A DNA stretch of 64,000 nucleotides, from the IMG/VR virus record IMGVR_UViG_3300045740_000123, positions 1-64,000 of that record; one strand, 5' to 3'. The DNA comes from a virus. Under the pieces are notes generated by a model that was given only the letters and a program-made list of their open reading frames with translations, was not told the origin of the DNA and ran no database searches. The stretch's first letter is position 1. Every line of letters starts with the position of its first letter. Shown here piece after piece: positions 1 through 64,000 of the stretch. The position numbers and the translations under genes were made by a program.

Positions 1-164
1 ACGACAGTTTGCGATGGTGCTGGCACCGTTTGCTTTTGTTGTTCCAGGGTCGTTTGGATGGCGCGTTCTCGCGCAAAAGCCTTGAGCTGCTCAATCTGCT
101 CAGGAGTCAACGACGCAAGGCTAAAGCCACTCGGTGGTGTGGACTGAGGAACCTGTTCTTCCAT
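1..164 (-). CDS. hypothetical protein, 5' part (runs off window)
   Basis: ATG at 164, open frame MEEQVPQSTPPSGFSLASLTPEQIEQLK... to window edge; not in ORF track. Confidence 0.55.
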   Translation of the reverse strand, partial: MEEQVPQSTPPSGFSLASLTPEQIEQLKAFARERAIQTTLEQQKQTVPAPSQTV

Positions 165-226
165 TTAATGACAAACCGTTTGCCAATACATTAACATTTA
201 AACAAAACTTGTCGAGGAATTTTGCG

Positions 227-655
227 ATGTCTTATGGAATCCGAAAAGGATTAGAGGATATTGCACATGAGCTGAAAGGGATCCGAGCCATTCTTAACAG
301 CTTTTGGGCCGAGCAATATAAGGATGGTAAACACGAGTACACCAATCCACAAGCTTACGCAGACGAGTATATCTCTACAGAAGAATGCGGTCGGCGCCTT
401 GGTGTTCGTGATCAAACAATCCGTAACTGGATTGCGGCTGGCAAAAAATCTCCCGATAAGGGGTGGCAGGAAGGTATTCATTACGTCAATATCCAACCCG
501 GTCAGAAAGAACGTCCAACCATCCGGATCGCCTGGAATCAACTGGTGCGCTCCTTTGCAAAAAACAAAGAAATCGAAGTCAAGGATTTCCGGGATGCAAA
601 GGGTAATCCGGCTTACACCAAGTCGACGCCAACCTTGGAAGATTTATACGAATAA
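227..655 (+). CDS. helix-turn-helix (excisionase/MerR-like) DNA-binding protein
   Basis: YISTEECGRRLGVRDQTIRNWI HTH pattern; GAGG upstream of ATG 227 favours this start over 134. Confidence 0.65.
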   Translation: MSYGIRKGLEDIAHELKGIRAILNSFWAEQYKDGKHEYTNPQAYADEYISTEECGRRLGVRDQTIRNWIAAGKKSPDKGWQEGIHYVNIQPGQKERPTIRIAWNQLVRSFAKNKEIEVKDFRDAKGNPAYTKSTPTLEDLYE

Positions 656-1158
656 TGGCTCATCGTTTCCAGGGAATCTGTATTGATCAGGTCACAATCA
701 CAAACTACGTGGAGCTTCTGCCGACATCGTTGGCGCTTCAAGTGGAAATGTTTCTACCGCCTGAGGGGTCATTCGATGATGAATGCTTGCAGCGGTACCT
801 TCTTAACCTAAAAAATTACGAAGAGGAGGACGCAAACTCTGGCATGACACTCGCCAATCGATTGCGGATGGCGTTTAAGGACATGAAACCAGACACCATC
901 TGTGGTAAATTTCCGCTTGCTGAATTGCCATTAAAACGCCGACTGCGTTGTGTTGCCGAGTATTTAATTCGATCTGGTGAGTTTGACAAGCTTCGTGACG
1001 AACAAGGAAGACTCATCAAAAAACGCGGAGTTCTTGGCAAGTTAGTTGTTATTTACAAACCTCTTCCAAAACTTGTAGAATCCCTTCTAAGACAAGGATT
1101 GATTACAGATGAATCGGCGCGAGAAGCTATTGGCATCAGTGATTGGACCAGAGCTTGA
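655..1158 (+). CDS. hypothetical phage protein
   Basis: 167-aa ORF coupled to previous stop (TAATG). Confidence 0.7.
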   Translation: MAHRFQGICIDQVTITNYVELLPTSLALQVEMFLPPEGSFDDECLQRYLLNLKNYEEEDANSGMTLANRLRMAFKDMKPDTICGKFPLAELPLKRRLRCVAEYLIRSGEFDKLRDEQGRLIKKRGVLGKLVVIYKPLPKLVESLLRQGLITDESAREAIGISDWTRA

Positions 1159-1495
1159 TCAGACGAAAGCTCGGATGCTTGATTCCACAATCAAGTTGAT
1201 CCTTGGTGACATGGGCCAAACTTACTGCCAGATGTGGGAACTGGAAGGCCCTGGTGTCATGGTGTTCCAGCCGACGAACAAAGAACGTTCGATGTTCTTC
1301 TGGACGTTGAAAGAAATCCATTCGGCTCAAGAGGATTGCGAACGCAGCAACGATGGTGATCTGGCCGAAAGCTTCCGCCGTATCCTGGGCGCTGCACAAA
1401 AGATCGATCCAAAAGAAAAAGCTGGTTACGTCATTAATGACGAAGATGGCATCCGTTATTTTGAGGTTGATTACAACCAGGCAACCGATCAATAA
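1109..1495 (+). CDS. hypothetical phage protein
   Basis: 128-aa ORF in same operon. Confidence 0.7.
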   Translation: MNRREKLLASVIGPELDQTKARMLDSTIKLILGDMGQTYCQMWELEGPGVMVFQPTNKERSMFFWTLKEIHSAQEDCERSNDGDLAESFRRILGAAQKIDPKEKAGYVINDEDGIRYFEVDYNQATDQ

Positions 1496-2082
1496 TGGCG
1501 ATTCCTAAATCTGGTTTCCGCAGGGAAGACTTAGAGCTCATTACAAATAAAGATTTGTCAATGTCCGCTCATGCTCTGATGGGCGGCATTGATCTTGATG
1601 TGGCAAGTTCCAGCCTGGCAAACGAGTATGTCGGCGCTGAACATTACTTCACCCCGACTGATGACGGTTTAAATAACCAGGATTGGTTTGGGAAAGTTTA
1701 TCTGTTTCCTCCCAGTGGTACCTATTTCTGGGATAAGAAAAATGATCGGTGGAAGATGACCAGGGGATCAGCTCGATCCATGGTTTCATCTCATGCCGTT
1801 TGGTTTCGGAGACTGTTTAAAGCATGGTATGACAACGAGATAGAACAAGGACTGTTCTTCTCCAATTGCCCTGACATGTTTAGGTACGAACAAAAGCTGT
1901 TTGATTTCCCGGTGTGCATTTTAAGAACTGCCCCAACCTTGATCAAAAATAGCAGCGAAGGAATAGCAAAACACAAAACCTGTACATCCTTTTTGGTTTA
2001 CCTGCAGCCCAAGGATTCCTGTGGGGAAGCCACTCAAAATTTCATTGATATCTACAGCGAAAAAGGCCGCGTTCTTTGTTAA
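1495..2082 (+). CDS. phage DNA N6-adenine methyltransferase-like protein (catalytic motif degenerate)
   Basis: IDLDVASS..AN....A..YFT..DDGL..DW.G.VY pattern; expected NPPY reads FPPS. Confidence 0.6.
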   Translation: MAIPKSGFRREDLELITNKDLSMSAHALMGGIDLDVASSSLANEYVGAEHYFTPTDDGLNNQDWFGKVYLFPPSGTYFWDKKNDRWKMTRGSARSMVSSHAVWFRRLFKAWYDNEIEQGLFFSNCPDMFRYEQKLFDFPVCILRTAPTLIKNSSEGIAKHKTCTSFLVYLQPKDSCGEATQNFIDIYSEKGRVLC

Positions 2083-2114
2083 ATCGCTTATATTTGAAAA
2101 GCTTTGGATGAACT

Positions 2115-2702
2115 ATGAGCGTTCTGTGTGATCGGGAGATTCGGCGTTTAGCGGAAGAAGAGGAGATGATTTCTCCTTTTCAAGATCGGCTGATCAGCGA
2201 AGAAGATGGACGACGTATCTTGAGCTATGGCCTTAGCTCTTATGGATACGACATCCGTTTATCACCGGAACAGTGCTTAGTTTTCGGGCGTATTTCAGAA
2301 GGTGAATGCGACCCCAAGGAATTCAAAGAAAACATCCTGGTTCCAGCCGAATTGCTGGAGGACGAAAAGGGCCGCTATTTCCTGCTGCCGCCCTATGGCT
2401 ATTGCTTGGGTGTTGCCAGGGAGCGCCTGAAGCTGCCACGTGATGTGACTGTGGTGGCAGTCGGCAAGTCCACCTACGCACGCTCTGGGATTCTGGTGAA
2501 CATCACCCCGGCAGAAGCTATGTGGGAGGGTTATCTCACCTTGGAGATCAGCAACTGCACTGGGCTCTTCAATCGGATCTATGCCGATGAAGGAGTGACC
2601 CAACTACTCTTCTATCGCGGTAATCCTTGCGAAGTAAGCTACCAAGACAGGAAGGGCAAGTATCAAAACCAAGCCCCAGAAGTGGTCTTTAGTAAAGTCT
2701 AA
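2115..2702 (+). CDS. dcd: dCTP deaminase
   Basis: SYGLSSYGYDIRL, GKSTYARSG, TPAEAMWEGYLTLE, YQDRKGKYQNQ motifs. Confidence 0.93.
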   Translation: MSVLCDREIRRLAEEEEMISPFQDRLISEEDGRRILSYGLSSYGYDIRLSPEQCLVFGRISEGECDPKEFKENILVPAELLEDEKGRYFLLPPYGYCLGVARERLKLPRDVTVVAVGKSTYARSGILVNITPAEAMWEGYLTLEISNCTGLFNRIYADEGVTQLLFYRGNPCEVSYQDRKGKYQNQAPEVVFSKV

Positions 2703-2715
2703 AAATTACAGTTGA

Positions 2716-3177
2716 TTAACCAAAGTAATCACTGTAGTTATAAGGCTTACCTGAATTGAACTGAGGTTTCGTGGGGTAGTTTACACTGCCCCTGGCACCC
2801 TGTGAATCTCCCAGGCTTGGTAGTTCCGTGCCCTTGTAGCTCATGGCGCCTTGTGGGACACGTGTACCAAAGATAGGGGATTGTACGTCAGCAGACTGCT
2901 GGTATTTGCTGGCAAGATTTGCAGCCTTAAGGAATCGTCTTACGCGATTTTGTTGAACAACATTTGCTGTATCTGCTGCTGCAGCTGTATTTTTTTCTTC
3001 TGCATCAAGACGCCGCGTATCAACGTCATAGTTTCTTTCCGGCGTTAGATCAGTTACGTCTCCACCGGAAGAACCCGCATCCAAGCGAGGGTCATAATCA
3101 AGACGACCTTTATAACCAATCTTTGTATCGACGGGTTGATTAGGACGTTCTTTAAGTGGGTCGTAGAATCTTGCCAT
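2716..3177 (-). CDS. hypothetical protein
   Basis: 153-aa ORF. Confidence 0.6.
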   Translation of the reverse strand: MARFYDPLKERPNQPVDTKIGYKGRLDYDPRLDAGSSGGDVTDLTPERNYDVDTRRLDAEEKNTAAAADTANVVQQNRVRRFLKAANLASKYQQSADVQSPIFGTRVPQGAMSYKGTELPSLGDSQGARGSVNYPTKPQFNSGKPYNYSDYFG

Positions 3178-3217
3178 GATAATATTGTAAACGAAGCAAC
3201 TTGCGCCAAGATATACA

Positions 3218-3574
3218 ATGCATAACCAAGCGGACTACTTTGACGGTCTTGGTCAGAGCATTATTGATGAAGTGATCTGCCGTTGTTTGAATCAAGCAAC
3301 GTTTGGAGAACCACTCGATAATGAAGAAAATGATGTACCATTGTACGATCAATATAATCGTGGCTTGGCATTATGCGAGCAAGGGATGGAGCGTCAGGAC
3401 TTGCAGCTAGAGGGGCGACGGCCCGGAATGACGGGTTACATTCCGTCGATGGAGGAAGCAACGGAGCGGTTCCCAGCTTCATCGCCACGACCGAAGACTC
3501 TGATTCTGGACTTGGGCGAACCAACGGAGGAGGAAAAGCTCCTGTCAGCGAAAAGACTTGGTTTGCTCCGGTAG
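3218..3574 (+). CDS. hypothetical protein
   Basis: 118-aa ORF with ATG start. Confidence 0.6.
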   Translation: MHNQADYFDGLGQSIIDEVICRCLNQATFGEPLDNEENDVPLYDQYNRGLALCEQGMERQDLQLEGRRPGMTGYIPSMEEATERFPASSPRPKTLILDLGEPTEEEKLLSAKRLGLLR

Positions 3575-3888
3575 ATCTAACTGATACCGAAGATTTTATT
3601 AGTGATTGCCCAGGGGGTGTTTGCCCTGTTCCCTGGGCTGTCAAAGAAGAGCCCCCTGTCGTCCAAATCGATAACGTCAATCATCCGTCTCATTACACAG
3701 ATGGTGGCATTGAATGCATCGAAGCAATTGAAGCTGCTTTAACCAACGAAGAATTCCGTGGTTATTGCAAAGGCAATTGTCTGAAATATATCTGGCGTGA
3801 AAAACTTAAAGGCGGTACCGAGTCACTGAAAAAAGCGCAGTGGTACTTGGATCGCCTCATTCAACTTGACGAAGCTCAGAAGGGCTGA
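3373..3888 (+). CDS. DUF3310-like protein (start uncertain)
   Basis: DNVNHPSHYT.GGIECIEAI...GYCKGN..KYIWR...KGG.ESL.KA.WYL signature. Confidence 0.85.
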   Translation: MRARDGASGLAARGATARNDGLHSVDGGSNGAVPSFIATTEDSDSGLGRTNGGGKAPVSEKTWFAPVDLTDTEDFISDCPGGVCPVPWAVKEEPPVVQIDNVNHPSHYTDGGIECIEAIEAALTNEEFRGYCKGNCLKYIWREKLKGGTESLKKAQWYLDRLIQLDEAQKG

Positions 3889-4175
3889 AGATCGTCGTCG
3901 TCTTCATCATCATCCATGATGCAGGCGGCGGCTAGCTCCACCAATTCAAGGTCAGTGGGTACATCGAAGGAAATGTCGATGTTCTCACTGGCCAAAATAT
4001 CTTTAATGGCAAACCACTCCATCAGGCGTTGATGGTAAAGGTTTAGAAGAGCTGCATATAACTGCTCCCATGTCATCTCCTGCGCTTGCAGCTCTGCACG
4101 ACGCATGGAGAATTGAAGCTCTAAAGGAAGTTCAAACTCTCTTGGTTCAACAGATCGCTCCATTCCAGATTGCAT
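3876..4175 (-). CDS. hypothetical protein, acidic C-terminus
   Basis: 99-aa ORF. Confidence 0.6.
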   Translation of the reverse strand: MQSGMERSVEPREFELPLELQFSMRRAELQAQEMTWEQLYAALLNLYHQRLMEWFAIKDILASENIDISFDVPTDLELVELAAACIMDDDEDDDDLQPF

Positions 4176-4199
4176 GGCTTCAATAAAACTATTTTAAAG

Positions 4200-4898
4200 C
4201 TAAATGTCGCAGATGCCTTGAAGTTCATCTGCCTCTACGGAGAAGAACTCATCCCATGGGGAGTCGTCAACCCTAAATTCGTTGGCAAATTCAGAGAGCA
4301 CGTAAGGGTTGATCTTCTCTTCCAGCTTACGAATTGCGTTGACCTGCCGCGAGGATGCCTCATAGTTGCGGAAGGCTGCCAGGAGAATTCCAAGGGATGC
4401 TCTGGGTGCAGAATCTAATTCCTGAACGAACAATTGAACCTCCTCTTTGCGTCTGTCAATGAGATTACCCACAACCTTATGGTCTTCATCAAAAACCCAT
4501 TGGCTCATCTCAGTTGTGACACCATGCCAATCTTCTTGTTCAATGCAATCAATCACGGCACTGTACAAGAAGGAATGCCATCCCACTGAATGAGCAAAGG
4601 AAATCAACGCCTGAGACATTGAACCATCAAGTCCCAAGTTAAGTTTGGTCAATTCGTTTTCCAGGACTTGCACTTCGTGGAAAAGGTACTCCAATGCCTT
4701 CTCCTTGGTGCACATTTGACCTGCTTTGACGGGCAAGCCGTCAGGATAATGCTGAGTCCCATACCCAATGGTATAGGGCTCAGCACCTGTCGATGGGTCC
4801 GGATACGCTTTCTCGTTAAACCCCTCGTATTTGCGGATTAAATTAATCGCGCAGCTAAGGTCGGACATGGGAATAACACTATTCCCACAATCATACAC
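4200..4898 (-). CDS. GH24 lysozyme (endolysin) with C-terminal extension
   Basis: LIRKYEGF..AYPD.....YTIGYG, ALISF..SVG, L..RR..E motifs. Confidence 0.85.
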   Translation of the reverse strand: MYDCGNSVIPMSDLSCAINLIRKYEGFNEKAYPDPSTGAEPYTIGYGTQHYPDGLPVKAGQMCTKEKALEYLFHEVQVLENELTKLNLGLDGSMSQALISFAHSVGWHSFLYSAVIDCIEQEDWHGVTTEMSQWVFDEDHKVVGNLIDRRKEEVQLFVQELDSAPRASLGILLAAFRNYEASSRQVNAIRKLEEKINPYVLSEFANEFRVDDSPWDEFFSVEADELQGICDI

Positions 4899-5030
4899 AA
4901 ATTATTTACCTTGGCCGCGAGTTTTTTTACGGCCATGATTAGGCAAAGAATGTAATCCCTGGCCTTGTCTTGTCTTTTTCGGCTTGGACTCAATCTTGAG
5001 AGATGCAGTCGACTTGGGTTTTGCCATGAT

Positions 5031-5318
5031 TTACCAGTTGTAGTTGCACGCCCACCATCCTGGAGTCAGTTTGTCCTTCTTCTCAGAACAGTTGTGACGC
5101 GCTTTGAAGTTAGCACGTCTTCCCTCGTCTTTATGCTGAAGAAAATCTTGATATCCACGGGCTCCAAAACGAACGATGGCCTCCTTACCGTTCTGGCAAG
5201 CCTTCACGACATACTTATGCTTATCACCTTTAGGAGCACGCTGCGGCTTGTTGCATGCCATCTTCTCCTTCTGATATCGCTTTGAAGCTGCAACAGCCTT
5301 CTTTGCCTTGTCCGACAT
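5031..5318 (-). CDS. small basic phage protein
   Basis: IVRFGARGYQDF..HKD..RRANFKARHNC...GWWAC..W, Lys/Arg-rich. Confidence 0.65.
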   Translation of the reverse strand: MSDKAKKAVAASKRYQKEKMACNKPQRAPKGDKHKYVVKACQNGKEAIVRFGARGYQDFLQHKDEGRRANFKARHNCSEKKDKLTPGWWACNYNW

Positions 5319-5688
5319 AATTAAGGTGCACTAAAGAATGTTCAGACTCTTTTTCCCAGGGCAGGATCTGAAATGGATCTTGGTCAATCCATCTTTCAAT
5401 TCTATTTAACCTAGCTTTAGAAAAGAAATCCTGCTCTAAGTACCACTCATGTAACTTATATGAAGCCTTAGATGCATTGCAACGACGGCAGGCTGGCACA
5501 AGATTTTTGCGTGTTGTTTCTCCTGATTTGTGTCGTGGTACAACGTGATCTAAGCTCGTTGCATCTTCACCGCAATATGCACATTTGTGGTTCCAGGACT
5601 TATAGATTTCGTCTCTAAATCTTTTCTTTGCTAATTTAGGAGTGACTTCAACGAGTAAGGCGATCGGCTCATGCTCGCTGTAATACAT
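5230..5688 (-). CDS. HNH endonuclease
   Basis: CAYCG...SLDHVVP...G.....NLVPACRRCNASK. Confidence 0.9.
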   Translation of the reverse strand: MYYSEHEPIALLVEVTPKLAKKRFRDEIYKSWNHKCAYCGEDATSLDHVVPRHKSGETTRKNLVPACRRCNASKASYKLHEWYLEQDFFSKARLNRIERWIDQDPFQILPWEKESEHSLVHLNYVGQGKEGCCSFKAISEGEDGMQQAAACS

Positions 5689-5827
5689 ACTCTTTAGCTG
5701 TCGTTAATTTATTCTAATTTCCTTTAGCTTTACAGAACTTTACCCGTAGGTTAAAAAAAGATGAATTCGCTTGACCGGGTCTATCCCTGCGTTACCGTAC
5801 AGGAGTTGTTCACCCTGACTTTAAGTC

Positions 5828-6055
5828 ATGGCTCAATCTAACGGCTGGGTTTCAGTCGCTCGTGCAGAAGAGCTCCTTGGCATCAACCGCAAGGAACTCT
5901 TCCGCATGCGTGATGATGGAACGCTGAAGCTGGGACCGCATTTCGCGGCTTTCCCTGAGACGCGTTCTCGTGATGGTTATCGCTGGAACGTAGAAGCCGT
6001 CAGGAAATCCCTGCGCAAACAAGAGCAGGAAAAGCAGATGGCATCTGTTGCTTAA
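5828..6055 (+). CDS. small HTH DNA-binding protein
   Basis: WVSVARAEELLGINRKELFRMRDDG excisionase-like pattern. Confidence 0.6.
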   Translation: MAQSNGWVSVARAEELLGINRKELFRMRDDGTLKLGPHFAAFPETRSRDGYRWNVEAVRKSLRKQEQEKQMASVA

Positions 6056-6485
6056 CCGGCTTGTAATACTGTTTGCGAATACTGTATGCCAATGTCAAAT
6101 CGGTTATGTTAACGCTTATCTCTTGATGAGCAATTAACCGATACAGGTGTGAAGAAAGGGGACTTATCCGACTCCACATTTTGTGGGGTCTTTTTTTGTC
6201 CAGAGAAAATAAAAGCACCCACTGTGGATGCAGTGGACGGATCGGACGTTTTTTGTTTTCCAAGATCAACGTCCCATCTGGACCCCAGTCGAAGTTTTCC
6301 AGTGCTTCAGGTTGGATGCCATATGTGGCGACCATCCCCAAAAGCCATCCAACATCTCTGGTGGACCTGCGGGAGGCCAGATTGAAATACTCGTCTACGA
6401 TCCGCTGGTCAATCGGTGGAGATTGAGACATGGTTGAGATGAGCAGGATTCCCGAACCATACAAGTCAGGGTGTCCTGCTGACAA
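6000..6485 (-). CDS. hypothetical protein (start probably near 6431)
   Basis: ORF track. Confidence 0.5.
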   Translation of the reverse strand: MSAGHPDLYGSGILLISTMSQSPPIDQRIVDEYFNLASRRSTRDVGWLLGMVATYGIQPEALENFDWGPDGTLILENKKRPIRPLHPQWVLLFSLDKKRPHKMWSRISPLSSHLYRLIAHQEISVNITDLTLAYSIRKQYYKPVKQQMPSAFPALVCAGIS

Positions 6486-6542
6486 TGGGTAAAGGAAGTC
6501 TTAATAAGTCTCGTGAGACTTAACATAAGTATACCTTAATTA

Positions 6543-8084
6543 TTAAGGAGTATAAGGTTTTCCGTCTTTATCAAACATTGTGAAGCCTTGCATGCGGATA
6601 TATTCAGCCGGAACATTGAACAGTTTCTGCATCATTGGCATCATCATTGGACCTTGACAGTTATATGGGGGCACATCCATGACTGATAACGATTGTCGTG
6701 TCATTAAGAATGCTTTTGCTTCTTTCTGTTCATTCTCTGTATCTTCTACCAATTTTTGCTCCCATGCAGCTATGCTTCCTTCTTCTACCGGAAAATCAGA
6801 AGGCTCTGGTGGGAAGGTATTATCTTTAAATTTAAGTGCGTAGATATGCTTGCAATAACGCATCTCATCTAGTAGAGGCGTCCAGTTATCTGTAATCGAA
6901 GTAATTGTTGATTGCGTTGAAGTGTAATCCTCATACCGAGGCATCCCTTCTGCAGTAGATCCAGGGATCGAAGGATCTGTTGTGCTTCTTAAGAAGGTGG
7001 CACCAAACTCTCTGTAAACACCGGGATTGTCTCGTGGGGCATTGTTATCAATTGTCGTCGTTGTAGATAATGAGAAAGGAACTGAGTATCCCGATGGCGC
7101 ATAAACATCCATCTTTCGGTTGACCGATGCAGATGTCATTGCGCTGTTATCAACCACACCACTTAAAGTTGTGACCTCAAATCGACCCGGCTTAACAGAA
7201 GCAATACTGCTACGCGGATAAATCTTTAAAGTCCCATCTGTCAAACGACGAGTAAAGGCATAATCACGGTGTGTAAAATCTTGGCAAGAACAGCAGAAAC
7301 GTGCTCCTGTAATTAAGTATCTCCCGACCTTAAAAGGTGCAGGCGATGGTGTGAAGTATTCTTGGTCGGGGCTTACCTCAACTGACCCAGCCTTGCGGAA
7401 CGTAAGGATTCCTGTTGTTGGATTCGTTGCAACCAAAACAGCCTGCACGTAGCCGTACCGTTTTTGGGTGGTCGGATCAATCGTATCTTTATCAATGATC
7501 TGTCCGCCAACTGTAATGACCCGATCCTCCAGGATCTCACTGTTCAGTGGAGTCAAACCTCCTGGAACACCTGGAACTGCCACGTAAAACGGAGGCGGAA
7601 GGGGGTTAGCAACACTCCAGCTTCCTGCAAGTTTTACATACCAATACGTTGAATCTTCCGTAATGCTTTCAACGTAAAGGTTCTGGTTCGTAATTGGATC
7701 TTTTAATTTATCCGATCGCATCGAGCCTGCGTAACGCCAACCGGCCCAGTGCATTCCTAGATCTTTATTGGTTGTTGGGAATCCAACGAAAGCACCTGAA
7801 ATGATCGGGTTTGGATTGACAACCGAGCTTGGTGTTCCAGACGGAACAGGAATTTGATACTGAAAGTTATAGGTGTAATCGTTGTCGTATGTACTTGCTG
7901 TGGCTAATTCATAGCCACGGCGCCAACGGGACCAAGCCGATTCACGGTTGATTGTACTCAAAGAATCAGGAATTGATCCCTTGGAAAATTCTGTTGTGAT
8001 TGGTTTTAAGCGAAAAGGATCCTTATCTTTCGCTCGTTGAAAGTTATTAAAGGATCCTATTTTACCGACCCCGTTGGAAGCCAT
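6543..8084 (-). CDS. putative virion-module protein with split SWIM-like Zn motif
   Basis: CSCQDF ... YCKHIYA separated by ~140 aa; lies in late operon. Confidence 0.6.
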   Translation of the reverse strand: MASNGVGKIGSFNNFQRAKDKDPFRLKPITTEFSKGSIPDSLSTINRESAWSRWRRGYELATASTYDNDYTYNFQYQIPVPSGTPSSVVNPNPIISGAFVGFPTTNKDLGMHWAGWRYAGSMRSDKLKDPITNQNLYVESITEDSTYWYVKLAGSWSVANPLPPPFYVAVPGVPGGLTPLNSEILEDRVITVGGQIIDKDTIDPTTQKRYGYVQAVLVATNPTTGILTFRKAGSVEVSPDQEYFTPSPAPFKVGRYLITGARFCCSCQDFTHRDYAFTRRLTDGTLKIYPRSSIASVKPGRFEVTTLSGVVDNSAMTSASVNRKMDVYAPSGYSVPFSLSTTTTIDNNAPRDNPGVYREFGATFLRSTTDPSIPGSTAEGMPRYEDYTSTQSTITSITDNWTPLLDEMRYCKHIYALKFKDNTFPPEPSDFPVEEGSIAAWEQKLVEDTENEQKEAKAFLMTRQSLSVMDVPPYNCQGPMMMPMMQKLFNVPAEYIRMQGFTMFDKDGKPYTP

Positions 8085-8087
8085 TCT

Positions 8088-8867
8088 TTAGAAGAAACCG
8101 CCCTGTGCGTAAATATGTGCACCTGGGGTGTAGCCAGAGATATTGGGACCTTCTGCAAATACACCCACATAAATACGATCGCCGCGCTCCAGGTAGATCC
8201 CTTTGTTACGCAAGGGGGCACTGGGACCAAGACCGTTTGTATTGCCTGCACTGGGCATTGGAACAGCTAGTTGTGGCATTACGTCCGAACAGTCCACAAC
8301 ACCACTACCTGCGGGGACAGTTTTACTGAAGAGAAGGCGGAAGTCGCCGCTTGCAGGAATTGGAGTGGTTGTATTACGCGTGTGATAAAACACAAACGTC
8401 ACTGCTGGTTGATTGGCATAAGCAGCAGTCTGATACGTAAAACCACTCACCGTTGCTCCAGAGTAGTTAATTGCTGTATTGACGCCCGTCAAAGTAGCTG
8501 CGCCGGTATAGGTGTAGTAACCAATTCCGCTCGCAGTTCCGTTCGTGAGAACAGTTGCAGACTGGACGTAAACAATCTGACCGCTAGCTAGTGCAATAAC
8601 AGTACCAGAAGTCGATGCGTTTACCGTATAATCTGGGGCGCGATAAGCGTCGTTGCGGGTAATCGTGATGGAATCAACCATTCCACCATTATTGTTATCC
8701 TCCGCAAGAGCTGCGTCCATGTCAACAAGAATGGAAGGAGCCTGCCCACCTTGCACAAATAAGGTGTTGCCTGCTTGGCTACCAACAGTCTGAGTGGTGA
8801 CTCGGACAGAATCAAACAGCGGACGATCAATAAAGAGTGGCTGTTTATTCGAACTTGTTGACGACAA
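8088..8867 (-). CDS. putative virion structural protein
   Basis: Thr/Gly/Ala-rich beta-type composition; late operon. Confidence 0.5.
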   Translation of the reverse strand: MSSTSSNKQPLFIDRPLFDSVRVTTQTVGSQAGNTLFVQGGQAPSILVDMDAALAEDNNNGGMVDSITITRNDAYRAPDYTVNASTSGTVIALASGQIVYVQSATVLTNGTASGIGYYTYTGAATLTGVNTAINYSGATVSGFTYQTAAYANQPAVTFVFYHTRNTTTPIPASGDFRLLFSKTVPAGSGVVDCSDVMPQLAVPMPSAGNTNGLGPSAPLRNKGIYLERGDRIYVGVFAEGPNISGYTPGAHIYAQGGFF

Positions 8868-8974
8868 TTCCTTTCTCCTTGTAAGTGCTACAACGGTTTT
8901 GTTACAACTATTTTAATAGGTGCAGCTCAATATCAGGCAAATAAAAAGACTCCACCGAAGTGAAGTCTATATCA

Positions 8975-9589
8975 TTAAAACTGTGTCAGAGCTTCCAGGA
9001 ACGGCGATCTGGGTGTAAACAGAGAAGCCGTCGAGACATCTGTTTCAACTTCAGTCAGTGGGCGCTGGAATGCAGTTTTTAAAATCTGCTCTCCCATCGA
9101 GGGTGTTTCTGACTGTTGATTGAATAACAGAGTCTTCAAAAGGAAACCTTTCAAGAAATCTTGAACGTTTGTTTTCTGTTCTTCTTGAGGCTGGGGCCTG
9201 GCTTGTGGGTTGGTACCACCAAGGATTGTTCGCACGTAATTTTGCGTTTCCTTGAAGGGTGGAATACCACCGTACCGTTCAACATTTCCTGGACCTGCGT
9301 TGTAAGCAGCCAGTGCTTTGTCGTAAGAACCAAACCGTTTCAGTTGTTGGCTCAGATAACGAGCGCCGCCAGTAAGACTTTGAACAGGATCGTATGGATT
9401 AGATACACCAAGCCCTTGCGCTGTGCCTGGCATCAACTGAACCAAGCCCATGGCACCCGCACCGCTTTTAGCTTGTGGGTTCCAGCCAGATTCCTTTTGT
9501 ACAAGGCGCAGAAAGATGTCTTCATTTACACCGAAGTCACGAGCTTTTTGTCTCGCAATTTCTTTAAGTTGTTCGCTGGTGTAAGACAT
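8975..9589 (-). CDS. lytic transglycosylase (SLT domain)
   Basis: [37 protein letters not shown]. Confidence 0.92.
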
Positions 9590-9801
9590 TGGTTTCTGCT
9601 TAACCTCCTACCCAATTTGAACTTGCCCTGAGACCAGGAATAAACACTGTTTGAAGAGTAAGTGCGACTGCCAGATGAGTCAGGGAACGTTTAACAAAAT
9701 TGGGGCAGAGAATCATGGTTTTAAAGCAACAACGCTGGCCCCCTTGAATCAGAGATTCGTGTCCAGCAGGCTGGGCTTACATGCAAAGCAATGCCAGAAA
9801 A

Positions 9802-10638
9802 TCAACGAGAATTGGCGCGAGCTAAAAGAGTTTCAAACAATTCGGCGCGTCGCTTGGCTGCAGGAGTCTCAAAATAATCTCCAGCTAACGATAATCCATC
9901 AATCGGTTGGAGCGCACCAGCCTGAGCATAAGATGCCTCCAGGGGATTGGTTGGAGGAGGCGCAACTGCAGGCTGAGCTTGGCCACTCAAGAACCGATTA
10001 AACATTTGTGCCTGAACCTGATTCTGAGGCGTACCAAAATCAGAGGCATCTAATGGGGTTCCTACAGGCTGTAAATCAGAAGCACCTGCGTAAGTTGGAA
10101 TGGACTGGCCAGCTCCTTCGCTTAGAAGAGAGTCAGGTGCAAAAGGTAAATCAGTCACAGGACCCATGGTTCCAGCACCAAGCTGACGTTGGATTGCATC
10201 GTATCCAGATTGACCTGGCTTAACTTTCGCAGCAAGTCCACCATGCTTGGCGGCCCACATTTGCATCCCAATATCTTCTGCGGATTGCACTTGCTCTGGG
10301 GTCGCTCCTTGTGCAGCAGCAATCTTACGAGCTGCTTCGTAGCGCTGTAGGTCTGGATTCTGTGCAGCCATCTGAGCAACACGAGATTTCTCTGCTGCGT
10401 ATGCACGTTCAGCAGGAGAAGCCAGTACAGCTGAAGTAGTTGTTTCAGAACCAGCTGGAATAGTCCTGGTAACAGGCTGAGTATATGGTTCTTTCTGACC
10501 AGGCCACTGATAAACGGATGCCGCCGGAGCACCTGCAGCTAGCATTTCAATAACACTTTTATCAGCAGGTTTCTGCCGTTGAAACACAGAAGAAACGGGC
10601 TGAGCAGCTTTAATAGCTTTAAAGATATCAATGGCCAT
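9802..10638 (-). CDS. hypothetical virion-associated protein
   Basis: 278-aa Ala/Gln/Pro-rich ORF. Confidence 0.55.
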   Translation of the reverse strand: MAIDIFKAIKAAQPVSSVFQRQKPADKSVIEMLAAGAPAASVYQWPGQKEPYTQPVTRTIPAGSETTTSAVLASPAERAYAAEKSRVAQMAAQNPDLQRYEAARKIAAAQGATPEQVQSAEDIGMQMWAAKHGGLAAKVKPGQSGYDAIQRQLGAGTMGPVTDLPFAPDSLLSEGAGQSIPTYAGASDLQPVGTPLDASDFGTPQNQVQAQMFNRFLSGQAQPAVAPPPTNPLEASYAQAGALQPIDGLSLAGDYFETPAAKRRAELFETLLARANSR

Positions 10639-10640
10639 GA

Positions 10641-11102
10641 TTAACGCCAGGTGTTGTGAAGATAAATACGAGAACCCACTGCAGTGTCAGCAGGGCCAGG
10701 TAAAGCTTGAATGAATTCCGCACCTGAGCGTTCATAACGGTATCGGGCTTGGAATGGATCCTTGTAGTTAGGTACGTATAAGATGCCAGCGAGACGATTG
10801 GTTTCGTAGAGATAAATCTCATCCCAAACCTTCAATGCCTCTTTGGCATTACTTGACCTAATTGTACGGTCAACATCACCAGCGATGTTTTCCAGTCGTG
10901 TTGCCGGAGCAGTCGCGACTTCTGTACGTTTCTCTGCCGTGTCACAACGACCGAGCTGAATAACAACTTTATCGTAAAAGTAAGAGTCAGGAACTGTATT
11001 CATCGCCTCTTCCAGGCGAGCGTAATCACCCGCAGGGACAGAGACAGTGAAATAACCCAGGTGATACCTGACGCGACTTTTATCGAAATCGCTTAGCTTC
11101 AC
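10641..11102 (-). CDS. putative head completion/adaptor protein
   Basis: 153-aa helical ORF downstream of capsid genes; function inferred from position only. Confidence 0.4.
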   Translation of the reverse strand: MKLSDFDKSRVRYHLGYFTVSVPAGDYARLEEAMNTVPDSYFYDKVVIQLGRCDTAEKRTEVATAPATRLENIAGDVDRTIRSSNAKEALKVWDEIYLYETNRLAGILYVPNYKDPFQARYRYERSGAEFIQALPGPADTAVGSRIYLHNTWR

Positions 11103-11141
11103 TTCTACTTGTCGTTATTGTTTAATTATAAAGTAAGGAAC

Positions 11142-11810
11142 CTATGCTTCAAAAGGCAGTGGACTTGAGATATAAGACTGCAAGAACATTTTGGCCGGAC
11201 TCTCAGCTGGAGAAAGTAATTCACCAAGCATGTTTTCCGTCATGCTTTCTTCAAAAGTTTTTGGTTTCTTGATGCTGGACTGTAATAAGCTCAACAAACC
11301 GAGGGTCAATAAATCTTCTTCACCTTCTTCTTTAGTTACCGGAAGTTGTGTAGAGGGAAGATCAGAAGACTCACCAAGCGTCTTCATATGACCCAAGCCA
11401 ATTTCATATTTATTGTCACCGGTCATAAACGTGGCCAGGTTTCCATAACCACCTTGATTAGGTTTAGGAATATATTTGCCACCACCTTCATAATAAATTG
11501 GAGTACCTTCTGGAAGAGCCCAATCTTCCCCCCGGTGGAAAGTACTAGCCCCTGCCGTTGGAGCAGAACGAGGACCAAATTTAGAAGTTAAGGTGATACC
11601 GGCAGCAGGGTTTAAAACGAATTTCCCTTGCGCATCTTTAATAAGGGCGGGAATTCTTTTTTCACCTATACGCAAACCGGATAAAGGAGTACGGATGGTT
11701 GCTGGGTCTAAATACTTACCCGTGGCAAGTTCCTTGACATAGACATGCTTATGTGGCCCGGTAGACGTACCAGTGGAACCAACCTGCCCTAAGTATTGAA
11801 TACCCGCCAT
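11142..11810 (-). CDS. M23 peptidase-like protein, apparently circularly permuted
   Basis: LGQVGSTGTSTGPHKH at N-terminus, followed by SKFGPR..HRGED, GGYGN and GHM motifs. Confidence 0.7.
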   Translation of the reverse strand: MAGIQYLGQVGSTGTSTGPHKHVYVKELATGKYLDPATIRTPLSGLRIGEKRIPALIKDAQGKFVLNPAAGITLTSKFGPRSAPTAGASTFHRGEDWALPEGTPIYYEGGGKYIPKPNQGGYGNLATFMTGDNKYEIGLGHMKTLGESSDLPSTQLPVTKEEGEEDLLTLGLLSLLQSSIKKPKTFEESMTENMLGELLSPAESPAKMFLQSYISSPLPFEA

Positions 11811-11837
11811 TATTCTTTTATTTTTAATTTTAAGACT

Positions 11838-11864
11838 AAAAAACCCCTGGTTTCCCAGGGGAAA
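11838..11864 (-). terminator. rho-independent terminator
   Basis: CCCCTGG-GAAA-CCAGGGG followed by T-run on minus strand. Confidence 0.75.
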
Positions 11865-11876
11865 TAAAGGTGCTTA

Positions 11877-12302
11877 TCAGACTCTGATTAAATCAGCAGA
11901 CAAGACGGCTTCCCAATCGACACGTTTAATTTGTCTGAGCTGTTCCAGGCTATTAAACTTTTCACCCGATAAAGACATCTGCAAATCTTTGATTTCACGA
12001 GCTGTCTTTAAGCCAATACCCTTAATATGATCAGCGATCATCTGAGGGGTTGCTGTATTGATGTTTAAACGCGTTTCTGGAGGAAAAGAACGAGGCTCTT
12101 CCTGTGCCGCCTTATCTTTGATTTGAAGCGTTTTAACCTTTTTGGTTGCCGCTTCATCTGGGAGTAATTCAGTCTTGTAAGCGGTGTAAAGGCGACCGTC
12201 CTGGTCTTCGACCATGAACCAATCGCCGTTATCCCATTCACTTACAACCTTGACACGGGCACCCGTTTTTTTGTGCTGGTAAAGCATAAAGACCAGAAAC
12301 AA
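11877..12302 (-). CDS. helix-hairpin-helix (ComEA-like) protein; start probably ~12287
   Basis: LNINTAT......IKGIG.KTAREI.......KFNSLEQL.QI. Confidence 0.75.
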   Translation of the reverse strand: MFLVFMLYQHKKTGARVKVVSEWDNGDWFMVEDQDGRLYTAYKTELLPDEAATKKVKTLQIKDKAAQEEPRSFPPETRLNINTATPQMIADHIKGIGLKTAREIKDLQMSLSGEKFNSLEQLRQIKRVDWEAVLSADLIRV

Positions 12303-12325
12303 TTTCTGGTCTTAGTTTAACTTAC

Positions 12326-13132
12326 TCAGCTGACGACGCGGTTGTTCAGATATGCATCGATATCTTCGTAACCAGGTGCGTCATCAGGTTGGATGTAGCA
12401 CACTTCAACCACGATGTAACCCTTGAGGCCTGCGCTCTGATCAGCGCTGGCGAGGTACACACCACCAGACACGCCGGTAGCGGTGTTGGTACCACGGGCG
12501 AACACCTTGAAGGTGGTAGCGCCGGTGATCTCCTTATACAGACCGGAAGGACCAACGCCGGTGGCGCCAGTGGCGGTCAGGAAAGGAGTGGTGCTCAGGG
12601 CCTGGGAACCAGCAGCGAAGAAGATCTTCGTAGCAGCGTCACCAGAGACGGTGGAGGTGAGGTTGGCCTGTGCGATAGGCTCGCCCACACCGGTCACGGC
12701 CACAGGGCCACTGTCGTTGCGGCAGAAGGTCACCACGTTGCCGGTAGCAGCGTAGATACCAGTAGCAGCACGGTTGTCACCCCAGCCAGAAGCCACAGAC
12801 ATCGCAGCGCGATAGATGTAAGCAGGCTGAGTGGCGCTACCAGAGATCACCATGCCGGTGATGTCGGGGCGGGTGTCGTCCTGGCGGTAAGGCGAAGGAA
12901 CGATCACGTCCATGGTTTGGCCATAGGTGGCGGCATCACCGGAAGCCCAGGTGATGGGCACATAACCACGCTGCTGGAAATAACGCCAGCCAGGAACGGC
13001 CAACACAGAAGTGGGGCCAGCCTTGGAAGCATTGTTGGTACCGTCATCGTTGGTATCGATGTTCTTGTACCAGCCGTTCAGAGCATTAGTCCAGTTACCT
13101 GGATAGATCTTTTTAGACGAAAGATAGGACAT
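12326..13132 (-). CDS. abundant virion protein (decoration or tail-tube-like)
   Basis: Directly after MCP, same high-expression codon bias, GGAG RBS. Confidence 0.55.
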   Translation of the reverse strand: MSYLSSKKIYPGNWTNALNGWYKNIDTNDDGTNNASKAGPTSVLAVPGWRYFQQRGYVPITWASGDAATYGQTMDVIVPSPYRQDDTRPDITGMVISGSATQPAYIYRAAMSVASGWGDNRAATGIYAATGNVVTFCRNDSGPVAVTGVGEPIAQANLTSTVSGDAATKIFFAAGSQALSTTPFLTATGATGVGPSGLYKEITGATTFKVFARGTNTATGVSGGVYLASADQSAGLKGYIVVEVCYIQPDDAPGYEDIDAYLNNRVVS

Positions 13133-13167
13133 TTATTTCTCCGTTTTATTTACAGATGATTTAATTA

Positions 13168-14325
13168 TCAGATGCTGCCGTCATCAGACACGAAGCTGTA
13201 AGCAGTGGTCACGAAGTCCTTGTTCAGGATCTCGAAGCCGGCGTACAGTTGCCAGATCAGGATGATGAAGCGGCTGAAGTCGTCGTTGTTGTTGATGAGC
13301 ACCTGGGCGTTAGGACCACCGATACCCACACCGATCGACTGAGGACCGAAGAAGTAACCTTGGGCAACTTCTTGGTTGGAGAAGGTGTTTGCACCGTCGC
13401 TGGCGAAGGTAGCAGACACAGTCTTGCTTGGGAAGTTGGTCGACTCGAAGAACTTCACGCCTTCGAACTGAACACCAGTCGGCATCACAGGCTCACCAGC
13501 CAGGAAGTAGCCCTGACCAGCTTGGGGACCCATGTAGAAGCTGGAGTTGTTAGGCATCATGGGGTTACCCATGTACATGCCTTGACCAGGATTGCCGCTG
13601 TAACGAGCGATCTCACGGAAGTCAGGATCACGACGCAGGTGCATCATGAAGGTGGGATCGCAGATGCAACGATACAGACCATCAGCGAAGGTAGGAACGT
13701 TGCGCTTACGCAGGTCCTTAACAACGGTCAGCAGGTCGGTACGCACCTGGAACTGCTGCACATCAGCGGTGTACTCAGCAGCGGTGTAGGAGATGGAGCC
13801 GTTAGCAGCTTTGTTCTTACCACCGGGGAAGTAGTAACCACCCTGGGTGCTGGAGGCTTCACCATTGGCTTCGGCTTTGGCGAGTTCATCAATGAACACG
13901 CGGTCACGCCAACGGCGGTAGTCGTCCAGCAGGGTCAGGCTACCGATGGACTGGTGGAACATGTTGAGGTTCCCGGTGTCCAGCAGCAGACGCTGAGCAG
14001 TGATCAGAGTCTCGCGAGCAATCTTGAAGGTGCTGGGCTGGGTCGGATCACCCGGGTCTGCAGGACCGGTGTATTCCTTAAGCACCACCAGGACTTTCTC
14101 CTTGGTGATGTTACGGCTGTTAGCGGTACCGATGGTCTGATCGGCAATACGCTCACGGCTGTCCTTCGTACCAGGGGTACCCCAGAACTTGTAGCGGTCT
14201 AACTGAACAGTCTGACCAGGCTGGCGAGTGAAGTCATGAACGACCACAGGCTCGACGGCCATTTCTGCGATATACGCAGGGTGGGGACGGTAAAGTTCCG
14301 CACCCAAGATTTTTGGAAAATCGTT
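13168..14325 (-). CDS. major capsid protein, exon 2
   Basis: Strongest codon bias, follows portal and scaffold; DFTRQPGQTVQL and DDFSRF..LIW..YAGF resemble phage MCP termini; begins NDFPKILGAEL with no ATG, in-frame stop just upstream. Confidence 0.8.
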   Translation of the reverse strand, partial: NDFPKILGAELYRPHPAYIAEMAVEPVVVHDFTRQPGQTVQLDRYKFWGTPGTKDSRERIADQTIGTANSRNITKEKVLVVLKEYTGPADPGDPTQPSTFKIARETLITAQRLLLDTGNLNMFHQSIGSLTLLDDYRRWRDRVFIDELAKAEANGEASSTQGGYYFPGGKNKAANGSISYTAAEYTADVQQFQVRTDLLTVVKDLRKRNVPTFADGLYRCICDPTFMMHLRRDPDFREIARYSGNPGQGMYMGNPMMPNNSSFYMGPQAGQGYFLAGEPVMPTGVQFEGVKFFESTNFPSKTVSATFASDGANTFSNQEVAQGYFFGPQSIGVGIGGPNAQVLINNNDDFSRFIILIWQLYAGFEILNKDFVTTAYSFVSDDGSI

Positions 14326-15149
14326 CTCCTGGTCTCTAGTTTCTTAGAGGGGTGGACTATCTCTTCATCCCTGAGGGATGCCGGACGCTAAATCTGGTAT
14401 TACGTAACAAGAACGTGTTACCCCCAGTAGTCTCTGCACCTTCCAATCACGCTTGATTGGCTTGGCTCAGGATTACCCTCGTCTTTACGTTAGGGCTTCC
14501 CTGAATTCATCCGGTTTGCACTCATCGATTGCTCGGTGAGGTGACAACGTTGAGCGTTCAGTTGAGGCATGTTAAGCTTTGGAAACTTGTTTATAAACAA
14601 TATGAATCCAAAACTTGTTCCTGGATTTGGTAATCTTTACTTAACGGAAGAAGGAAAGGCTTTCGAAAAACAGCTTGATCCCGACAATCAAGAATATTTT
14701 CGAGAGATTCCCATCAGATCAACCAGTGTTTATGACCGTATTTCAGTTCTTGTAGATGGAAAACGAAAAAGATTTCATCTTCACGTCTTGATGGCGGTTG
14801 CCTTTTTAGGATTAGATCTGCGTTCTCATGGAACCAGTAACTTTTCCTTACAGGTTGATCACAAAGATAACAACAAGAAAAACAATCGAGTTGAAAATCT
14901 AGAGATCGTTACCAAACAAGAGAATTTAACAAGAGCTTGGAAAAACGGTTGTTACGAAAACAATGGTTTTGCCAGTAAAGGGAAACCGAAAAAATCTTTG
15001 AGAAAGTTTTCTTCGGTCGATGTGGAGCAGATTAAGGCTTTAAAAGAAGCTGGTCTCTCTTATAGAAAGATTGCTGAAAAGTTTAACTGCAACCACGGAG
15101 CTATTTACCAAATCCTAAAAGGATATACCTACCAGGATCTGAACTAGCT
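14326..15149 (-). mobile_element. group I intron in major capsid gene
   Basis: P GAATTCAGGGAA, Q GGTAATCCTGAGCC, R GGTGCAGAGACTA, S GAAGAGATAGTCC in order; 5' splice after U, terminal G; IGS CGTTGTCA (14542-14549) pairs the junction TGAT|AACG with G.U at the splice site. Confidence 0.92.
14602..15147 (+). CDS. intron-encoded HNH homing endonuclease, antisense to intron (alternative start 14569)
   Basis: LHVLMAVAFLG...QVDHKDNNKKNNRVENLEIVT..EN plus C-terminal HTH. Confidence 0.9.
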   Translation: MNPKLVPGFGNLYLTEEGKAFEKQLDPDNQEYFREIPIRSTSVYDRISVLVDGKRKRFHLHVLMAVAFLGLDLRSHGTSNFSLQVDHKDNNKKNNRVENLEIVTKQENLTRAWKNGCYENNGFASKGKPKKSLRKFSSVDVEQIKALKEAGLSYRKIAEKFNCNHGAIYQILKGYTYQDLN

Positions 15150-15161
15150 ATCAATGAACAC
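15150..15161 (-). CDS. major capsid protein, exon 1 (MFID)
   Basis: GGAGG RBS then GTG TTC ATT GAT; joins exon 2 in frame. Confidence 0.85.
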
Positions 15162-15259
15162 TTTGGTTTATCCTCCAGTGTCAGTGTTTTTATCGGGTGA
15201 AAGATAAAGACACACGTGTCTTATCTAACAAAAATTTTAGCAGGTAGTTAACTTAAAAG

Positions 15260-15778
15260 TCACATGTACTGCATAGTTGGCACGCCCATACGAGCCATCT
15301 CGGTATTATTCGAGCTGTAGCTCTCAGGATCGATACCAGCCTGGAACCCTGGGATACCGATGGCACCAGCCAGACTTCCGGCGGCTAAACCACCGAGACC
15401 AGCGGCGCCTGCTGCAAGGGGAACACCAGCGATGGCTGCAGTCTCCCTGCTGACACCACGGTTGATTACATCAGCAATCGGACCCATGGCACCACGTACT
15501 GCAGCAGCGCGTTTGCTACCAGCAGGAACGTTTTGGCCAATGGCACCAAGACCTTCGATGGCCTGAGAAGCAAGTGCAGCACGGGCTGCGCCTGCATGTT
15601 TACCAGCAAGGCGTGCGGCACCAAGAGCACCACGAGCACCAAGGCCTGCAGCGACACCACCAAGCAGAGCACTACCTGGATCTTCGCCCTGTGCGGCAAG
15701 AGCCCCGCCAGCTACCAGACCGGCAGCGGCGGGGACTCCATATGCGAGCAGAGGACGGGTTTGTCCTAACGGTCGCAT
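15260..15778 (-). CDS. Gly/Ala-rich putative virion/membrane protein
   Basis: ORF 15260..15847; internal ATG (MRPLGQ) just after scaffold stop is the likelier start. Confidence 0.55.
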   Translation of the reverse strand: MRPLGQTRPLLAYGVPAAAGLVAGGALAAQGEDPGSALLGGVAAGLGARGALGAARLAGKHAGAARAALASQAIEGLGAIGQNVPAGSKRAAAVRGAMGPIADVINRGVSRETAAIAGVPLAAGAAGLGGLAAGSLAGAIGIPGFQAGIDPESYSSNNTEMARMGVPTMQYM

Positions 15779-15783
15779 GTGCC

Positions 15784-16707
15784 TCACTCCATCACGAAGA
15801 GTTTGTTGGACACAACGTTGGGCTGAGCCTGGTTCAGAACGCGCCATGCATTCTGGGGATCACGCGCCATGATGTCGTTGAAGGTGCCCCAGAAGTTTTG
15901 AGGCTGCTGAGGAGCTGCGGCAGCAGGGGGAGCGGGGAACTCACCATAAGCATATGGATCCACTTCTTCAGTGGGATAACCATACTGCTCAAGATCTGCT
16001 TCGCCTTCGTGAACAGGGTATGGACCTTCGGGACCAAAGAACCGAAGGGTGTAATCGCTGAGAACATCAGGGTTGGTCAGAATCTCGTTATAAGCAAGAT
16101 TCTCGGTATGAGACTGAACAGCAAATTCAGCGTAACCCTGAAGGGTTTCGGTCATCTCGGTACCCCAAGCCACGGCACTGTCAAGCAGTGCTTCGAGCTG
16201 GAGGGCGTAATTATTTAGAATTGCGGGAGCTTCGCTTCCGAACGCTTCGAGTACTTGCAGGCTTTCCTGACTGATCCCCTCCGAGGAGGTTGGGGAAGAG
16301 CTGGGCGAGTAGGCCTGGTTGGTTGACCAGGTCTGCGGAACCGATTGTTGCGTAGCTTGGCTGCTGCTCAGTCCGTAATTGGCCGGGGTATAGCTCGTCG
16401 GAGCTGACGGTTGAGCCTGGAACGGGGATTGAACTGGAGCGCTCAGCAGGTTCACTACTTTGTTGAACGCCGATTCCCATGGGTTGCTGCTCGGTGCTTC
16501 CGGTTGGGATTGGGGGGCGTACTGAGTAGGGGCTGAGGGTTGGTAAACCGGGGCCGCCTGAGGTGCTGCCACCTGGTAATTCGCCGGGGCTGCTTGGTAC
16601 GAGACCGGGGCTTGGCTCGGCTGGTAAGACGGAGTCACGTAGCTGCTCGGCGCTACTGCCGGAGTCGGGCTCGTCTGTGGGATCGATTGGACGGTAGCGT
16701 CCTGCAT
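15784..16707 (-). CDS. putative capsid scaffolding protein
   Basis: AGGAG RBS; P/Q/S/A-rich N-terminus, helical C-terminus; between portal and MCP. Confidence 0.6.
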   Translation of the reverse strand: MQDATVQSIPQTSPTPAVAPSSYVTPSYQPSQAPVSYQAAPANYQVAAPQAAPVYQPSAPTQYAPQSQPEAPSSNPWESAFNKVVNLLSAPVQSPFQAQPSAPTSYTPANYGLSSSQATQQSVPQTWSTNQAYSPSSSPTSSEGISQESLQVLEAFGSEAPAILNNYALQLEALLDSAVAWGTEMTETLQGYAEFAVQSHTENLAYNEILTNPDVLSDYTLRFFGPEGPYPVHEGEADLEQYGYPTEEVDPYAYGEFPAPPAAAAPQQPQNFWGTFNDIMARDPQNAWRVLNQAQPNVVSNKLFVME

Positions 16708-18457
16708 AACTCATCTCCTTTTGTAATGCTTCTAAGGTTCGATACAGATATGGAGTTAAATCCAACCTGGGATCTGCAGCCATCGGTAAATTCGGCGACT
16801 GCGGGTGAGGGGTCTGCATCAAACCCGCCACCAGGCGAGAGAACTGGGAGAAAGCACCCTGTAGTTCATTCACCATCCTGAACGGGAACCCAGATAGCAT
16901 CTCGGCCCGCTCCTCATCCGTCTTAGACGGGAAGAGGTATTTCAGTGCTTCAATGCTATCAACCCCTAATTCCTGAAGGTTTCTAACAACAATAGAGTTG
17001 TTCAAAACATCTTGCGTGGAATCTTCATAGACGGGACCCGTCCATCTCCACAGCATAGTCAAATCGCCATCAGGAATTAAACCCGTTACGCCAGGCGGCA
17101 CCTGGCGAGCATCAATACATGCGGCCAGGGCGGATTCAACTTGGCTTTCGAATTGAGCTAAGGCTTGTTGATAACCAGTCTTTTCCTCATTCGATGCCGT
17201 TGGAGCTGGTTCCACGGGTTGTTCAATACCCGTTGCAGCAGCAAGGGTTTTACGGAACAGCTGCTCTTCTTGATAAATAATTAACTCAAGACAACGACAG
17301 ATACCGTAGGTATAAACAGCCGTTGCTTTCTTCTTCGATGTTGCAGAAACACGTCCAAACAGGGATTTGTATTCTGTAGCAGTTACACCAGCAGAAATAG
17401 AAAGTTCGTCAACACCGCCAAGTGCAGTACGAATTTCTTCCCTAAAAGAACGTGCAAAATTATTTTGGTCCCCAGTGATTGCATCTGGGACGATATAACC
17501 AACACGATCGTTTGGCTCCAGGTTTGCGATCACACGAGGAACGCGGATCTGACCATCAACACCACGACTGATTGGATCTGCTTTAAACGCTGAGCGACTC
17601 AATGCACCCATCCCTGTAAAGCCAGAGTTGGCCGCAATGGAAGGACGCTGAACGACAGAGTCAGTCCCAGACTCCATCAAGTCTGTCTTGGGACGTGACG
17701 ACAGAAGTGTTGGGTTACCAAAGAACTGAACGTTCTTGCGCATGGTGCGCACCAACTCATCATGAATGATGATGTGATTGGCCAAAGCATCAAATTCGCC
17801 AAAACCTTCCTTGGCAAATCCCTTCGGATTATTGAAGATCTCAACGCAGGGAATAAAACCTAAAGTATTTTTAACTTTCTTGCTCTTGCCTGGGGTCACA
17901 TAAGCAGGAGCGTCAAAAGACATCTCACCTTCTGAGTGAGTTTCCTCGATCTCATCTGCCTTGATCGAAAGCCTGATGTAACGCTTGGCCCCTTGGTCTC
18001 CGGTGTTTGCAGCGCCTGTCAACGAAGCTGCATTAAGACCATCAACCATGCCGGAGCTACGCCGCACCCTGTAGCTGTAGATGATGACGACTTCTTCTAG
18101 TTCACCGTCAACGTTGTAGTAGCTGCGGTACTCATGCTCACGGAAGTAGTAAATTCTGTAATTATCTTTTGTAGGCCTGATGTAAAAGATGCCCTTACCA
18201 TCACACAGAAAATAATCCCAGATGGAATCCAGGCGAATATCAATTTGATTATATTTAACAACACGCTCAACAAAATCTTTGCGTTGAGCACCAAAATTGT
18301 CCTGACCAGGAAAAAACTCAACCCCTTGGCGAATGCCAAAAAGTTTCATCTGAGCAAGGTGGGACGCAACGATACCGGTGTCGACAGTTGTCGAACCGTC
18401 TTTATCCAGGTAGGAATTAATGATTTCCTGGAGCCTTACCTTTGCATCCGTGGCCAT
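16211..18457 (-). CDS. putative portal protein
   Basis: Size and position between terminase and scaffold/MCP; LGFIPCVEIFNNP...GFGEF resembles portal motifs. Confidence 0.7.
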   Translation of the reverse strand: MATDAKVRLQEIINSYLDKDGSTTVDTGIVASHLAQMKLFGIRQGVEFFPGQDNFGAQRKDFVERVVKYNQIDIRLDSIWDYFLCDGKGIFYIRPTKDNYRIYYFREHEYRSYYNVDGELEEVVIIYSYRVRRSSGMVDGLNAASLTGAANTGDQGAKRYIRLSIKADEIEETHSEGEMSFDAPAYVTPGKSKKVKNTLGFIPCVEIFNNPKGFAKEGFGEFDALANHIIIHDELVRTMRKNVQFFGNPTLLSSRPKTDLMESGTDSVVQRPSIAANSGFTGMGALSRSAFKADPISRGVDGQIRVPRVIANLEPNDRVGYIVPDAITGDQNNFARSFREEIRTALGGVDELSISAGVTATEYKSLFGRVSATSKKKATAVYTYGICRCLELIIYQEEQLFRKTLAAATGIEQPVEPAPTASNEEKTGYQQALAQFESQVESALAACIDARQVPPGVTGLIPDGDLTMLWRWTGPVYEDSTQDVLNNSIVVRNLQELGVDSIEALKYLFPSKTDEERAEMLSGFPFRMVNELQGAFSQFSRLVAGLMQTPHPQSPNLPMAADPRLDLTPYLYRTLEALQKEMSYAGRYRPIDPTDEPDSGSSAEQLRDSVLPAEPSPGLVPSSPGELPGGSTSGGPGLPTLSPYSVRPPIPTGSTEQQPMGIGVQQSSEPAERSSSIPVPGSTVSSDELYPGQLRTEQQPSYATIGSADLVNQPGLLAQLFPNLLGGDQSGKPASTRSVRKRSSRNSK

Positions 18458-18605
18458 TAACTATTTTCCTTTTTATTTACTTCAATCTTAGCAGCTTTCT
18501 TCTGTTGTTTCTTGTGCCAAAGCCAACGATCAAAATAAGCAAGCTCAGCAGGCGTAAAAAGCTCTGGATGCTTTAACGCCTCTTTTGCAAGCTTAGTTTT
18601 TTTCA

Positions 18606-19040
18606 TTAGACACCACGGATAACAAGAGGACTGGAGCCGGGGAGTAAAGGATTATTTTGAACGGGTACAGGGCGCCGACGACCATATACGCCTTCAATAG
18701 ACTGCTTGTTTTCACCAGGCAAAACAGGTTGCCCACCAGGGCCTGCACCTGGGATTACAAACTCAGCACCAAAAGGATTACCCGCCACACCGGAGCGCGG
18801 ATCGTGAAGGATAAAACGATCTCTATCTTGTTCTAATTGAAAAGGAGTATAACCAGGCAGCTGTTGATAATCAGATCTTGGCTGTACATTCAACTGGCTT
18901 GGATCAAAGCGAGCAGGTTGTACATTCATGCCACCACCGTAATACGGCATGGGAGCAAGCTCATAAGGTTCGCCACGATAAACCAGATCGTTAAACGCAC
19001 CAGCGTTGCCGAGATATCCGCCGTAAAAACCTTGTGCCAT
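18606..19040 (-). CDS. hypothetical protein
   Basis: 144-aa ORF. Confidence 0.55.
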   Translation of the reverse strand: MAQGFYGGYLGNAGAFNDLVYRGEPYELAPMPYYGGGMNVQPARFDPSQLNVQPRSDYQQLPGYTPFQLEQDRDRFILHDPRSGVAGNPFGAEFVIPGAGPGGQPVLPGENKQSIEGVYGRRRPVPVQNNPLLPGSSPLVIRGV

Positions 19041-19064
19041 GTATCTTTATTAGTTGCTTCTATT

Positions 19065-19247
19065 CTAATCTTCTAAAACTTCATATCCTTCCGGATCATT
19101 AACTTTGGTAAGAACAACGCCTTCACCACGGAGATCCCAATTGAGCAGATCACCTTCTTGCCAGCCCATCTCTTCCATCAGCTCATCGGGAAACGTGATA
19201 ATACAATCACCCGATTCGTCTTCTTCCACCTCGATGATGTAGGTCAT
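19065..19247 (-). CDS. AbrB/MazE-like small DNA-binding protein
   Basis: IITFPDELMEEMGWQEGDLL pattern. Confidence 0.7.
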   Translation of the reverse strand: MTYIIEVEEDESGDCIITFPDELMEEMGWQEGDLLNWDLRGEGVVLTKVNDPEGYEVLED

Positions 19248-19537
19248 TTTGTCAAAAGCTTTTCCATAAGCTTATCAAGCTTATTATTGATTTCGCGAAA
19301 ATTATCATGCATTTCTTGGATTTCCCTTAAAAAATCAACCTTCAAGACATAGTCCAGAGGCATGCGATTAATTTGATCTTCCAAGATATCAATCCTTCTT
19401 TTTTGAGAATTTGTGTAGTTAAAGGCCTGTTGAATATCTTGAGCATGTCTGCCAAGAATCTTATTGGCGACCCATGTTCCTGCGCTAACGGCCGAAACAA
19501 TCGCTGTCAACCCTAACGCAAGGTACTCCGGACCCAC
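19244..19537 (-). CDS. small membrane-anchored coiled-coil protein (holin-like?)
   Basis: N-terminal hydrophobic helix, coiled coil, YVLKVDF motif. Confidence 0.5.
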   Translation of the reverse strand: MGPEYLALGLTAIVSAVSAGTWVANKILGRHAQDIQQAFNYTNSQKRRIDILEDQINRMPLDYVLKVDFLREIQEMHDNFREINNKLDKLMEKLLTK

Positions 19538-19569
19538 TTGCTTTTAAAATCTTTTTTACTATTTTAGGG

Positions 19570-21096
19570 TTAGTAATCAAGATGAAGTTTTCCTTTTCGA
19601 GCAAGACCGGTTACCAGCCAAACCAATGCATCAACACAGTCGTCGTGACCACTAACACCAAAGTTTGTTAGCTCATCAAACACGTGCGTGAAGTTTCGGA
19701 AACGATTGAAAATAATCTTGCGTTCTTCAAAGAGGCCTACAATACCCCGGAAGCGGGCCAGCTTATCTGCACGGAAACCTTTAACCGGATGCCAGATTAA
19801 ATTGTCCAGTCCTTCACCGTTAATACAAACACGTTTAAAGTCTGCCTCCAGGGATGCCTGGTACTGGACAGCTTCTGACCAAATATCACATGTTGAATAC
19901 GTTGGAAAATAATTATCATTGGCATCTCTGCCAATAATTGACCAATCGTTTAGAAGTTCTTTTAACGCATCTAGTTTCTCCAGATTACCCATGACGCGTA
20001 AGCGGCGGTAATCAATGATATGAATACGATCGTCAATACGGCCACCAAGAATCATGACTGTGTAGTCATTTTTTTCTTTGGTACCTGCAGAAAGATCCAC
20101 CCCGATACCGAGCGTATCAAACTCTGTTGCGATTTCAGCCTTAACAATTAACTCTGGTGCCAGAGACAGTTCGTTCTGTCTGACAACCTGATTCATGTAC
20201 TGGAAAGAAAAAGCAATCGGTGCTTGCCGTTTCTTTTCTTTCAGGTAATCCAGTGACCACATCTCTGGCCAATATGATTCTTCGTCGCCTGTTTTAATAT
20301 CTGTTTGAATGGCTGATAGAACAATCTGCGTCCAGTTATTTTGCTCGTTGAATGTTGTCGCATGAATGTCATCATGTCGGAAGCGGGTTCCAAGACAAAT
20401 GGCCCTGCCTCCTTCAAACATGGTGGGAGCAATCACCGCGTTCCAGTTATCCTGCATGGTTTTACGGATATCTGGGTTTGAGATGTCCGCAGCAGATTTG
20501 ATGGCGTCATCAATCATCACAAGATGAGAACGCTTGGAGGTCACGGAACCCTTGAGACCTGCAGCGCAGAGGGTGAATTGTTCGTCACCTGTTACGTCAA
20601 TGCCAGCAAATTTATGGTCAATGGACCAGTACTCATTACTGGTTACGTTTTTAAGAAGGCGTACTGTGGGGAAAACTTCTTGATAACGTTTGCTTTCAAT
20701 AATACGTTTAATGGTTGCCGACTTGGATCGTGCAATATCAACCGTATATGAAAGATAAAGAATCTGCAGAGGTAATTTGGCTTGTGTATGAATGCCAATT
20801 GCCCAGGCAGTCAATAAACCAAGAACAGTAGATTTAGCTGATCCCCGTGGTGCCAGCAGATCAATATTGGGGCCAGCAATTTTAATTAGACAGCTGCTAT
20901 CTTCGTCCGTAACAAAGTGACGATGCCAATCTTGATGATGTTTTGCAGGGGGTTTATCAGCTACATACTCACAGAAAAATCCAAAATCTTGACGAGCGCG
21001 TTCGATCTCGTCATTGTTTTTGGCGGGCTTAACTTGATAATTTTTAGAGGCGGCACGTGCATTCCGCCTGTAAGCAAGGTGTAGGTAAGAAGGCAC
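19570..21096 (-). CDS. terL: terminase large subunit
   Basis: APRGSAKST Walker A, VMIDD Walker B, GTRF..DD, GVDLS, HDDCVDA nuclease motif. Confidence 0.92.
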   Translation of the reverse strand: MPSYLHLAYRRNARAASKNYQVKPAKNNDEIERARQDFGFFCEYVADKPPAKHHQDWHRHFVTDEDSSCLIKIAGPNIDLLAPRGSAKSTVLGLLTAWAIGIHTQAKLPLQILYLSYTVDIARSKSATIKRIIESKRYQEVFPTVRLLKNVTSNEYWSIDHKFAGIDVTGDEQFTLCAAGLKGSVTSKRSHLVMIDDAIKSAADISNPDIRKTMQDNWNAVIAPTMFEGGRAICLGTRFRHDDIHATTFNEQNNWTQIVLSAIQTDIKTGDEESYWPEMWSLDYLKEKKRQAPIAFSFQYMNQVVRQNELSLAPELIVKAEIATEFDTLGIGVDLSAGTKEKNDYTVMILGGRIDDRIHIIDYRRLRVMGNLEKLDALKELLNDWSIIGRDANDNYFPTYSTCDIWSEAVQYQASLEADFKRVCINGEGLDNLIWHPVKGFRADKLARFRGIVGLFEERKIIFNRFRNFTHVFDELTNFGVSGHDDCVDALVWLVTGLARKGKLHLDY

Positions 21097-21323
21097 AGGC
21101 CGAAGTAATCAGTAACTGAATACTAGCCTATTCTTCTGTCTCTTCTGTTTTTTTAGTTGATTTGTACTTACGTGCTTTATCTAAAGCAGCCTTACGCTTT
21201 TCTTTATCACTCATCTCAGAACCATCTGCGTTCTTGGCTTCCTTTTTGCGGAAGTGTTCAAGAAGCTGAGGAGGCATTTTGCCTTTTGCCATGACAGTTG
21301 TTTTTCTTTATTTTAACTTATTT

Positions 21324-21860
21324 TTATTCTTCTAATTGCATACGAGCCCAGACACTCATTGTTGCTTCATGTAGTGGGGCTTCGATGGGATCATCTTTGA
21401 AGATGAACATCAACTCACGAATGGCGCGATCTGCTCCAGCCATTAGAAGGCCCTTACGATCTTTGCCGGATGTATATTGTTCAACTTGATTGATGGTTCC
21501 ACGTAATTCTTTTTGCATGGCAGCAATACGCGCCACGCCAGAATCACGTTTCACGGCAAGGTTCTCAATGTCATCCCTAAGACGACGAATATCCTCTCGC
21601 ATCTGCTCAATCTCATCTAAGAGCATTTTGCGGTGGTCTGGCTTTGGATACCGTTCTTCTATCCAGGTTTCACAGGAAGGGATGCTTCCTACATAACCAA
21701 GGAATCTGGCATAAAGGAACGTCTCAATGACAGAGTAATTTTCTTTAGCAAAAGAATGGAAGGATTCCTGGACGCTTTTATCCAGGGAATCCAACCACTC
21801 TTGAAAACATTCAGAAGAAGTCAAAGCAGAGCTTTGCCTTTTAGTTGAAAATTTTAGCAT
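21324..21860 (-). CDS. coiled-coil protein, candidate terminase small subunit
   Basis: Helical 178-aa ORF upstream of terL; position only. Confidence 0.4.
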   Translation of the reverse strand: MLKFSTKRQSSALTSSECFQEWLDSLDKSVQESFHSFAKENYSVIETFLYARFLGYVGSIPSCETWIEERYPKPDHRKMLLDEIEQMREDIRRLRDDIENLAVKRDSGVARIAAMQKELRGTINQVEQYTSGKDRKGLLMAGADRAIRELMFIFKDDPIEAPLHEATMSVWARMQLEE

Positions 21861-22720
21861 CAGAAACGATATGCACCTGCTGCTTTCAAATAATCTCGGC
21901 TGCGATCACGCTCAGAGAATTCCTGAAGCTGCTGCTTTTGTTCTTCTTGAGAAGTCTGGAGTTTCTGCAGAAGGTCGGTAAACAGTTTCGGATCAAAAGC
22001 AGTTGATGCGTTTTGTTGTTGCAGATAACCTGCCAAATCAAACGAAGGTTCTGGAGGAGCCGGAGGCTCCTGACCACCTTGTTCCTTAAGTGCCTTCATT
22101 TCTTCTGTCAAACTCTCAAAGAGTGTCTTGAGTTCGTCCAGCTGTGTCGGCTCTGTTGCCACCTCTGTTGTTGTGGTAGTTTTAGGAGGGGCAGCTTCAG
22201 GCGTTTCAATGGCAGGAGTCTTGGTTTTGTTTTTGCGAACAAAGTCACGAACGCGCTGCAATTCTTTCTTGCTGTCGATTTTTCCAAAACCTAAAGTCTT
22301 GGCTGCATCTAAGTAAGCAGGATTTTTATTTGCATCTCTTAAATTTTTATTTAAACCGTCTTTACCTGCTTTGCCTATTGGGAGGCCAATACCCGGTAAA
22401 GTTTTTGGTGTTTTGTTTTGTTTTGATTGAGTTGAAGCCGCTTGCTTAGCCTTGCCTGGTTTTGTTCCTTGCAGAACATTCAGGATGGATTTATAAGTTT
22501 TAGGGTTTGTTACGGAAGCTTTGGCCGGGGCAGCTCCAGGGATGGTGTTCCTGGCAGTTCCCGTCGCAGCCGGAGAGCTTGCTTTTGCTGCTGGAGCACT
22601 TGCACGTGCTGCGGGGGCTGAAGCCTTGGCACCACCTCCTGCCTTAGCGCCACCTCCTCCCTTGGCACCGCCGCCTCCCTTGGCACCACCACCGCCTTTT
22701 CCGCCGCCGCCTTTAGCCAT
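21860..22720 (-). CDS. low-complexity Lys/Gly/Ala-rich protein
   Basis: N-terminal AKGGGG repeats. Confidence 0.65.
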   Translation of the reverse strand: MAKGGGGKGGGGAKGGGGAKGGGGAKAGGGAKASAPAARASAPAAKASSPAATGTARNTIPGAAPAKASVTNPKTYKSILNVLQGTKPGKAKQAASTQSKQNKTPKTLPGIGLPIGKAGKDGLNKNLRDANKNPAYLDAAKTLGFGKIDSKKELQRVRDFVRKNKTKTPAIETPEAAPPKTTTTTEVATEPTQLDELKTLFESLTEEMKALKEQGGQEPPAPPEPSFDLAGYLQQQNASTAFDPKLFTDLLQKLQTSQEEQKQQLQEFSERDRSRDYLKAAGAYRF

Positions 22721-22920
22721 GTCTCTTAGGGATTATGGGTCAATAAGAAGATTGGGTATCGGGTACGTTTTTAAGTTGTTCCCGAGATTTTTTTAGTTGC
22801 TCCAGGAGAACTTTAAAGTTCTGCGGATCAAAGGGTGCATTGATGGGAGACCCTGGTTTAACAAAAGAAGAAACGGTTTCTTCCATCTTTAGCAATGGTT
22901 TAATTATAACAGTTTAGATA

Positions 22921-23640
22921 TCAAGTAAATGCGTAGCCGATCAAGCCATATAACGCATTTGCTTGCTGCGTTTGTGCAAGATCTTTTGATGTTTTAGCAG
23001 AGATTAAAGCTTGCTCACGCGCAGACTTGGCTTGGATCTTATAAGGATCAATCTGAGTGGCGTACTCCATCTCAGCAATTGTAGAACCCTGTGCGCTATC
23101 TGGGCTTAACCCTGATAAGAAATCTTTGATGGAGGAAACAGGGTAACCGAAAGGTGACGTAGAAGATTGTTCGCCAGTCTGAGTAACTGTAGGAGTGGTC
23201 TTAACGTATTTACCGGTGGCTGGATCAGCTTTGTAGCGACCAGATTCGCCAAGAAAACGAGAGACTTGGCCAGATAGCTGCTTACCTAAAAATGTTTGAG
23301 CAAGGTAATCTTGTACGTCTTCTTTTGAATAACCTTGACTGGCGGCTTTTTTAACAGCTTCTGAACTGATGGGGCGACCATAATACCCATCAAACTCAGC
23401 AAAACCTGCTTTTTCAAACGCAGATTTTACTTTGCCTGTTAAAGCAGAAACAGGAACTGCGCCAGAAACTCGGTTTAAGTATTTTTCAAAGCTTTCCCCT
23501 TTTTTACCTTTTGTTGCTTTACGAAATTCTTTGTTGCTTATTACATCGTTGGGGCCACGATAACCAACGGATTTACCAATCTTGGCTTGTTTTGCAGAAG
23601 AAGGTTTTGCACCTGTTCTAAAAAGTTGTTCTAAACTCAT
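22921..23640 (-). CDS. hypothetical virion-module protein
   Basis: 239-aa ORF. Confidence 0.6.
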   Translation of the reverse strand: MSLEQLFRTGAKPSSAKQAKIGKSVGYRGPNDVISNKEFRKATKGKKGESFEKYLNRVSGAVPVSALTGKVKSAFEKAGFAEFDGYYGRPISSEAVKKAASQGYSKEDVQDYLAQTFLGKQLSGQVSRFLGESGRYKADPATGKYVKTTPTVTQTGEQSSTSPFGYPVSSIKDFLSGLSPDSAQGSTIAEMEYATQIDPYKIQAKSAREQALISAKTSKDLAQTQQANALYGLIGYAFT

Positions 23641-23686
23641 TGCTGTCTACCGTGCTACTTATAAGTATAAGATTAGAAAACAAAGA

Positions 23687-24454
23687 TCAGTAATTTAAAG
23701 CCGAGGATGGGGTGCTCCGGTTAAAGCGGAATGTACCGGTCATTGCACCATCAGCTGTGCGATAAGGCATCCCGTACTTGCCGCCATAAGGAAGATTGGC
23801 CATGAATGCAAGAGGATTAGAACGAATATATTCTGGGGAACTCATCAAAGCAGTGCCAAGGAATTCAGAGAATGCTTCAGGCGTTGCTGCTTTACCAACA
23901 GCTTGAGCTGCTTTTTCGTATCCTTGTAATTGACTTTCGCTTAATTGGCCCAGGCCAAGTTGTTGCGCAGCAAATTGAGTGAAAGGACGATAGCTTTGTA
24001 CGGTGCTGGTCGGAGTAATGCCACGGGTTGTTGAAGCAATCTGCCCTGCCACCTTAAATGTCTCAGGCAGTTTGTAAGCAAGTCCAAAATCTTCAAAACG
24101 AGAAGATGCTTCTTGAGGACTTAAGCGACCAGCCCCGACTTGATCCGTCAGATATTGAGCGTAATCTCCTGCCTGGCTAAAAATATTTTCTTCCCCTTTG
24201 CGTATATCAAATAAAGCACTTAAACCAGTCTCGCTAAGACGCTTAATCTGTTCCTGGGAAGATGTGCCACCAGATTTAATTTCCCCGGTAGGGAAACCAA
24301 ACTGATCTAAACGTGGCCTTCCATAAAATTCGGAAGTGCCGCCAGATTTATCTTTAGCGTCTTTTTCTTGAAAGTAGGAAGAAAGTCCAGGTGCCGCTGG
24401 CATTTGGGACTTACTGCCGGAAGTGGGAAAATATGACTTAACAGGTGCTGGCAT
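23687..24454 (-). CDS. hypothetical virion-module protein
   Basis: 255-aa ORF. Confidence 0.6.
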   Translation of the reverse strand: MPAPVKSYFPTSGSKSQMPAAPGLSSYFQEKDAKDKSGGTSEFYGRPRLDQFGFPTGEIKSGGTSSQEQIKRLSETGLSALFDIRKGEENIFSQAGDYAQYLTDQVGAGRLSPQEASSRFEDFGLAYKLPETFKVAGQIASTTRGITPTSTVQSYRPFTQFAAQQLGLGQLSESQLQGYEKAAQAVGKAATPEAFSEFLGTALMSSPEYIRSNPLAFMANLPYGGKYGMPYRTADGAMTGTFRFNRSTPSSALNY

Positions 24455-24491
24455 TTTTTTTACTCAATAATTATTATTTTAACTGAGTAAA

Positions 24492-25001
24492 TTAAAAAAG
24501 ATTTAACGGCGACACATAACCAGGCATTGCTGAAGATAGTTGTGCAGCATAATCTTGGACACGATCAAAGCGAGAAAGACCTCGATTGATTGCCATGGCT
24601 GGGTTATAGGCCTGGAATTCAGCTTCTTGCTGTGCTTGCTTGAACGCATTCAAACGATTTGCGGCGCCACCGGCACCAGTGTTATAACGCTGCGTAAGGT
24701 AATCAAAACCAAAGCCAGCCCATTCTTTGGCAAGCTCGCGACGGGTCGCTTCTTTTGAAGCTTGTTTGGTTGCTTCTGCAGCTTTTTCAGCAGCTTGTTC
24801 AGTCGCACTGGCAGCTTTTGACGCACCAAAGATAGAACCAGCTGCAGAAATACCGGCTGCCGCAAGTGGAATAAGTGGGAAAGCCATGGAAGAACTAGAA
24901 GCTGATGTAGTGGTAAAAGGGTTTTTTGATAAAGAATCAGCTACACCAGAAAACTGACCTGCTGTATCTATACCAAAACCGCCATCAAAGGGACCTGCCA
25001 T
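24492..25001 (-). CDS. putative internal virion/ejection protein
   Basis: LAAAGISAAGSIFGASKAA...QAA pattern resembles pilot/ejection proteins. Confidence 0.5.
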   Translation of the reverse strand: MAGPFDGGFGIDTAGQFSGVADSLSKNPFTTTSASSSSMAFPLIPLAAAGISAAGSIFGASKAASATEQAAEKAAEATKQASKEATRRELAKEWAGFGFDYLTQRYNTGAGGAANRLNAFKQAQQEAEFQAYNPAMAINRGLSRFDRVQDYAAQLSSAMPGYVSPLNLF

Positions 25002-25024
25002 GACTCAATTATAAAGGTAAAGAA

Positions 25025-25462
25025 TCAACCAAACGTCACACTACGACGCACAGGGTTGAACGGAGTGGCACGATAAATATCGGCAATCTGTCCAGGAATG
25101 GAGGCCAGAATTTGTTGACGTTGTGGGTTGTAGATCATGGTTGCAACTGATTCGGCGGTCTTGGGAATCAGGTTGACCAGATCACGCTTCATTTGCATAT
25201 CAAAAGCTTGCTTGGCTTCTTCGCCACGAAACTCTTTATATACATTCATGAGTTCACGTAAACGATCGGGGTCGTTATACATGTCCTCTTTGCGTTGCAT
25301 TTCAGTAACAAGCCAAGGAAGAATCTGTTTATCCGGATCGTAGGGGTTATCAGAACGTTCCTGTTGCTGCTGAAGCATTGAACCAAACACGCTTCCGTCC
25401 ATACCGGAAGAACCTGGTTCATTACCAGCAAGATTGGTAAACGGTAAGGAGAAAGGTGCCAT
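25025..25462 (-). CDS. hypothetical protein
   Basis: 145-aa ORF. Confidence 0.6.
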   Translation of the reverse strand: MAPFSLPFTNLAGNEPGSSGMDGSVFGSMLQQQQERSDNPYDPDKQILPWLVTEMQRKEDMYNDPDRLRELMNVYKEFRGEEAKQAFDMQMKRDLVNLIPKTAESVATMIYNPQRQQILASIPGQIADIYRATPFNPVRRSVTFG

Positions 25463-25473
25463 TGTTATTTATT

Positions 25474-26397
25474 TCAACCGATAGAGATGTTTGGTGAACC
25501 TAATGCAACAACATAAGGATTGGTTGCAAGCGCTTGACGCATGGTAGCGCCACGCTCACGTTGTGCACCAAGAGCAAGGTTGGATTGAGCGCCGACCATC
25601 ATCTGTTGCAGATAAGCATTGTTCTGGGTATTGATCAATGCTTGTGCACGAGTCAGCTGATCGTTTGCAAGTTTGGTGGTGATGGGAATCATCGCCCGCT
25701 GCATGTCGATCTCTTGCTGATTCTGGAACTGCGTCAAATCTTTAATGTTTGACGTAGTCATGCCCATCATGGTGCCGTAATACTCAAGCTGACGCTTTTG
25801 GTTACGGTTATCAAAATCTTGTTGGGCAGCAGCATCATTAAGATTGATGCGTCCCAGGGGAGTTTCAATGAAACGAGGAGGCTGTGCAACTTCCGTACCG
25901 GCTTTACCAGTAGGAGGTTTACCGGTGTAGGCAGAGACTGCAGCTTCTGCTGCACCGCCGCCAAGCATGCCGCCCAGAGCAGAGCCGGCAAGACCGCCGA
26001 TTACCGTACCAACGCCAGGAAGCAGGGCAGTACCTAATGCAGCACCAGCAGCACCACCTGCTGCGGAACCAACCAGGCCACCTGCTGCTTCAGCTGGACG
26101 ACCTTCCATCAGGGAAGGGATTGCCATCAGCGCACCACCAGCCAAGCCACCGCGCAGGCCAGCACGCATTGGTTTATTACGGATATACTCTCCAGCGCCT
26201 TTAGCTTTTTCCTGCACAGACTCAAGAGCAGTGCCGGTACCAGCCTGAAGATTTGCCATGAAATCTTGCAAACCTTGTTGAGCCCGTGCACGGCGGCTCT
26301 GAGATGGAGCAGTGCCACCAACCTCCATTACTTCACCGGAGACTGGATCCCCCATGTAAGTCTTACCGGTGGATGGATCCGTAAAAATGCGAGCCAT
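25474..26397 (-). CDS. glycine-zipper protein, putative ejection/core protein
   Basis: GGAAGAALGTALLPGVGTVIGGLAGSALGG and Gln-rich helix. Confidence 0.6.
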   Translation of the reverse strand: MARIFTDPSTGKTYMGDPVSGEVMEVGGTAPSQSRRARAQQGLQDFMANLQAGTGTALESVQEKAKGAGEYIRNKPMRAGLRGGLAGGALMAIPSLMEGRPAEAAGGLVGSAAGGAAGAALGTALLPGVGTVIGGLAGSALGGMLGGGAAEAAVSAYTGKPPTGKAGTEVAQPPRFIETPLGRINLNDAAAQQDFDNRNQKRQLEYYGTMMGMTTSNIKDLTQFQNQQEIDMQRAMIPITTKLANDQLTRAQALINTQNNAYLQQMMVGAQSNLALGAQRERGATMRQALATNPYVVALGSPNISIG

Positions 26398-26419
26398 CTA
26401 TTTGATTATTTCTTATATC

Positions 26420-27334
26420 TTAAATTTTATCAGTACTCATTTCGTATTCAGCAACTGTTGGTAATTTAGGACGATTACCAGCAGCAATTGCTTCGTTAAC
26501 AACGTTGCCGGTGGTTACGCCAAGCACAGATCCAACTGCGCCACCAATTGCCCCACGAATCGCACGTGTTTTAGGAGTACCTCCACCGGCAGCGGCAATC
26601 TTCGCGCCAGCTGTACCAGCAGCAAAACCTCCGACCATCGGAAGACTTACAGGGAAACCAAGCATTCGAACTTCTGGATGACCCTGAAGATTCTCCATAG
26701 TTCCTTTGACGATACCAAGACCAAGAAGGCCTTTTTCGTTATATAAGAAATTAAGGTAGTTACCATAGCGCTCAGGCGTTAAATCGGGAATCTCTTCTTT
26801 TGCAGTGGCATACTTTAAGGGGTCGCCAGTACGGCCAAGGAAGAAGCGTTCAAATAATTCCTGCACTGGTTGCGCAGTTTGTCGACGATCCTCTGCACCT
26901 TTTGGAGAATAGGTCTGAGCGTAACCTTCGGGACGAAACTGCTCTTCTGGATTAGTAATGTCATAGGTACCAGCGGCAGCAACGGCTGGTATGGCAATGG
27001 CAAGACCAGCTGCAGCACGGCCGGTAGGTGTGTCGATTTCTTTGACGCCTACTTCAGCGGCACGTTGAGCGATAGCAAGAGGATGGTTCCAACGCCACCA
27101 GTAGGTTCGCGTGCCGTCGTTACCAACGTCAATCAACATACGTGAGGTATAAGCACCAAGAAACTGACCAGGGGTTTCACGCGCTGAAATACCTTTTGCT
27201 TTGATAGCTTCTTTAAAACGCGGATCTAAAACACTTTCACCATATCCAAGTCCCTCACGGACCATACGGATCTGGGCGATGTCTGCTTTTTTAAAACCAC
27301 GTTTATATTCTTTTAAAAAATTAAGAGGATTCAT
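26420..27334 (-). CDS. glycine-zipper protein
   Basis: 304-aa ORF with GGFAAG..GAIGGAVGSVLG. Confidence 0.6.
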   Translation of the reverse strand: MNPLNFLKEYKRGFKKADIAQIRMVREGLGYGESVLDPRFKEAIKAKGISARETPGQFLGAYTSRMLIDVGNDGTRTYWWRWNHPLAIAQRAAEVGVKEIDTPTGRAAAGLAIAIPAVAAAGTYDITNPEEQFRPEGYAQTYSPKGAEDRRQTAQPVQELFERFFLGRTGDPLKYATAKEEIPDLTPERYGNYLNFLYNEKGLLGLGIVKGTMENLQGHPEVRMLGFPVSLPMVGGFAAGTAGAKIAAAGGGTPKTRAIRGAIGGAVGSVLGVTTGNVVNEAIAAGNRPKLPTVAEYEMSTDKI

Positions 27335-27906
27335 TAGCTTGCTCCTCCAGCCATAACAAGCTGATCAATGTAACCAGGGGGCAGATTGGGAAGCATCTTG
27401 GTTACTTGCTGACGGTAGTCATCAAGGAATGTTTGCTCAATACCTTGTGCCTGGAATTGTGTGCCAGGGGCAACAGCTTGTGGTACCTGCAGATTATTGA
27501 TGCCCTGACGTTGCATCATCTGTTGCATGATCTGTTGTTCCTGCGAAACCTGCGTGGGTTCCACCATCGAAGGAGCAATCAACCTACCTGCAACAGCTTC
27601 CGTTACAAAAGGAGAGACTAAGGAACCGCCAAGATTGGCCGCAGTCTCCAGGCGGGAAGGGACAAGTTCTTCTTCAAACTTGCCTGGTGCCACCTCAACG
27701 CGACGTGACTTGGGTGGGCGTAGTTTACGTGCTGCTGCAGTCAGTGGTAATGCTGTCGCAATATCCCCGAGACCATAAGCCAGGCCCATGCCAGGGCCGC
27801 CGGCCATTGCTCCAAACCCTGCAGATAACGCACTGCCCGCTGCAACGTTGCCTACAAGATCTTTATTGCGTTTAGCAAAGCTAAGGGCGCGAGCAAACGG
27901 GTTCAT
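27334..27906 (-). CDS. hypothetical Gly/Ala-rich protein
   Basis: 190-aa ORF coupled to next gene. Confidence 0.6.
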   Translation of the reverse strand: MNPFARALSFAKRNKDLVGNVAAGSALSAGFGAMAGGPGMGLAYGLGDIATALPLTAAARKLRPPKSRRVEVAPGKFEEELVPSRLETAANLGGSLVSPFVTEAVAGRLIAPSMVEPTQVSQEQQIMQQMMQRQGINNLQVPQAVAPGTQFQAQGIEQTFLDDYRQQVTKMLPNLPPGYIDQLVMAGGAS

Positions 27907-27941
27907 ATCAATACTCTTTTCTTTATTTTAATTTGAGTAAC

Positions 27942-28475
27942 TCAAGAAATTTGCGTTCCGCTCTGCACTGTTTCATCTACAGCTGCAGGCAGTTCAGGAA
28001 TCACCGGAGTGCCACCTTGCTGAACCATGGAACGTAAATAACCAAATGGATCCATATTGTCCTGACGAGGGAATGGATTTTTAGTTTTATCTTTAGGATC
28101 AATGATTGGACTTAAATTATAAAGTTCGTTCCAGGATGGATTGAAGTCTGGTTGCTGCTCTGGGAAGTTAGGTGTTTTGGGGCGTCCAATGAAAGGATCG
28201 TATTCAAAATCTGGAGAGAACCGTCCGAGATCAGGGAACTGAACGTAAGGTTCAGCGTTAGGGTCTTCGGAAACAAAGTTGAGTTTATTGCGTGTTAAGC
28301 GTTTGTTTGCTACAGCACGCAGCAATTCCGCCTGACCCATGCGAGATGGTATCCAGGGTGTCTCGGCGGATTGTGGTTTGACTGCATACTGATCGACTAA
28401 TTTACTTTTACTTTGGGAGTTGTCCGCAAAGTTAATGTAAATATTAGGTGTAGTCTTGGGGCGATCTAGTTTCAT
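27942..28475 (-). CDS. hypothetical Pro-rich protein
   Basis: 177-aa ORF. Confidence 0.6.
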   Translation of the reverse strand: MKLDRPKTTPNIYINFADNSQSKSKLVDQYAVKPQSAETPWIPSRMGQAELLRAVANKRLTRNKLNFVSEDPNAEPYVQFPDLGRFSPDFEYDPFIGRPKTPNFPEQQPDFNPSWNELYNLSPIIDPKDKTKNPFPRQDNMDPFGYLRSMVQQGGTPVIPELPAAVDETVQSGTQIS

Positions 28476-28690
28476 TCAGCTTTTTTCTTCTTATGTAAAC
28501 CTACAAGAGTTTTACGAAGATTAGCTTGCTTCACAGTTTTTTCATCGTATTTATCTGGATTTGATAAAACGTTTTCTTGAAGCTGGGCTGGCGTGATGCC
28601 ACGGGATTTAGCTTTAGCTGTGAAGGCACCTTCCTTCATCTCCATCCCTTGGATCCATTTTTTATCTTTCTTCTTTTCAGCCATGATCAA
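28472..28690 (-). CDS. small basic protein
   Basis: KKWIQ....KEGAFTAKAK...KQANL.KTL. Confidence 0.6.
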   Translation of the reverse strand: MIMAEKKKDKKWIQGMEMKEGAFTAKAKSRGITPAQLQENVLSNPDKYDEKTVKQANLRKTLVGLHKKKKAE

Positions 28691-30558
28691 ATACCAATGC
28701 CAAACTGTTTAAGAACTGATTGGGGATCGCGTCCCTCAATTGTAGCTCGACGTAATGCTTCGCTTACTTCCAGGGAGCGGCGTTTTTGTTCTGGTGTCGA
28801 TTTTATTGCCGTTTCAAATTCTGGGTAGCTACCACGGCGTAATGTCATCTTAGTTTCTTCGCGTTGTAAAGCAGTTGGACGAAGTTCAACATCAGCAATT
28901 GGAAAATCACGTGGCTCTACGCCATAAATACCAATGGAAGAACCAGTTTGAGATTCAGGGTCATACATTGCATAAGTACGGCCGCCACCCGTTTTTTGTT
29001 CTTCTAATTGAACGGCGGGACGACCGGTACGAATCTCAAGAGTTTCAGCAATGGGCTCGCCTGTAGCAGGGTTTATTTCAAAGAAGGGACGAATACCTTC
29101 TTGTTTTTGTAGTGGTTTGTACTGTGTGCCAAGTGCTTCCAGGGAACTCATCCGATCGCGAACATAAGCGCGTTCTGCAAGCGCATCACCTAAATCAACA
29201 TCAATAGATTCTGGGTTAAGCGATTGCTTTTCATATAACATCTTATTGAGCAACTTGGTATAATAACCACCTTGCTCAGGTTCATCCGCTGCAGCAAACC
29301 TTAACTGTGGTTCAAGCTGGTCAATTTCTTCCAGGCGGTTAGCAATTGCTTGTTTTTGTTCTCCAAGCGCGGAGATGCGGTTGGTTAAATTAATATCTTC
29401 TTCAATTAAATCGCCAACAAACTCACCTTGGCCAGTAGGTTGATAGAACTTACGGGTTGGAATAGTTTCTTCCAAGAGTTCTGTTTGAACGCGTGGTTGA
29501 ACAACCAATGGGGATGACGGTGTTGCAGATAGGCGACTTAATACGGCTGGATCACCTGTGGATGCATACAGCTCAACAGCTTCTGCAATGGATGGATCCA
29601 TGCCCATGACACGTTCCCGGCGGTAACGCCCTGGGATAGTGGCACCTAATTCTTCAAACTTCGTCTGAAGGAAAGATTGTGCCTGCTCACGAGGGCTAAC
29701 AGCAGCAGCAGGAAGGAGGGGAATAGTTTGCTGCTGGTTAACTGCATCGGGAGGAACGGTTGCTTCGCCCCAGGGGTCAGCAATGTTGAGCTTTTTGATA
29801 ACACGACCGGTCAGTTGATCTTCTCCAGATTCAACTGCGTTAATGAATTGATCCGCTGCAGCGGGTGCCTGGATTTTTTGCAGATCAGTCAATGATGTTG
29901 ATGTTGTCCCAAGGCGTTCAGCTGCACTAAGAAGATCTTGTTGAGCAGCGATGCGACGTGCAGCCTGCACTTCAGGAGATGGTGGATATTTCTTTTCGAA
30001 TGCAGCAAGTGCGGCAGAGCGATAACCAGGCTCTGGTTGACGTTCCCGATAACCAACCCCATACACGCGAGAGGCGGCAGCAGGGAAATTTAACTCCTCT
30101 GCAGTGGGTTCAGGCAGTTTAGAAACTAACTGACGCTTATATTGCTCAAATGCTTCCTCCTCTGTCGGCATTACACTGCGACCAGCAACCTTCGATGGCG
30201 CAGGTGGTGGTGTAGAAGGTGCAGGTTCTGCAGCCACACGGCGAACAGCCTGCTCCATGTCCGCAAGATTGGCTTGGCGTACACCAGCGGTTGCAGATTT
30301 GGCTGGACCTTTCGGGATTTGTTGCCGCCGACTCAGTAATGCCTTCGCACCAAACCCCGCACCAGCCAATGCACCTAAGCCAAGTGCTGCTGCACCCAGG
30401 GCTGCAAGAGGATTTGAGCTTTCTTGCTGTGGTTTAAGTTGATTACGGCGAAATTCAAGCACTTCAGGCGCCATTTCCGCCCGTTCTTCCGGACTTTCGG
30501 GCACCGGAGCCCCTGTTGCACGGCTATAGGCGTAAAAATCAGCAGGAGACAGCGCCAT
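28687..30558 (-). CDS. large hypothetical virion-module protein
   Basis: 623-aa ORF, first gene of leftward block. Confidence 0.7.
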   Translation of the reverse strand: MALSPADFYAYSRATGAPVPESPEERAEMAPEVLEFRRNQLKPQQESSNPLAALGAAALGLGALAGAGFGAKALLSRRQQIPKGPAKSATAGVRQANLADMEQAVRRVAAEPAPSTPPPAPSKVAGRSVMPTEEEAFEQYKRQLVSKLPEPTAEELNFPAAASRVYGVGYRERQPEPGYRSAALAAFEKKYPPSPEVQAARRIAAQQDLLSAAERLGTTSTSLTDLQKIQAPAAADQFINAVESGEDQLTGRVIKKLNIADPWGEATVPPDAVNQQQTIPLLPAAAVSPREQAQSFLQTKFEELGATIPGRYRRERVMGMDPSIAEAVELYASTGDPAVLSRLSATPSSPLVVQPRVQTELLEETIPTRKFYQPTGQGEFVGDLIEEDINLTNRISALGEQKQAIANRLEEIDQLEPQLRFAAADEPEQGGYYTKLLNKMLYEKQSLNPESIDVDLGDALAERAYVRDRMSSLEALGTQYKPLQKQEGIRPFFEINPATGEPIAETLEIRTGRPAVQLEEQKTGGGRTYAMYDPESQTGSSIGIYGVEPRDFPIADVELRPTALQREETKMTLRRGSYPEFETAIKSTPEQKRRSLEVSEALRRATIEGRDPQSVLKQFGIGI

Positions 30559-30678
30559 ATCCTTTAATTACTGAAAAATATTCCTTTTATTCTTTGTATT
30601 CTACCTTTTGTCGTTTAAAAAGAGTAAATGTCTTGTAAACTAAAGAGATATAAAACGTCAATGCGTTTATCAAGGTAA

Positions 30679-30891
30679 ATGGACGCCGAACTCCGAGGAA
30701 ACCGCGACGCAGTAGAAGGTGCAATTGAGGAAAGCGCACGTAAAATGCTGGCGAACGGTTCGAATCCTTTCGAAGTACAAAACTATCGGACGGAAAAGCG
30801 CCAGGAATTAGCTCGTGCTATACCTGATACACAGAAATATGCGCAGGCAACCAACCTTGCTGCACAATTTATTCAAAAGAAAGCAGCATAG
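30679..30891 (+). CDS. hypothetical protein
   Basis: 70-aa ORF with AAGG upstream, followed by terminator. Confidence 0.6.
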   Translation: MDAELRGNRDAVEGAIEESARKMLANGSNPFEVQNYRTEKRQELARAIPDTQKYAQATNLAAQFIQKKAA

Positions 30892-30919
30892 TACATAACA
30901 AAACACATAAAACGTAAGC

Positions 30920-30946
30920 GCCGAGGGTAATACCTCGGCTTTTTTG
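30920..30946 (+). terminator. rho-independent terminator
   Basis: GCCGAGG-GTAATA-CCTCGGC then T-run. Confidence 0.8.
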
Positions 30947-31364
30947 TCTGAATTTTTGGGCTAACTAGGGAAAATCGGTACAAAATTAGGGTTTTAGCAT
31001 TTTATTGGCTTTTTTGTTTAAAAGAATGGCCCCATAGCATCCAAATAGGGTATAAAATTACCTGACGCTTCTCCCACCGCCCAACCGGCAGAGTTGCTGG
31101 AGAGAAAAAAGAAAGCGTGGGGTAGATTACCAAGGGTAAGCGAGAGTAACCTAATGAGTTTTTAATAGTGTGAATATAGAAGACGACGAATGTGGGCTGT
31201 AATCACACGAAACACCCACGAAACGTCGCTTAGTATACTATTAACTACGGTAATTAGGTAGGAAATCCACGCGTTCTTAGTCTGCATATAAGACAGTGTG
31301 TATCTAACTGGATGATCGGGGGCTGCGCATCCGAACCACGCAGACGTTCCACAGCAACTCAGCC

Positions 31365-31553
31365 ATGCTTTTCTACGTCACAACGTCAGATGTTTACTGC
31401 GACGACTTCGCACCTGAATACACCACCAAATTCTTCAGAACACGTGAGGCTCTTGAGGCTTACGTTGTGACTCTTGAAGATGATGAGGTGCATTCAATGG
31501 GCGAATTAACTGAGCAGCAGCAGGAGCATTACTCCCAGCTGATTCCATTCTGA
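31365..31553 (+). CDS. small early protein
   Basis: 62-aa ORF after C/A-rich leader. Confidence 0.55.
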   Translation: MLFYVTTSDVYCDDFAPEYTTKFFRTREALEAYVVTLEDDEVHSMGELTEQQQEHYSQLIPF

Positions 31554-31793
31554 GTACCAGGCGTGATGCCGGGGGATCGAATCCCCCACTCAGCATTGCC
31601 ACACTCACGTGGCATCCACTCAACGCAACATGATTCGCCAGCGATTGTCCCAGCTCCTTGCTGTCGCCGCAGTCAAGGTAGCTCAAGACCAAACTCCTGA
31701 GAAGATCAAAGCTCAGCTCAATGTGCGTCGTGAAGCATTGGCCGTCGAGGTCAATGGTTACCGCAACGCACTGGCCAACCTCATCGCAGCTAA

Positions 31794-32060
31794 ATGACCA
31801 TGCAAGAAGCTATTAAGTCTCCAGTGATGATTTACGAGCCAGAACGTCCACGGGGCTATCGAGTCACGTGGTATGGCGGTGAATCAACCTATCTGCATTT
31901 CGAACGTTACCGTTATCCTCAAGATGATTGGTATGAAGAGAGTGTACAGTCTCTGTGCATGAACTTCCCAACAGGCGTCAAGGAACTGTATCAAGCCATG
32001 CTTGAGTTTTATGACGCCTCAATCCTTGAGGAGATGGAGAAGTTCGCACGCAGAACATAA
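31794..32060 (+). CDS. hypothetical early protein
   Basis: 88-aa ORF. Confidence 0.55.
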   Translation: MTMQEAIKSPVMIYEPERPRGYRVTWYGGESTYLHFERYRYPQDDWYEESVQSLCMNFPTGVKELYQAMLEFYDASILEEMEKFARRT

Positions 32061-32135
32061 GATTCTTGCTCTAAGGGGCTACGGCCCTTTACTGCAGGAC
32101 TCAACTCCTGCTTCGTTCAACTCAACTCAAGTCAA

Positions 32136-32531
32136 ATGTCTGACTACAAGAAGCTGCCTGACTTCCAGCAAACCGTACTGCACGGACGTATTGCTCACAT
32201 GGAGGTGGCTGAGTACCAGGATCGCAAGTTCCTTGCTGTATCCCTGGTGCACACCATCTCCGAAACAGCAGATCTCCGTATCAAGTTCACCAACAGCAAC
32301 GGGTTGCTTACGGCATACAACAATGGCACTCTTGTCGTAGGGCAAGAGCTGACCATCAGCGGTACCATCAGAGGCATTCGTGCCTTCTACATGAAGGAAG
32401 ATGTCCTGACTCCGCTCAAGATGCCGGAAGTGCAATTCCGTTGCATGAGTTATGCCTTTGGTTCCAAGCCTCAGCCCAAGGCAGAGGTCACACCAATGGC
32501 AGAACCTACGCTGGAAGAGATTCCCTTCTGA
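32136..32531 (+). CDS. SSB-like OB-fold protein
   Basis: TVLHGRI...VGQELTISG.I and acidic EEIPF C-terminus. Confidence 0.6.
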   Translation: MSDYKKLPDFQQTVLHGRIAHMEVAEYQDRKFLAVSLVHTISETADLRIKFTNSNGLLTAYNNGTLVVGQELTISGTIRGIRAFYMKEDVLTPLKMPEVQFRCMSYAFGSKPQPKAEVTPMAEPTLEEIPF

Positions 32532-33161
32532 CTGATCCCTGCACTTAACCCTTCCTTCCTGATACGAATTCGTATCGGACGGTGGGTTTTCTGCAGGCAT
32601 CTCGCCTGCTAGTCCACATTCCAACTCACATGACTCAACATGAAACACACAACACGTCTTGGACCCAACCGTTACATCAGACTTGATTCTTACGGTGAGT
32701 CCCGTCAAAATCGCCGTACCAACTTCCTTTGCACACTCTTCATCATTGCCATCGTGGCAATCACAGGTGGCGCAATGGTCGGCGTTGACATCACTGATCC
32801 AAACCTCTATCTCAACCAACAGAACAATGGGAATACACGTAGCCCTGGTCGCTGATCAAAGCGGTCGTTACGCCCATGTCTGGGGCACTGCACGGACCTT
32901 CAATCAATTCCACGAGCAACTCGAAGACATTGGCTGCGAGGTGATCGAGGATCAATCGAATGAATGGGACGGCTGCACCAGAGATGAAATTGCTGAGGAC
33001 TGCCTGTCAGTGCATCAGCTGCTCAACGACTCGGACTTCATCCCGCACGACTGACTACATCTGGTGTCCCGCAGACAGACCACGCTACGGCTGGTACTTG
33101 CATCCATGTATGTACCAGCTATTCTCTACCTGCATCCACTGCACTCATCTCAACCAAAGAC

Positions 33162-33668
33162 ATGGAAGCTCTTAGCCAACTCGATGTCACTGCACCAGAT
33201 CATGTCTCTGTCATTACCAGGGACGGCAAGGTGACGATCTCGGTGCTGAAGGATGGAACCTCAGTCACTCTGGGATTTCCTATCCGAACACCGTGGAATG
33301 AGTCAACTCCCCGTCCCCCTCTGCAGCAGACATCACCACAGGCTCAAGGCCGTGGGATGACCAAGGAAGAAGGCCTTGCTTATCTGCAGAAGCTCGCAGA
33401 TCAAGATCGTGCAAAGGCTACGACAACCACACGGATCAAACCTGTGGGTGCTCCTGGTACTACACATACGCGTTATCGCGGTCCTGTACCAAAGCTCACA
33501 CCCATTCATGTACGTGAGATCAAACAACTCATCAACGATGAGAAGTACATGGGTGGATGGACAAGCAAAACTCAGGCGTACCAAGCCATTGGTCGCCGTT
33601 ACAACGTGACAGGCTGCGCGATCAGTAATATCGCACGCGGTATTGCCTGGAGCGATATCAAAGTCTGA
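33162..33668 (+). CDS. hypothetical protein with C-terminal HTH
   Basis: KLT...VREIK...AIGRRYNVT..AISNIARG.AW. Confidence 0.6.
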   Translation: MEALSQLDVTAPDHVSVITRDGKVTISVLKDGTSVTLGFPIRTPWNESTPRPPLQQTSPQAQGRGMTKEEGLAYLQKLADQDRAKATTTTRIKPVGAPGTTHTRYRGPVPKLTPIHVREIKQLINDEKYMGGWTSKTQAYQAIGRRYNVTGCAISNIARGIAWSDIKV

Positions 33669-34022
33669 CACGCACAACCTGGGCCTCCACTCTTGAGAAC
33701 TCTTCTCAATAAGTGGTATAAGTCCCAGGACAAACACTCACTTCACTCAATTCAAACCATCACAAACATTGACATGCTCCAAGAAGATGCCATGTTCCCT
33801 TGGCTTGCCGATGGATCAATGGCAGATCTTGACAACAACTACAACGCAGACTTGCTCGATGCCATGGCTGATCAGTTCGAAGAACAAGAAGAAGCCATGC
33901 GTGAATCAGATCCACAAGAATGGGAGGGCTACGATGACGAATCGTAAGCACGAGGATGACATCTTCATCCACATTCTTGTCATCATTTCAATCCTCATTG
34001 AAACATTCATCGACGCAATCAA

Positions 34023-34391
34023 ATGTCTTACATCTCTGAACTCCAAAAGTTCTACCCCAAAACCTACAAAGCTCGTCTCGCCATCCAGCGATACGACACC
34101 CACATCGAATGGGAACATGAAGTCCCAACGACTGTCACCGTCCACGAAACCACGCTCAACTACGGCGGTCCAGAAGAAGGTGGTTGGTACTACCAAGCAG
34201 GACTCCCAGTCCTCACCCACTGCATCTTCTCCAAGAAGCAAGCGGTCCAAACCTTCATCCAATACTTCGACGAGTACGAGATCGCAGACCAGCCAAGCCT
34301 CGGGCTCTCGACGACGTACCACAACTACGAAGTCAACTTCGCCAACGGATACGCTACTGTCTATCCCGAATCTAGACCTCACTACTGCTAA
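34023..34391 (+). CDS. hypothetical protein
   Basis: 122-aa ORF with YGGPEEGGWYY. Confidence 0.6.
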   Translation: MSYISELQKFYPKTYKARLAIQRYDTHIEWEHEVPTTVTVHETTLNYGGPEEGGWYYQAGLPVLTHCIFSKKQAVQTFIQYFDEYEIADQPSLGLSTTYHNYEVNFANGYATVYPESRPHYC

Positions 34392-34705
34392 TGGAAACAG
34401 CCGAAGGCTGCAATCAAATCATGGAAGCAGCATCGAAAGAAGACGTGTTGACGATGCAGACAACACAATCATTGCCTCAGGTTCGAGGACTAACCATCAA
34501 TCAACGCAACATTTATCTTTACTTCTTGGCACACAAGAAGAAGCATAAGAACACTCCGTGTTATGTACCACGGTGTTCAACACAAGTATCTCGGCTTGAT
34601 CAATATCTCAACGCATTGGTCAAGCTGGAACAATACGGTTTGATGCGTGTAGACAGAACCAGTGATAACTACACTGGCTGGATCATGCTCGAACCAAAGA
34701 ACTAA
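34391..34705 (+). CDS. hypothetical protein, possible winged helix
   Basis: LTINQRNIYLY...YLNALVKLEQYGLMRV. Confidence 0.5.
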   Translation: METAEGCNQIMEAASKEDVLTMQTTQSLPQVRGLTINQRNIYLYFLAHKKKHKNTPCYVPRCSTQVSRLDQYLNALVKLEQYGLMRVDRTSDNYTGWIMLEPKN

Positions 34706-35593
34706 TCCTCTACGTCATATAACACTTCCGTTATACAAGCAATAATCAAACCTGGGCATCACCGACGTAAGTACTGTGTGTAAGTCCCAGGGTTTAATCC
34801 AACCTCCACTCAATTCATCATGGATCAAAACGAGTATTACTACCTTGCAGAAGTTCACTCCATCTTGAAGAATGTGCTGGCTCGCGAGAGCAAGCGCCAT
34901 GAGATGGACGAACATCTTGCACCACACGCCAAAGGTGTAGTCGAAGAGATCATCACCATGCTGGAGGAAGAACTCGACTATGACCCAACTCCAAATGAAC
35001 CAGGTGAACCACCCATCACTGCTGCAGAAATGCACGCAGCTGCATGGAAGGAGCACCAGGCTATGCACTCATAAATCAACTGATATCTAGGTCAGCCCCC
35101 TGGACCCCCGGAGGGGAGTACCAGGGGGATACCTTTAGTTCTATAAGAAACTATTATCTATCAACCCTAAATCAATCCTTGACAACCCTGGTAGACTTCC
35201 ATCACTAATCACCTACTCAACTCATGTCTAACAACAAACCAATCATCCCCAACTCCGTAGATCCTCAAAAGCTTCAGTTCATGCAACTGACTGCAAAGAT
35301 GAAAGAATCTGCAGACAAATATGGCATGGGATTCATCGGGGGCTTTGTTGCCCCCGATGGAGAAGTCTTCTACATGTCAAATATGAATGATGAAGACACC
35401 CAGGCATTACTCCCTGATCAACTCAAATGAAACAAGTTATTTACAAGGAGATCATTAGTATTGATGGCAGGGAATATACAGTTAGCAACTGTGATTATTC
35501 CGAATCAATTTATGAACTAATCCATGACAATATCTTGGAAGATGATAACCAAGAAATTGTCAATCACATTGTTGATGACATTGTTAATTCACA

Positions 35594-35791
35594 ATGACTA
35601 AACGATCCATCATCAGTTTTGATCGCACTATCCATGGTGTGAACATCACCGAACACGGTGTTAAATCACTGACTAAAGCAATCAAGCTTGGGCCATTCCA
35701 ACTGACACTCAATGCCAATCCCAATGGCATCAAAGGATCAGTCAGTATCCCTGGCACTGGACTAAGTATTCCAAACATTAAATTAATCTAA
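35594..35791 (+). CDS. DUF4236-like small protein
   Basis: KAIKLGPFQLTLN...GIKGSVSIPGTGLS. Confidence 0.55.
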   Translation: MTKRSIISFDRTIHGVNITEHGVKSLTKAIKLGPFQLTLNANPNGIKGSVSIPGTGLSIPNIKLI

Positions 35792-36395
35792 AGAACTGGG
35801 CGTCTGTACTTGTTGTGCAAACAGCACAGAAGGAGGCAGTATAAGTCCCAGCTTCTGTCCACCTACTCAACTCAAACCATGTCACTTTATCTCGACGAAC
35901 TCACTCTGTTTGATCGCATCAACCTCGCTGCCTGCGCCATGCGCAGAGCATCGGAGAACACACTTGACGGCGATCGATTTCATGGAGAGTACAACAGTGC
36001 TCGTGCATGGAACAAGTACAAGTGTGTCATCACCAAAACGTATTCCTACGTGGATGAAGACTAATGACTAATCACTGTTCAGTACTTGCCATCGAAGATG
36101 CTCAATTCACTGACACTCATGTCACAGTTACAGCTCTTGTTGACGAAATGCGCCTACTCTATCGGGCGACTCGCTTCGATCCTGAAGAGTGGGCTCCTGC
36201 ATTGTGTACAGCAACTGTCGAACTGGATCCAGAGGAACCAATCCCTCTTGATGAAGATGGCTTCTGTACCTATCTTGATCACCTCGATCCTCAATGGCAA
36301 CTCGTTGACATGAGTGACGACTAATCAACTCACTCTAAATTAAACCTACGTCCTGGACATGACGTTAAACTGTCCATTTACTTTAGCTATCAATC

Positions 36396-36665
36396 ATGAA
36401 ACACCTGCTTTCATTGCTTGCACTCAACTTCCTTGTTGTACTGCCAGCTAATGCACAATGGGCCATGACATGTACCAGGGACCCAAACTCATCTGTCAAC
36501 CTACGCAACGGTCCATCCAAGAACAACACCATCATCGCCTCCATTCCAAACAGTCAATACCTCCGCGCATTGGACTGGGTATGGGGCGGTGATCAAGTCC
36601 GTTGGTACCGTGTCGAATACAACGGTCTTGTTGGTTGGATGCGTTCTGATTACCTCTGCCGATGA
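36396..36665 (+). CDS. secreted SH3b-domain protein
   Basis: Signal peptide (..PANA), VNLRNGPS...IIASIPN, WYRVEYNGLVGWMRSDYL. Confidence 0.85.
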   Translation: MKHLLSLLALNFLVVLPANAQWAMTCTRDPNSSVNLRNGPSKNNTIIASIPNSQYLRALDWVWGGDQVRWYRVEYNGLVGWMRSDYLCR

Positions 36666-37063
36666 CAAAGAAGATCATTCTTGGTATCGCTGTCTTCATT
36701 GGTTTCATCATTGCTTGCGCTGGTGTAGCAACTATGCAAATGGTCATGGGTTCTTTGATACCCAATAACCAGCCTGATCCAGACGGCAAGCTTGAACCTG
36801 ATCCTCAGGAGAAATCCAAACAGGAATGGGAAACCAAGCTCAAAGAAGACGGACAATCAGAGTCATCCACTAAACAGGAGCCAACACCACAACCAACGGA
36901 ATCCACACCGCAACAAACACCACTTGTTGTTGAGCAGCCTGTTGCACCGCAACCAGTTCCTGCTCCGCCACCACCACGTGCCCTGACAACAGGTCCTGGT
37001 AACTTTGATGCACCTCCTGCATACTACGCACCGTCTGGCGCCACTGGCCCAGGCAATATGTAA
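36662..37063 (+). CDS. membrane-anchored Pro-rich protein
   Basis: N-terminal TM helix, P/Q/T-rich tail. Confidence 0.65.
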   Translation: MTKKIILGIAVFIGFIIACAGVATMQMVMGSLIPNNQPDPDGKLEPDPQEKSKQEWETKLKEDGQSESSTKQEPTPQPTESTPQQTPLVVEQPVAPQPVPAPPPPRALTTGPGNFDAPPAYYAPSGATGPGNM

Positions 37064-37066
37064 CTC

Positions 37067-37807
37067 ATGAAACTCAGAATGATTGCACTCATCTCAGCCA
37101 TTGTTGGCAGCAGTTCTGCTGTTGCAGTACATACTGTCAACAACATGATTGCTCATCACAATGAACAGCAAGATCACCTGCGTTCATTGATGTATGCACA
37201 ACCACTGGAGCAAGGGCCTGGTGACATGGCTCTCGCCGTACCAGATGGGATGCTTCCCCTGGATGCAACACCCACTCCTGGTGCGCCTCCTGAGCCAGGC
37301 TCCGAGCGACCTGTCATTCAATTCAAGAACAACATCATCCTGCCAACGCCAAGCAAGCGGCCATCCGCAAAGCTGCTGCTGATTCGCACCAATGAAACCG
37401 TTAAGCAAACCAAGGATCCAATCTGGAAACTACAGTTGGTTGCCAACGGTCAAGTCCTGGACAGCATGCCTGCATTAACAGGACGTGCCTCGAAGCAAAC
37501 AGCGAATCGCAACATTGCTGGCAACAAATCACCATTGCCTAAAGGCACATACTCCATCGATCGGTACGGCATTGCCCGTGCACCATTCGATGATCCAGAA
37601 CTTGGTAAAGGATTCTGGGTACCAGTGATTCCTTTGTTCAACACCAATCGTTCAGCCCTTGGCTTCCACCAAGATCCAAGCTGGGGCAAACTCAATGGTG
37701 AGTCCGGTACCAGTGGATGCATTGGTCTGGAATCACCTGAGGCCACAGCAAAGCTGGTTGAATGGATCAAACATTACAACATTCAATTGTTAACAGTTGA
37801 ATCGTAA
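37067..37807 (+). CDS. L,D-transpeptidase-like (YkuD-type) exported protein
   Basis: PLPKGTY, GFH....SGTSGCIGL catalytic-type motif; hydrophobic N-terminus. Confidence 0.7.
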   Translation: MKLRMIALISAIVGSSSAVAVHTVNNMIAHHNEQQDHLRSLMYAQPLEQGPGDMALAVPDGMLPLDATPTPGAPPEPGSERPVIQFKNNIILPTPSKRPSAKLLLIRTNETVKQTKDPIWKLQLVANGQVLDSMPALTGRASKQTANRNIAGNKSPLPKGTYSIDRYGIARAPFDDPELGKGFWVPVIPLFNTNRSALGFHQDPSWGKLNGESGTSGCIGLESPEATAKLVEWIKHYNIQLLTVES

Positions 37808-37872
37808 TGTCATCACGTCCTGAGCACGACGTTAAACTGCTCACCACTACGAACCAACTACGAACTCAACTC

Positions 37873-39600
37873 ATGCATTTCCAACTTCCCTCTCATCTTC
37901 AACAAGAACTCCTGGCTTATGACCCAAAGCTCAAGGCTTTGGTGCGTGAGCAATCACCTAACAAGCCAACCAAGAAAGCAAAGTATCCACTCGGCAACAT
38001 CCCGCATCTCATCCCACATAACGTGGTGCGTGAATCAGATCAGCAAGCTGCGATTGATCACATCAACCAGCAGCTAGCACCAAATCGTTACCGGATATTT
38101 ACCACGCCTGTGGACGTAGCAACTCCTCAGGCCAGACTTAAAGTTATTGCCATCTTGTATCACTATGAACAAGTATGGTACGCAGCATGGCTGCCTCCGA
38201 AGAAAGAAGCTGATCAGTATGTGTATGGCCATGCCTACGCATTCAAGAACACATCAGCTGCTGCTAAAACTGCACCCCATCACATCTGGACCAGCAAAGA
38301 CAAGTGCATCGAGCACGAAGGTGCTCGTGGTGTCCAGACCTTTATTTACTCAATGAACATCACCAAAGGTGATATTGAATCAAGTGAAGGCAGTGGCTGG
38401 CGTGCCTATCAGTGGCAAGCAGCTAACCTTCACTGCCAAAAGGGACGCGAGATCCTTGAGCATTGCGTCCGTCCATATGAAGCAAGCCTACGGGAAGACA
38501 TGCCCACATGGTCTGACTCTCGTGGATTATTTGATCGTATTCGCTGCAAGAACATCTTTGATGCAGCTGATATGCCTCCGATGATGACTAAATGCCTGGA
38601 TATAGAGCAAGGCTTAACTGTTGATAACTTACTTAATGCAGCAATTGAATTCAACAAGAACCCTAACTTTCCATCATCAACGTTTTGTGTACTGGAAAGA
38701 ATCAGTCATATCATTTCCAAGCCAGCAATCAAGAAGCTGTTGCAAGCAGAGCTTGATCGTTGCACCCTTGCATACAATGACCCAAGTAATACTGAGCGCA
38801 AGCCAATTACTCAAGGCTTTAGAACATTTATTCATGTCATTGATTCCATTGATTGGATCAACAAAGTATGGCTTGACTGCCCACTTGATTACTACCAAAC
38901 CTATTACAAAGAACTTCGTTATATCAGACTGAGTCAAGTACGTACAAGCAGCATCAGCACCAACTCAAATGCATTTGTTGGTTGGCTACGTCAGCACATG
39001 CCTGTTGCATCGTTGTTCACAATGCTGCGTAAATATCTTGAAACTTATACACTCAAAGGTATTGATTCAGAAGTTGGTTATCCACGCGTTGGATTCTATG
39101 AACTGAATGACACATTCTCCATGGCAATCCGCATCCTTGACCATGGCAATGAACTCACGCCACCCAAACGGTGGCGCATCAATGAGTTCCATGACTATGT
39201 GCAAGCCGAGTCCTGGAAGATTCAGAATCCCAACGAATCATTGCGTCAAGATCTATTCCCTGAACCCATCAGGGTTACACGCAATGGTGAGACCTGGTCA
39301 TTCTTCCAGCCTGTTGATACACATCAGTTGGCTATGTGGGGTCAGGCCGTACGCAACTGCGTCGGCTCTGCATCACACTATGCCGATGACATCAAGAAGC
39401 GTAAACACTTCATCGTGCTATGCATGATTGATGGCAAGCCCACATTCACCATCCAGCTGGTGGTTGATATGGGTCTGATGTCAGTCAAGCAAATTGCTGG
39501 CGTTGCTAACCAGCGATTGACTGACGAGCAACGTGAAGCTTACACAGAAGCTTTCCGTGAGGTCTTGCAACAACGGGAGAAGCAGCTACAATCTGCCTGA
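37873..39600 (+). CDS. PcfJ-domain protein
   Basis: QLAMWGQAVRNCVG..Y, TIQL...VKQIAG.AN; ATG 37873 after leader pseudoknot preferred over 37807. Confidence 0.75.
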   Translation: MHFQLPSHLQQELLAYDPKLKALVREQSPNKPTKKAKYPLGNIPHLIPHNVVRESDQQAAIDHINQQLAPNRYRIFTTPVDVATPQARLKVIAILYHYEQVWYAAWLPPKKEADQYVYGHAYAFKNTSAAAKTAPHHIWTSKDKCIEHEGARGVQTFIYSMNITKGDIESSEGSGWRAYQWQAANLHCQKGREILEHCVRPYEASLREDMPTWSDSRGLFDRIRCKNIFDAADMPPMMTKCLDIEQGLTVDNLLNAAIEFNKNPNFPSSTFCVLERISHIISKPAIKKLLQAELDRCTLAYNDPSNTERKPITQGFRTFIHVIDSIDWINKVWLDCPLDYYQTYYKELRYIRLSQVRTSSISTNSNAFVGWLRQHMPVASLFTMLRKYLETYTLKGIDSEVGYPRVGFYELNDTFSMAIRILDHGNELTPPKRWRINEFHDYVQAESWKIQNPNESLRQDLFPEPIRVTRNGETWSFFQPVDTHQLAMWGQAVRNCVGSASHYADDIKKRKHFIVLCMIDGKPTFTIQLVVDMGLMSVKQIAGVANQRLTDEQREAYTEAFREVLQQREKQLQSA

Positions 39601-39859
39601 GCCCGCACGGTTTACCAGCCTTAGCCTCGATACTAGGGCTGGTTTCAACTATGACCGACTACACCGATGATCAGCTACTCGCCATGGCTATGGCCAACAT
39701 TGGCGAGTACATCACCGACAACTCACCTCAGTACATCTTGATTGAAGACGATCCTCGCAATGAGGATGACTACGACACATGGGAGTACGGCACTGAGCCG
39801 TTACCTCAAGACCACACTTGGCACTCCACATCGATTGATGTAGAGGTAAGTCCAAGTGA

Positions 39860-39888
39860 GGCCGACTAGCCCAACGGCAGAGGCAAGC
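39860..39888 (+). pseudogene. orphan 5' half of tRNA-Leu
   Basis: GGCCGACTAGCCCAACGGCAGAGGCAAGC duplicates 5' part of the tRNA at 40258. Confidence 0.8.
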
Positions 39889-40275
39889 ATGAAACTCTAT
39901 GGCCCATACACTCGCAAAGATGGCAGACAACATGTCATTCTTTACGAAAATGGCAAACGCAAAACAGTAAGCTATCCCAAGTATTTACTTGAGACAAAGC
40001 TTGGTCGATCCCTTTTGCCTCATGAAACCTGTGATCACATTGATGGCAATCCTTTAAACAATTCTTTAGATAACTTGCAACTGCTATCCAGAGCGGATAA
40101 CATACGCAAGCACGCAGCTCTTTTACCTGCAGAGCTGGGAACTTTCACTTGTCCTATTTGTTTGTGTTCATTTACAAAACGAATGCATAACACTAGGCAC
40201 AATCGAAAGCAAGGAAAACGTGGACCTTATTGTTCACGTTCATGTGCAGGTAAAGCTGGCCGACTAGCCCAATAG
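39889..40275 (+). CDS. HNH homing endonuclease
   Basis: LGRSL..HETCDHIDGNPLNNSLDNLQLLSR..N; CPIC...YCSRSC; stop lies in tRNA D-loop. Confidence 0.88.
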   Translation: MKLYGPYTRKDGRQHVILYENGKRKTVSYPKYLLETKLGRSLLPHETCDHIDGNPLNNSLDNLQLLSRADNIRKHAALLPAELGTFTCPICLCSFTKRMHNTRHNRKQGKRGPYCSRSCAGKAGRLAQ

Positions 40276-40335
40276 GAAGCAGGCAAGCGACTTAAAATCG
40301 CTCAAGTCCCGGTTCGAATCCGGGGTCGGCTACCA
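40258..40335 (+). tRNA. trnL: tRNA-Leu(UAA), short variable loop, encoded CCA
   Basis: GGCCGAC/GTCGGCT acceptor, AGCGA-CTTAAAA-TCGCT anticodon arm, CCCGG-TTCGAAT-CCGGG T arm, ACCA end. Confidence 0.9.
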
Positions 40336-40356
40336 ACCCAAACTCAATTCAAACCC

Positions 40357-40719
40357 ATGCAATTCTTTGCTGCTTTCAAGTCCCTCATCCCTGAGTTCCA
40401 TGCCTACTCAGATGAGGACAATCGCTACAATCTTGGTGCCACCTGGACTGCAGCCGATGGCCTGAAGGACTATCACAACCTGGAGCTACGGTACATCCGT
40501 AACTCAGAGCGTCTTGCTCTCCAGGGTGAGCCCTGTCCTGATGGCAGCTGGCGCTACGTCGAGCCCAATGGTGCTGTCCATACCATCAGTCCTGAACGTG
40601 CCAAGCACTTCATGGAGCAAACCCAAGCTCATGCCACACTCATGGTTGGCATGCTTGATAAGTTACGGGATGCTGGCATCCTGGATCAGATGGTGGACAC
40701 CACGGCAGAACCTGCCTAA
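40357..40719 (+). CDS. hypothetical protein
   Basis: 120-aa ORF after C/A leader. Confidence 0.6.
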   Translation: MQFFAAFKSLIPEFHAYSDEDNRYNLGATWTAADGLKDYHNLELRYIRNSERLALQGEPCPDGSWRYVEPNGAVHTISPERAKHFMEQTQAHATLMVGMLDKLRDAGILDQMVDTTAEPA

Positions 40720-41068
40720 GATCACTGCGGAATGTTCGGCCCCTGCATGTGCGGGGGTCTTTTCTTCATGATCACTCCAGCTCAGTCAGAGATAGTTACA
40801 GATGTAACTGAACTCATTGCAGATTGCATCCCTGATTCCGAATGGGATCGGGTGCGTCAAGCAATTGTCGAACGCATTGTTGACAACATGCCATCACAAG
40901 TCATGATGCAACTAACTAACAGCGTTGACAACTTTGATTTTGCTGAGCTGGTACTCAACACTCACTACAAAGAAGCACCAAACCTTGAGTTGATTGTCGA
41001 TGCATTCAAACTCATTGGTGCTGAACAAACTGCTGACCTGCTTGATTCACTAAACATTCAACAAGAGA

Positions 41069-41473
41069 ATGGCATTCCAGAAGCCAATCCTTCCTGACTG
41101 TCCTCAATGCAATCAACCTGAACTCAAAGTTATTGAATCCAGGAAGACTGGTCTATCAACAAGACGCCGTAAGAAATGCGGTTGCTGTGGCTACAAGGTT
41201 ACAACCCATGAAGTTACAGCAGACTTCTTTGAAGAAGCCAAGCGCAATCTTTATCTTGTTGAGCAGCTCCACAAACTCATGGCAAATCAACCACTCACAT
41301 CCGGGGTGGTTCCACCCCCATCTGGGGTGAGTCCATCTGAGTTCAAAGCACTCAACAAATGCAGTGACTGCCAGCACAACAAAGATGGTTGTTACTGCGC
41401 TTTTGATTTCCCTGAGTACGACACTGCTGAGTCGTACGATTGCAATCACTTTCAACTCTGGAAATCCAAATGA
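41069..41473 (+). CDS. NrdR-like zinc-ribbon protein
   Basis: CPQC....KVIESR.....RRRKKC..CGYK.TTHE. Confidence 0.7.
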   Translation: MAFQKPILPDCPQCNQPELKVIESRKTGLSTRRRKKCGCCGYKVTTHEVTADFFEEAKRNLYLVEQLHKLMANQPLTSGVVPPPSGVSPSEFKALNKCSDCQHNKDGCYCAFDFPEYDTAESYDCNHFQLWKSK

Positions 41474-41817
41474 CACAACAACATCCCATCACCCCATCTC
41501 CCGAGCTAATACAGCAGTGGATTGATCAATCTTTACTTGCTATCAATTATGACCATTGTATTGCTATCCGGGCCGCCCAATGGGGCGCAGACCAAGAGCT
41601 GGAGGCTTGCTGTGAATGGATTGCTGATTGGTACGGACATGGATGCAATGAGGTAATTGACAATCTCCGCACCTCACGCCGCCCCAAGCAGCCGAGCTTG
41701 AAGGAGCAGGCGCTGAAAGAACTGGCATGGGTTGACGAGCATCTCGACATGCCGCTGCACAACCACTGCAACGCTATTCACGCAATCCGCCGCGCACTGG
41801 AGCAGCTCGATGACTAA
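41470..41817 (+). CDS. MTQQHPITP-family small protein, copy 1
   Basis: Shares blocks with 44250 and 45702 ORFs. Confidence 0.7.
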   Translation: MTQQHPITPSPELIQQWIDQSLLAINYDHCIAIRAAQWGADQELEACCEWIADWYGHGCNEVIDNLRTSRRPKQPSLKEQALKELAWVDEHLDMPLHNHCNAIHAIRRALEQLDD

Positions 41818-42052
41818 CTTCCAAGCACTTTGCGCTGAACTGGTGAAACAACTGGAAGGATGGCAGTGCTATGCGAGCCCGGATGGCCCCAACGCTAAGG
41901 TGCTGGACCGCGCCCGAGCCGCCCTATCCCAGCCCAAGCCGCCGAGTTTGAAGGAGCAGGCGCTAGAGGCGTTAGCTCACATTCTCAATAACAGCTCTAC
42001 TCAACTTGGTGCAGACACCATCCGCCGCGCACTTGAACAACTCCCTGATTAA
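41810..42052 (+). CDS. mosaic small protein sharing SLKEQAL/IRRALEQL blocks
   Basis: PKPPSLKEQAL...IRRALEQLPD. Confidence 0.65.
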   Translation: MTNFQALCAELVKQLEGWQCYASPDGPNAKVLDRARAALSQPKPPSLKEQALEALAHILNNSSTQLGADTIRRALEQLPD

Positions 42053-42355
42053 TTCAATGACAACCAAACGCCAGTACGACTACACCATTGGTGATCGCGT
42101 AGCAGAGCGTCCCAAATCCCATGGTATCTTTGCTGTACGCAATGAAACCAAAGATCGTATTCAGCAGTACAGGTCCCAGCGCTATGGCACTGTTGTTGGT
42201 ATTAATCTGAAACCAAACAAGTCAGGTGCTAAGCAGAAGTTCTTGCTGATCAGGTGGGATCATTTGCAGACTCCCACGGAACATGCACAGATGAGGATCT
42301 GTCCTGCTGATCAACTCCAGCGTTTACAATCTGAGGGTTATGGATTCGAAGTCGA

Positions 42356-42712
42356 ATGAAAGTCGACAAGCCATGGGGTTGGTACAACACACTGACCCCA
42401 GAACAAACCTCATTGTTCCGTGGCTACCTCGTTAAAGAACTACACATCAACAAAGGCCATCGCCTTAGCCTTCAGCGCCATCAACACCGGTGTGAACACT
42501 GGATTGTTGTCAATGGCGAAGGATTGTTTGAGTGTGATGGCCGCACACAAATTGTTAATGAAGGTACTCACTTGTACATTCCAAAGCAATCAGTCCATCG
42601 CCTCACTGCAACAAACCAAGACATTCGCATTGTCGAAGTTCAATGCGGTGAAGTAATCTCTGAAGACGACATCGAACGTTTAGAAGATGATTATGAACGA
42701 TCACAGAACTAG
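42356..42712 (+). CDS. mannose-6-phosphate isomerase type II-like cupin
   Basis: KPWG.Y, RLSLQRH.HR.EHWIVV.G, IVEVQ.G....EDDIERLEDDY. Confidence 0.88.
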   Translation: MKVDKPWGWYNTLTPEQTSLFRGYLVKELHINKGHRLSLQRHQHRCEHWIVVNGEGLFECDGRTQIVNEGTHLYIPKQSVHRLTATNQDIRIVEVQCGEVISEDDIERLEDDYERSQN

Positions 42713-42898
42713 CATGATTCTTCAGTCTATTGTCTGGGGTTTAATCTTTGGAACATTCATTGTACTTTTCATCGCAATGATCTTTGATACGCCAGAAACA
42801 ACTAGAGAGAAATTCAAAGTTGTTGACAACTACAAAGGTTGCGATGTTGTTCAGTACAATGATCCATCACAACGCTATCAGTACTTCTTGCACTGCTC

Positions 42899-43537
42899 AT
42901 GAACGTTGACTTAACTTGGGTAACGCCCAATGCTGAAGAACTCATCGTTAAGATGGCACGGGTCTCAGCACCTAAGAACCAAGACAACATGGAGACAGCT
43001 CCAAAGTTGTTGCGTTACTTGATCAAGCACAAGCACTGGTCGCCATTTGAAATGGCAAACATGTGCGTAGAAATCGAGACGACGCGTGCAATCTCACCAC
43101 AGATTCTTCGTCATCGTTCGTTTAGCTTCCAGGAATTTAGTCAGCGTTATGCAGACACAAATGAACTGGGCTCAGCTGTTATTCCGCATCTACGTAGACA
43201 AGATCAGAAGAACAGGCAAAACAGTATTGATGACTTATCTTCTGATCTTGTTGGTACTTATTATCGACGCATCAGTGAACTGTATGAGAACGCAGAACAT
43301 CTGTATCGCGAGATGGTAAGCAATGGTATTGCCAAGGAATGTGCCCGTTCCATTCTGCCGCTATCGACACAGACCCGTCTCTTCATGAACGGTACACTTA
43401 GGTCTTATATACATTATTTACAAGTGCGAACTGACCCAAGTACTCAGCTTGAGCATCGACAAATTGCCTTGGAAATCAAAAAGATTTTTTGCCAACAGTT
43501 TCCAATTATTGGTGAGGCTGTATTTAGTGATCAATGA
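42899..43537 (+). CDS. thyX: flavin-dependent thymidylate synthase
   Basis: HWSPFEM, QILRHRSFSFQEFSQRY, AKECAR, TQLEHR. Confidence 0.95.
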   Translation: MNVDLTWVTPNAEELIVKMARVSAPKNQDNMETAPKLLRYLIKHKHWSPFEMANMCVEIETTRAISPQILRHRSFSFQEFSQRYADTNELGSAVIPHLRRQDQKNRQNSIDDLSSDLVGTYYRRISELYENAEHLYREMVSNGIAKECARSILPLSTQTRLFMNGTLRSYIHYLQVRTDPSTQLEHRQIALEIKKIFCQQFPIIGEAVFSDQ

Positions 43538-43995
43538 TTAAGCATTGTCGTTATTGTGAGCAGGATAAACCTTCTGCTCACTTTTCTCCACACCCACATA
43601 CAACTGATCGTTTAAGTAACAAATGCAAAGACTGTGTCAGTGTTTACAACAAACTTCGACATTCAAAAAGAACCAGAAAAGAACTGGATTTAATCAATGC
43701 AAAACGAAGAGCAAACAGAAACACATGGAAAACCGATAGGAAAAAACATTTCAAAAGAGCATATGGAATTACTGTTGAAGACTATGAGGTAATGCTGGTT
43801 AACCAAAATAGTGTTTGCAAGATTTGCAATAAACCATGCAAGTCAGGTAAAAGTTTAGCTGTTGATCATTGCCATGAAACCGGAAAGGTCCGAGGTTTAC
43901 TGTGTGCAAAATGCAACACAAATCTTGGACGTATCGAAGCATACCTTCGTGATCCTAAACCATGGGATGATTATCTTAAATCCTACGAACCTTAA
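43534..43995 (+). CDS. endonuclease VII-type homing endonuclease
   Basis: YGIT..DY..M...Q...CKIC....LAVDHCHETGKVRGLLC..CN..LG. Confidence 0.9.
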   Translation: MIKHCRYCEQDKPSAHFSPHPHTTDRLSNKCKDCVSVYNKLRHSKRTRKELDLINAKRRANRNTWKTDRKKHFKRAYGITVEDYEVMLVNQNSVCKICNKPCKSGKSLAVDHCHETGKVRGLLCAKCNTNLGRIEAYLRDPKPWDDYLKSYEP

Positions 43996-44014
43996 CCATT
44001 ACCACTAATCACCC

Positions 44015-44230
44015 ATGCCCGTAACAACAATCAAACGCTGTCAATATGAATCCGAGTGGTGGTGGACAGTTGAAGACTGCGTTGCCGAGTACGACGTAGA
44101 GCCTGGCTCTGGCCTCACCATCAAGTATCACGACGACAATGATCAAGTGGGTGAGATAAAGCTAAGCCTTAGCAAGGAAGACGCTCTTCTCATTCGTGAT
44201 GCAATCAATCAGCTTTATCCGCCCTCTTAG
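44015..44230 (+). CDS. small hypothetical protein (cassette)
   Basis: 71 aa, flanked by conserved junctions. Confidence 0.65.
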   Translation: MPVTTIKRCQYESEWWWTVEDCVAEYDVEPGSGLTIKYHDDNDQVGEIKLSLSKEDALLIRDAINQLYPPS

Positions 44231-44249
44231 CCGCTTCTACTAATCACCT

Positions 44250-44486
44250 ATGACACAACAACATCCCATCACCCCGTCTAACCTTTCACCACAAGCCTGG
44301 GTTGTATTAGAAGCAGCCTATCAAGCACCTGACGGTAGGAACGCCACTCGCCAATGCGTTGCCGCCGCCCTGCGAGCTGCTGCGAATGAATTGGGCTATC
44401 GCATCATCTACGACGACGGTGACACCGAGTACAGGATTGATGTCACTGATCTGCTAGCCATTGCCGCCGAGCTTGAAGCCCAGTAG
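44250..44486 (+). CDS. MTQQHPITP-family small protein, copy 2
   Basis: Same N-terminus as copy 1; C-terminus shared with 46212 ORF. Confidence 0.7.
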   Translation: MTQQHPITPSNLSPQAWVVLEAAYQAPDGRNATRQCVAAALRAAANELGYRIIYDDGDTEYRIDVTDLLAIAAELEAQ

Positions 44487-44500
44487 TCACCTTCACTTCT

Positions 44501-44734
44501 ATGTCTGACAAGAAATCAACCAAGAAAATCGAGCGTTACAAGCTCGAAGCAGCATTCGTCTCCCTGGCGGACTACGACGTAACCACCAAAGGCGACGACT
44601 TCATGGAAGTGTCCATGTGGCACAACGGTGAGGGCTTCGATGTCATCGTCAACAGCAATGGCGAACAACGCTTTTGCCTGACATGGGGGCAGTACAAGGC
44701 GCTCAAGACGCTCGTAAAAGAGCTGGACGGCTAA
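44501..44734 (+). CDS. small hypothetical protein (cassette)
   Basis: 77 aa, DFMEVSMWHNGEGFDV. Confidence 0.65.
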   Translation: MSDKKSTKKIERYKLEAAFVSLADYDVTTKGDDFMEVSMWHNGEGFDVIVNSNGEQRFCLTWGQYKALKTLVKELDG

Positions 44735-44760
44735 GCCCAGTAGTCACCTTCCCTAAATGA

Positions 44761-44889
44761 ATCCACTACCTTGATCTCCGCTGCTCCAATGGAACTCAAC
44801 TCGAGCACCAACAAATTGCCAGAGCAATCAGAAAAATCTTCTGTGAACAATTCCCAATCATTGGAGAAGCTGTGTTCTCAGCAGATTAA
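44761..44889 (+). pseudogene. thyX: displaced second copy of thyX 3' end
   Basis: Translates IHYLDLRCSNGTQLEHQQIARAIRKIFCEQFPIIGEAVFSAD*, paralleling thyX C-terminus. Confidence 0.9.
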
Positions 44890-45144
44890 TGACTTGATTG
44901 AAAAGTACGAGGAGCCCGAGCAAGCCCGTCAGTTTTTAATGAAGGCTGGCGTCATTGATGAAGACGGTAATCTAATGCCTCCATGCCAAAAGACCCCAGA
45001 GAAAACTCAGGGGCCATTGGATGAATGGAGATCAGAAGGTCGCGGCGCTTTGTTTTTTTAATTCAGTAACAGCATGCTTGGACTCCACATCCTTGCGCGT
45101 CTGCTTCTTCCGTTTGTCTACCAGGTAGACGATCAGTGCTTTGT

Positions 45145-45297
45145 TCATTTGATTTGACCTCCGGTGACAAAGGGAAAGTAGCAAACGTTACGGTAGGTCA
45201 GACAGAGCCAGGGACGGTGGGCTAAGTTCCACCAGGCTTTGTCTGCCTTGGCCTGATCCTCTTGGTTGTATTTGCAACCACGATACGTTAACGTCAT
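45145..45297 (-). CDS. DUF4278-like small protein
   Basis: MTLTYRGCKY...LTYRNVCY duplicated motif. Confidence 0.75.
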   Translation of the reverse strand: MTLTYRGCKYNQEDQAKADKAWWNLAHRPWLCLTYRNVCYFPFVTGGQIK

Positions 45298-45304
45298 GGG
45301 TTTT

Positions 45305-45318
45305 GTATCTATTGATAC
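45305..45318. promoter_or_regulatory. putative NtcA box
   Basis: GTA-TCTATTGA-TAC (GTA-N8-TAC), 7 nt upstream of DUF4278-like ATG. Confidence 0.6.
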
Positions 45319-45701
45319 GGAAACTATATGACGATTGATGTATATGATGTCGTTCACCTGGTAACACAACTCAAAAGTTTAATGAAAGGTTTTGGTTCAA
45401 CTCAACAACCAACAAAGTCAGCAGCGTATTGGATAGCTGCTTATGCCAAAGACAACGAAGATGAACCACTTGGTGTGGTTAAGAAAGTCTTGACCTATAA
45501 ACCAGGACAGGACAAAGAACTCTTGATGATTCGTTACTGCAATTCAGTAATGAAAATCAACCGAAACATATGGGAGATGTTGGTCCACCAAGGACCAACT
45601 GAGATTCCAGACTCTGGTGACCAAATTGTTTTACGATTATCCAGGGAAAAGTTCAAGGGTTCTGCTCAAGTAAACTGACTAGCCATTACCACTAATCACC
45701 C

Positions 45702-46052
45702 ATGACACAACAACATCCCATCACCCCACCGCAGGAGCTGATTGAACAATGGGTGGACGAGTACATACATACCAAGCCAGACTGCACTGCTCCGCAGCTT
45801 GTTGCCGCCCGCTCCGCCCAATGGGGCGCAGACCAAGAGCTGGAGGCGTGCTGTGAGTGGCTGGAGCAGCAGACTCTGTGTGGCCACCAAGACTTGCTTC
45901 CTTCATTCCGCGCCGCCCGCCGCCCCAAGCCGCCGAACTTGAAGGAACAGGCGCTTGAAATCGTGAGGAAAACTCCAGTCAACAGCGCCGCACTTTATTC
46001 CTATGAGCACGTAGAAATCATCCGCCGTGCACTGGAGCAACTCAATGACTGA
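45702..46052 (+). CDS. MTQQHPITP-family small protein, copy 3
   Basis: AQWGADQELEACCEW, RRPKPP.LKEQAL, IRRALEQLND. Confidence 0.7.
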   Translation: MTQQHPITPPQELIEQWVDEYIHTKPDCTAPQLVAARSAQWGADQELEACCEWLEQQTLCGHQDLLPSFRAARRPKPPNLKEQALEIVRKTPVNSAALYSYEHVEIIRRALEQLND

Positions 46053-46211
46053 ACTACAGCACACTGACGAGGATCTTGATGAGTTTGCCACCTTCTGGTG
46101 GCGACCGGAAACAGATGACCTCACCGTTGCCACAGCAATCGAAAACGGCCAAATGACGGCGTTTGTTAGGGCTGTAGCTACATGGCTTACCGAATAGTCG
46201 CTTCCACTTCT

Positions 46212-46457
46212 ATGTCTGATCTTTCACCCGCTGCAGAAGCAGTTCTAAATGCCTACATGGATAACTGTGGCTGGCTAGATGGCCCTCTGCAAAGGGATTA
46301 TCAATGCGTTGCCACCACCCTGCGAGCTGCTGCGGATCAGGTGGTGCCGGAGGAGCCGCTTTACGGGGGTGATCAGCGCTGGATGTTTGAGCGCGATGCC
46401 CGCCAGGATTGTCGTAAGAAACTCCTCGCAATCGCTGATGAGCTTGAAACCCAGTAG
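46212..46457 (+). CDS. mosaic small protein (LSP.A..VL.A / LRAAA / LLAIA.ELE)
   Basis: Paralog of C-terminal part of 44250 ORF. Confidence 0.65.
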   Translation: MSDLSPAAEAVLNAYMDNCGWLDGPLQRDYQCVATTLRAAADQVVPEEPLYGGDQRWMFERDARQDCRKKLLAIADELETQ

Positions 46458-46826
46458 TCACCTTTATTAAAAGCTAAGCCGTGTGTGGAACCACGGCTCT
46501 ATGCTCTCCAGCTCAGACCAAGCTTCACGAGGCAAGGCCCTGACCGTTGCTGGTTACGGGTAACGCCCATGAAGTACAAAGGGCTTCCAAATCCTACATA
46601 AATGTTTTATATTTGCACTGGTTCTGCAGACCACTCGTGGCCACGAGTTAACCAGGAGGTGCAGAGTGGAAGCTGCACCTTTGACAAAAACGATGAAGCA
46701 AGCTGGGGAGTAAGGGCCGACCCTTACTTAAAATCCGTGAACGGGATCCCTAGCCCTTCATCACTGGACCTGAGCAAGTCCATAAACTACTCATAAGCTC
46801 AGCTTATCAATCAACTCAACTCAACC

Positions 46827-47597
46827 ATGAAACTTCTCAAGTTCTCCAAAGGCAATGGGAAGCTCAGCAACCGTCTGATCTTTAGCTTGCCTGCTGGCTA
46901 CTCATGCCCACACGCTGGTGTGTGCAAGACCTTTGCTGATCGCACCACTGGTGCCATCACTGACCTGCCTCAGTACACAGGTGTGACAGCTGAACGGGAC
47001 TTCCGTTGCTTTGCTGCCATGGCAGAGGTACGGCCTAACGTACGGGAAGCACGTTGGCACAATTGGGATCTGCTGCGTGAAACCATTCACATGAATGGGA
47101 ATCAAGCCATGTTGATCCGTGATCTGATCGACCTCTCACTCTTGATGCAGCCGCCGAAAGATCTGATCCGCATCCATGAGTCTGGTGACTTCTGGACTGA
47201 GAACTACATGAAGGCTTGGATGATGGTTGCTCAAGGCAGACCCGAGCAGAGGTTCTATGCCTACACCAAATCCCTTGGGATGTGGTACAACCTGCGTGAC
47301 ATGATCCCATCCAACTTCTATCTCACTGCATCGCACGGTGGTACGCTCGACTACTTGATGGACAAGTATCCTGAGGTATTCACCAGGGTTGCTCACGTTG
47401 TGTACACAGAAGAACAAGCCGCAGAGCTTGGTCTTGAGATTGACCATGACGACAGCCACTGCCTTGGCGACAAGCCCTTCGCACTGCTGGTCCATGGCTC
47501 CCAGAGGGCTGGCTCTGAGGCAAGCAAGGCCCTTGCTCAACGTAAGAAGGATGGTGGATTTGTGGGATACAACAAAGCAAAACAGAAGACAACTTGA
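46827..47597 (+). CDS. phage Gp88-like protein
   Basis: FSLPAG.SCP, C.A, IRIHESGDF, FYAYTK. Confidence 0.75.
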   Translation: MKLLKFSKGNGKLSNRLIFSLPAGYSCPHAGVCKTFADRTTGAITDLPQYTGVTAERDFRCFAAMAEVRPNVREARWHNWDLLRETIHMNGNQAMLIRDLIDLSLLMQPPKDLIRIHESGDFWTENYMKAWMMVAQGRPEQRFYAYTKSLGMWYNLRDMIPSNFYLTASHGGTLDYLMDKYPEVFTRVAHVVYTEEQAAELGLEIDHDDSHCLGDKPFALLVHGSQRAGSEASKALAQRKKDGGFVGYNKAKQKTT

Positions 47598-47818
47598 AGA
47601 ACCTTGACGGGAATGAAAGATCGGATAGCATCTGTCCGTCTTTCATTCTTTTATGTCTTACATCATTGCCACTTGGAAAAATGGCAGGCCATTTGCCATT
47701 ACTGCGGCAACCACTCAATTCGAATTAATTCCGTTAGATTCAGATGTAGCACTTAACAAGATCTTCTCTCATCCCTACAGGGCTGGAGCACAACAGATCT
47801 TGTCTTGGATTAATAAAA

Positions 47819-49684
47819 ATGACACGGACCTTGCCACTGAACAACTCGAAGTTCGAGATGAAGCCCAGTTCCGTAAATGACAAGTGGTATGTCTTTGACA
47901 TTGAGACGGATGGACTTTATGACAAAGCTTCCAAAGTTCACTGCATTGTCCTCTATGAGGTCAACAGTAACAGCGTTTTGTCTTTTGGTCCTGACGGCAT
48001 TGACAATGCTCTTGAGTATCTGCGTAACGCTGATGTTCTTATTGGGCATAACATCTGCTTTTACGACATCCCAGTCTTAAAGAAATTATTCCCAGACTTT
48101 GAAACTAAAGCACGCATCATCGACACTCTCATTTGTTCACGTTTGATCTGGCCCAAGGAGGTTCTCTATGAGCTTGACATCGAACAATATCCGGAAGTTC
48201 CAAAGGCAAACCGTGGATCCCCATCACTTAAGGCATGGGGATGGCGATTGGCCAGTCATAAAATCGACTTCAAGGACTTCACGGAATACTCCCAGGAGAT
48301 GCTCGACTACTGCATCCAGGACGTGGCAGTTACCTTTAACCTATGGCAACTCATTGCTTCTCAAAACTATGCAGACTCCGCCCTTCTCTTGGAGCATGAC
48401 TTTGCTCTGGCGATTAACCGACAAATTAGATCAGGTGTTCCTTTCGATTTGGATGCTGCTCTTGATTTGGTGGATGGCCTCCGAGCAAAAGAAGCAGAAC
48501 TTGAAGCACACCTAAAACAAATCTTCCCACCAATCAAACATGAAACAACATTCATTCCAAAAGTAAATAATAAAAATCGTGGTTATGTCAAAGGAGAACC
48601 TTTCACTAAGGTCAGCTATGAAGAGTTCAATCCTGGATCTCGTCAGCAGATTGCTGATCGACTGCGCAAAAAGTACGGATGGACTCCAGAGAAAACAACT
48701 GAGAAAGGAAATCCAAGTATTGATGATGAAGTATTAGAACGGCTTCCGTATCCAGAAGCTAAGCCATTGGCAGAATATATGTTGATTAAGAAACGTCTTG
48801 GTCAAATTGCTGATGGTAACAATGCTTGGATCAAACTATTCAACAACGACACTGGTCGTGTACACGGCGACCTTATTACTAACGGTTGCATTACTGGGCG
48901 CTGTGCACACCGCAATCCAAACATGGGTCAGGTCCCAGCAGGTTACTCCCCTTATGGAAAAGAGTGCCGAAGTTTGTTCGTTCCTCCTGACGGGTGGGAT
49001 CTCATTGGCATTGACGCTAAAGCACTTGAGCTACGTTGCCTTGCTGGATATCTCGCCTACTGGGATGATGGTGAATACGCAAAGCTGGTAACAGATGAAT
49101 CAATTGATATCCATACCTACAACCAAAAACAATTTGGTGTAGAGACCAGGGACATCAGCAAGCGTTTGCTCTATGGCATGCTCTATGGATGCGGCTCTGT
49201 AAAAGCTGGATCAATCATTGATCCCAATCTTAAAGATGAAGATGAACTGCGCATTCTTGGTCGTGATGCCATCGATGGTTTTATGCGTGGGGTGCCTGCA
49301 CTAAAAGCACTCAAGATGGAAATCGATAAAACCATTGGCCTACGTGGTTATCTCATTGGTCTTGATCGTCGTCAGTTGTATTGTCGTTCTGCATTTAAAG
49401 GACTAAATGTATTACTGCAATCAGCGGGCGCTATCTTAATGAAGCAAGTTGTTATTAACATCCAGAACAACATCAAAACAAACCTTGGTTTGGAATACGA
49501 TCACGACTGGCAACAACTGTTGATGGTGCATGATGAAGTGCAGCTAGCTTGCAAACCTGAATACACCGAAGCCATCCGGGAGCAGGCCATGCTTGCTTTC
49601 CCGCAAGCACAGGAATTCTTTGGATTCCGTTGCAGTATTGAGGGGGATTCCAGGGTAGGATCCGACTGGTCGCAGACCCACTGA
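47819..49684 (+). CDS. polA: T7-like family A DNA polymerase (start probably 47858)
   Basis: Exo FDIETDG, GHNI..YD, YCIQDV; polymerase DAKALELR, KRLLYGMLYG, VHDE. Confidence 0.95.
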   Translation: MTRTLPLNNSKFEMKPSSVNDKWYVFDIETDGLYDKASKVHCIVLYEVNSNSVLSFGPDGIDNALEYLRNADVLIGHNICFYDIPVLKKLFPDFETKARIIDTLICSRLIWPKEVLYELDIEQYPEVPKANRGSPSLKAWGWRLASHKIDFKDFTEYSQEMLDYCIQDVAVTFNLWQLIASQNYADSALLLEHDFALAINRQIRSGVPFDLDAALDLVDGLRAKEAELEAHLKQIFPPIKHETTFIPKVNNKNRGYVKGEPFTKVSYEEFNPGSRQQIADRLRKKYGWTPEKTTEKGNPSIDDEVLERLPYPEAKPLAEYMLIKKRLGQIADGNNAWIKLFNNDTGRVHGDLITNGCITGRCAHRNPNMGQVPAGYSPYGKECRSLFVPPDGWDLIGIDAKALELRCLAGYLAYWDDGEYAKLVTDESIDIHTYNQKQFGVETRDISKRLLYGMLYGCGSVKAGSIIDPNLKDEDELRILGRDAIDGFMRGVPALKALKMEIDKTIGLRGYLIGLDRRQLYCRSAFKGLNVLLQSAGAILMKQVVINIQNNIKTNLGLEYDHDWQQLLMVHDEVQLACKPEYTEAIREQAMLAFPQAQEFFGFRCSIEGDSRVGSDWSQTH

Positions 49685-49947
49685 TGGATTACCTTGACAT
49701 CACCAAAGTAGAGCAGTGTCCGGCCTGTGAAGTCAGCTGGATTCATTCCTATATTCCTCAAGAATCAATCGATAAAGGTTATTATTCACCTGATTCGAAA
49801 TTCTTTAGCCGTGTTATTGGTGTGGAGTATTTGGGCACTGACCGTGTTAATCATTATCAGTGTCCTGATTGTGGTAAATGTTGGAATCGAAAAGGTGAGA
49901 TGATTGAAGTTAAACATAAACCAGTTGATCTCTCGTCCTTGAGGTAA
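49684..49947 (+). CDS. small Zn-ribbon protein
   Basis: CPAC ... CPDC. Confidence 0.6.
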   Translation: MDYLDITKVEQCPACEVSWIHSYIPQESIDKGYYSPDSKFFSRVIGVEYLGTDRVNHYQCPDCGKCWNRKGEMIEVKHKPVDLSSLR

Positions 49948-49984
49948 GACGTTAAACTGCCTCTCACACAAACTGTTTGAATCC

Positions 49985-50797
49985 ATGAACCAAGTCTTTG
50001 TTTGCGCTGAAACTACTGAACAGCCCCGCGAGGTTTACACCTCAGCAACCTCAACTGCAATTCGATGCAATGTAATGTTGCCTCCTGTTGGCAACAAAGC
50101 AGCAACACCAATCGAACTTAACGTCTACGGCAAAAACTCTGAGCGTTTTGCACGTACACCTAAGGGTTCTCAGATTTACATCCATGGTGCAAAGCTTCGT
50201 TTTGATCTAGAGACCAGGACTTATTCGTTGCATGGTGGCATCATTGCTCCTGTTAACGAATCTTTCCCCATCTTTAATACAGTCATCCTCTCTGGACGCT
50301 GCGTTAAAGACATCAGTCAAGATGATTCGCGTGCCTTTAAGGCAACGGCTGATGGCCTGATGATCTGCAATCAAACCCTCTCCGTTAACACCGGACGTAA
50401 TCAAGCAGATCTCTTTAACTTCTACGCCATCAACTCAACAGATGACAAGTTAAACAATGCAGAACTGCTTGTTAACTTCACCCGTAAGGGCACTGGTCTG
50501 ACGATCCAAGGTCGTCTGGTTACAGATTCCTGGACGGATAAAGAAACCAAGGAACGTCGTATTGCAACCAAGATTCAATTGGTTTCGATGACGCTTGCTC
50601 CCAAGGTGGGAGATGGTGCTGCCAAAACGGTAACCAATCAGACAACCGTGACCTCTGATGACAAAGTAACCTCCCTCTGGGGTGGTCGCCGTGCAGAAGA
50701 AGCTGGTGACCCATGGACCCAGGCATCTGGTGGTGGTCTGCCTGATCTGCCAGGTCACTACGGTGCAGCACCAGATATGGAAGAGGTTCCATTCTGA
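49985..50797 (+). CDS. ssb: single-stranded DNA-binding protein with two OB-like halves
   Basis: MNQVF../NTVILSGR, KGTGLTIQGRL..DSWTDKET, EEVPF tail. Confidence 0.75.
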   Translation: MNQVFVCAETTEQPREVYTSATSTAIRCNVMLPPVGNKAATPIELNVYGKNSERFARTPKGSQIYIHGAKLRFDLETRTYSLHGGIIAPVNESFPIFNTVILSGRCVKDISQDDSRAFKATADGLMICNQTLSVNTGRNQADLFNFYAINSTDDKLNNAELLVNFTRKGTGLTIQGRLVTDSWTDKETKERRIATKIQLVSMTLAPKVGDGAAKTVTNQTTVTSDDKVTSLWGGRRAEEAGDPWTQASGGGLPDLPGHYGAAPDMEEVPF

Positions 50798-51092
50798 TGA
50801 CAACTCCAACTCACGATCAATTCACTCTGCTCTACGAAGATGAAGACACCAAGGTTCTTCATGAATTCAAAGGGGTCGTCGCTGACGATGTGATTCAACA
50901 CATGATTGATTTCCTCAAAGGGTGTGGGTACATGGAAGGCAGCATCTTTGAAACCATGAAGGAGCTGTCTGAGATGTACTTCGATTCATTAAGTACTCAG
51001 CAGTACGTGATGAAATGGGACAAGACTGAGGCAGAATGAGGCCACGTCCTGGGATGACGTTAAACTCATCCACCTCTGACTACGAAACAACC

Positions 51093-52109
51093 ATGACTTC
51101 TTCCATGACCACCAAGAAAACTGCTGCGCTTGCAACCCGTGGACTCGACTCCTTCCGGATGTTTCAGTCCAAAGAATTTGTATCTGGTTACCAGAACCTC
51201 GTCACCATTCAACCCCTAAACAAATCAAAAGTACGCGGATGGTTCATCCGTAAATCTGATCTTGATACCTGCGGTTGGACTGCAACTGAAGATCAGTTTG
51301 CTAAAGGTTCTGTCATTTGGGATTACAAGCAAACCTTTGGCATGGCTCCCAATACTTCCGTTGAAGAAGGCCTTAACTTCACTGAGCCACGCATTCAAAT
51401 CCTGCTGCGTTCTCCTCTGATGGTTGAAGAAACCACAGGGATGCGTCAAACGATTGGTACCTTTGAACACCCAGAGGTCAAGGAATTATTTGATGCTGAC
51501 AAGATTGCAGCCGACCTTGCCAACAGCAAGGGCGAGATGTACAAGCGTAAGTACAGCGTGCGCACTAAGTACCTCATCTACATCGTGACTGAGGACAACA
51601 AGCGTGCCCATAAGATCCCGATGGTCCTTACCCTCAAAGGTCTGAACGGCACTGATGTGTCCGATAAAGTCAAGATGTACGAGAAGGAAATGTCCAAGTG
51701 CCTGAGCAAGGCTCTGGATTCCGAAGTGCCCCTTGCCTTCAATGAAAAGTTCTACGCCACTACCGTATTTGCTCCGGTACTTGCCAATGAAATGCGTGGA
51801 GCCAACAACGTTGAGATCTGCGCAATTGAATCTTTTGACATCCCTGATTACAGCGACCAAGATGCCGCCATCGAATCGCTGAGCCGCATGTCGATTCCTG
51901 ATGAAGATCGCGAATCAACCTGGAAGTTTCAGGAAATGTTTGGTGATTACATCAACCAGCATGCACGGCAGGATGCAGAGAAACTTGGCGGTGCTTATGG
52001 CATCAAGCAAGGCGTGGAGATCCTGCCCGTCTCCCGCACCACCGATGCAGTCGATGTGAAAGCACTGCCTGCTCGTGATCCCCTCACCGGAGAGGACGAT
52101 TCACTTTGA
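51093..52109 (+). CDS. conserved cyanobacterial/cyanophage protein (DUF5895-like)
   Basis: RTKYLIY.V..DNK..H.IP.VLTLKG motif; ATG after leader pseudoknot. Confidence 0.5.
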   Translation: MTSSMTTKKTAALATRGLDSFRMFQSKEFVSGYQNLVTIQPLNKSKVRGWFIRKSDLDTCGWTATEDQFAKGSVIWDYKQTFGMAPNTSVEEGLNFTEPRIQILLRSPLMVEETTGMRQTIGTFEHPEVKELFDADKIAADLANSKGEMYKRKYSVRTKYLIYIVTEDNKRAHKIPMVLTLKGLNGTDVSDKVKMYEKEMSKCLSKALDSEVPLAFNEKFYATTVFAPVLANEMRGANNVEICAIESFDIPDYSDQDAAIESLSRMSIPDEDRESTWKFQEMFGDYINQHARQDAEKLGGAYGIKQGVEILPVSRTTDAVDVKALPARDPLTGEDDSL

Positions 52110-52361
52110 TGTAATGTCGGGGTTTCCCAAGTCGTTTTGTTCAACAGCTACGTTGTTGAAGATAAACATATCTTGGACTAAACCCCGTATTACGCCTTGA
52201 CGTTGAGTGGCAATCCTCGCCAAGAGGGTTGCCATTTCTCGTAACGTACTAACCGAATCACATTCTTGAATGGAACGTTTGATTTTTTCTTCCCAAAACT
52301 TATCATCAAGACTCGGTTCTATTTGAAATCTAGTTAAAGGTACGTATTTAATTTCGTCCAT
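52101..52361 (-). CDS. small helical protein
   Basis: 86-aa ORF. Confidence 0.5.
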   Translation of the reverse strand: MDEIKYVPLTRFQIEPSLDDKFWEEKIKRSIQECDSVSTLREMATLLARIATQRQGVIRGLVQDMFIFNNVAVEQNDLGNPDITSK

Positions 52362-52685
52362 TTTGTATTAAATTGTTACGCTTATTCTAATGCCTCAGTA
52401 AAAACCATTTCCAAACTTTACAAAGTATCAAGATTTACAGTCATGGACAACCCTGAAAAAGCTGCAGTTAAAGAAGGACTAACTACAGCTGTTATCGGCA
52501 GTGTTGCTGCCACACTCCTTGCTAATCCTGTTTGCTGGGCTGCTGTTATCTATGGAACGTATCGGATGGGTAAGGCAGCTTACCGGCGGGCCAAGATCAA
52601 TGCTAAGATCAAGGCGAACAAAGCGCTGGAGGACACGTCCTTCTGGCACGTTTGATTCCCACTCAACTCAATCCAACTCAAACCA

Positions 52686-53630
52686 ATGTCCGTCCAACAT
52701 CAGACTGAACTCAACTCGGCGCAAGCTCTTATTTATTCTCGCTCCAACATCCGGCGGGCGTATCCGGAATTTGATGACACCTCAATCGCTGGCATTTATC
52801 TGCGAGGCGATCATTGTCTTGTGGTGCGTCATGATGGCACTGAGCAAATCTACGACCGGTCACTAATCAAGACCGCGTTTCAGTCTTACACAAACCGTCT
52901 CAAAGATTTCTTTTCTTACCTTGGTCCCAATTACCGTGGCCCTAGTGTATGGCATAACAATGCTTACATTCTTTTTAAGGGCTGGAACTACTCGCACGCA
53001 CTCGGACACCTGACTTCCAATGCCAAGCTTCAGGCGCACTGGGCAGATAAATTCATACATGTATCAGACCCCGAAAAGATCAAAGTGCTCCTTCAGTCTG
53101 ACCAAACGGACTTGGGCCATTTGGTGGCGCCTGACGGACTTCGGCTTCCGAATCGGCCACTTGATATGGACGGTGAATTGGATGATGTGCAAGAACAACA
53201 GTCCTCGTTTGGTGAACCTAGTTGTTCATGTGGGTCCTTTCAACGCCAGCTTTCAAATCTATCTGCTTTCCAAGAAGAGATCCAAGGCTTTAAACCATGG
53301 TGCATCCACCTGACGTGGTTTAACAAATACAGGGAACTGCTGTGCAAGCGCACAGATGTACGGAATGCGAGTCCCAGCGGCACACCAGATAAGTGTGTTG
53401 CCTGGTGGTATGCACCGCCCGCTGATCACATCAGTGATGGACGCTTTGTTCTGCTCCATACCAAGTCCGGTGCTCAAGCTCCCCTCTCCCACTGGCGTAC
53501 CTACAAACCACAAGAGGTGTTCACACAACACCATGCCTGGGATCTTTTCTTCAATATGATGGAGGCTGGTTACACACCATTCCCTGGTGTCTCATTGCCA
53601 CAACTCAAAGCTGCTGTTAAAAAGCAATGA
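52686..53630 (+). CDS. SWIM-like Zn-finger protein
   Basis: CSCGSF...WCIH. Confidence 0.6.
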   Translation: MSVQHQTELNSAQALIYSRSNIRRAYPEFDDTSIAGIYLRGDHCLVVRHDGTEQIYDRSLIKTAFQSYTNRLKDFFSYLGPNYRGPSVWHNNAYILFKGWNYSHALGHLTSNAKLQAHWADKFIHVSDPEKIKVLLQSDQTDLGHLVAPDGLRLPNRPLDMDGELDDVQEQQSSFGEPSCSCGSFQRQLSNLSAFQEEIQGFKPWCIHLTWFNKYRELLCKRTDVRNASPSGTPDKCVAWWYAPPADHISDGRFVLLHTKSGAQAPLSHWRTYKPQEVFTQHHAWDLFFNMMEAGYTPFPGVSLPQLKAAVKKQ

Positions 53631-54011
53631 CGGACGAAGAGTTGTACGAGCATGCACTATCACTTGCTATGAAAGTATCCGAGCAACCCATGATGTTGTC
53701 CAACGGCAAATACTCTTTGCACCTTGAGGTTGATGAAGACACCTACTGGGGTCTGATTAAACTTGGCGCAGAGATCAGGACTGATTGTGAAACCTATGCA
53801 GAAAACATCCTCATTGGGCATGTCGAATCCGGACTCGATCGACAAGCTACAGATTGAATGCATTGATGAAGAGGATGGTTCCGCAACCATCCGTATTGAT
53901 TGGGATGAAACAGATCCTGATCTCCAATGGTGGACCGACTTGGGTCCAGAAGGACAAGAAACGTTTATGATTGATGCGCTAACAAACGCACTCGATTCTT
54001 ACTCTTAGGTT

Positions 54012-54647
54012 ATGGCCTTCCAAAGCGTCTGGTATGAGACTGAACTTCCTTCTGAAGTCATCAGGCTTGTTGAATCTGTACTCGAAGAAAAGTATGACGA
54101 AGATCTAATCAACTCTGTTGTTGGTGAAGGGGGCGGCGGTGTCATTAATGAAAAGGTTCGCAAAGCAAAAAATGCTTGGCTTCCTGCCAGCCATTGGGTT
54201 GCAGGTTTTGTTATGCATTATGTCAACTTAGCTAACCTCCAAAACTTCCGTTATGACATCATTGGTCTGGATGGTCAATCTGCTCAGTACACCGTCTATG
54301 ACAAAGGTGAGTTCTACAACTGGCATGTAGATCAAGGCATCTCATCTTTCTATAAACCTGAACATAACAATGGTCATGGTTTTAGTGAAGAAGTTATTAA
54401 GGATGACATCATCCCCAAAGGTGAGCTGGTCCGTAAACTTTCGTTCTCTCTTCAGTTATCTGATGAAGATGAGTACAAAGGTGGTGATCTACAAATCATG
54501 GATGAAGGTGAATCAATGTATGACGTTCCCAAAAAGAAGGGACTTCTGGTTTGCTTTGACTCCAGGGCTCGTCACCGCGTTACAAAAGTAACGTCTGGTC
54601 GCCGTAAATCCTTGGTAGGCTGGGTCGTTGGACCTCGTTGGCGTTGA
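54012..54647 (+). CDS. 2OG-Fe(II) oxygenase
   Basis: QYTVY..GEFYNWHVD, RKLSFSLQLS...EY.GG, HRVTKVTSG.RKSLVGW. Confidence 0.92.
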   Translation: MAFQSVWYETELPSEVIRLVESVLEEKYDEDLINSVVGEGGGGVINEKVRKAKNAWLPASHWVAGFVMHYVNLANLQNFRYDIIGLDGQSAQYTVYDKGEFYNWHVDQGISSFYKPEHNNGHGFSEEVIKDDIIPKGELVRKLSFSLQLSDEDEYKGGDLQIMDEGESMYDVPKKKGLLVCFDSRARHRVTKVTSGRRKSLVGWVVGPRWR

Positions 54648-55057
54648 CCTTTCTTCGAATCATGGCATTTGATACCTACGGACTTAGTACTGAACAGTAC
54701 GTAAAGTTCTTCAAAGACAACGTCAGGCTTTCTGCCAGGCTTTATCTGGATACTTGCAACATCCTTTCTGCTGAAGGTGCTGGCAATGTTGATTTCAAAA
54801 CAGTTCTTGATATGTATCAAGAAGCTGTCTATGCCGCTAACGATGACTGTCGCAAGTACCAAAAGATCAACAACCCTGAAGCCATCAAGGACAATGACAT
54901 CTTTGGCTTGACCCCTTCCAGGGAAGAGCTGATGGAGGAAATCAAGTCTGTTAACGCCAAGGTCGAAGCCTTGACTGACTACATTGCTGAGTTGGTCAAG
55001 GTCACAGCCAATGGTCTCAACGGCTTGGCCGAAACCTTTGATGAGGCACTGACTTGA
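54638..55057 (+). CDS. hypothetical protein
   Basis: 139-aa ORF. Confidence 0.55.
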   Translation: MALTFLRIMAFDTYGLSTEQYVKFFKDNVRLSARLYLDTCNILSAEGAGNVDFKTVLDMYQEAVYAANDDCRKYQKINNPEAIKDNDIFGLTPSREELMEEIKSVNAKVEALTDYIAELVKVTANGLNGLAETFDEALT

Positions 55058-55268
55058 CAGGCCTGGTAGACTGACGGTTCCCACCGGGAGTGGGCGTCCT
55101 GGTCATGACGTAAAACTGACCACACCTTCTAATCAAATTCAACTCATGTTTGAAACTTTTCTTGGCGCTCTTATTCCTGTTGTTAAAGATTTACTTTGGG
55201 CAGCGGCAGGCATGCTGCTGACCTACGCAATCAACAAAATTCAATCTCACTTCCAACACATCTGAGTC

Positions 55269-55982
55269 ATGTCTCAAATCACCAAGACTAAGCTTGAGGA
55301 CCTTAACGTCATCAAGCTGTACGAGCACTATGGTGCCCTGGAGCGCTCTCTTCCTCTCCTCACTCCTGAGTCCCAAGAACTGGCAAAAGCTGAGCTGGAA
55401 GCTTGTGCCGACCTGCGTTCAGAAAAGATTGATCGCATTTACTACGCAATGGCAGCGCACGAAGATGCCTTGGAGCGTATTAAAAAAGAATCTGATCTAA
55501 TCACACAGGCTAAGAGGCATCACGAATCACAACTACAGTCTCTTAAAAATCTATTAAGCTGGCTGAGGCGGGTGCTTCCGTTGGACACCAGCCGTATTCA
55601 AGGCAAAAATTATGAGTTTGTCCTCAGCAAGAAAAAGGAACTCACGGTCGAGATCACGTCAGATCCAGAGTTTTGGCACTCTGACGAAAGAAAACTTTAT
55701 TGCATTGAACAAGAAACAACCACAACCAAACGAGTCGTGGTACGTTCAATGTCGGGAACAGTCATCTCAGAAAGAACTGAACCCAAAACTAAACTCGAAG
55801 TACTCCCAAATCTCGATGCAATCCGTAATGCCTATCAAGAAGGACGCCCCATCCCGCACGGTGTCAAAGTGGAACAGCAATATGCAGTCCGAAAAAACAG
55901 AATCTTCACCACTAAGCGGATGGCCGCACAAGCACCCGAATATATCGGAGAACTTCTATCAGAACCTGACGGCGCCGAATGA
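55269..55982 (+). CDS. Gp157/Gam-like coiled-coil protein
   Basis: SEKIDRI...IKKE..L...K, PNLDAIR.A...G..IP.GV. Confidence 0.65.
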   Translation: MSQITKTKLEDLNVIKLYEHYGALERSLPLLTPESQELAKAELEACADLRSEKIDRIYYAMAAHEDALERIKKESDLITQAKRHHESQLQSLKNLLSWLRRVLPLDTSRIQGKNYEFVLSKKKELTVEITSDPEFWHSDERKLYCIEQETTTTKRVVVRSMSGTVISERTEPKTKLEVLPNLDAIRNAYQEGRPIPHGVKVEQQYAVRKNRIFTTKRMAAQAPEYIGELLSEPDGAE

Positions 55983-56258
55983 TCTGGAAGATGCTCACAT
56001 CCTTATGTCCTGCTACCAGCAGGCAGTAGACGACTTCCGTCTACAAATTCAAATGGTTGAGATGGAACTCTCCATGCTTTGCCAAGGAGAAGAGCCACCT
56101 GCTTACCTGGAATCCAAGGTGGATGAGCTTGAATCTAAAAAACTCAAGCTCATGAGCGGTATGCGGTACAACCAGAATGCACGCAATGCTTATTGGTATG
56201 TCACCGCACGGGGCAATAAATAAACTGCAATACAATAAGTAGATGCAAGAGGAGTCCC

Positions 56259-56516
56259 ATGGGCGGCGATCCAGTTCTGAACAAGTTAATTGCTGGGTTT
56301 ACCAACGATGGGACTCCTTTAGCTGCAACCATTGGTTCAAAGATTGAGAATGGTGTCGTCATCTTGACGGCAGCCATGCTTGCTAATGAAAACCTTGCAG
56401 CTTCCATGGATGCAGAAGAAATGGTAGATGCTGCAATCAATTATTACAACATCATTCAAGAACGCATTGGTTACTACGAAAGTACCAAAGTTCAATCTTT
56501 AGAGCGTCTAATCTGA
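56259..56516 (+). CDS. hypothetical protein
   Basis: GAGGAG RBS, 85 aa. Confidence 0.6.
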   Translation: MGGDPVLNKLIAGFTNDGTPLAATIGSKIENGVVILTAAMLANENLAASMDAEEMVDAAINYYNIIQERIGYYESTKVQSLERLI

Positions 56517-56748
56517 TTAAAGTTTGCTGCTAAAGTATTTTGGTCTTCAATGGTTTAGATGGAACCGGTAACTGTGCCTAAGTTGACTGTCTCGTTTGCA
56601 GTTGACGTTGATGTGGAGTACAACTCCTTTGGCGGCAAAACAGCAGATGAGATTGCAGAGGCCTTGCAAGATGGTCTTGATGACCTTTTGTTTGAACTCT
56701 CACCTAACGTCAAAGGTGTCTATACTTCTGTCACAGCGGTGAATTTCA

Positions 56749-57048
56749 ATGACTGACGACCTTGCTAAAAAACTGAAAACTGCTGGTGCTTTTGATACGC
56801 CCTGGCTGAAAGAACAACTTCTCAACTGGGATGTTAAGGCTGAGCAGAAGAAAGCTGATTTCATGGAACACATGTATCAGTGTTCTGCACGTACCAATGG
56901 TCTTTACACTGGTCTGTGGCAAGACTTCTGCCTTAAAGAGGCAGGTCCCTACTGCCGAGATGAATTCTATAATCGCATTGAATTCATTGAAAAACTAAAG
57001 GCTGGAGAGTTTGATGATCAGGAAATGCAAATTCCTTTGACTGTTTAA
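56749..57048 (+). CDS. hypothetical protein
   Basis: FMEHMYQCS.R.NGLYTGLWQ. Confidence 0.6.
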   Translation: MTDDLAKKLKTAGAFDTPWLKEQLLNWDVKAEQKKADFMEHMYQCSARTNGLYTGLWQDFCLKEAGPYCRDEFYNRIEFIEKLKAGEFDDQEMQIPLTV

Positions 57049-57597
57049 ACAACATTCGTTTTTAGAATAGAAGGACGCGATCAAGCGTCTTTTTTATTTT
57101 TATATGGACTCCCGCAGCTCAATCGATTTACTGCGTCAACTTGATATCAACTACATCATTTACGTCGCATTGTCACATGATGACAAATGTAAAGATCCCG
57201 TTTCCGCCGAATGGCTTCAGGGTTATCATCAAGCAGTAAATGATGCCTCTGAATTCCTGCGCAATGGCAAACCTTGAAGACGTTTACGCACAAGCTTCTG
57301 AACTGTTCCCCAGTAAAAGGTTGGCCCAGGAGACGGCAAATAAAATCTTTAACGAGTCCAAGCAGTCGGCAAAGAACAGACTAGAAGAGTACCTGGGTGA
57401 TACCATTTCTGAATTCGTTGATACCAATTGCCTGACTGGTGAGGAGTTCTACGAGGTTCTCGTGGACTGTGTTCGTAAGAACTGGGAGTACTACCAGCGC
57501 AATGCTGACTGCAATAAAAACCTTCTTAATCTATTGAAACCACAATCTTCTGTTGAACTAGAAGAATACACAAAGAAATAAATTTTGTTTTGTGTTG

Positions 57598-57631
57598 CAT
57601 CCGTCTCGATCAGAGGCGGATGTTTTTGTTT
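57598..57631 (+). terminator. rho-independent terminator
   Basis: CATCCGTCTC-GATCA-GAGGCGGATG then T-run. Confidence 0.7.
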
Positions 57632-57670
57632 GTCTATACAAAGTAGAATAATAAAAACGAATTAATAGAC

Positions 57671-58990
57671 ATGCCTGTATATAGAGACCCTACAGATAAA
57701 AACCTGTATCACGTCCATAAGGTACAGACTTGTAGTGGTCGGCCGTTAGAAGTAACGACGGCAAGTGGCAACATTGTTCAGGTAACAACTGCTGGCACAA
57801 CTGCAGGTGATGCTTTTGGTCGTACTCGTGTATCCGAACCATTAACGCTCTTTGATTCCAGCCATCGTTATAGCGATAATGGACTGTGGGCAACTGCGAC
57901 AGGTGTTGGATCTGACGCAACGTTTAATGCTAACGCTGGCCTTGTTGAATTAAATGTACCAACAACATCTGGTGGTTACGTTAAGCGTGAAACCAAAAAG
58001 GTTTTTGCGTATCAGCCAGGGAAATCCTTGTTGGTCCTTTCGACTTTTACATTGAGTCCTGCTAAGACTAACCTGCGTCAGCGGGTTGGTTATTTTAATG
58101 ATGACAATGGACTTTATATTCAATTAAATAATTCGACCCTTGGTTTTGTTGAGCGTAATTCCGTAACTGGAACCCTAGAAGAAACAGTTGTTAATCAAGC
58201 CGATTGGAATATAGACAAGCTGGATGGCACCGGACCATCCGGTATAACACTTGATATCACCAAGGCTCAAATCTTTTGGATGGATATTGAATGGTTAGGA
58301 CTTGGAACAGTGCGTCTTGGTTTTGTGATCAATGGCGTATTTATTCATTGCCACTCTTTCCACCATGCAAACTTAATTACGAGTACCTATATCACCACGG
58401 CATGCCTACCGTTGCGGTATGAGATCGAAAACCTTGATACAACCTCAAGCAACAGCACATTAAAACAAGTATGTTCCACCGTTATTTCAGAGGGTGGATA
58501 CGAGTTGCGGGGTCGGCAAAATGCTATCGGAACCCCAATTAATTCACCACGAACCTTGACTTCTACTGAAGTTGTTTATCCAATTGCTTCCATCCGACTT
58601 AAAACAAGCCCTGACCGTCTTGATGCAATTGTCATTCCGACTGCCGCAAGCATACTTGGTTCTGGTAACAATGCATACTTTGAATGGCGCCTGCAAAGCC
58701 ATGCCACAACATCGGGTGGTACTTGGACCAGTGCAGGGGCCGATTCTTCTGTTGAGTACAACCTCAGCGGAGTTAGTACCAGTGGAGGAACTACCCTTGC
58801 TAAAGGTTACATCTCGTCCACAACACAAAGCAATAACTCCATCAATATCTTGAAAGCTGCTCTGTTTCAATTCCAGCTGCAGCGCAATGGGCTGATTGGT
58901 ACTCCAGAAGAATTCAGTCTTTTGGTTCAAACTGCAGACGCTAATAGTCAAGTATATGCATCAATTGACTGGGAAGAAATTTCTCTTTGA
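57671..58990 (+). CDS. putative virion-associated protein
   Basis: 439 aa, DAFGRTRVSEP.TLFDS, YQPGKS, WLGLG.VR.GF; Thr/Ser-rich. Confidence 0.6.
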   Translation: MPVYRDPTDKNLYHVHKVQTCSGRPLEVTTASGNIVQVTTAGTTAGDAFGRTRVSEPLTLFDSSHRYSDNGLWATATGVGSDATFNANAGLVELNVPTTSGGYVKRETKKVFAYQPGKSLLVLSTFTLSPAKTNLRQRVGYFNDDNGLYIQLNNSTLGFVERNSVTGTLEETVVNQADWNIDKLDGTGPSGITLDITKAQIFWMDIEWLGLGTVRLGFVINGVFIHCHSFHHANLITSTYITTACLPLRYEIENLDTTSSNSTLKQVCSTVISEGGYELRGRQNAIGTPINSPRTLTSTEVVYPIASIRLKTSPDRLDAIVIPTAASILGSGNNAYFEWRLQSHATTSGGTWTSAGADSSVEYNLSGVSTSGGTTLAKGYISSTTQSNNSINILKAALFQFQLQRNGLIGTPEEFSLLVQTADANSQVYASIDWEEISL

Positions 58991-59016
58991 TAGACTGGTA
59001 CCACTGATTAAAAGCT

Positions 59017-59568
59017 ATGTATACTCCTGGTCCTCAAGTGGTTCCTGCGCCTGAAGCAGCGCCAATGCAGCCTGTTCCAGAACCTCAGGCAAAGCCAAAA
59101 GGCCCTGCCCGTTCAAAGAATGGTGATGTCGGGGCCTTTATCCAGCAGTGCATCTCCTTGGCTTCTTACCTCAAGGAACTTCAGACACAAGCCCATCTTA
59201 TTCACCTGAACTACGAGGGGTCGAACTTCCTCGGGGTGCATGCTTTCCTTGGAGATCAGTACGAGGCTCATCAGACTCAATTTGATACGTTGTCGGAATT
59301 CATCAGGTCTATGGATTACCTGATGCCTATGTGTGCCAGGGGTCTAGCCGATGCTGGTCCTGGCATCCAGCACGTTACCAGCTACAAGGGAAGCGATCAG
59401 CTCACCACGTACTACAAAAACCTGGAAGAGCTGGGCATGAAGACCAAGAAGCTGGAGCCTATTGCTGCCAAGGTGGGTGCTATTGATATCCAGAACTACA
59501 TGGCTGAGCTGTGTGGTCAAGCCTTTAAGGCTGCTTGGCAAATCAAAGCTACACTTAGGACTTCTTAA
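59017..59568 (+). CDS. Dps/ferritin-like protein
   Basis: HLIHLNYEGSNFL.VH.FL..QYE.....FD.LSE.IRS, KAAW.IKA. Confidence 0.8.
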   Translation: MYTPGPQVVPAPEAAPMQPVPEPQAKPKGPARSKNGDVGAFIQQCISLASYLKELQTQAHLIHLNYEGSNFLGVHAFLGDQYEAHQTQFDTLSEFIRSMDYLMPMCARGLADAGPGIQHVTSYKGSDQLTTYYKNLEELGMKTKKLEPIAAKVGAIDIQNYMAELCGQAFKAAWQIKATLRTS

Positions 59569-60013
59569 ATTTTTGCCCTGGAATAACTGGTTGCATTACT
59601 GCGTCGTAATGTGACCAACCAAGTTTTAATCGTCGTTCAATAGTCTGACGTTTAAGGCCTATTTCTAGCGCCCATTCTTTAACTGTTTGGCATTTGCCAT
59701 CAATGGTTATATAAATACACATTGAACGATTTCTGTTTTGTTCAATGCGTGTTGCCCATTTGCAATTATCTGGAGAATAACCTTTGCTTAAATTAATGCG
59801 TTCAATAGAGTATTCTTTACCAGGTCGTTCTCCCATGTCCATTAAAAAGTTTTCAAAACTATTCCATCTATCACAAACTTTAATTCCTTTTGCACCATAT
59901 CTTTCGTAGGCTTTTGTATTTGGATTATTACATCTTGAGCGCATATTATGCCAAGTAGAATGAGTCAAAGAACGAATACCGTTTGTCGAATGGCCATGTC
60001 GTTGAGCGCTCAT
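59555..60013 (-). CDS. HNH-like homing endonuclease
   Basis: W.NMRSRC.NP....Y.RYG.KGI.VC.RW..FENF..DMG.RP...SIERI....GYSP.NC.WAT...Q.RN. Confidence 0.8.
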   Translation of the reverse strand: MSAQRHGHSTNGIRSLTHSTWHNMRSRCNNPNTKAYERYGAKGIKVCDRWNSFENFLMDMGERPGKEYSIERINLSKGYSPDNCKWATRIEQNRNRSMCIYITIDGKCQTVKEWALEIGLKRQTIERRLKLGWSHYDAVMQPVIPGQKFKKS

Positions 60014-60043
60014 TGCCAAGGTTGCGGAAGTAACCAGTCTAAC

Positions 60044-60067
60044 AAAGCCACGTTGCGCAATGGCTGA
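60044..60067 (+). pseudogene. displaced 3' end of Dps-like gene
   Basis: AAA GCC ACG TTG CGC AAT GGC TGA = KATLRNG*, versus KATLRTS* in gene; TGA overlaps next ATG. Confidence 0.7.
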
Positions 60068-60927
60068 TGCCAAACATCTTTCAAAACTTTCTTAACCAAG
60101 TAACTTCTGGTTATCGCCAAGCAGATAAACAGTTGGGTGGATGGTTGCCAGGGGGTGGCACTGCTTCTCCTGTGACGCGTATAGTATTCCCTCCTCAAAG
60201 CTTTCCTGCCAGAAGCAAAGAGCTTCAACAAATGACAGGCGTCAAAGGACGTTTTGTAGATATTGATAAAACCCCGACAATTACGCGACAAATTGCACAA
60301 ACAGTGGCTCCACTGTGGGGATCGCAGCCCTATGCAAACCCTTTGATTGGCGAGGTTGGCGCCCCCGGTTATAGGGGAGGAGCAACACCAAGAGAAAGAC
60401 ACTTAGAAATTCATGAGCTTGGTCATTTAAATCCAGCCGATAAAGGCATCTATAGTTATTTAGGCGTAGCTGGAAGATACTTGCAAGGACTTAGCAACAG
60501 CACTGGTAACTTACCTGTTGTTGATCTTTTGGCTGGTAAACTAATGAAACATTTTGATGCACAGGAGGAAGACCGTGCAGAACGTTTTGCAGCTCGTTTT
60601 GCAACCCAAGGAAATTATCCTGCTCCTCAAATAAACCCTGAAGGAACCTCTGCCTATGGAGATCGGCTAAGAAAAGAAGGTAGTGAGATGAGCGAAAATG
60701 CTGTTAGTAGAATGCTTAATCCTTGGGGAATCCCTGAAAAAATAACCGGGCTTGTAAATCAACAACGGGCATCTATTCTACAAAATGAATTATCACGCTC
60801 ACTTCCTATTTATCGGGAACGTTTTGGAGGGGAAACCGAGCTTTCTCCAGAAAATTTAAAAGAAACAGAACGTCTTAACAATTTGGCAAAGCAAATAGAA
60901 GCTTTAGGAATTCAACCAAGGTACTAA
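60067..60927 (+). CDS. hypothetical protein with HExxH motif
   Basis: EIHELGH...EEDRAERFA. Confidence 0.55.
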   Translation: MPNIFQNFLNQVTSGYRQADKQLGGWLPGGGTASPVTRIVFPPQSFPARSKELQQMTGVKGRFVDIDKTPTITRQIAQTVAPLWGSQPYANPLIGEVGAPGYRGGATPRERHLEIHELGHLNPADKGIYSYLGVAGRYLQGLSNSTGNLPVVDLLAGKLMKHFDAQEEDRAERFAARFATQGNYPAPQINPEGTSAYGDRLRKEGSEMSENAVSRMLNPWGIPEKITGLVNQQRASILQNELSRSLPIYRERFGGETELSPENLKETERLNNLAKQIEALGIQPRY

Positions 60928-61181
60928 GTTACTGACCAGTGCTCAAGCCTGTGGCAATTGCAGCATAACGGGATGCACTTGCTGATCTCTTCTTCTACTC
61001 GGCCCCAGCCGTAGCCATGGTTCACCATGTCAGATATGTTGTTATCCTTGTCTCCAATGTGGTGAAACTCTAAGACACGGTGATCATCCAACCCACACTT
61101 CTTGCACTGCAGAGTCTTCTTGTACTCCAGAAGCTTCTGTCGATTCTTGTTGATACGTTCCTTGGATTGACTCCAGGGCAT
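60924..61181 (-). CDS. small HNH-like protein
   Basis: CKKCG.....LEFHH...EEISKCIPLCCNCHR..H. Confidence 0.8.
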   Translation of the reverse strand: MPWSQSKERINKNRQKLLEYKKTLQCKKCGLDDHRVLEFHHIGDKDNNISDMVNHGYGWGRVEEEISKCIPLCCNCHRLEHWSVT

Positions 61182-61233
61182 TCATAGCTTTATTGGTGTA
61201 ATTAATATAACGCTTTTATTGGAATTGTTGATA

Positions 61234-61270
61234 TCGGAGATGCAGGATTCGAACCTGCGACCCTCTGCTC
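61234..61270 (-). pseudogene. 3' half of interrupted tRNA (Pro-type acceptor)
   Basis: GAGCAGA-GGGTC-GCAGG-TTCGAAT-CCTGC-ATCTCCG-A. Confidence 0.88.
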
Positions 61271-61662
61271 TATTTAGCTTTTTGTTTCTTCACCTCTCTT
61301 TGCTTTTTACCCGCCTGGCTTTTTGCTGTTTTGCACAAATCACACCGACATCCATATTTGGAATACGACCAAACTGTCCCATGTGTTTGTCGTTTTTCGT
61401 TGGTCCAGCCTTTACCATAACTTCCTTCTTCTAAAGTCTTAATGTGATGACAGGGTTTGCAAAGTAACTGACACTTTTTAAGTTCTGTTTCTAATGTATC
61501 CCAATGGGTTGACCACTTGCAGCTAATATCAAAACTTTTAGAAGTGTGATCTATGTGGTCAATATGCAACAAATCAGAACAGCCGCATTTAATGCAAACA
61601 CCCCCAAGAAAATCAATCATCTCTTGGCGACGTTTTTTGTAATCAGAAATTTTTGAAACCAT
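61270..61662 (-). CDS. HNH endonuclease inside tRNA
   Basis: LGGVCIKCG....LHIDHID...ELKKCQLLCKPCH..KT; HGT...Y..YGCRC..C; ATG 61662. Confidence 0.88.
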   Translation of the reverse strand: MVSKISDYKKRRQEMIDFLGGVCIKCGCSDLLHIDHIDHTSKSFDISCKWSTHWDTLETELKKCQLLCKPCHHIKTLEEGSYGKGWTNEKRQTHGTVWSYSKYGCRCDLCKTAKSQAGKKQREVKKQKAK

Positions 61663-61667
61663 AAAAA

Positions 61668-61738
61668 TCGGGGTGGAAGGTACTGCCCCTTCTCCTCCGC
61701 CTCCCAAAGACGGCGTGATACTTTTCTACTACACCCCG
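61668..61738 (-). tRNA. trnP: atypical tRNA-Pro(UGG)
   Basis: CGGGGTG/CACCCCG acceptor plus A, CCGTC-TTTGGGA-GGCGG anticodon arm, GAAGG-GGCAGTA-CCTTC non-canonical T arm, weak D arm. Confidence 0.75.
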
Positions 61739-61755
61739 AGGGGTCCGATCAATTT

Positions 61756-61788
61756 AGCAGATGCGCTACCAAACTGCGCTAATCCCCG
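61756..61788 (-). pseudogene. 5' half of interrupted tRNA (Pro-type)
   Basis: CGGGGAT-TA-GCGC-AGTTTGGTA-GCGC-A-TCTGC-T; pairs with 3' half at 61234-61270. Confidence 0.88.
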
Positions 61789-61912
61789 GTGTTAGGGCGA
61801 GAGTGTCTGCCTACGATGATCTACGATGCAGCCGAGGGGACTCTTCGTTTAATACGACGTTCCTTGTCGTACCCTTTGCAGCCCCATCGGAAAGAGAGGG
61901 GGTACTTATTTA

Positions 61913-62461
61913 TTATACAGATTCATTGGGTGTTTTCCAGAAATAATCATCGCATTCTCCAAGCCGACCCCACTTCTCTTCCCGATAATCAATATCTTTA
62001 GTTAAAAAATCAATAGCGTTTTTCAATATTTGGATATTGTCTTTGGCGTGGCCAAGCATTGTATTGCATCTATGGCATAAAAGCCCTCTAACCTTGCCTG
62101 TTTCATGGCAATGATCTACACAAAATGTTTTCTTTGGAGCGGGACTGTTTGTTTTGCATATGGCGCAACAACCTTTTTGAATTTCCAGAATTTGTTTGTA
62201 TCTACCCCTAGGTAAACCATAGGAACGCAAACGATCAAGATCATTAGCGTGTTCTAAATTGTTTTGGCGCCATCGATTGTAATTTTCTTGATGGCGCTTT
62301 TTGTTTTTTCTTGACCATTCCCGGCTGTACTCGTTTGTACAAACACGGCACCAAGTATTTAAACCATCTTTGTTTTTCTTTGCTTTGTTAAAAGCATCCT
62401 TGGATTTAATCTCTAGGCATTTGGTGCATTTTTTCGTTGGGAGTTTGCCAGAAATAGTCAT
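61913..62461 (-). CDS. endonuclease VII-type homing endonuclease fused to displaced C-terminus of upstream gene
   Basis: CTKC..CRVC; YGL....Y...L..Q.GCCAIC....VDHCHETGKVRGLLC.RCN..LG; ends KWGRLGECDDYFWKTPNESV. Confidence 0.9.
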   Translation of the reverse strand: MTISGKLPTKKCTKCLEIKSKDAFNKAKKNKDGLNTWCRVCTNEYSREWSRKNKKRHQENYNRWRQNNLEHANDLDRLRSYGLPRGRYKQILEIQKGCCAICKTNSPAPKKTFCVDHCHETGKVRGLLCHRCNTMLGHAKDNIQILKNAIDFLTKDIDYREEKWGRLGECDDYFWKTPNESV

Positions 62462-63095
62462 CGCACTCGCCTAGGCGCCCCCATTTTAACGCTTTTTCAG
62501 AGTCAAAGTATCGAGTCGATACCTTAAAGTCTGGTGTCTTTAGATCGTGGTTGGTGAGCGATGGATCAACCATTCGACAACGATTGTTGGGATAAGCGCC
62601 AATTTGACCGTTGTCCAAAGCCACAATGTTGTGGGACTTATGCTCGTCAGGAAATTCCGCAAAGTAAAAATCCGGTTCGTTCCTATGAGGATGATAATTG
62701 TCAACCGTAAATAGGTATGTGCCTTTCATTACACCTGCACTACGTGTCATAACTTGAAACTCCATATTGAAGATCAAGTTCTTTTCGACAACCGTAAGAC
62801 CATGATCAAATCCATTCCAGAACTGCAGGTCAGTTAGCTCTAGGTCAGGAGTGGGTGCTTGAGGTTTGTCCGGATAATCTGGATCCCATGCCAGGAATGC
62901 ACTGATGGGAAGCTTGTCGTAAAGGGCTCCGTACTCAGTAAGATAAGTCTCAAACTGAAGTGCTCTACCAGTTAAAGATTTACAACTTACCCAATAACCA
63001 GGCGTATATTCACCATGACCGTCTCTTAGGTCACGTAAGTATTCACGCCTTACCCAAACCTTGACGGGCGGGACATTGGCCACAAGAGTTGTCAC
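62406..63095 (-). CDS. conserved hypothetical phage protein
   Basis: 229 aa; LVANVPP..VWVRREYL.D...GHGE, EHKSHN..ALDNGQ..AYPNNR. Confidence 0.7.
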   Translation of the reverse strand: MTTLVANVPPVKVWVRREYLRDLRDGHGEYTPGYWVSCKSLTGRALQFETYLTEYGALYDKLPISAFLAWDPDYPDKPQAPTPDLELTDLQFWNGFDHGLTVVEKNLIFNMEFQVMTRSAGVMKGTYLFTVDNYHPHRNEPDFYFAEFPDEHKSHNIVALDNGQIGAYPNNRCRMVDPSLTNHDLKTPDFKVSTRYFDSEKALKWGRLGECDDYFWQTPNEKMHQMPRD

Positions 63096-63221
63096 AAAAA
63101 ATCCCGGTGTATCATGCCGGGATCATAGCTTCCTTCCACGCTCTTGTGAGCACCACGTTCGTAACGTGGAGGGGTTTTCGACTATTACCCCTAGAGCGGT
63201 ATTGCTCCGCCTGTCAGCATA

Positions 63222-63428
63222 TCAGGATTTACTTCTTTGATAACGCCTTGCTGCGCGTCCAGCAAGTTTTGCTTTTCTGGTGTTTGGTACAAATTGTTTG
63301 CCTTCGCGGCTAGCCTCGCGTTTCTTTTGGTCAGTCTCTTGCCGTTCTTCTTTAGATAATGAGGCCCAGGCAGACTCAGGTAGATAACGTTTGGTGTATC
63401 CCTTTTGAATTGCTTTATCTGCCATCAT
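63222..63428 (-). CDS. small basic protein
   Basis: TKRYLPESAWASLS.EER.ETDQKKR...GKQFV.NT. Confidence 0.7.
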   Translation of the reverse strand: MMADKAIQKGYTKRYLPESAWASLSKEERQETDQKKREASREGKQFVPNTRKAKLAGRAARRYQRSKS

Positions 63429-63736
63429 TTACTATCCTTGTATTTCTTTGCAGCTTCTTTAGCTTTACCGCGCTTTTCATACTCATCTTTCGTCATCCAT
63501 TTCTCCTTGCCCCACTTCTCCAGGGACTTCTGCTTCTCACCTTTACCTCCTTTGTATCCACCGCCTGCACTCTTGTATTCCTGTGCCACAAGCTGAGCTT
63601 TTCTAGCCGAAATAATTAGTTAGCCTTACGGCTACGACCATTCTCCTGGTTTACCGCCACGGCCTTCACGCATAACTTTGTTTTTGATGCGCTCACGCAG
63701 GTCTGGTTTTGTGTACTTGCTTTTATCTTCAGCCAT
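63425..63736 (-). CDS. small basic protein (DUF5872-like) interrupted by 27-nt stop-containing insert; candidate translational bypass
   Basis: MAEDKSKYTKPDLRERIK...GGKPGEWS | ARKAQLVAQEYKSAGGGYKG...; not in ORF track because of internal stops. Confidence 0.8.
63608..63637 (-). other. putative ribosomal bypass (hop) element
   Basis: TCG TAG CCG TAA GGC TAA CTA ATT ATT TCG: matched codons, stop in TAGCC-GTAA-GGCTA hairpin. Confidence 0.7.
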
Positions 63737-64000
63737 AACTTCCTCGCTCTTTAAGATAAGTGACTGCGTTTGTCAATACATCTATATTATCACCAAATAA
63801 ACCTAAGGCTCTATTGCACTCTTTGCATAATAAACCTCTGAACTCATTGGTTTGATGATTATGGTCCATGGCTAAAGATTGTTTATCCTTGGGAGGCTCT
63901 TGGCAAATTGCGCATAAACCTTCCTGGGACTCAAACACAATGTCGTATTGCTCTTTTGTTATCCCTCTGCGTTCGTATTTTTTGTGATTATGATGCAATA
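63729..64000 (-). CDS. endonuclease VII-type homing endonuclease (5' part outside window)
   Basis: GITKEQY.....Q.GLCAIC.....LAMDHNH.T.EFRGLLCKECNRALG. Confidence 0.85.
   Translation of the reverse strand, partial: LHHNHKKYERRGITKEQYDIVFESQEGLCAICQEPPKDKQSLAMDHNHQTNEFRGLLCKECNRALGLFGDNIDVLTNAVTYLKERGSYG

Follow-up and report, generated by a model that had tools for sequence, protein, structure and literature searches.

A stop-laden coding gap at the end of an EndoVII-type homing cassette as a candidate translational bypass element in a probable cyanophage

An interrupted DUF5872-like gene

We analyzed a window of 64,000 nucleotides (positions 1 to 64,000 of the IMG/VR virus record IMGVR_UViG_3300045740_000123, a genome of 85 kb), near the end of which lies a DUF5872-like gene (63736..63425, minus strand, as are all features of this locus) in which two UCG serine codons enclose a 24-nt coding gap, i.e. 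a displacement of 27 nt. The gene starts with ATG at 63736-63734 and ends with TGA at 63427-63425; when rebuilt, it comprises 34 codons on the upstream side of the gap (the N-half) and 60 codons on the downstream side (the C-half), 94 amino acids in total. The N-half reads GGA GAA TGG TCG immediately before the gap, the last of these being the take-off codon for Ser34 (63635..63637); TCG is the rarest serine codon (9%) in the long open reading frames of the genome. The gap itself (63611..63634) reads TAG CCG TAA GGC TAA CTA ATT ATT from 63634 to 63611, with three in-frame stop codons. It can be divided into a predicted take-off hairpin, UAGCC-GUAA-GGCUA, which opens with the UAG stop (63621..63634; the prediction is based on folding and on stem diversity), and a G-free AU-rich 3' part, ACUAAUUAUU (63611..63620), that contains no UCN triplet in any frame. 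The final ATTATT abuts the second TCG, the putative landing codon (63608..63610). The sequence continues with GCT AGA AAA (63599..63607) and GCT CAG in the parental C-half (60 codons and TGA, 63425..63607), the TGA of which and the start codon of the next gene (63222..63428) share an ATGA overlap. The 24-mer is single-copy in the window, 100 shuffles yielded no matches even with 3 mismatches, and the TAGCC-N4-GGCTA motif occurs once in the 85-kb genome. An earlier note on this DNA, made from the sequence alone, had described the matched TCG codons, the UAG within a perfect hairpin and the 94-aa product obtained by skipping 27 nt, and the sequence confirms these features at the coordinates given here.

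The earlier note also predicted a contiguous WSARKAQ-type junction in homologues, and such a junction exists: phage S-EIVl encodes an uninterrupted 94-aa ORF with contiguous ...QWSARKSQ..., and at 47 IMG/VR loci the 94-aa gene is found without interruption. In uninterrupted homologues, a Pfam DUF5872 match over residues 12-74, which does not reach the gathering score (E = 2.6e-4), spans the junction. Comparison with these homologues confirms that the two halves are one conserved gene; annotation at present calls such genes pseudogenes or two fragments. When the region was searched against GenBank phages by megablast, there was no match, and at lower stringency, only S-EIVl matched. The carrier is probably a freshwater (lake) cyanophage of the S-EIVl-like kind, the term cyanophage being applied because S-EIVl is the sole cultured relative, and on no other basis.

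Beyond the window, the insert was found, as had been expected of relatives, in 33 carriers identified by a protein-based scan (see below) and in more than 50 non-identical metagenome contigs. The stretch was also compared with contigs from four runs, namely, two DNA and two RNA libraries, the RNA runs covering small parts of it. Contigs from the independent DNA runs X5 and X3 show no indels at the gap, and no contig lacking the gap was detected in the four runs. An assembly artefact, which the earlier note had considered, is rejected given the more than 50 non-identical contigs and the independent runs X5 and X3 that carry the insert.

The nuclease cassette

Upstream of the interrupted gene lies an EndoVII-type (His-Me finger) homing endonuclease gene, the 3' part of which is within the window (63729..64000). 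The full ORF (genome positions 63729..64376, 215 aa from GTG) extends beyond the end of the window, is present in full in L175, and matches Pfam PF02945 (E = 1.3e-23 and 1.3e-22). Its stop overlaps the ATG of the interrupted gene by 8 nt (ATGGCTGA), in agreement with the overlap of an EndoVII gene and this start codon reported previously, and its GTG overlaps the TGA of a stranded parental stub. This stub is a remnant of the parental N-half (64468..64373), in which ATG has been changed to ATA; parental codons 1-32 are stranded upstream of the nuclease gene. The N-half that adjoins the gap (63635..63736) is a cassette-borne recoded copy of target codons 1-34 (the HomR-like N-half of ORF2), with the take-off codon as its last codon. 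Within the same genome, the cassette N-half and the stranded parental N-half are 61% identical at the nucleotide level, and in all carriers the cassette N-half is a distinct, more basic allele.

The insertion is polymorphic. A carrier (L004) and a non-carrier (L051) are 99-100% identical on both flanks; past the parental ...CAGTG, the carrier contains ~0.77 kb of extra sequence, its nuclease gene being preceded by the truncated parental N-half, and the window genome has the same layout. Other carrier/non-carrier pairs are 97% (L002/L048) and 96% (L012/L023) identical. In the window, the cassette is 766 nt long (~0.77 kb), with the gap as its 3' end; cassettes of this type consist of the EndoVII-type nuclease gene, recoded codons 1-34, an untranslatable gap of 20-30 nt and the second Ser codon, inserted in the target gene at the Trp33-Ser34 codons. 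The 3' edge of the cassette, taken from BLAST coordinates in the case of L004/L051, is either the landing codon or 9 nt beyond it, and GCT AGA AAA, the first three codons past the landing site (63599..63607), form this variable 3' co-conversion edge. The cassette spelling GCT AGA AAA and the parental type GCA CGY AAG are synonymous, and downstream identity to non-carriers begins at nt 7 in GCTAGA carriers and at nt 1 in other carriers.

The protein-based scan, which is the unbiased set, consists of 33 carriers and 47 non-carriers. A nuclease ORF or a remnant thereof is located upstream in 33 of the 33 carriers compared to 0 of the 47 non-carriers, and the co-occurrence of the insert with the EndoVII gene that had been proposed for examination is thereby established in this set. 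The nuclease gene is truncated at 6 loci and absent at 2, and at these loci both halves and the gap are intact. The C-halves of carriers are mosaic, some being 96-99% identical to non-carrier C-halves, which shows recent invasions or recombination. Both copies of the putative nuclease site are interrupted in carriers. Taken from these comparisons, the 30 bases from the take-off codon through the landing codon are the working end of a homing cassette inserted into a small conserved phage gene.

Gap variants, selection and readings of the gap

The matches listed include at least 51 unique cassettes and at least 23 gap variants, in which the displacement is 23, 24, 27, 29, 32 or 33 nt. Because TCGTAG was a prerequisite in the second and third collection scans, universality of the take-off codon and the stop is assessed on the carriers of the protein-based scan, where the take-off codon is TCG, with TAG directly after it, in 33 of 33. 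The landing codon, which is supplied by the cassette, is TCG in 47, TCT in 3 and TCA in 1 of the at least 51 unique cassettes listed; the Ser34 codon of non-carriers is AGT, TCT, TCG, TCA or AGC, often AGT or AGC. In all 23 listed variants, the first TCN in any frame past the take-off codon is the codon right before Ala35. With displacements of 23, 29 and 32 nt (nine unique cassettes among the matches listed), the C-half is in the +2 frame and is intact; for the C-halves of these nine cassettes, pN is 0.16 and pS is 0.77. Such frame-changing gaps, which still end at a matched UCN before an intact C-half, go beyond the evidence of the earlier note and lend stronger support to a bypass. At displacements of 29, 32 and 33 nt, the C frame has a stop 0-1 codon ahead of the landing codon, with no start or near-cognate start; the C frame of the 23-nt variant can be followed back without a stop to an ATG within GAATGG.

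The stem UAGCC/GGCUA is present in 22 of the 23 listed variants; the L036 type (3 loci) is without it. Per-site diversity in the stem is 0-0.04 vs. 0.3-0.72 at fourfold sites nearby, and synonymous sites beside the stem are near saturation. The loops are GUAA, GUGA, GCAA, GGGA or UUAG (GNRA or UUAG types), and five of the six loop sequences among the listed variants are stable tetraloop types. The stem is invariant and accordingly shows no covariation, so that the case for an RNA structure is made by conservation and loop type. The gap's 3' portion has an A+T fraction of 0.73-1.00 in all 23 listed variants and is G-free in 21 of them. No Shine-Dalgarno-like triplet precedes the landing codon at a distance of 5-7 nt; the only RAGG is in the hairpin arm, 9-19 nt upstream. 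Folding of longer contexts yielded no significant z-scores, and the outer helices vary between variants; on these grounds, a conserved larger structure was rejected. Pairing of UAGCCG with CGGCUA 3' of the landing codon is confined to GCTAGA-type cassettes. ARAGORN identified no tRNA-Ser in the genome, and therefore a phage-supplied decoder is not evident. A scan of IMG/VR for TAGCCGTAAGGCTAA (the GUAA-loop form only) yielded 21 matches within the family and 59 others, none of the latter with a repeated codon and an AU tract, and hence no evidence of the gap moving to other genes; the 59 were dismissed as normal coding sequence read in a different frame or as coincidental.

Substitution rates indicate that both halves are under purifying selection, even at loci with a decayed or missing nuclease gene. 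For the cassette N-half (HomR; 25 unique carrier sequences), dN is 0.040, dS is 0.90 and omega is 0.044; N-half dN is 0.040 in carriers vs. 0.113 in non-carriers, a stronger constraint on the stretch that would hold any nascent-peptide signal, and the divergent 29-33-nt cassettes show less uniformity in HomR. For the nuclease gene, dN/dS is 0.074 (19 unique full-length copies) and dS is 1.5. Carriers have a C-half dN/dS of 0.081 and non-carriers one of 0.062; re-import of C-halves from intact alleles by homing may inflate the apparent constraint in carriers. At the value found in carriers, the downstream half is not under the relaxed selection that the earlier note had weighed. The C-half is intact at every cassette locus analysed except for one decayed copy (L197). 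The ARKAQ codons past the landing site differ synonymously only (Arg is encoded by AGA, CGT, CGC or CGG), and among carrier-only neighbours, change is mostly synonymous, e.g. 14 synonymous and 1 nonsynonymous codon differences between the window and L008.

Frame-changing gaps followed by intact, constrained C-halves indirectly support a continuous protein across the gap, and from the arrangement of the locus we infer a ribosome hop. Judging by geometry, the gap would also split the target site of the nuclease. The best reading of the locus, and one that we consider quite probable, is programmed bypass of the gene 60 kind, with the gap serving in addition to keep the nuclease target site split. 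Under the mechanism that we propose, a ribosome translating the rebuilt gene would reach a state in which peptidyl-tRNA-Ser sits on UCG in the P site and UAG occupies the A site, where a compact UAGCC-GNRA-GGCUA hairpin that opens with that UAG would form and hinder termination. The tRNA would then release, the ribosome would slide across the G-free AU-rich tract, and the tRNA would re-pair at the first UCN triplet, with decoding restarting at Ala35 to give one 94-aa protein. On DNA, the gap would separate the halves of the nuclease recognition site, which joining of the recoded N-half to the C-half without the gap would recreate. With these halves kept apart, the carrier would be immune to its own nuclease, and uninterrupted alleles would be cut and converted, a scheme already described for MobA and gene 60.

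Alternatively, the gene could have been split in two, with translation stopping at the UAG to release a 34-aa peptide, the C-half being re-initiated within the gap or beyond it, and both products acting together non-covalently. There is precedent, given that functional nuclease-split phage genes are known, e.g. gp39/gp60 and NrdA (reviewed), and possible starts can be pointed to: the in-frame 24- and 27-nt variants mostly have AUU or AUA 4-10 nt past the RAGG of the hairpin arm, the 23-nt variant has its C-frame ATG, and Met or Val occurs 6-7 codons past the landing site in many C-halves. However, in 9 of the 23 listed variants, the stretch from the last C-frame stop to the landing codon contains no start, canonical or near-cognate. 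Furthermore, a downstream Met or Val start would leave SARKAQ untranslated, yet these residues are invariant, with synonymous change only in carriers; the second Ser codon, always the first UCN past take-off, would be left unexplained; and an AF2 model places the junction within one predicted, confident helix-loop-helix (residues 11-47, pLDDT ~87). We regard such a split as unlikely.

Another possibility is that the cassette inactivated a dispensable gene, the C-half appearing conserved through recent homing into intact alleles, as the mosaic carrier C-halves, some 96-99% identical to those of non-carriers, might suggest. However, the cassettes are old, with a dS of 0.9 for HomR and 1.5 for the nuclease, both halves and the gap are intact at the six truncated-nuclease and two nuclease-free loci, and carrier-only lineages gain mostly synonymous change in the C-half. 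A cassette-borne start codon and a strongly constrained recoded N-half would be pointless in a dead gene, and L197 is the one decayed copy among more than 50, all of which makes inactivation very unlikely.

The bypass would be unnecessary if the 27 nt were cut from the transcript, by a minimal intron or other processing, and the mended mRNA translated normally; the 3-nt direct repeats that flank the insert and its stable hairpin are compatible with such removal. For group I splicing, U must be the last base of the 5' exon and G that of the insert. None of the 4 excision registers over the TCG repeat provides both, and Rfam, introns included, gave no match in 63300-64000 at E <= 1. The conserved A-site stop, the matched codons and the first-UCN rule are signals of decoding rather than of splicing. 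A 696-nt contig from an RNA library, for which carried-over DNA is a possible source, spans the nuclease gene, the gap and the C-half with no skip; the two RNA libraries, in which one contig retains the gap and no 27-nt-skipped contig was found, argue weakly in the same direction. Removal at the RNA level is highly improbable on this evidence. A terminator or attenuator, in which the hairpin and a U-rich tail would uncouple expression of the nuclease and N-half from that of the C-half, is hardly credible: a loose consensus scan marks TAGCCGTAAGGCTA followed by ACTAATTATT as terminator-like, but the stem is just 5 bp, the tail of the 24-nt class is A-rich rather than U-rich, the RNA-library contig reads through, and the matched codons and frame-changing lengths would be left unexplained.

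Known bypass and homing systems

To our knowledge, long-gap programmed bypassing has been near-unique for decades. The T4 record AF158101 reads GGA TAGCC TTCG GGCTA ... GAGATTATT GGA, with a 50-nt bypass feature, and mobA is located two genes upstream of gene 60; the T4 details that the earlier note had given, namely, the stem letters, the landing context and the mobA neighbourhood, were confirmed on this record. According to the only published survey, long-gap bypass occurs only in topoisomerase genes of T4-like phages and always with a MobA element (bioRxiv 10.1101/2022.08.31.505936). Manning & Atkins describe homologues of T4 gene 60 in Topo2L genes of Myoviridae, with the MobA homing-endonuclease element, which encodes a MobA-family HNH endonuclease or, in a few cases, GIY-YIG or VSR instead (bioRxiv 10.1101/2022.08.31.505936).

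The resemblance between these systems and the locus described here extends to many details. As in T4 gene 60 and the MobA cassettes, the take-off and landing codons are matched, readable by one tRNA, with wobble variants. The UAG right after take-off opens a compact stem-loop that has the same stem letters as that of gene 60, UAGCC/GGCUA, and a stable tetraloop, and ATTATT precedes the landing codon; GNRA loops are found in some MobA cassettes. Variable gap length, with frame-changing lengths included, is likewise a property of the MobA family. The cassette architecture is also similar, in that the host gene is split by a nuclease gene, recoded sequence homologous to the N-terminal part and a gap at the 3' end, sometimes with 9 nt past the landing codon carried along, with overlapping ORFs at both ends of the nuclease gene, and with a gap that persists where the nuclease gene decays or disappears.

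The differences are equally clear-cut. The target is a 94-aa DUF5872-like gene rather than the topoisomerase II large subunit, and the nuclease is an EndoVII protein of 215 aa (PF02945), for which BLASTP against RB55 MobA gave E = 2; MobA itself has a weak match to PF01844. The carrier is an S-EIVl-like, freshwater phage, probably a cyanophage, in contrast to T4 and the Myoviridae. Compared to the gene 60 type, the matched codons are Ser UCG rather than Gly or Asp, the gap is 20-30 nt rather than typically 50, the stem is 5 bp long with the take-off codon outside it, there is no mini-SD 5-7 nt ahead of the landing codon, and the nascent chain is just 34 aa. What is left upstream is a stranded stub of 32 codons, whereas in the MobA element the upstream fragment is a functional split subunit.

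If the bypass is real, this would be a second natural family of the rare T4 gene 60-type bypass, new in its gene, in its unrelated nuclease family, in its phage lineage and probably in the phylum of its host. The landing-site SD, thought to be important in T4, is missing here, and the comparison would separate the essentials of bypass from T4-specific features. It is possible, and we suggest this tentatively, that the gap represents an independently evolved minimal bypass signal on (probably cyanobacterial) ribosomes, which would comprise a 5-bp GNRA hairpin opening with the stop, then an AU-rich RNA stretch of 5-15 nt that lacks G, and a nascent chain of 34 residues, with no landing SD. The at least 23 natural gap variants provide a set for reporter tests and, under the minimal-signal reading, the series of 23, 24, 27, 29, 32 and 33 nt would amount to ready-made mutagenesis. 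The locus supports the idea that the gap splits the target site of a homing nuclease and leaves the protein unchanged; were the minimal-signal reading true, coding-gap bypass would be a general self-immunity device of several homing endonuclease families, not a one-off of T4 MobA.

Short mobile inserts in coding sequences that ribosomes skip between matched codons are also found in mitochondria of Magnusiomyces capitatus, where these 'byp' elements occur in many copies per genome and in many genes, with no nuclease cassette. By comparison, the hairpin motif described here is unique in its genome, and the GUAA-loop form was not found in bypass contexts in other genes of IMG/VR. Candidate UUA-mediated bypass of 10-nt inserts has been described in the terminase of Streptomyces phage Hau3 (Antonov et al., RNA Biol 2023, PMC10732093). 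There too, a phage gene is broken by a short non-coding insert, a hop is proposed, and take-off and landing codons along with flanking RNA structure are invoked (PMC10732093). However, the trigger in Hau3 is a rare, tRNA-limited A-site UUA with a proposed regulatory role, whereas here it would be a stop codon in a hairpin, and the gap is 10 nt in Hau3 vs. 20-30 nt here (PMC10732093). The Hau3 paper makes no mention of homing (PMC10732093), whereas the gap described here belongs to a nuclease cassette.

The window contains a second, free-standing HNH/EndoVII homing cassette (61913..62461), at the 3' end of ORF 62406..63095, which is similar to the one described here in nuclease family, in presence/absence polymorphism among close relatives and in carrying a duplicated recoded piece of its target, by which cassettes of this kind protect themselves. 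The cassette at 61913..62461 duplicates the tail of the gene and can therefore do without a coding gap, whereas the one described here rebuilds the head of the gene, with a stop-laden gap at the join.

The interrupted gene and its unbroken homologues

The putative bypass gene, on the minus strand, starts at 63736 and, by sequence reading, comprises an N-terminal half (N-half) of 34 codons ending ...GGA GAA TGG TCG, a 24-nt gap with three in-frame stops (TAG CCG TAA GGC TAA CTA ATT ATT), and a second TCG, the landing codon (63610-63608), followed by 59 codons (the C-half) to TGA at 63427-63425. The earlier note's description of an interrupted gene with 24 nt between matched TCG codons is thus confirmed. 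The first 14 nt of the gap (63621-63634, minus strand) are predicted to fold into a hairpin, TAGCC-GTAA-GGCTA, with a 5-bp stem and a GNRA loop, beginning with the stop codon, and the last 10 nt, ACTAATTATT (63611-63620), contain no G. The gap 24-mer occurs once in the window, and the stem motif once in the complete viral genome (85,144 bp; the window covers its bases 1-64000). An Endonuclease_7 ORF (PF02945) on the same strand ends at 63729, overlapping the ATG of the bypass gene by 8 nt. A loose consensus scan flagged the hairpin together with its tail as terminator-like; the stem is just 5 bp, and the tail is A-rich in the 24-nt variants. TCG, the take-off (Ser34) and landing codon, is the rarest Ser codon in long ORFs of this genome (9%). 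When ARAGORN was run on all 85,144 bp, tRNA-Leu(TAA) at 40258-40335 was the only tRNA reported, and no tRNA-Ser was found.

In Synechococcus phage S-EIVl, the sole cultured relative (and the only match, at 72.5%, of a 748-aa window protein), the corresponding ORF is unbroken, with 94 aa and a contiguous ...QWSARKSQ.... A protein-guided scan of IMG/VR yielded 80 loci, and the junction could be located in 79: the gene is unbroken in 47 and, in the other 32 as in the window, interrupted at exactly the same codon. The Pfam DUF5872 alignment, scoring below the gathering score, spans the junction in the unbroken form. In an AlphaFold model, the junction falls where helix 2 begins, within a confidently predicted helix-loop-helix (residues 11-47). 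Judged by these alignments, the two halves belong to one gene.

The mobile nuclease cassette

An EndoVII ORF or its remnant lies immediately upstream in 33/33 carriers of the insert vs 0/47 non-carriers. On both flanks, the carrier locus L004 matches the non-carrier L051 at 99-100% identity; the carrier contains an additional ~0.77 kb after the parental ...CAGTG, and a truncated remnant of the parental first 32 codons (the stub) survives upstream of the nuclease gene. The window's genome is arranged likewise, extending past the window end; counted from the first base 3' of CAGTG up to the landing codon, the insert measures 766 nt. Its stub (genome 64468..64373, minus strand) has a mutated start codon (ATG to ATA), and the 215-aa nuclease ORF (genome 64376..63729, minus strand) probably starts at a GTG overlapping the stub's TGA, because the first Cys pair, upstream of the first ATG, is conserved. 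The N-half joined to the gene has 61% nucleotide identity to the stub, and the cassette-type N-half forms a separate allele in all carriers. Since the parental stub is stranded upstream of the nuclease gene in the same genome, this comparison identifies the gene's present N-half as a cassette-borne recoded copy and not the parental one. In some carriers, such as L012, the cassette edge is the landing codon itself (TCG, then parental GCA CGC; its near-twin L023 has AGT), and in others, including the window, it lies 9 nt further, at GCT AGA AAA. With the edge at or after the landing codon, the Ser34 codon is therefore carried twice, on either side of a stop-laden spacer. Aligned in this way, the gap makes up the 3' end of the mobile nuclease cassette.

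The N-terminal two thirds of the nuclease, preceding the EndoVII domain, contain five CxC or CxxC pairs (LCYCKK, CRECG, CKDC, CSKC, CKTC; genome 63729-64376, corresponding to L175:1830-2477, minus strand), which probably form zinc-binding modules for DNA recognition.

Among carriers, the cassette-borne N-half shows dN of 0.040 and dS of 0.90 (dN is 0.113 for the non-carrier N-half); the cassette is therefore old and its peptide tightly constrained. For the C-half, omega is 0.081 in carriers vs 0.062 in non-carriers, a test that is partly confounded because intact alleles can donate C-halves during homing, some carrier C-halves being 96-99% identical to non-carrier ones; the nuclease ORF has omega of 0.074. 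Three observations speak against mere recency, namely carrier-only synonymous change, retention without the nuclease, and rare, detectable decay. In carrier-only neighbourhoods, differences are mostly synonymous (14 synonymous and 1 nonsynonymous codons between the window and L008). Across 43 scorable non-identical loci, the nuclease gene is full-length in 35 (33 by open frame and 2 by a single full-length match), truncated in 6 and missing in 2. The gap and the two halves are retained in all 43, among them loci with a frame-changing 29-nt gap that have no nuclease gene. The sole decayed copy among more than 50 loci, L197 (IMGVR_UViG_3300049043_000164, ~1022-1039), carries single-base indels in each half, and its stem is broken (GGCTA to GGCCA), which shows that decay is detectable where it occurs.

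Gap variants and the proposed bypass

Two pattern scans for ...GAR TGG TCG TAG in IMG/VR and JGI metagenomes enlarged the set, among the matches listed, to at least 51 unique cassettes and at least 23 gap variants, with take-off-to-landing displacements of 23, 24, 27, 29, 32 and 33 nt. In the 23-, 29- and 32-nt classes (at least nine unique cassettes), the C-half is in frame +2 with respect to the N-half, and these C-halves (nine unique cassettes) are intact and constrained (pN 0.16 vs pS 0.77). The codon directly 5' of Ala35 is UCN in every listed variant (UCG in 47 cassettes, UCU in 3, UCA in 1), and in each variant no other UCN triplet, in whichever frame, lies between take-off and this codon. 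Per-site diversity is 0-0.04 at stem positions vs 0.3-0.72 at fourfold-degenerate sites of flanking codons; the loop is variable, five of its six sequences being stable tetraloop types (GUAA, GUGA, GCAA, GGGA, UUAG). Among carriers, all differences in the ARKAQ codons right after landing are synonymous (Arg is AGA, CGT, CGC or CGG).

Given the cassette anatomy, insertion polymorphism, signal conservation and frame logic established by comparison, we consider the most likely reading to be programmed translational bypass resembling that of gene 60, with an EndoVII-type homing cassette as its carrier; the short in-frame Ser-codon hop of gene 60 type suggested previously is supported on comparative grounds. 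Once peptidyl-tRNA-Ser occupies UCG, with UAG as the A-site codon, a compact hairpin would form at the A site and slow release; the tRNA would unpair, the ribosome would slide across an AU-rich tract without G or UCN, and the tRNA would re-pair at the first UCN, with decoding restarting at Ala35. Direct fusion of the recoded N-half to the C-half would recreate the Trp33-Ser34 sequence, the insertion point of the cassette; by keeping this site split, the gap would render the carrier immune to its own nuclease, leaving the protein unaltered. The same self-immunity role has been demonstrated experimentally for the T4 gap (summarised in Manning & Atkins, bioRxiv 10.1101/2022.08.31.505936). Such an element would be highly interesting for research on recoding and on mobile elements.

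Alternatively, the gap could be removed from the RNA. However, one 696-nt contig (89% alike) of a random-primed metatranscriptome covers the end of the nuclease gene, the gap and the beginning of the C-half in one piece, which argues weakly against excision, DNA carry-over being possible; no joint skipping the 27 nt was seen in contigs of the DNA studies or of this metatranscriptome. As to an intron of group I type excised from the transcript, no register yields a 5' exon ending in U together with an insert ending in G, and there is no Rfam match in 63300-64000 at E<=1. For the 29-, 32- and 33-nt variants, readthrough, frameshifting and a restart 5' of Ala35 are excluded, because the C frame holds a stop 0-1 codon upstream of the landing codon, and between the last such stop and landing there is no start codon, not even a near-cognate one. 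For the 23-nt variant alone (L178 and L183), a separate C-half start could in principle operate; there, the C frame is open across the whole gap, back to an ATG inside GAATGG, and the GGGA loop creates a strong GGGAGG. An assembly artefact is excluded by contigs from two independent DNA studies, which retain the 27 nt with no indels.

Loci L036 (3085-3135) and L203 have a gap variant of the 24-nt class, TAG CTA TAA TAT TAA ATA ATT, without the UAGCC/GGCUA stem; their UAGCU could pair with a GGCUA made by the landing codon and GCTAGA, and this type retains a full-length nuclease match. On metagenome contig Ga0208162_1001999 (minus strand, ~8897; 32-nt gap), the C-half is fused in frame to a homologue of the next gene, which in the window (63222..63428) overlaps the bypass gene as ATGA; this fusion is a hint that the two small proteins are functionally linked.

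Relation to T4 gene 60 and other nuclease cassettes

The T4 record AF158101 reads GGA TAGCC TTCG GGCTA TCT...GAGATTATT GGA, matching the T4 details given in the earlier note (UAG in a TAGCC-TTCG-GGCTA hairpin, ATTATT before landing). Gene 60 and the window are alike in the stop and stem letters and in ATTATT before landing, 16 shared letters that are compatible with either homology or convergence of the two gaps. In AF158101, mobA lies two genes upstream of gene 60, with gene 60.1 between them. The MobA element, as described by Manning & Atkins, has in common with the window cassette a nuclease ORF with overlapping flanking ORFs, a homologous stretch encoded by the insert with the gap behind it, in some cases 9 nt more past landing, codons matched by wobble, GNRA loops (in some MobA clades), gaps as short as 20 nt, and decay of the nuclease gene while the gap stays. 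In contrast, the window cassette differs in its target gene, which is not a topoisomerase, in phage lineage, in its EndoVII-type nuclease without similarity to RB55 MobA (E=2), in Ser rather than Gly or Asp codons, in a 5-bp stem with the take-off codon outside it, in the absence of an SD-like triplet near landing, and in a nascent chain of 34 residues. In the survey of Manning & Atkins, cassettes were found solely in topoisomerase genes of Myoviridae, and a full-text literature search for bypassing with cyanophage, and for DUF5872, returned no report of the present case.

A second EndoVII-type ORF (61913..62461, minus strand) lies inside the 3' end of ORF 62406..63095. The two ORFs have nearly the same ~18 terminal residues, KWGRLGECDDYFW.TPNE; the target tail of 62406..63095 is therefore duplicated and recoded, and this cassette would self-protect without a coding gap. 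Among the relatives, L011, L031 and L034 are examples in which a homologue of ORF 62406..63095 occurs without the nuclease, and both are present in L066.
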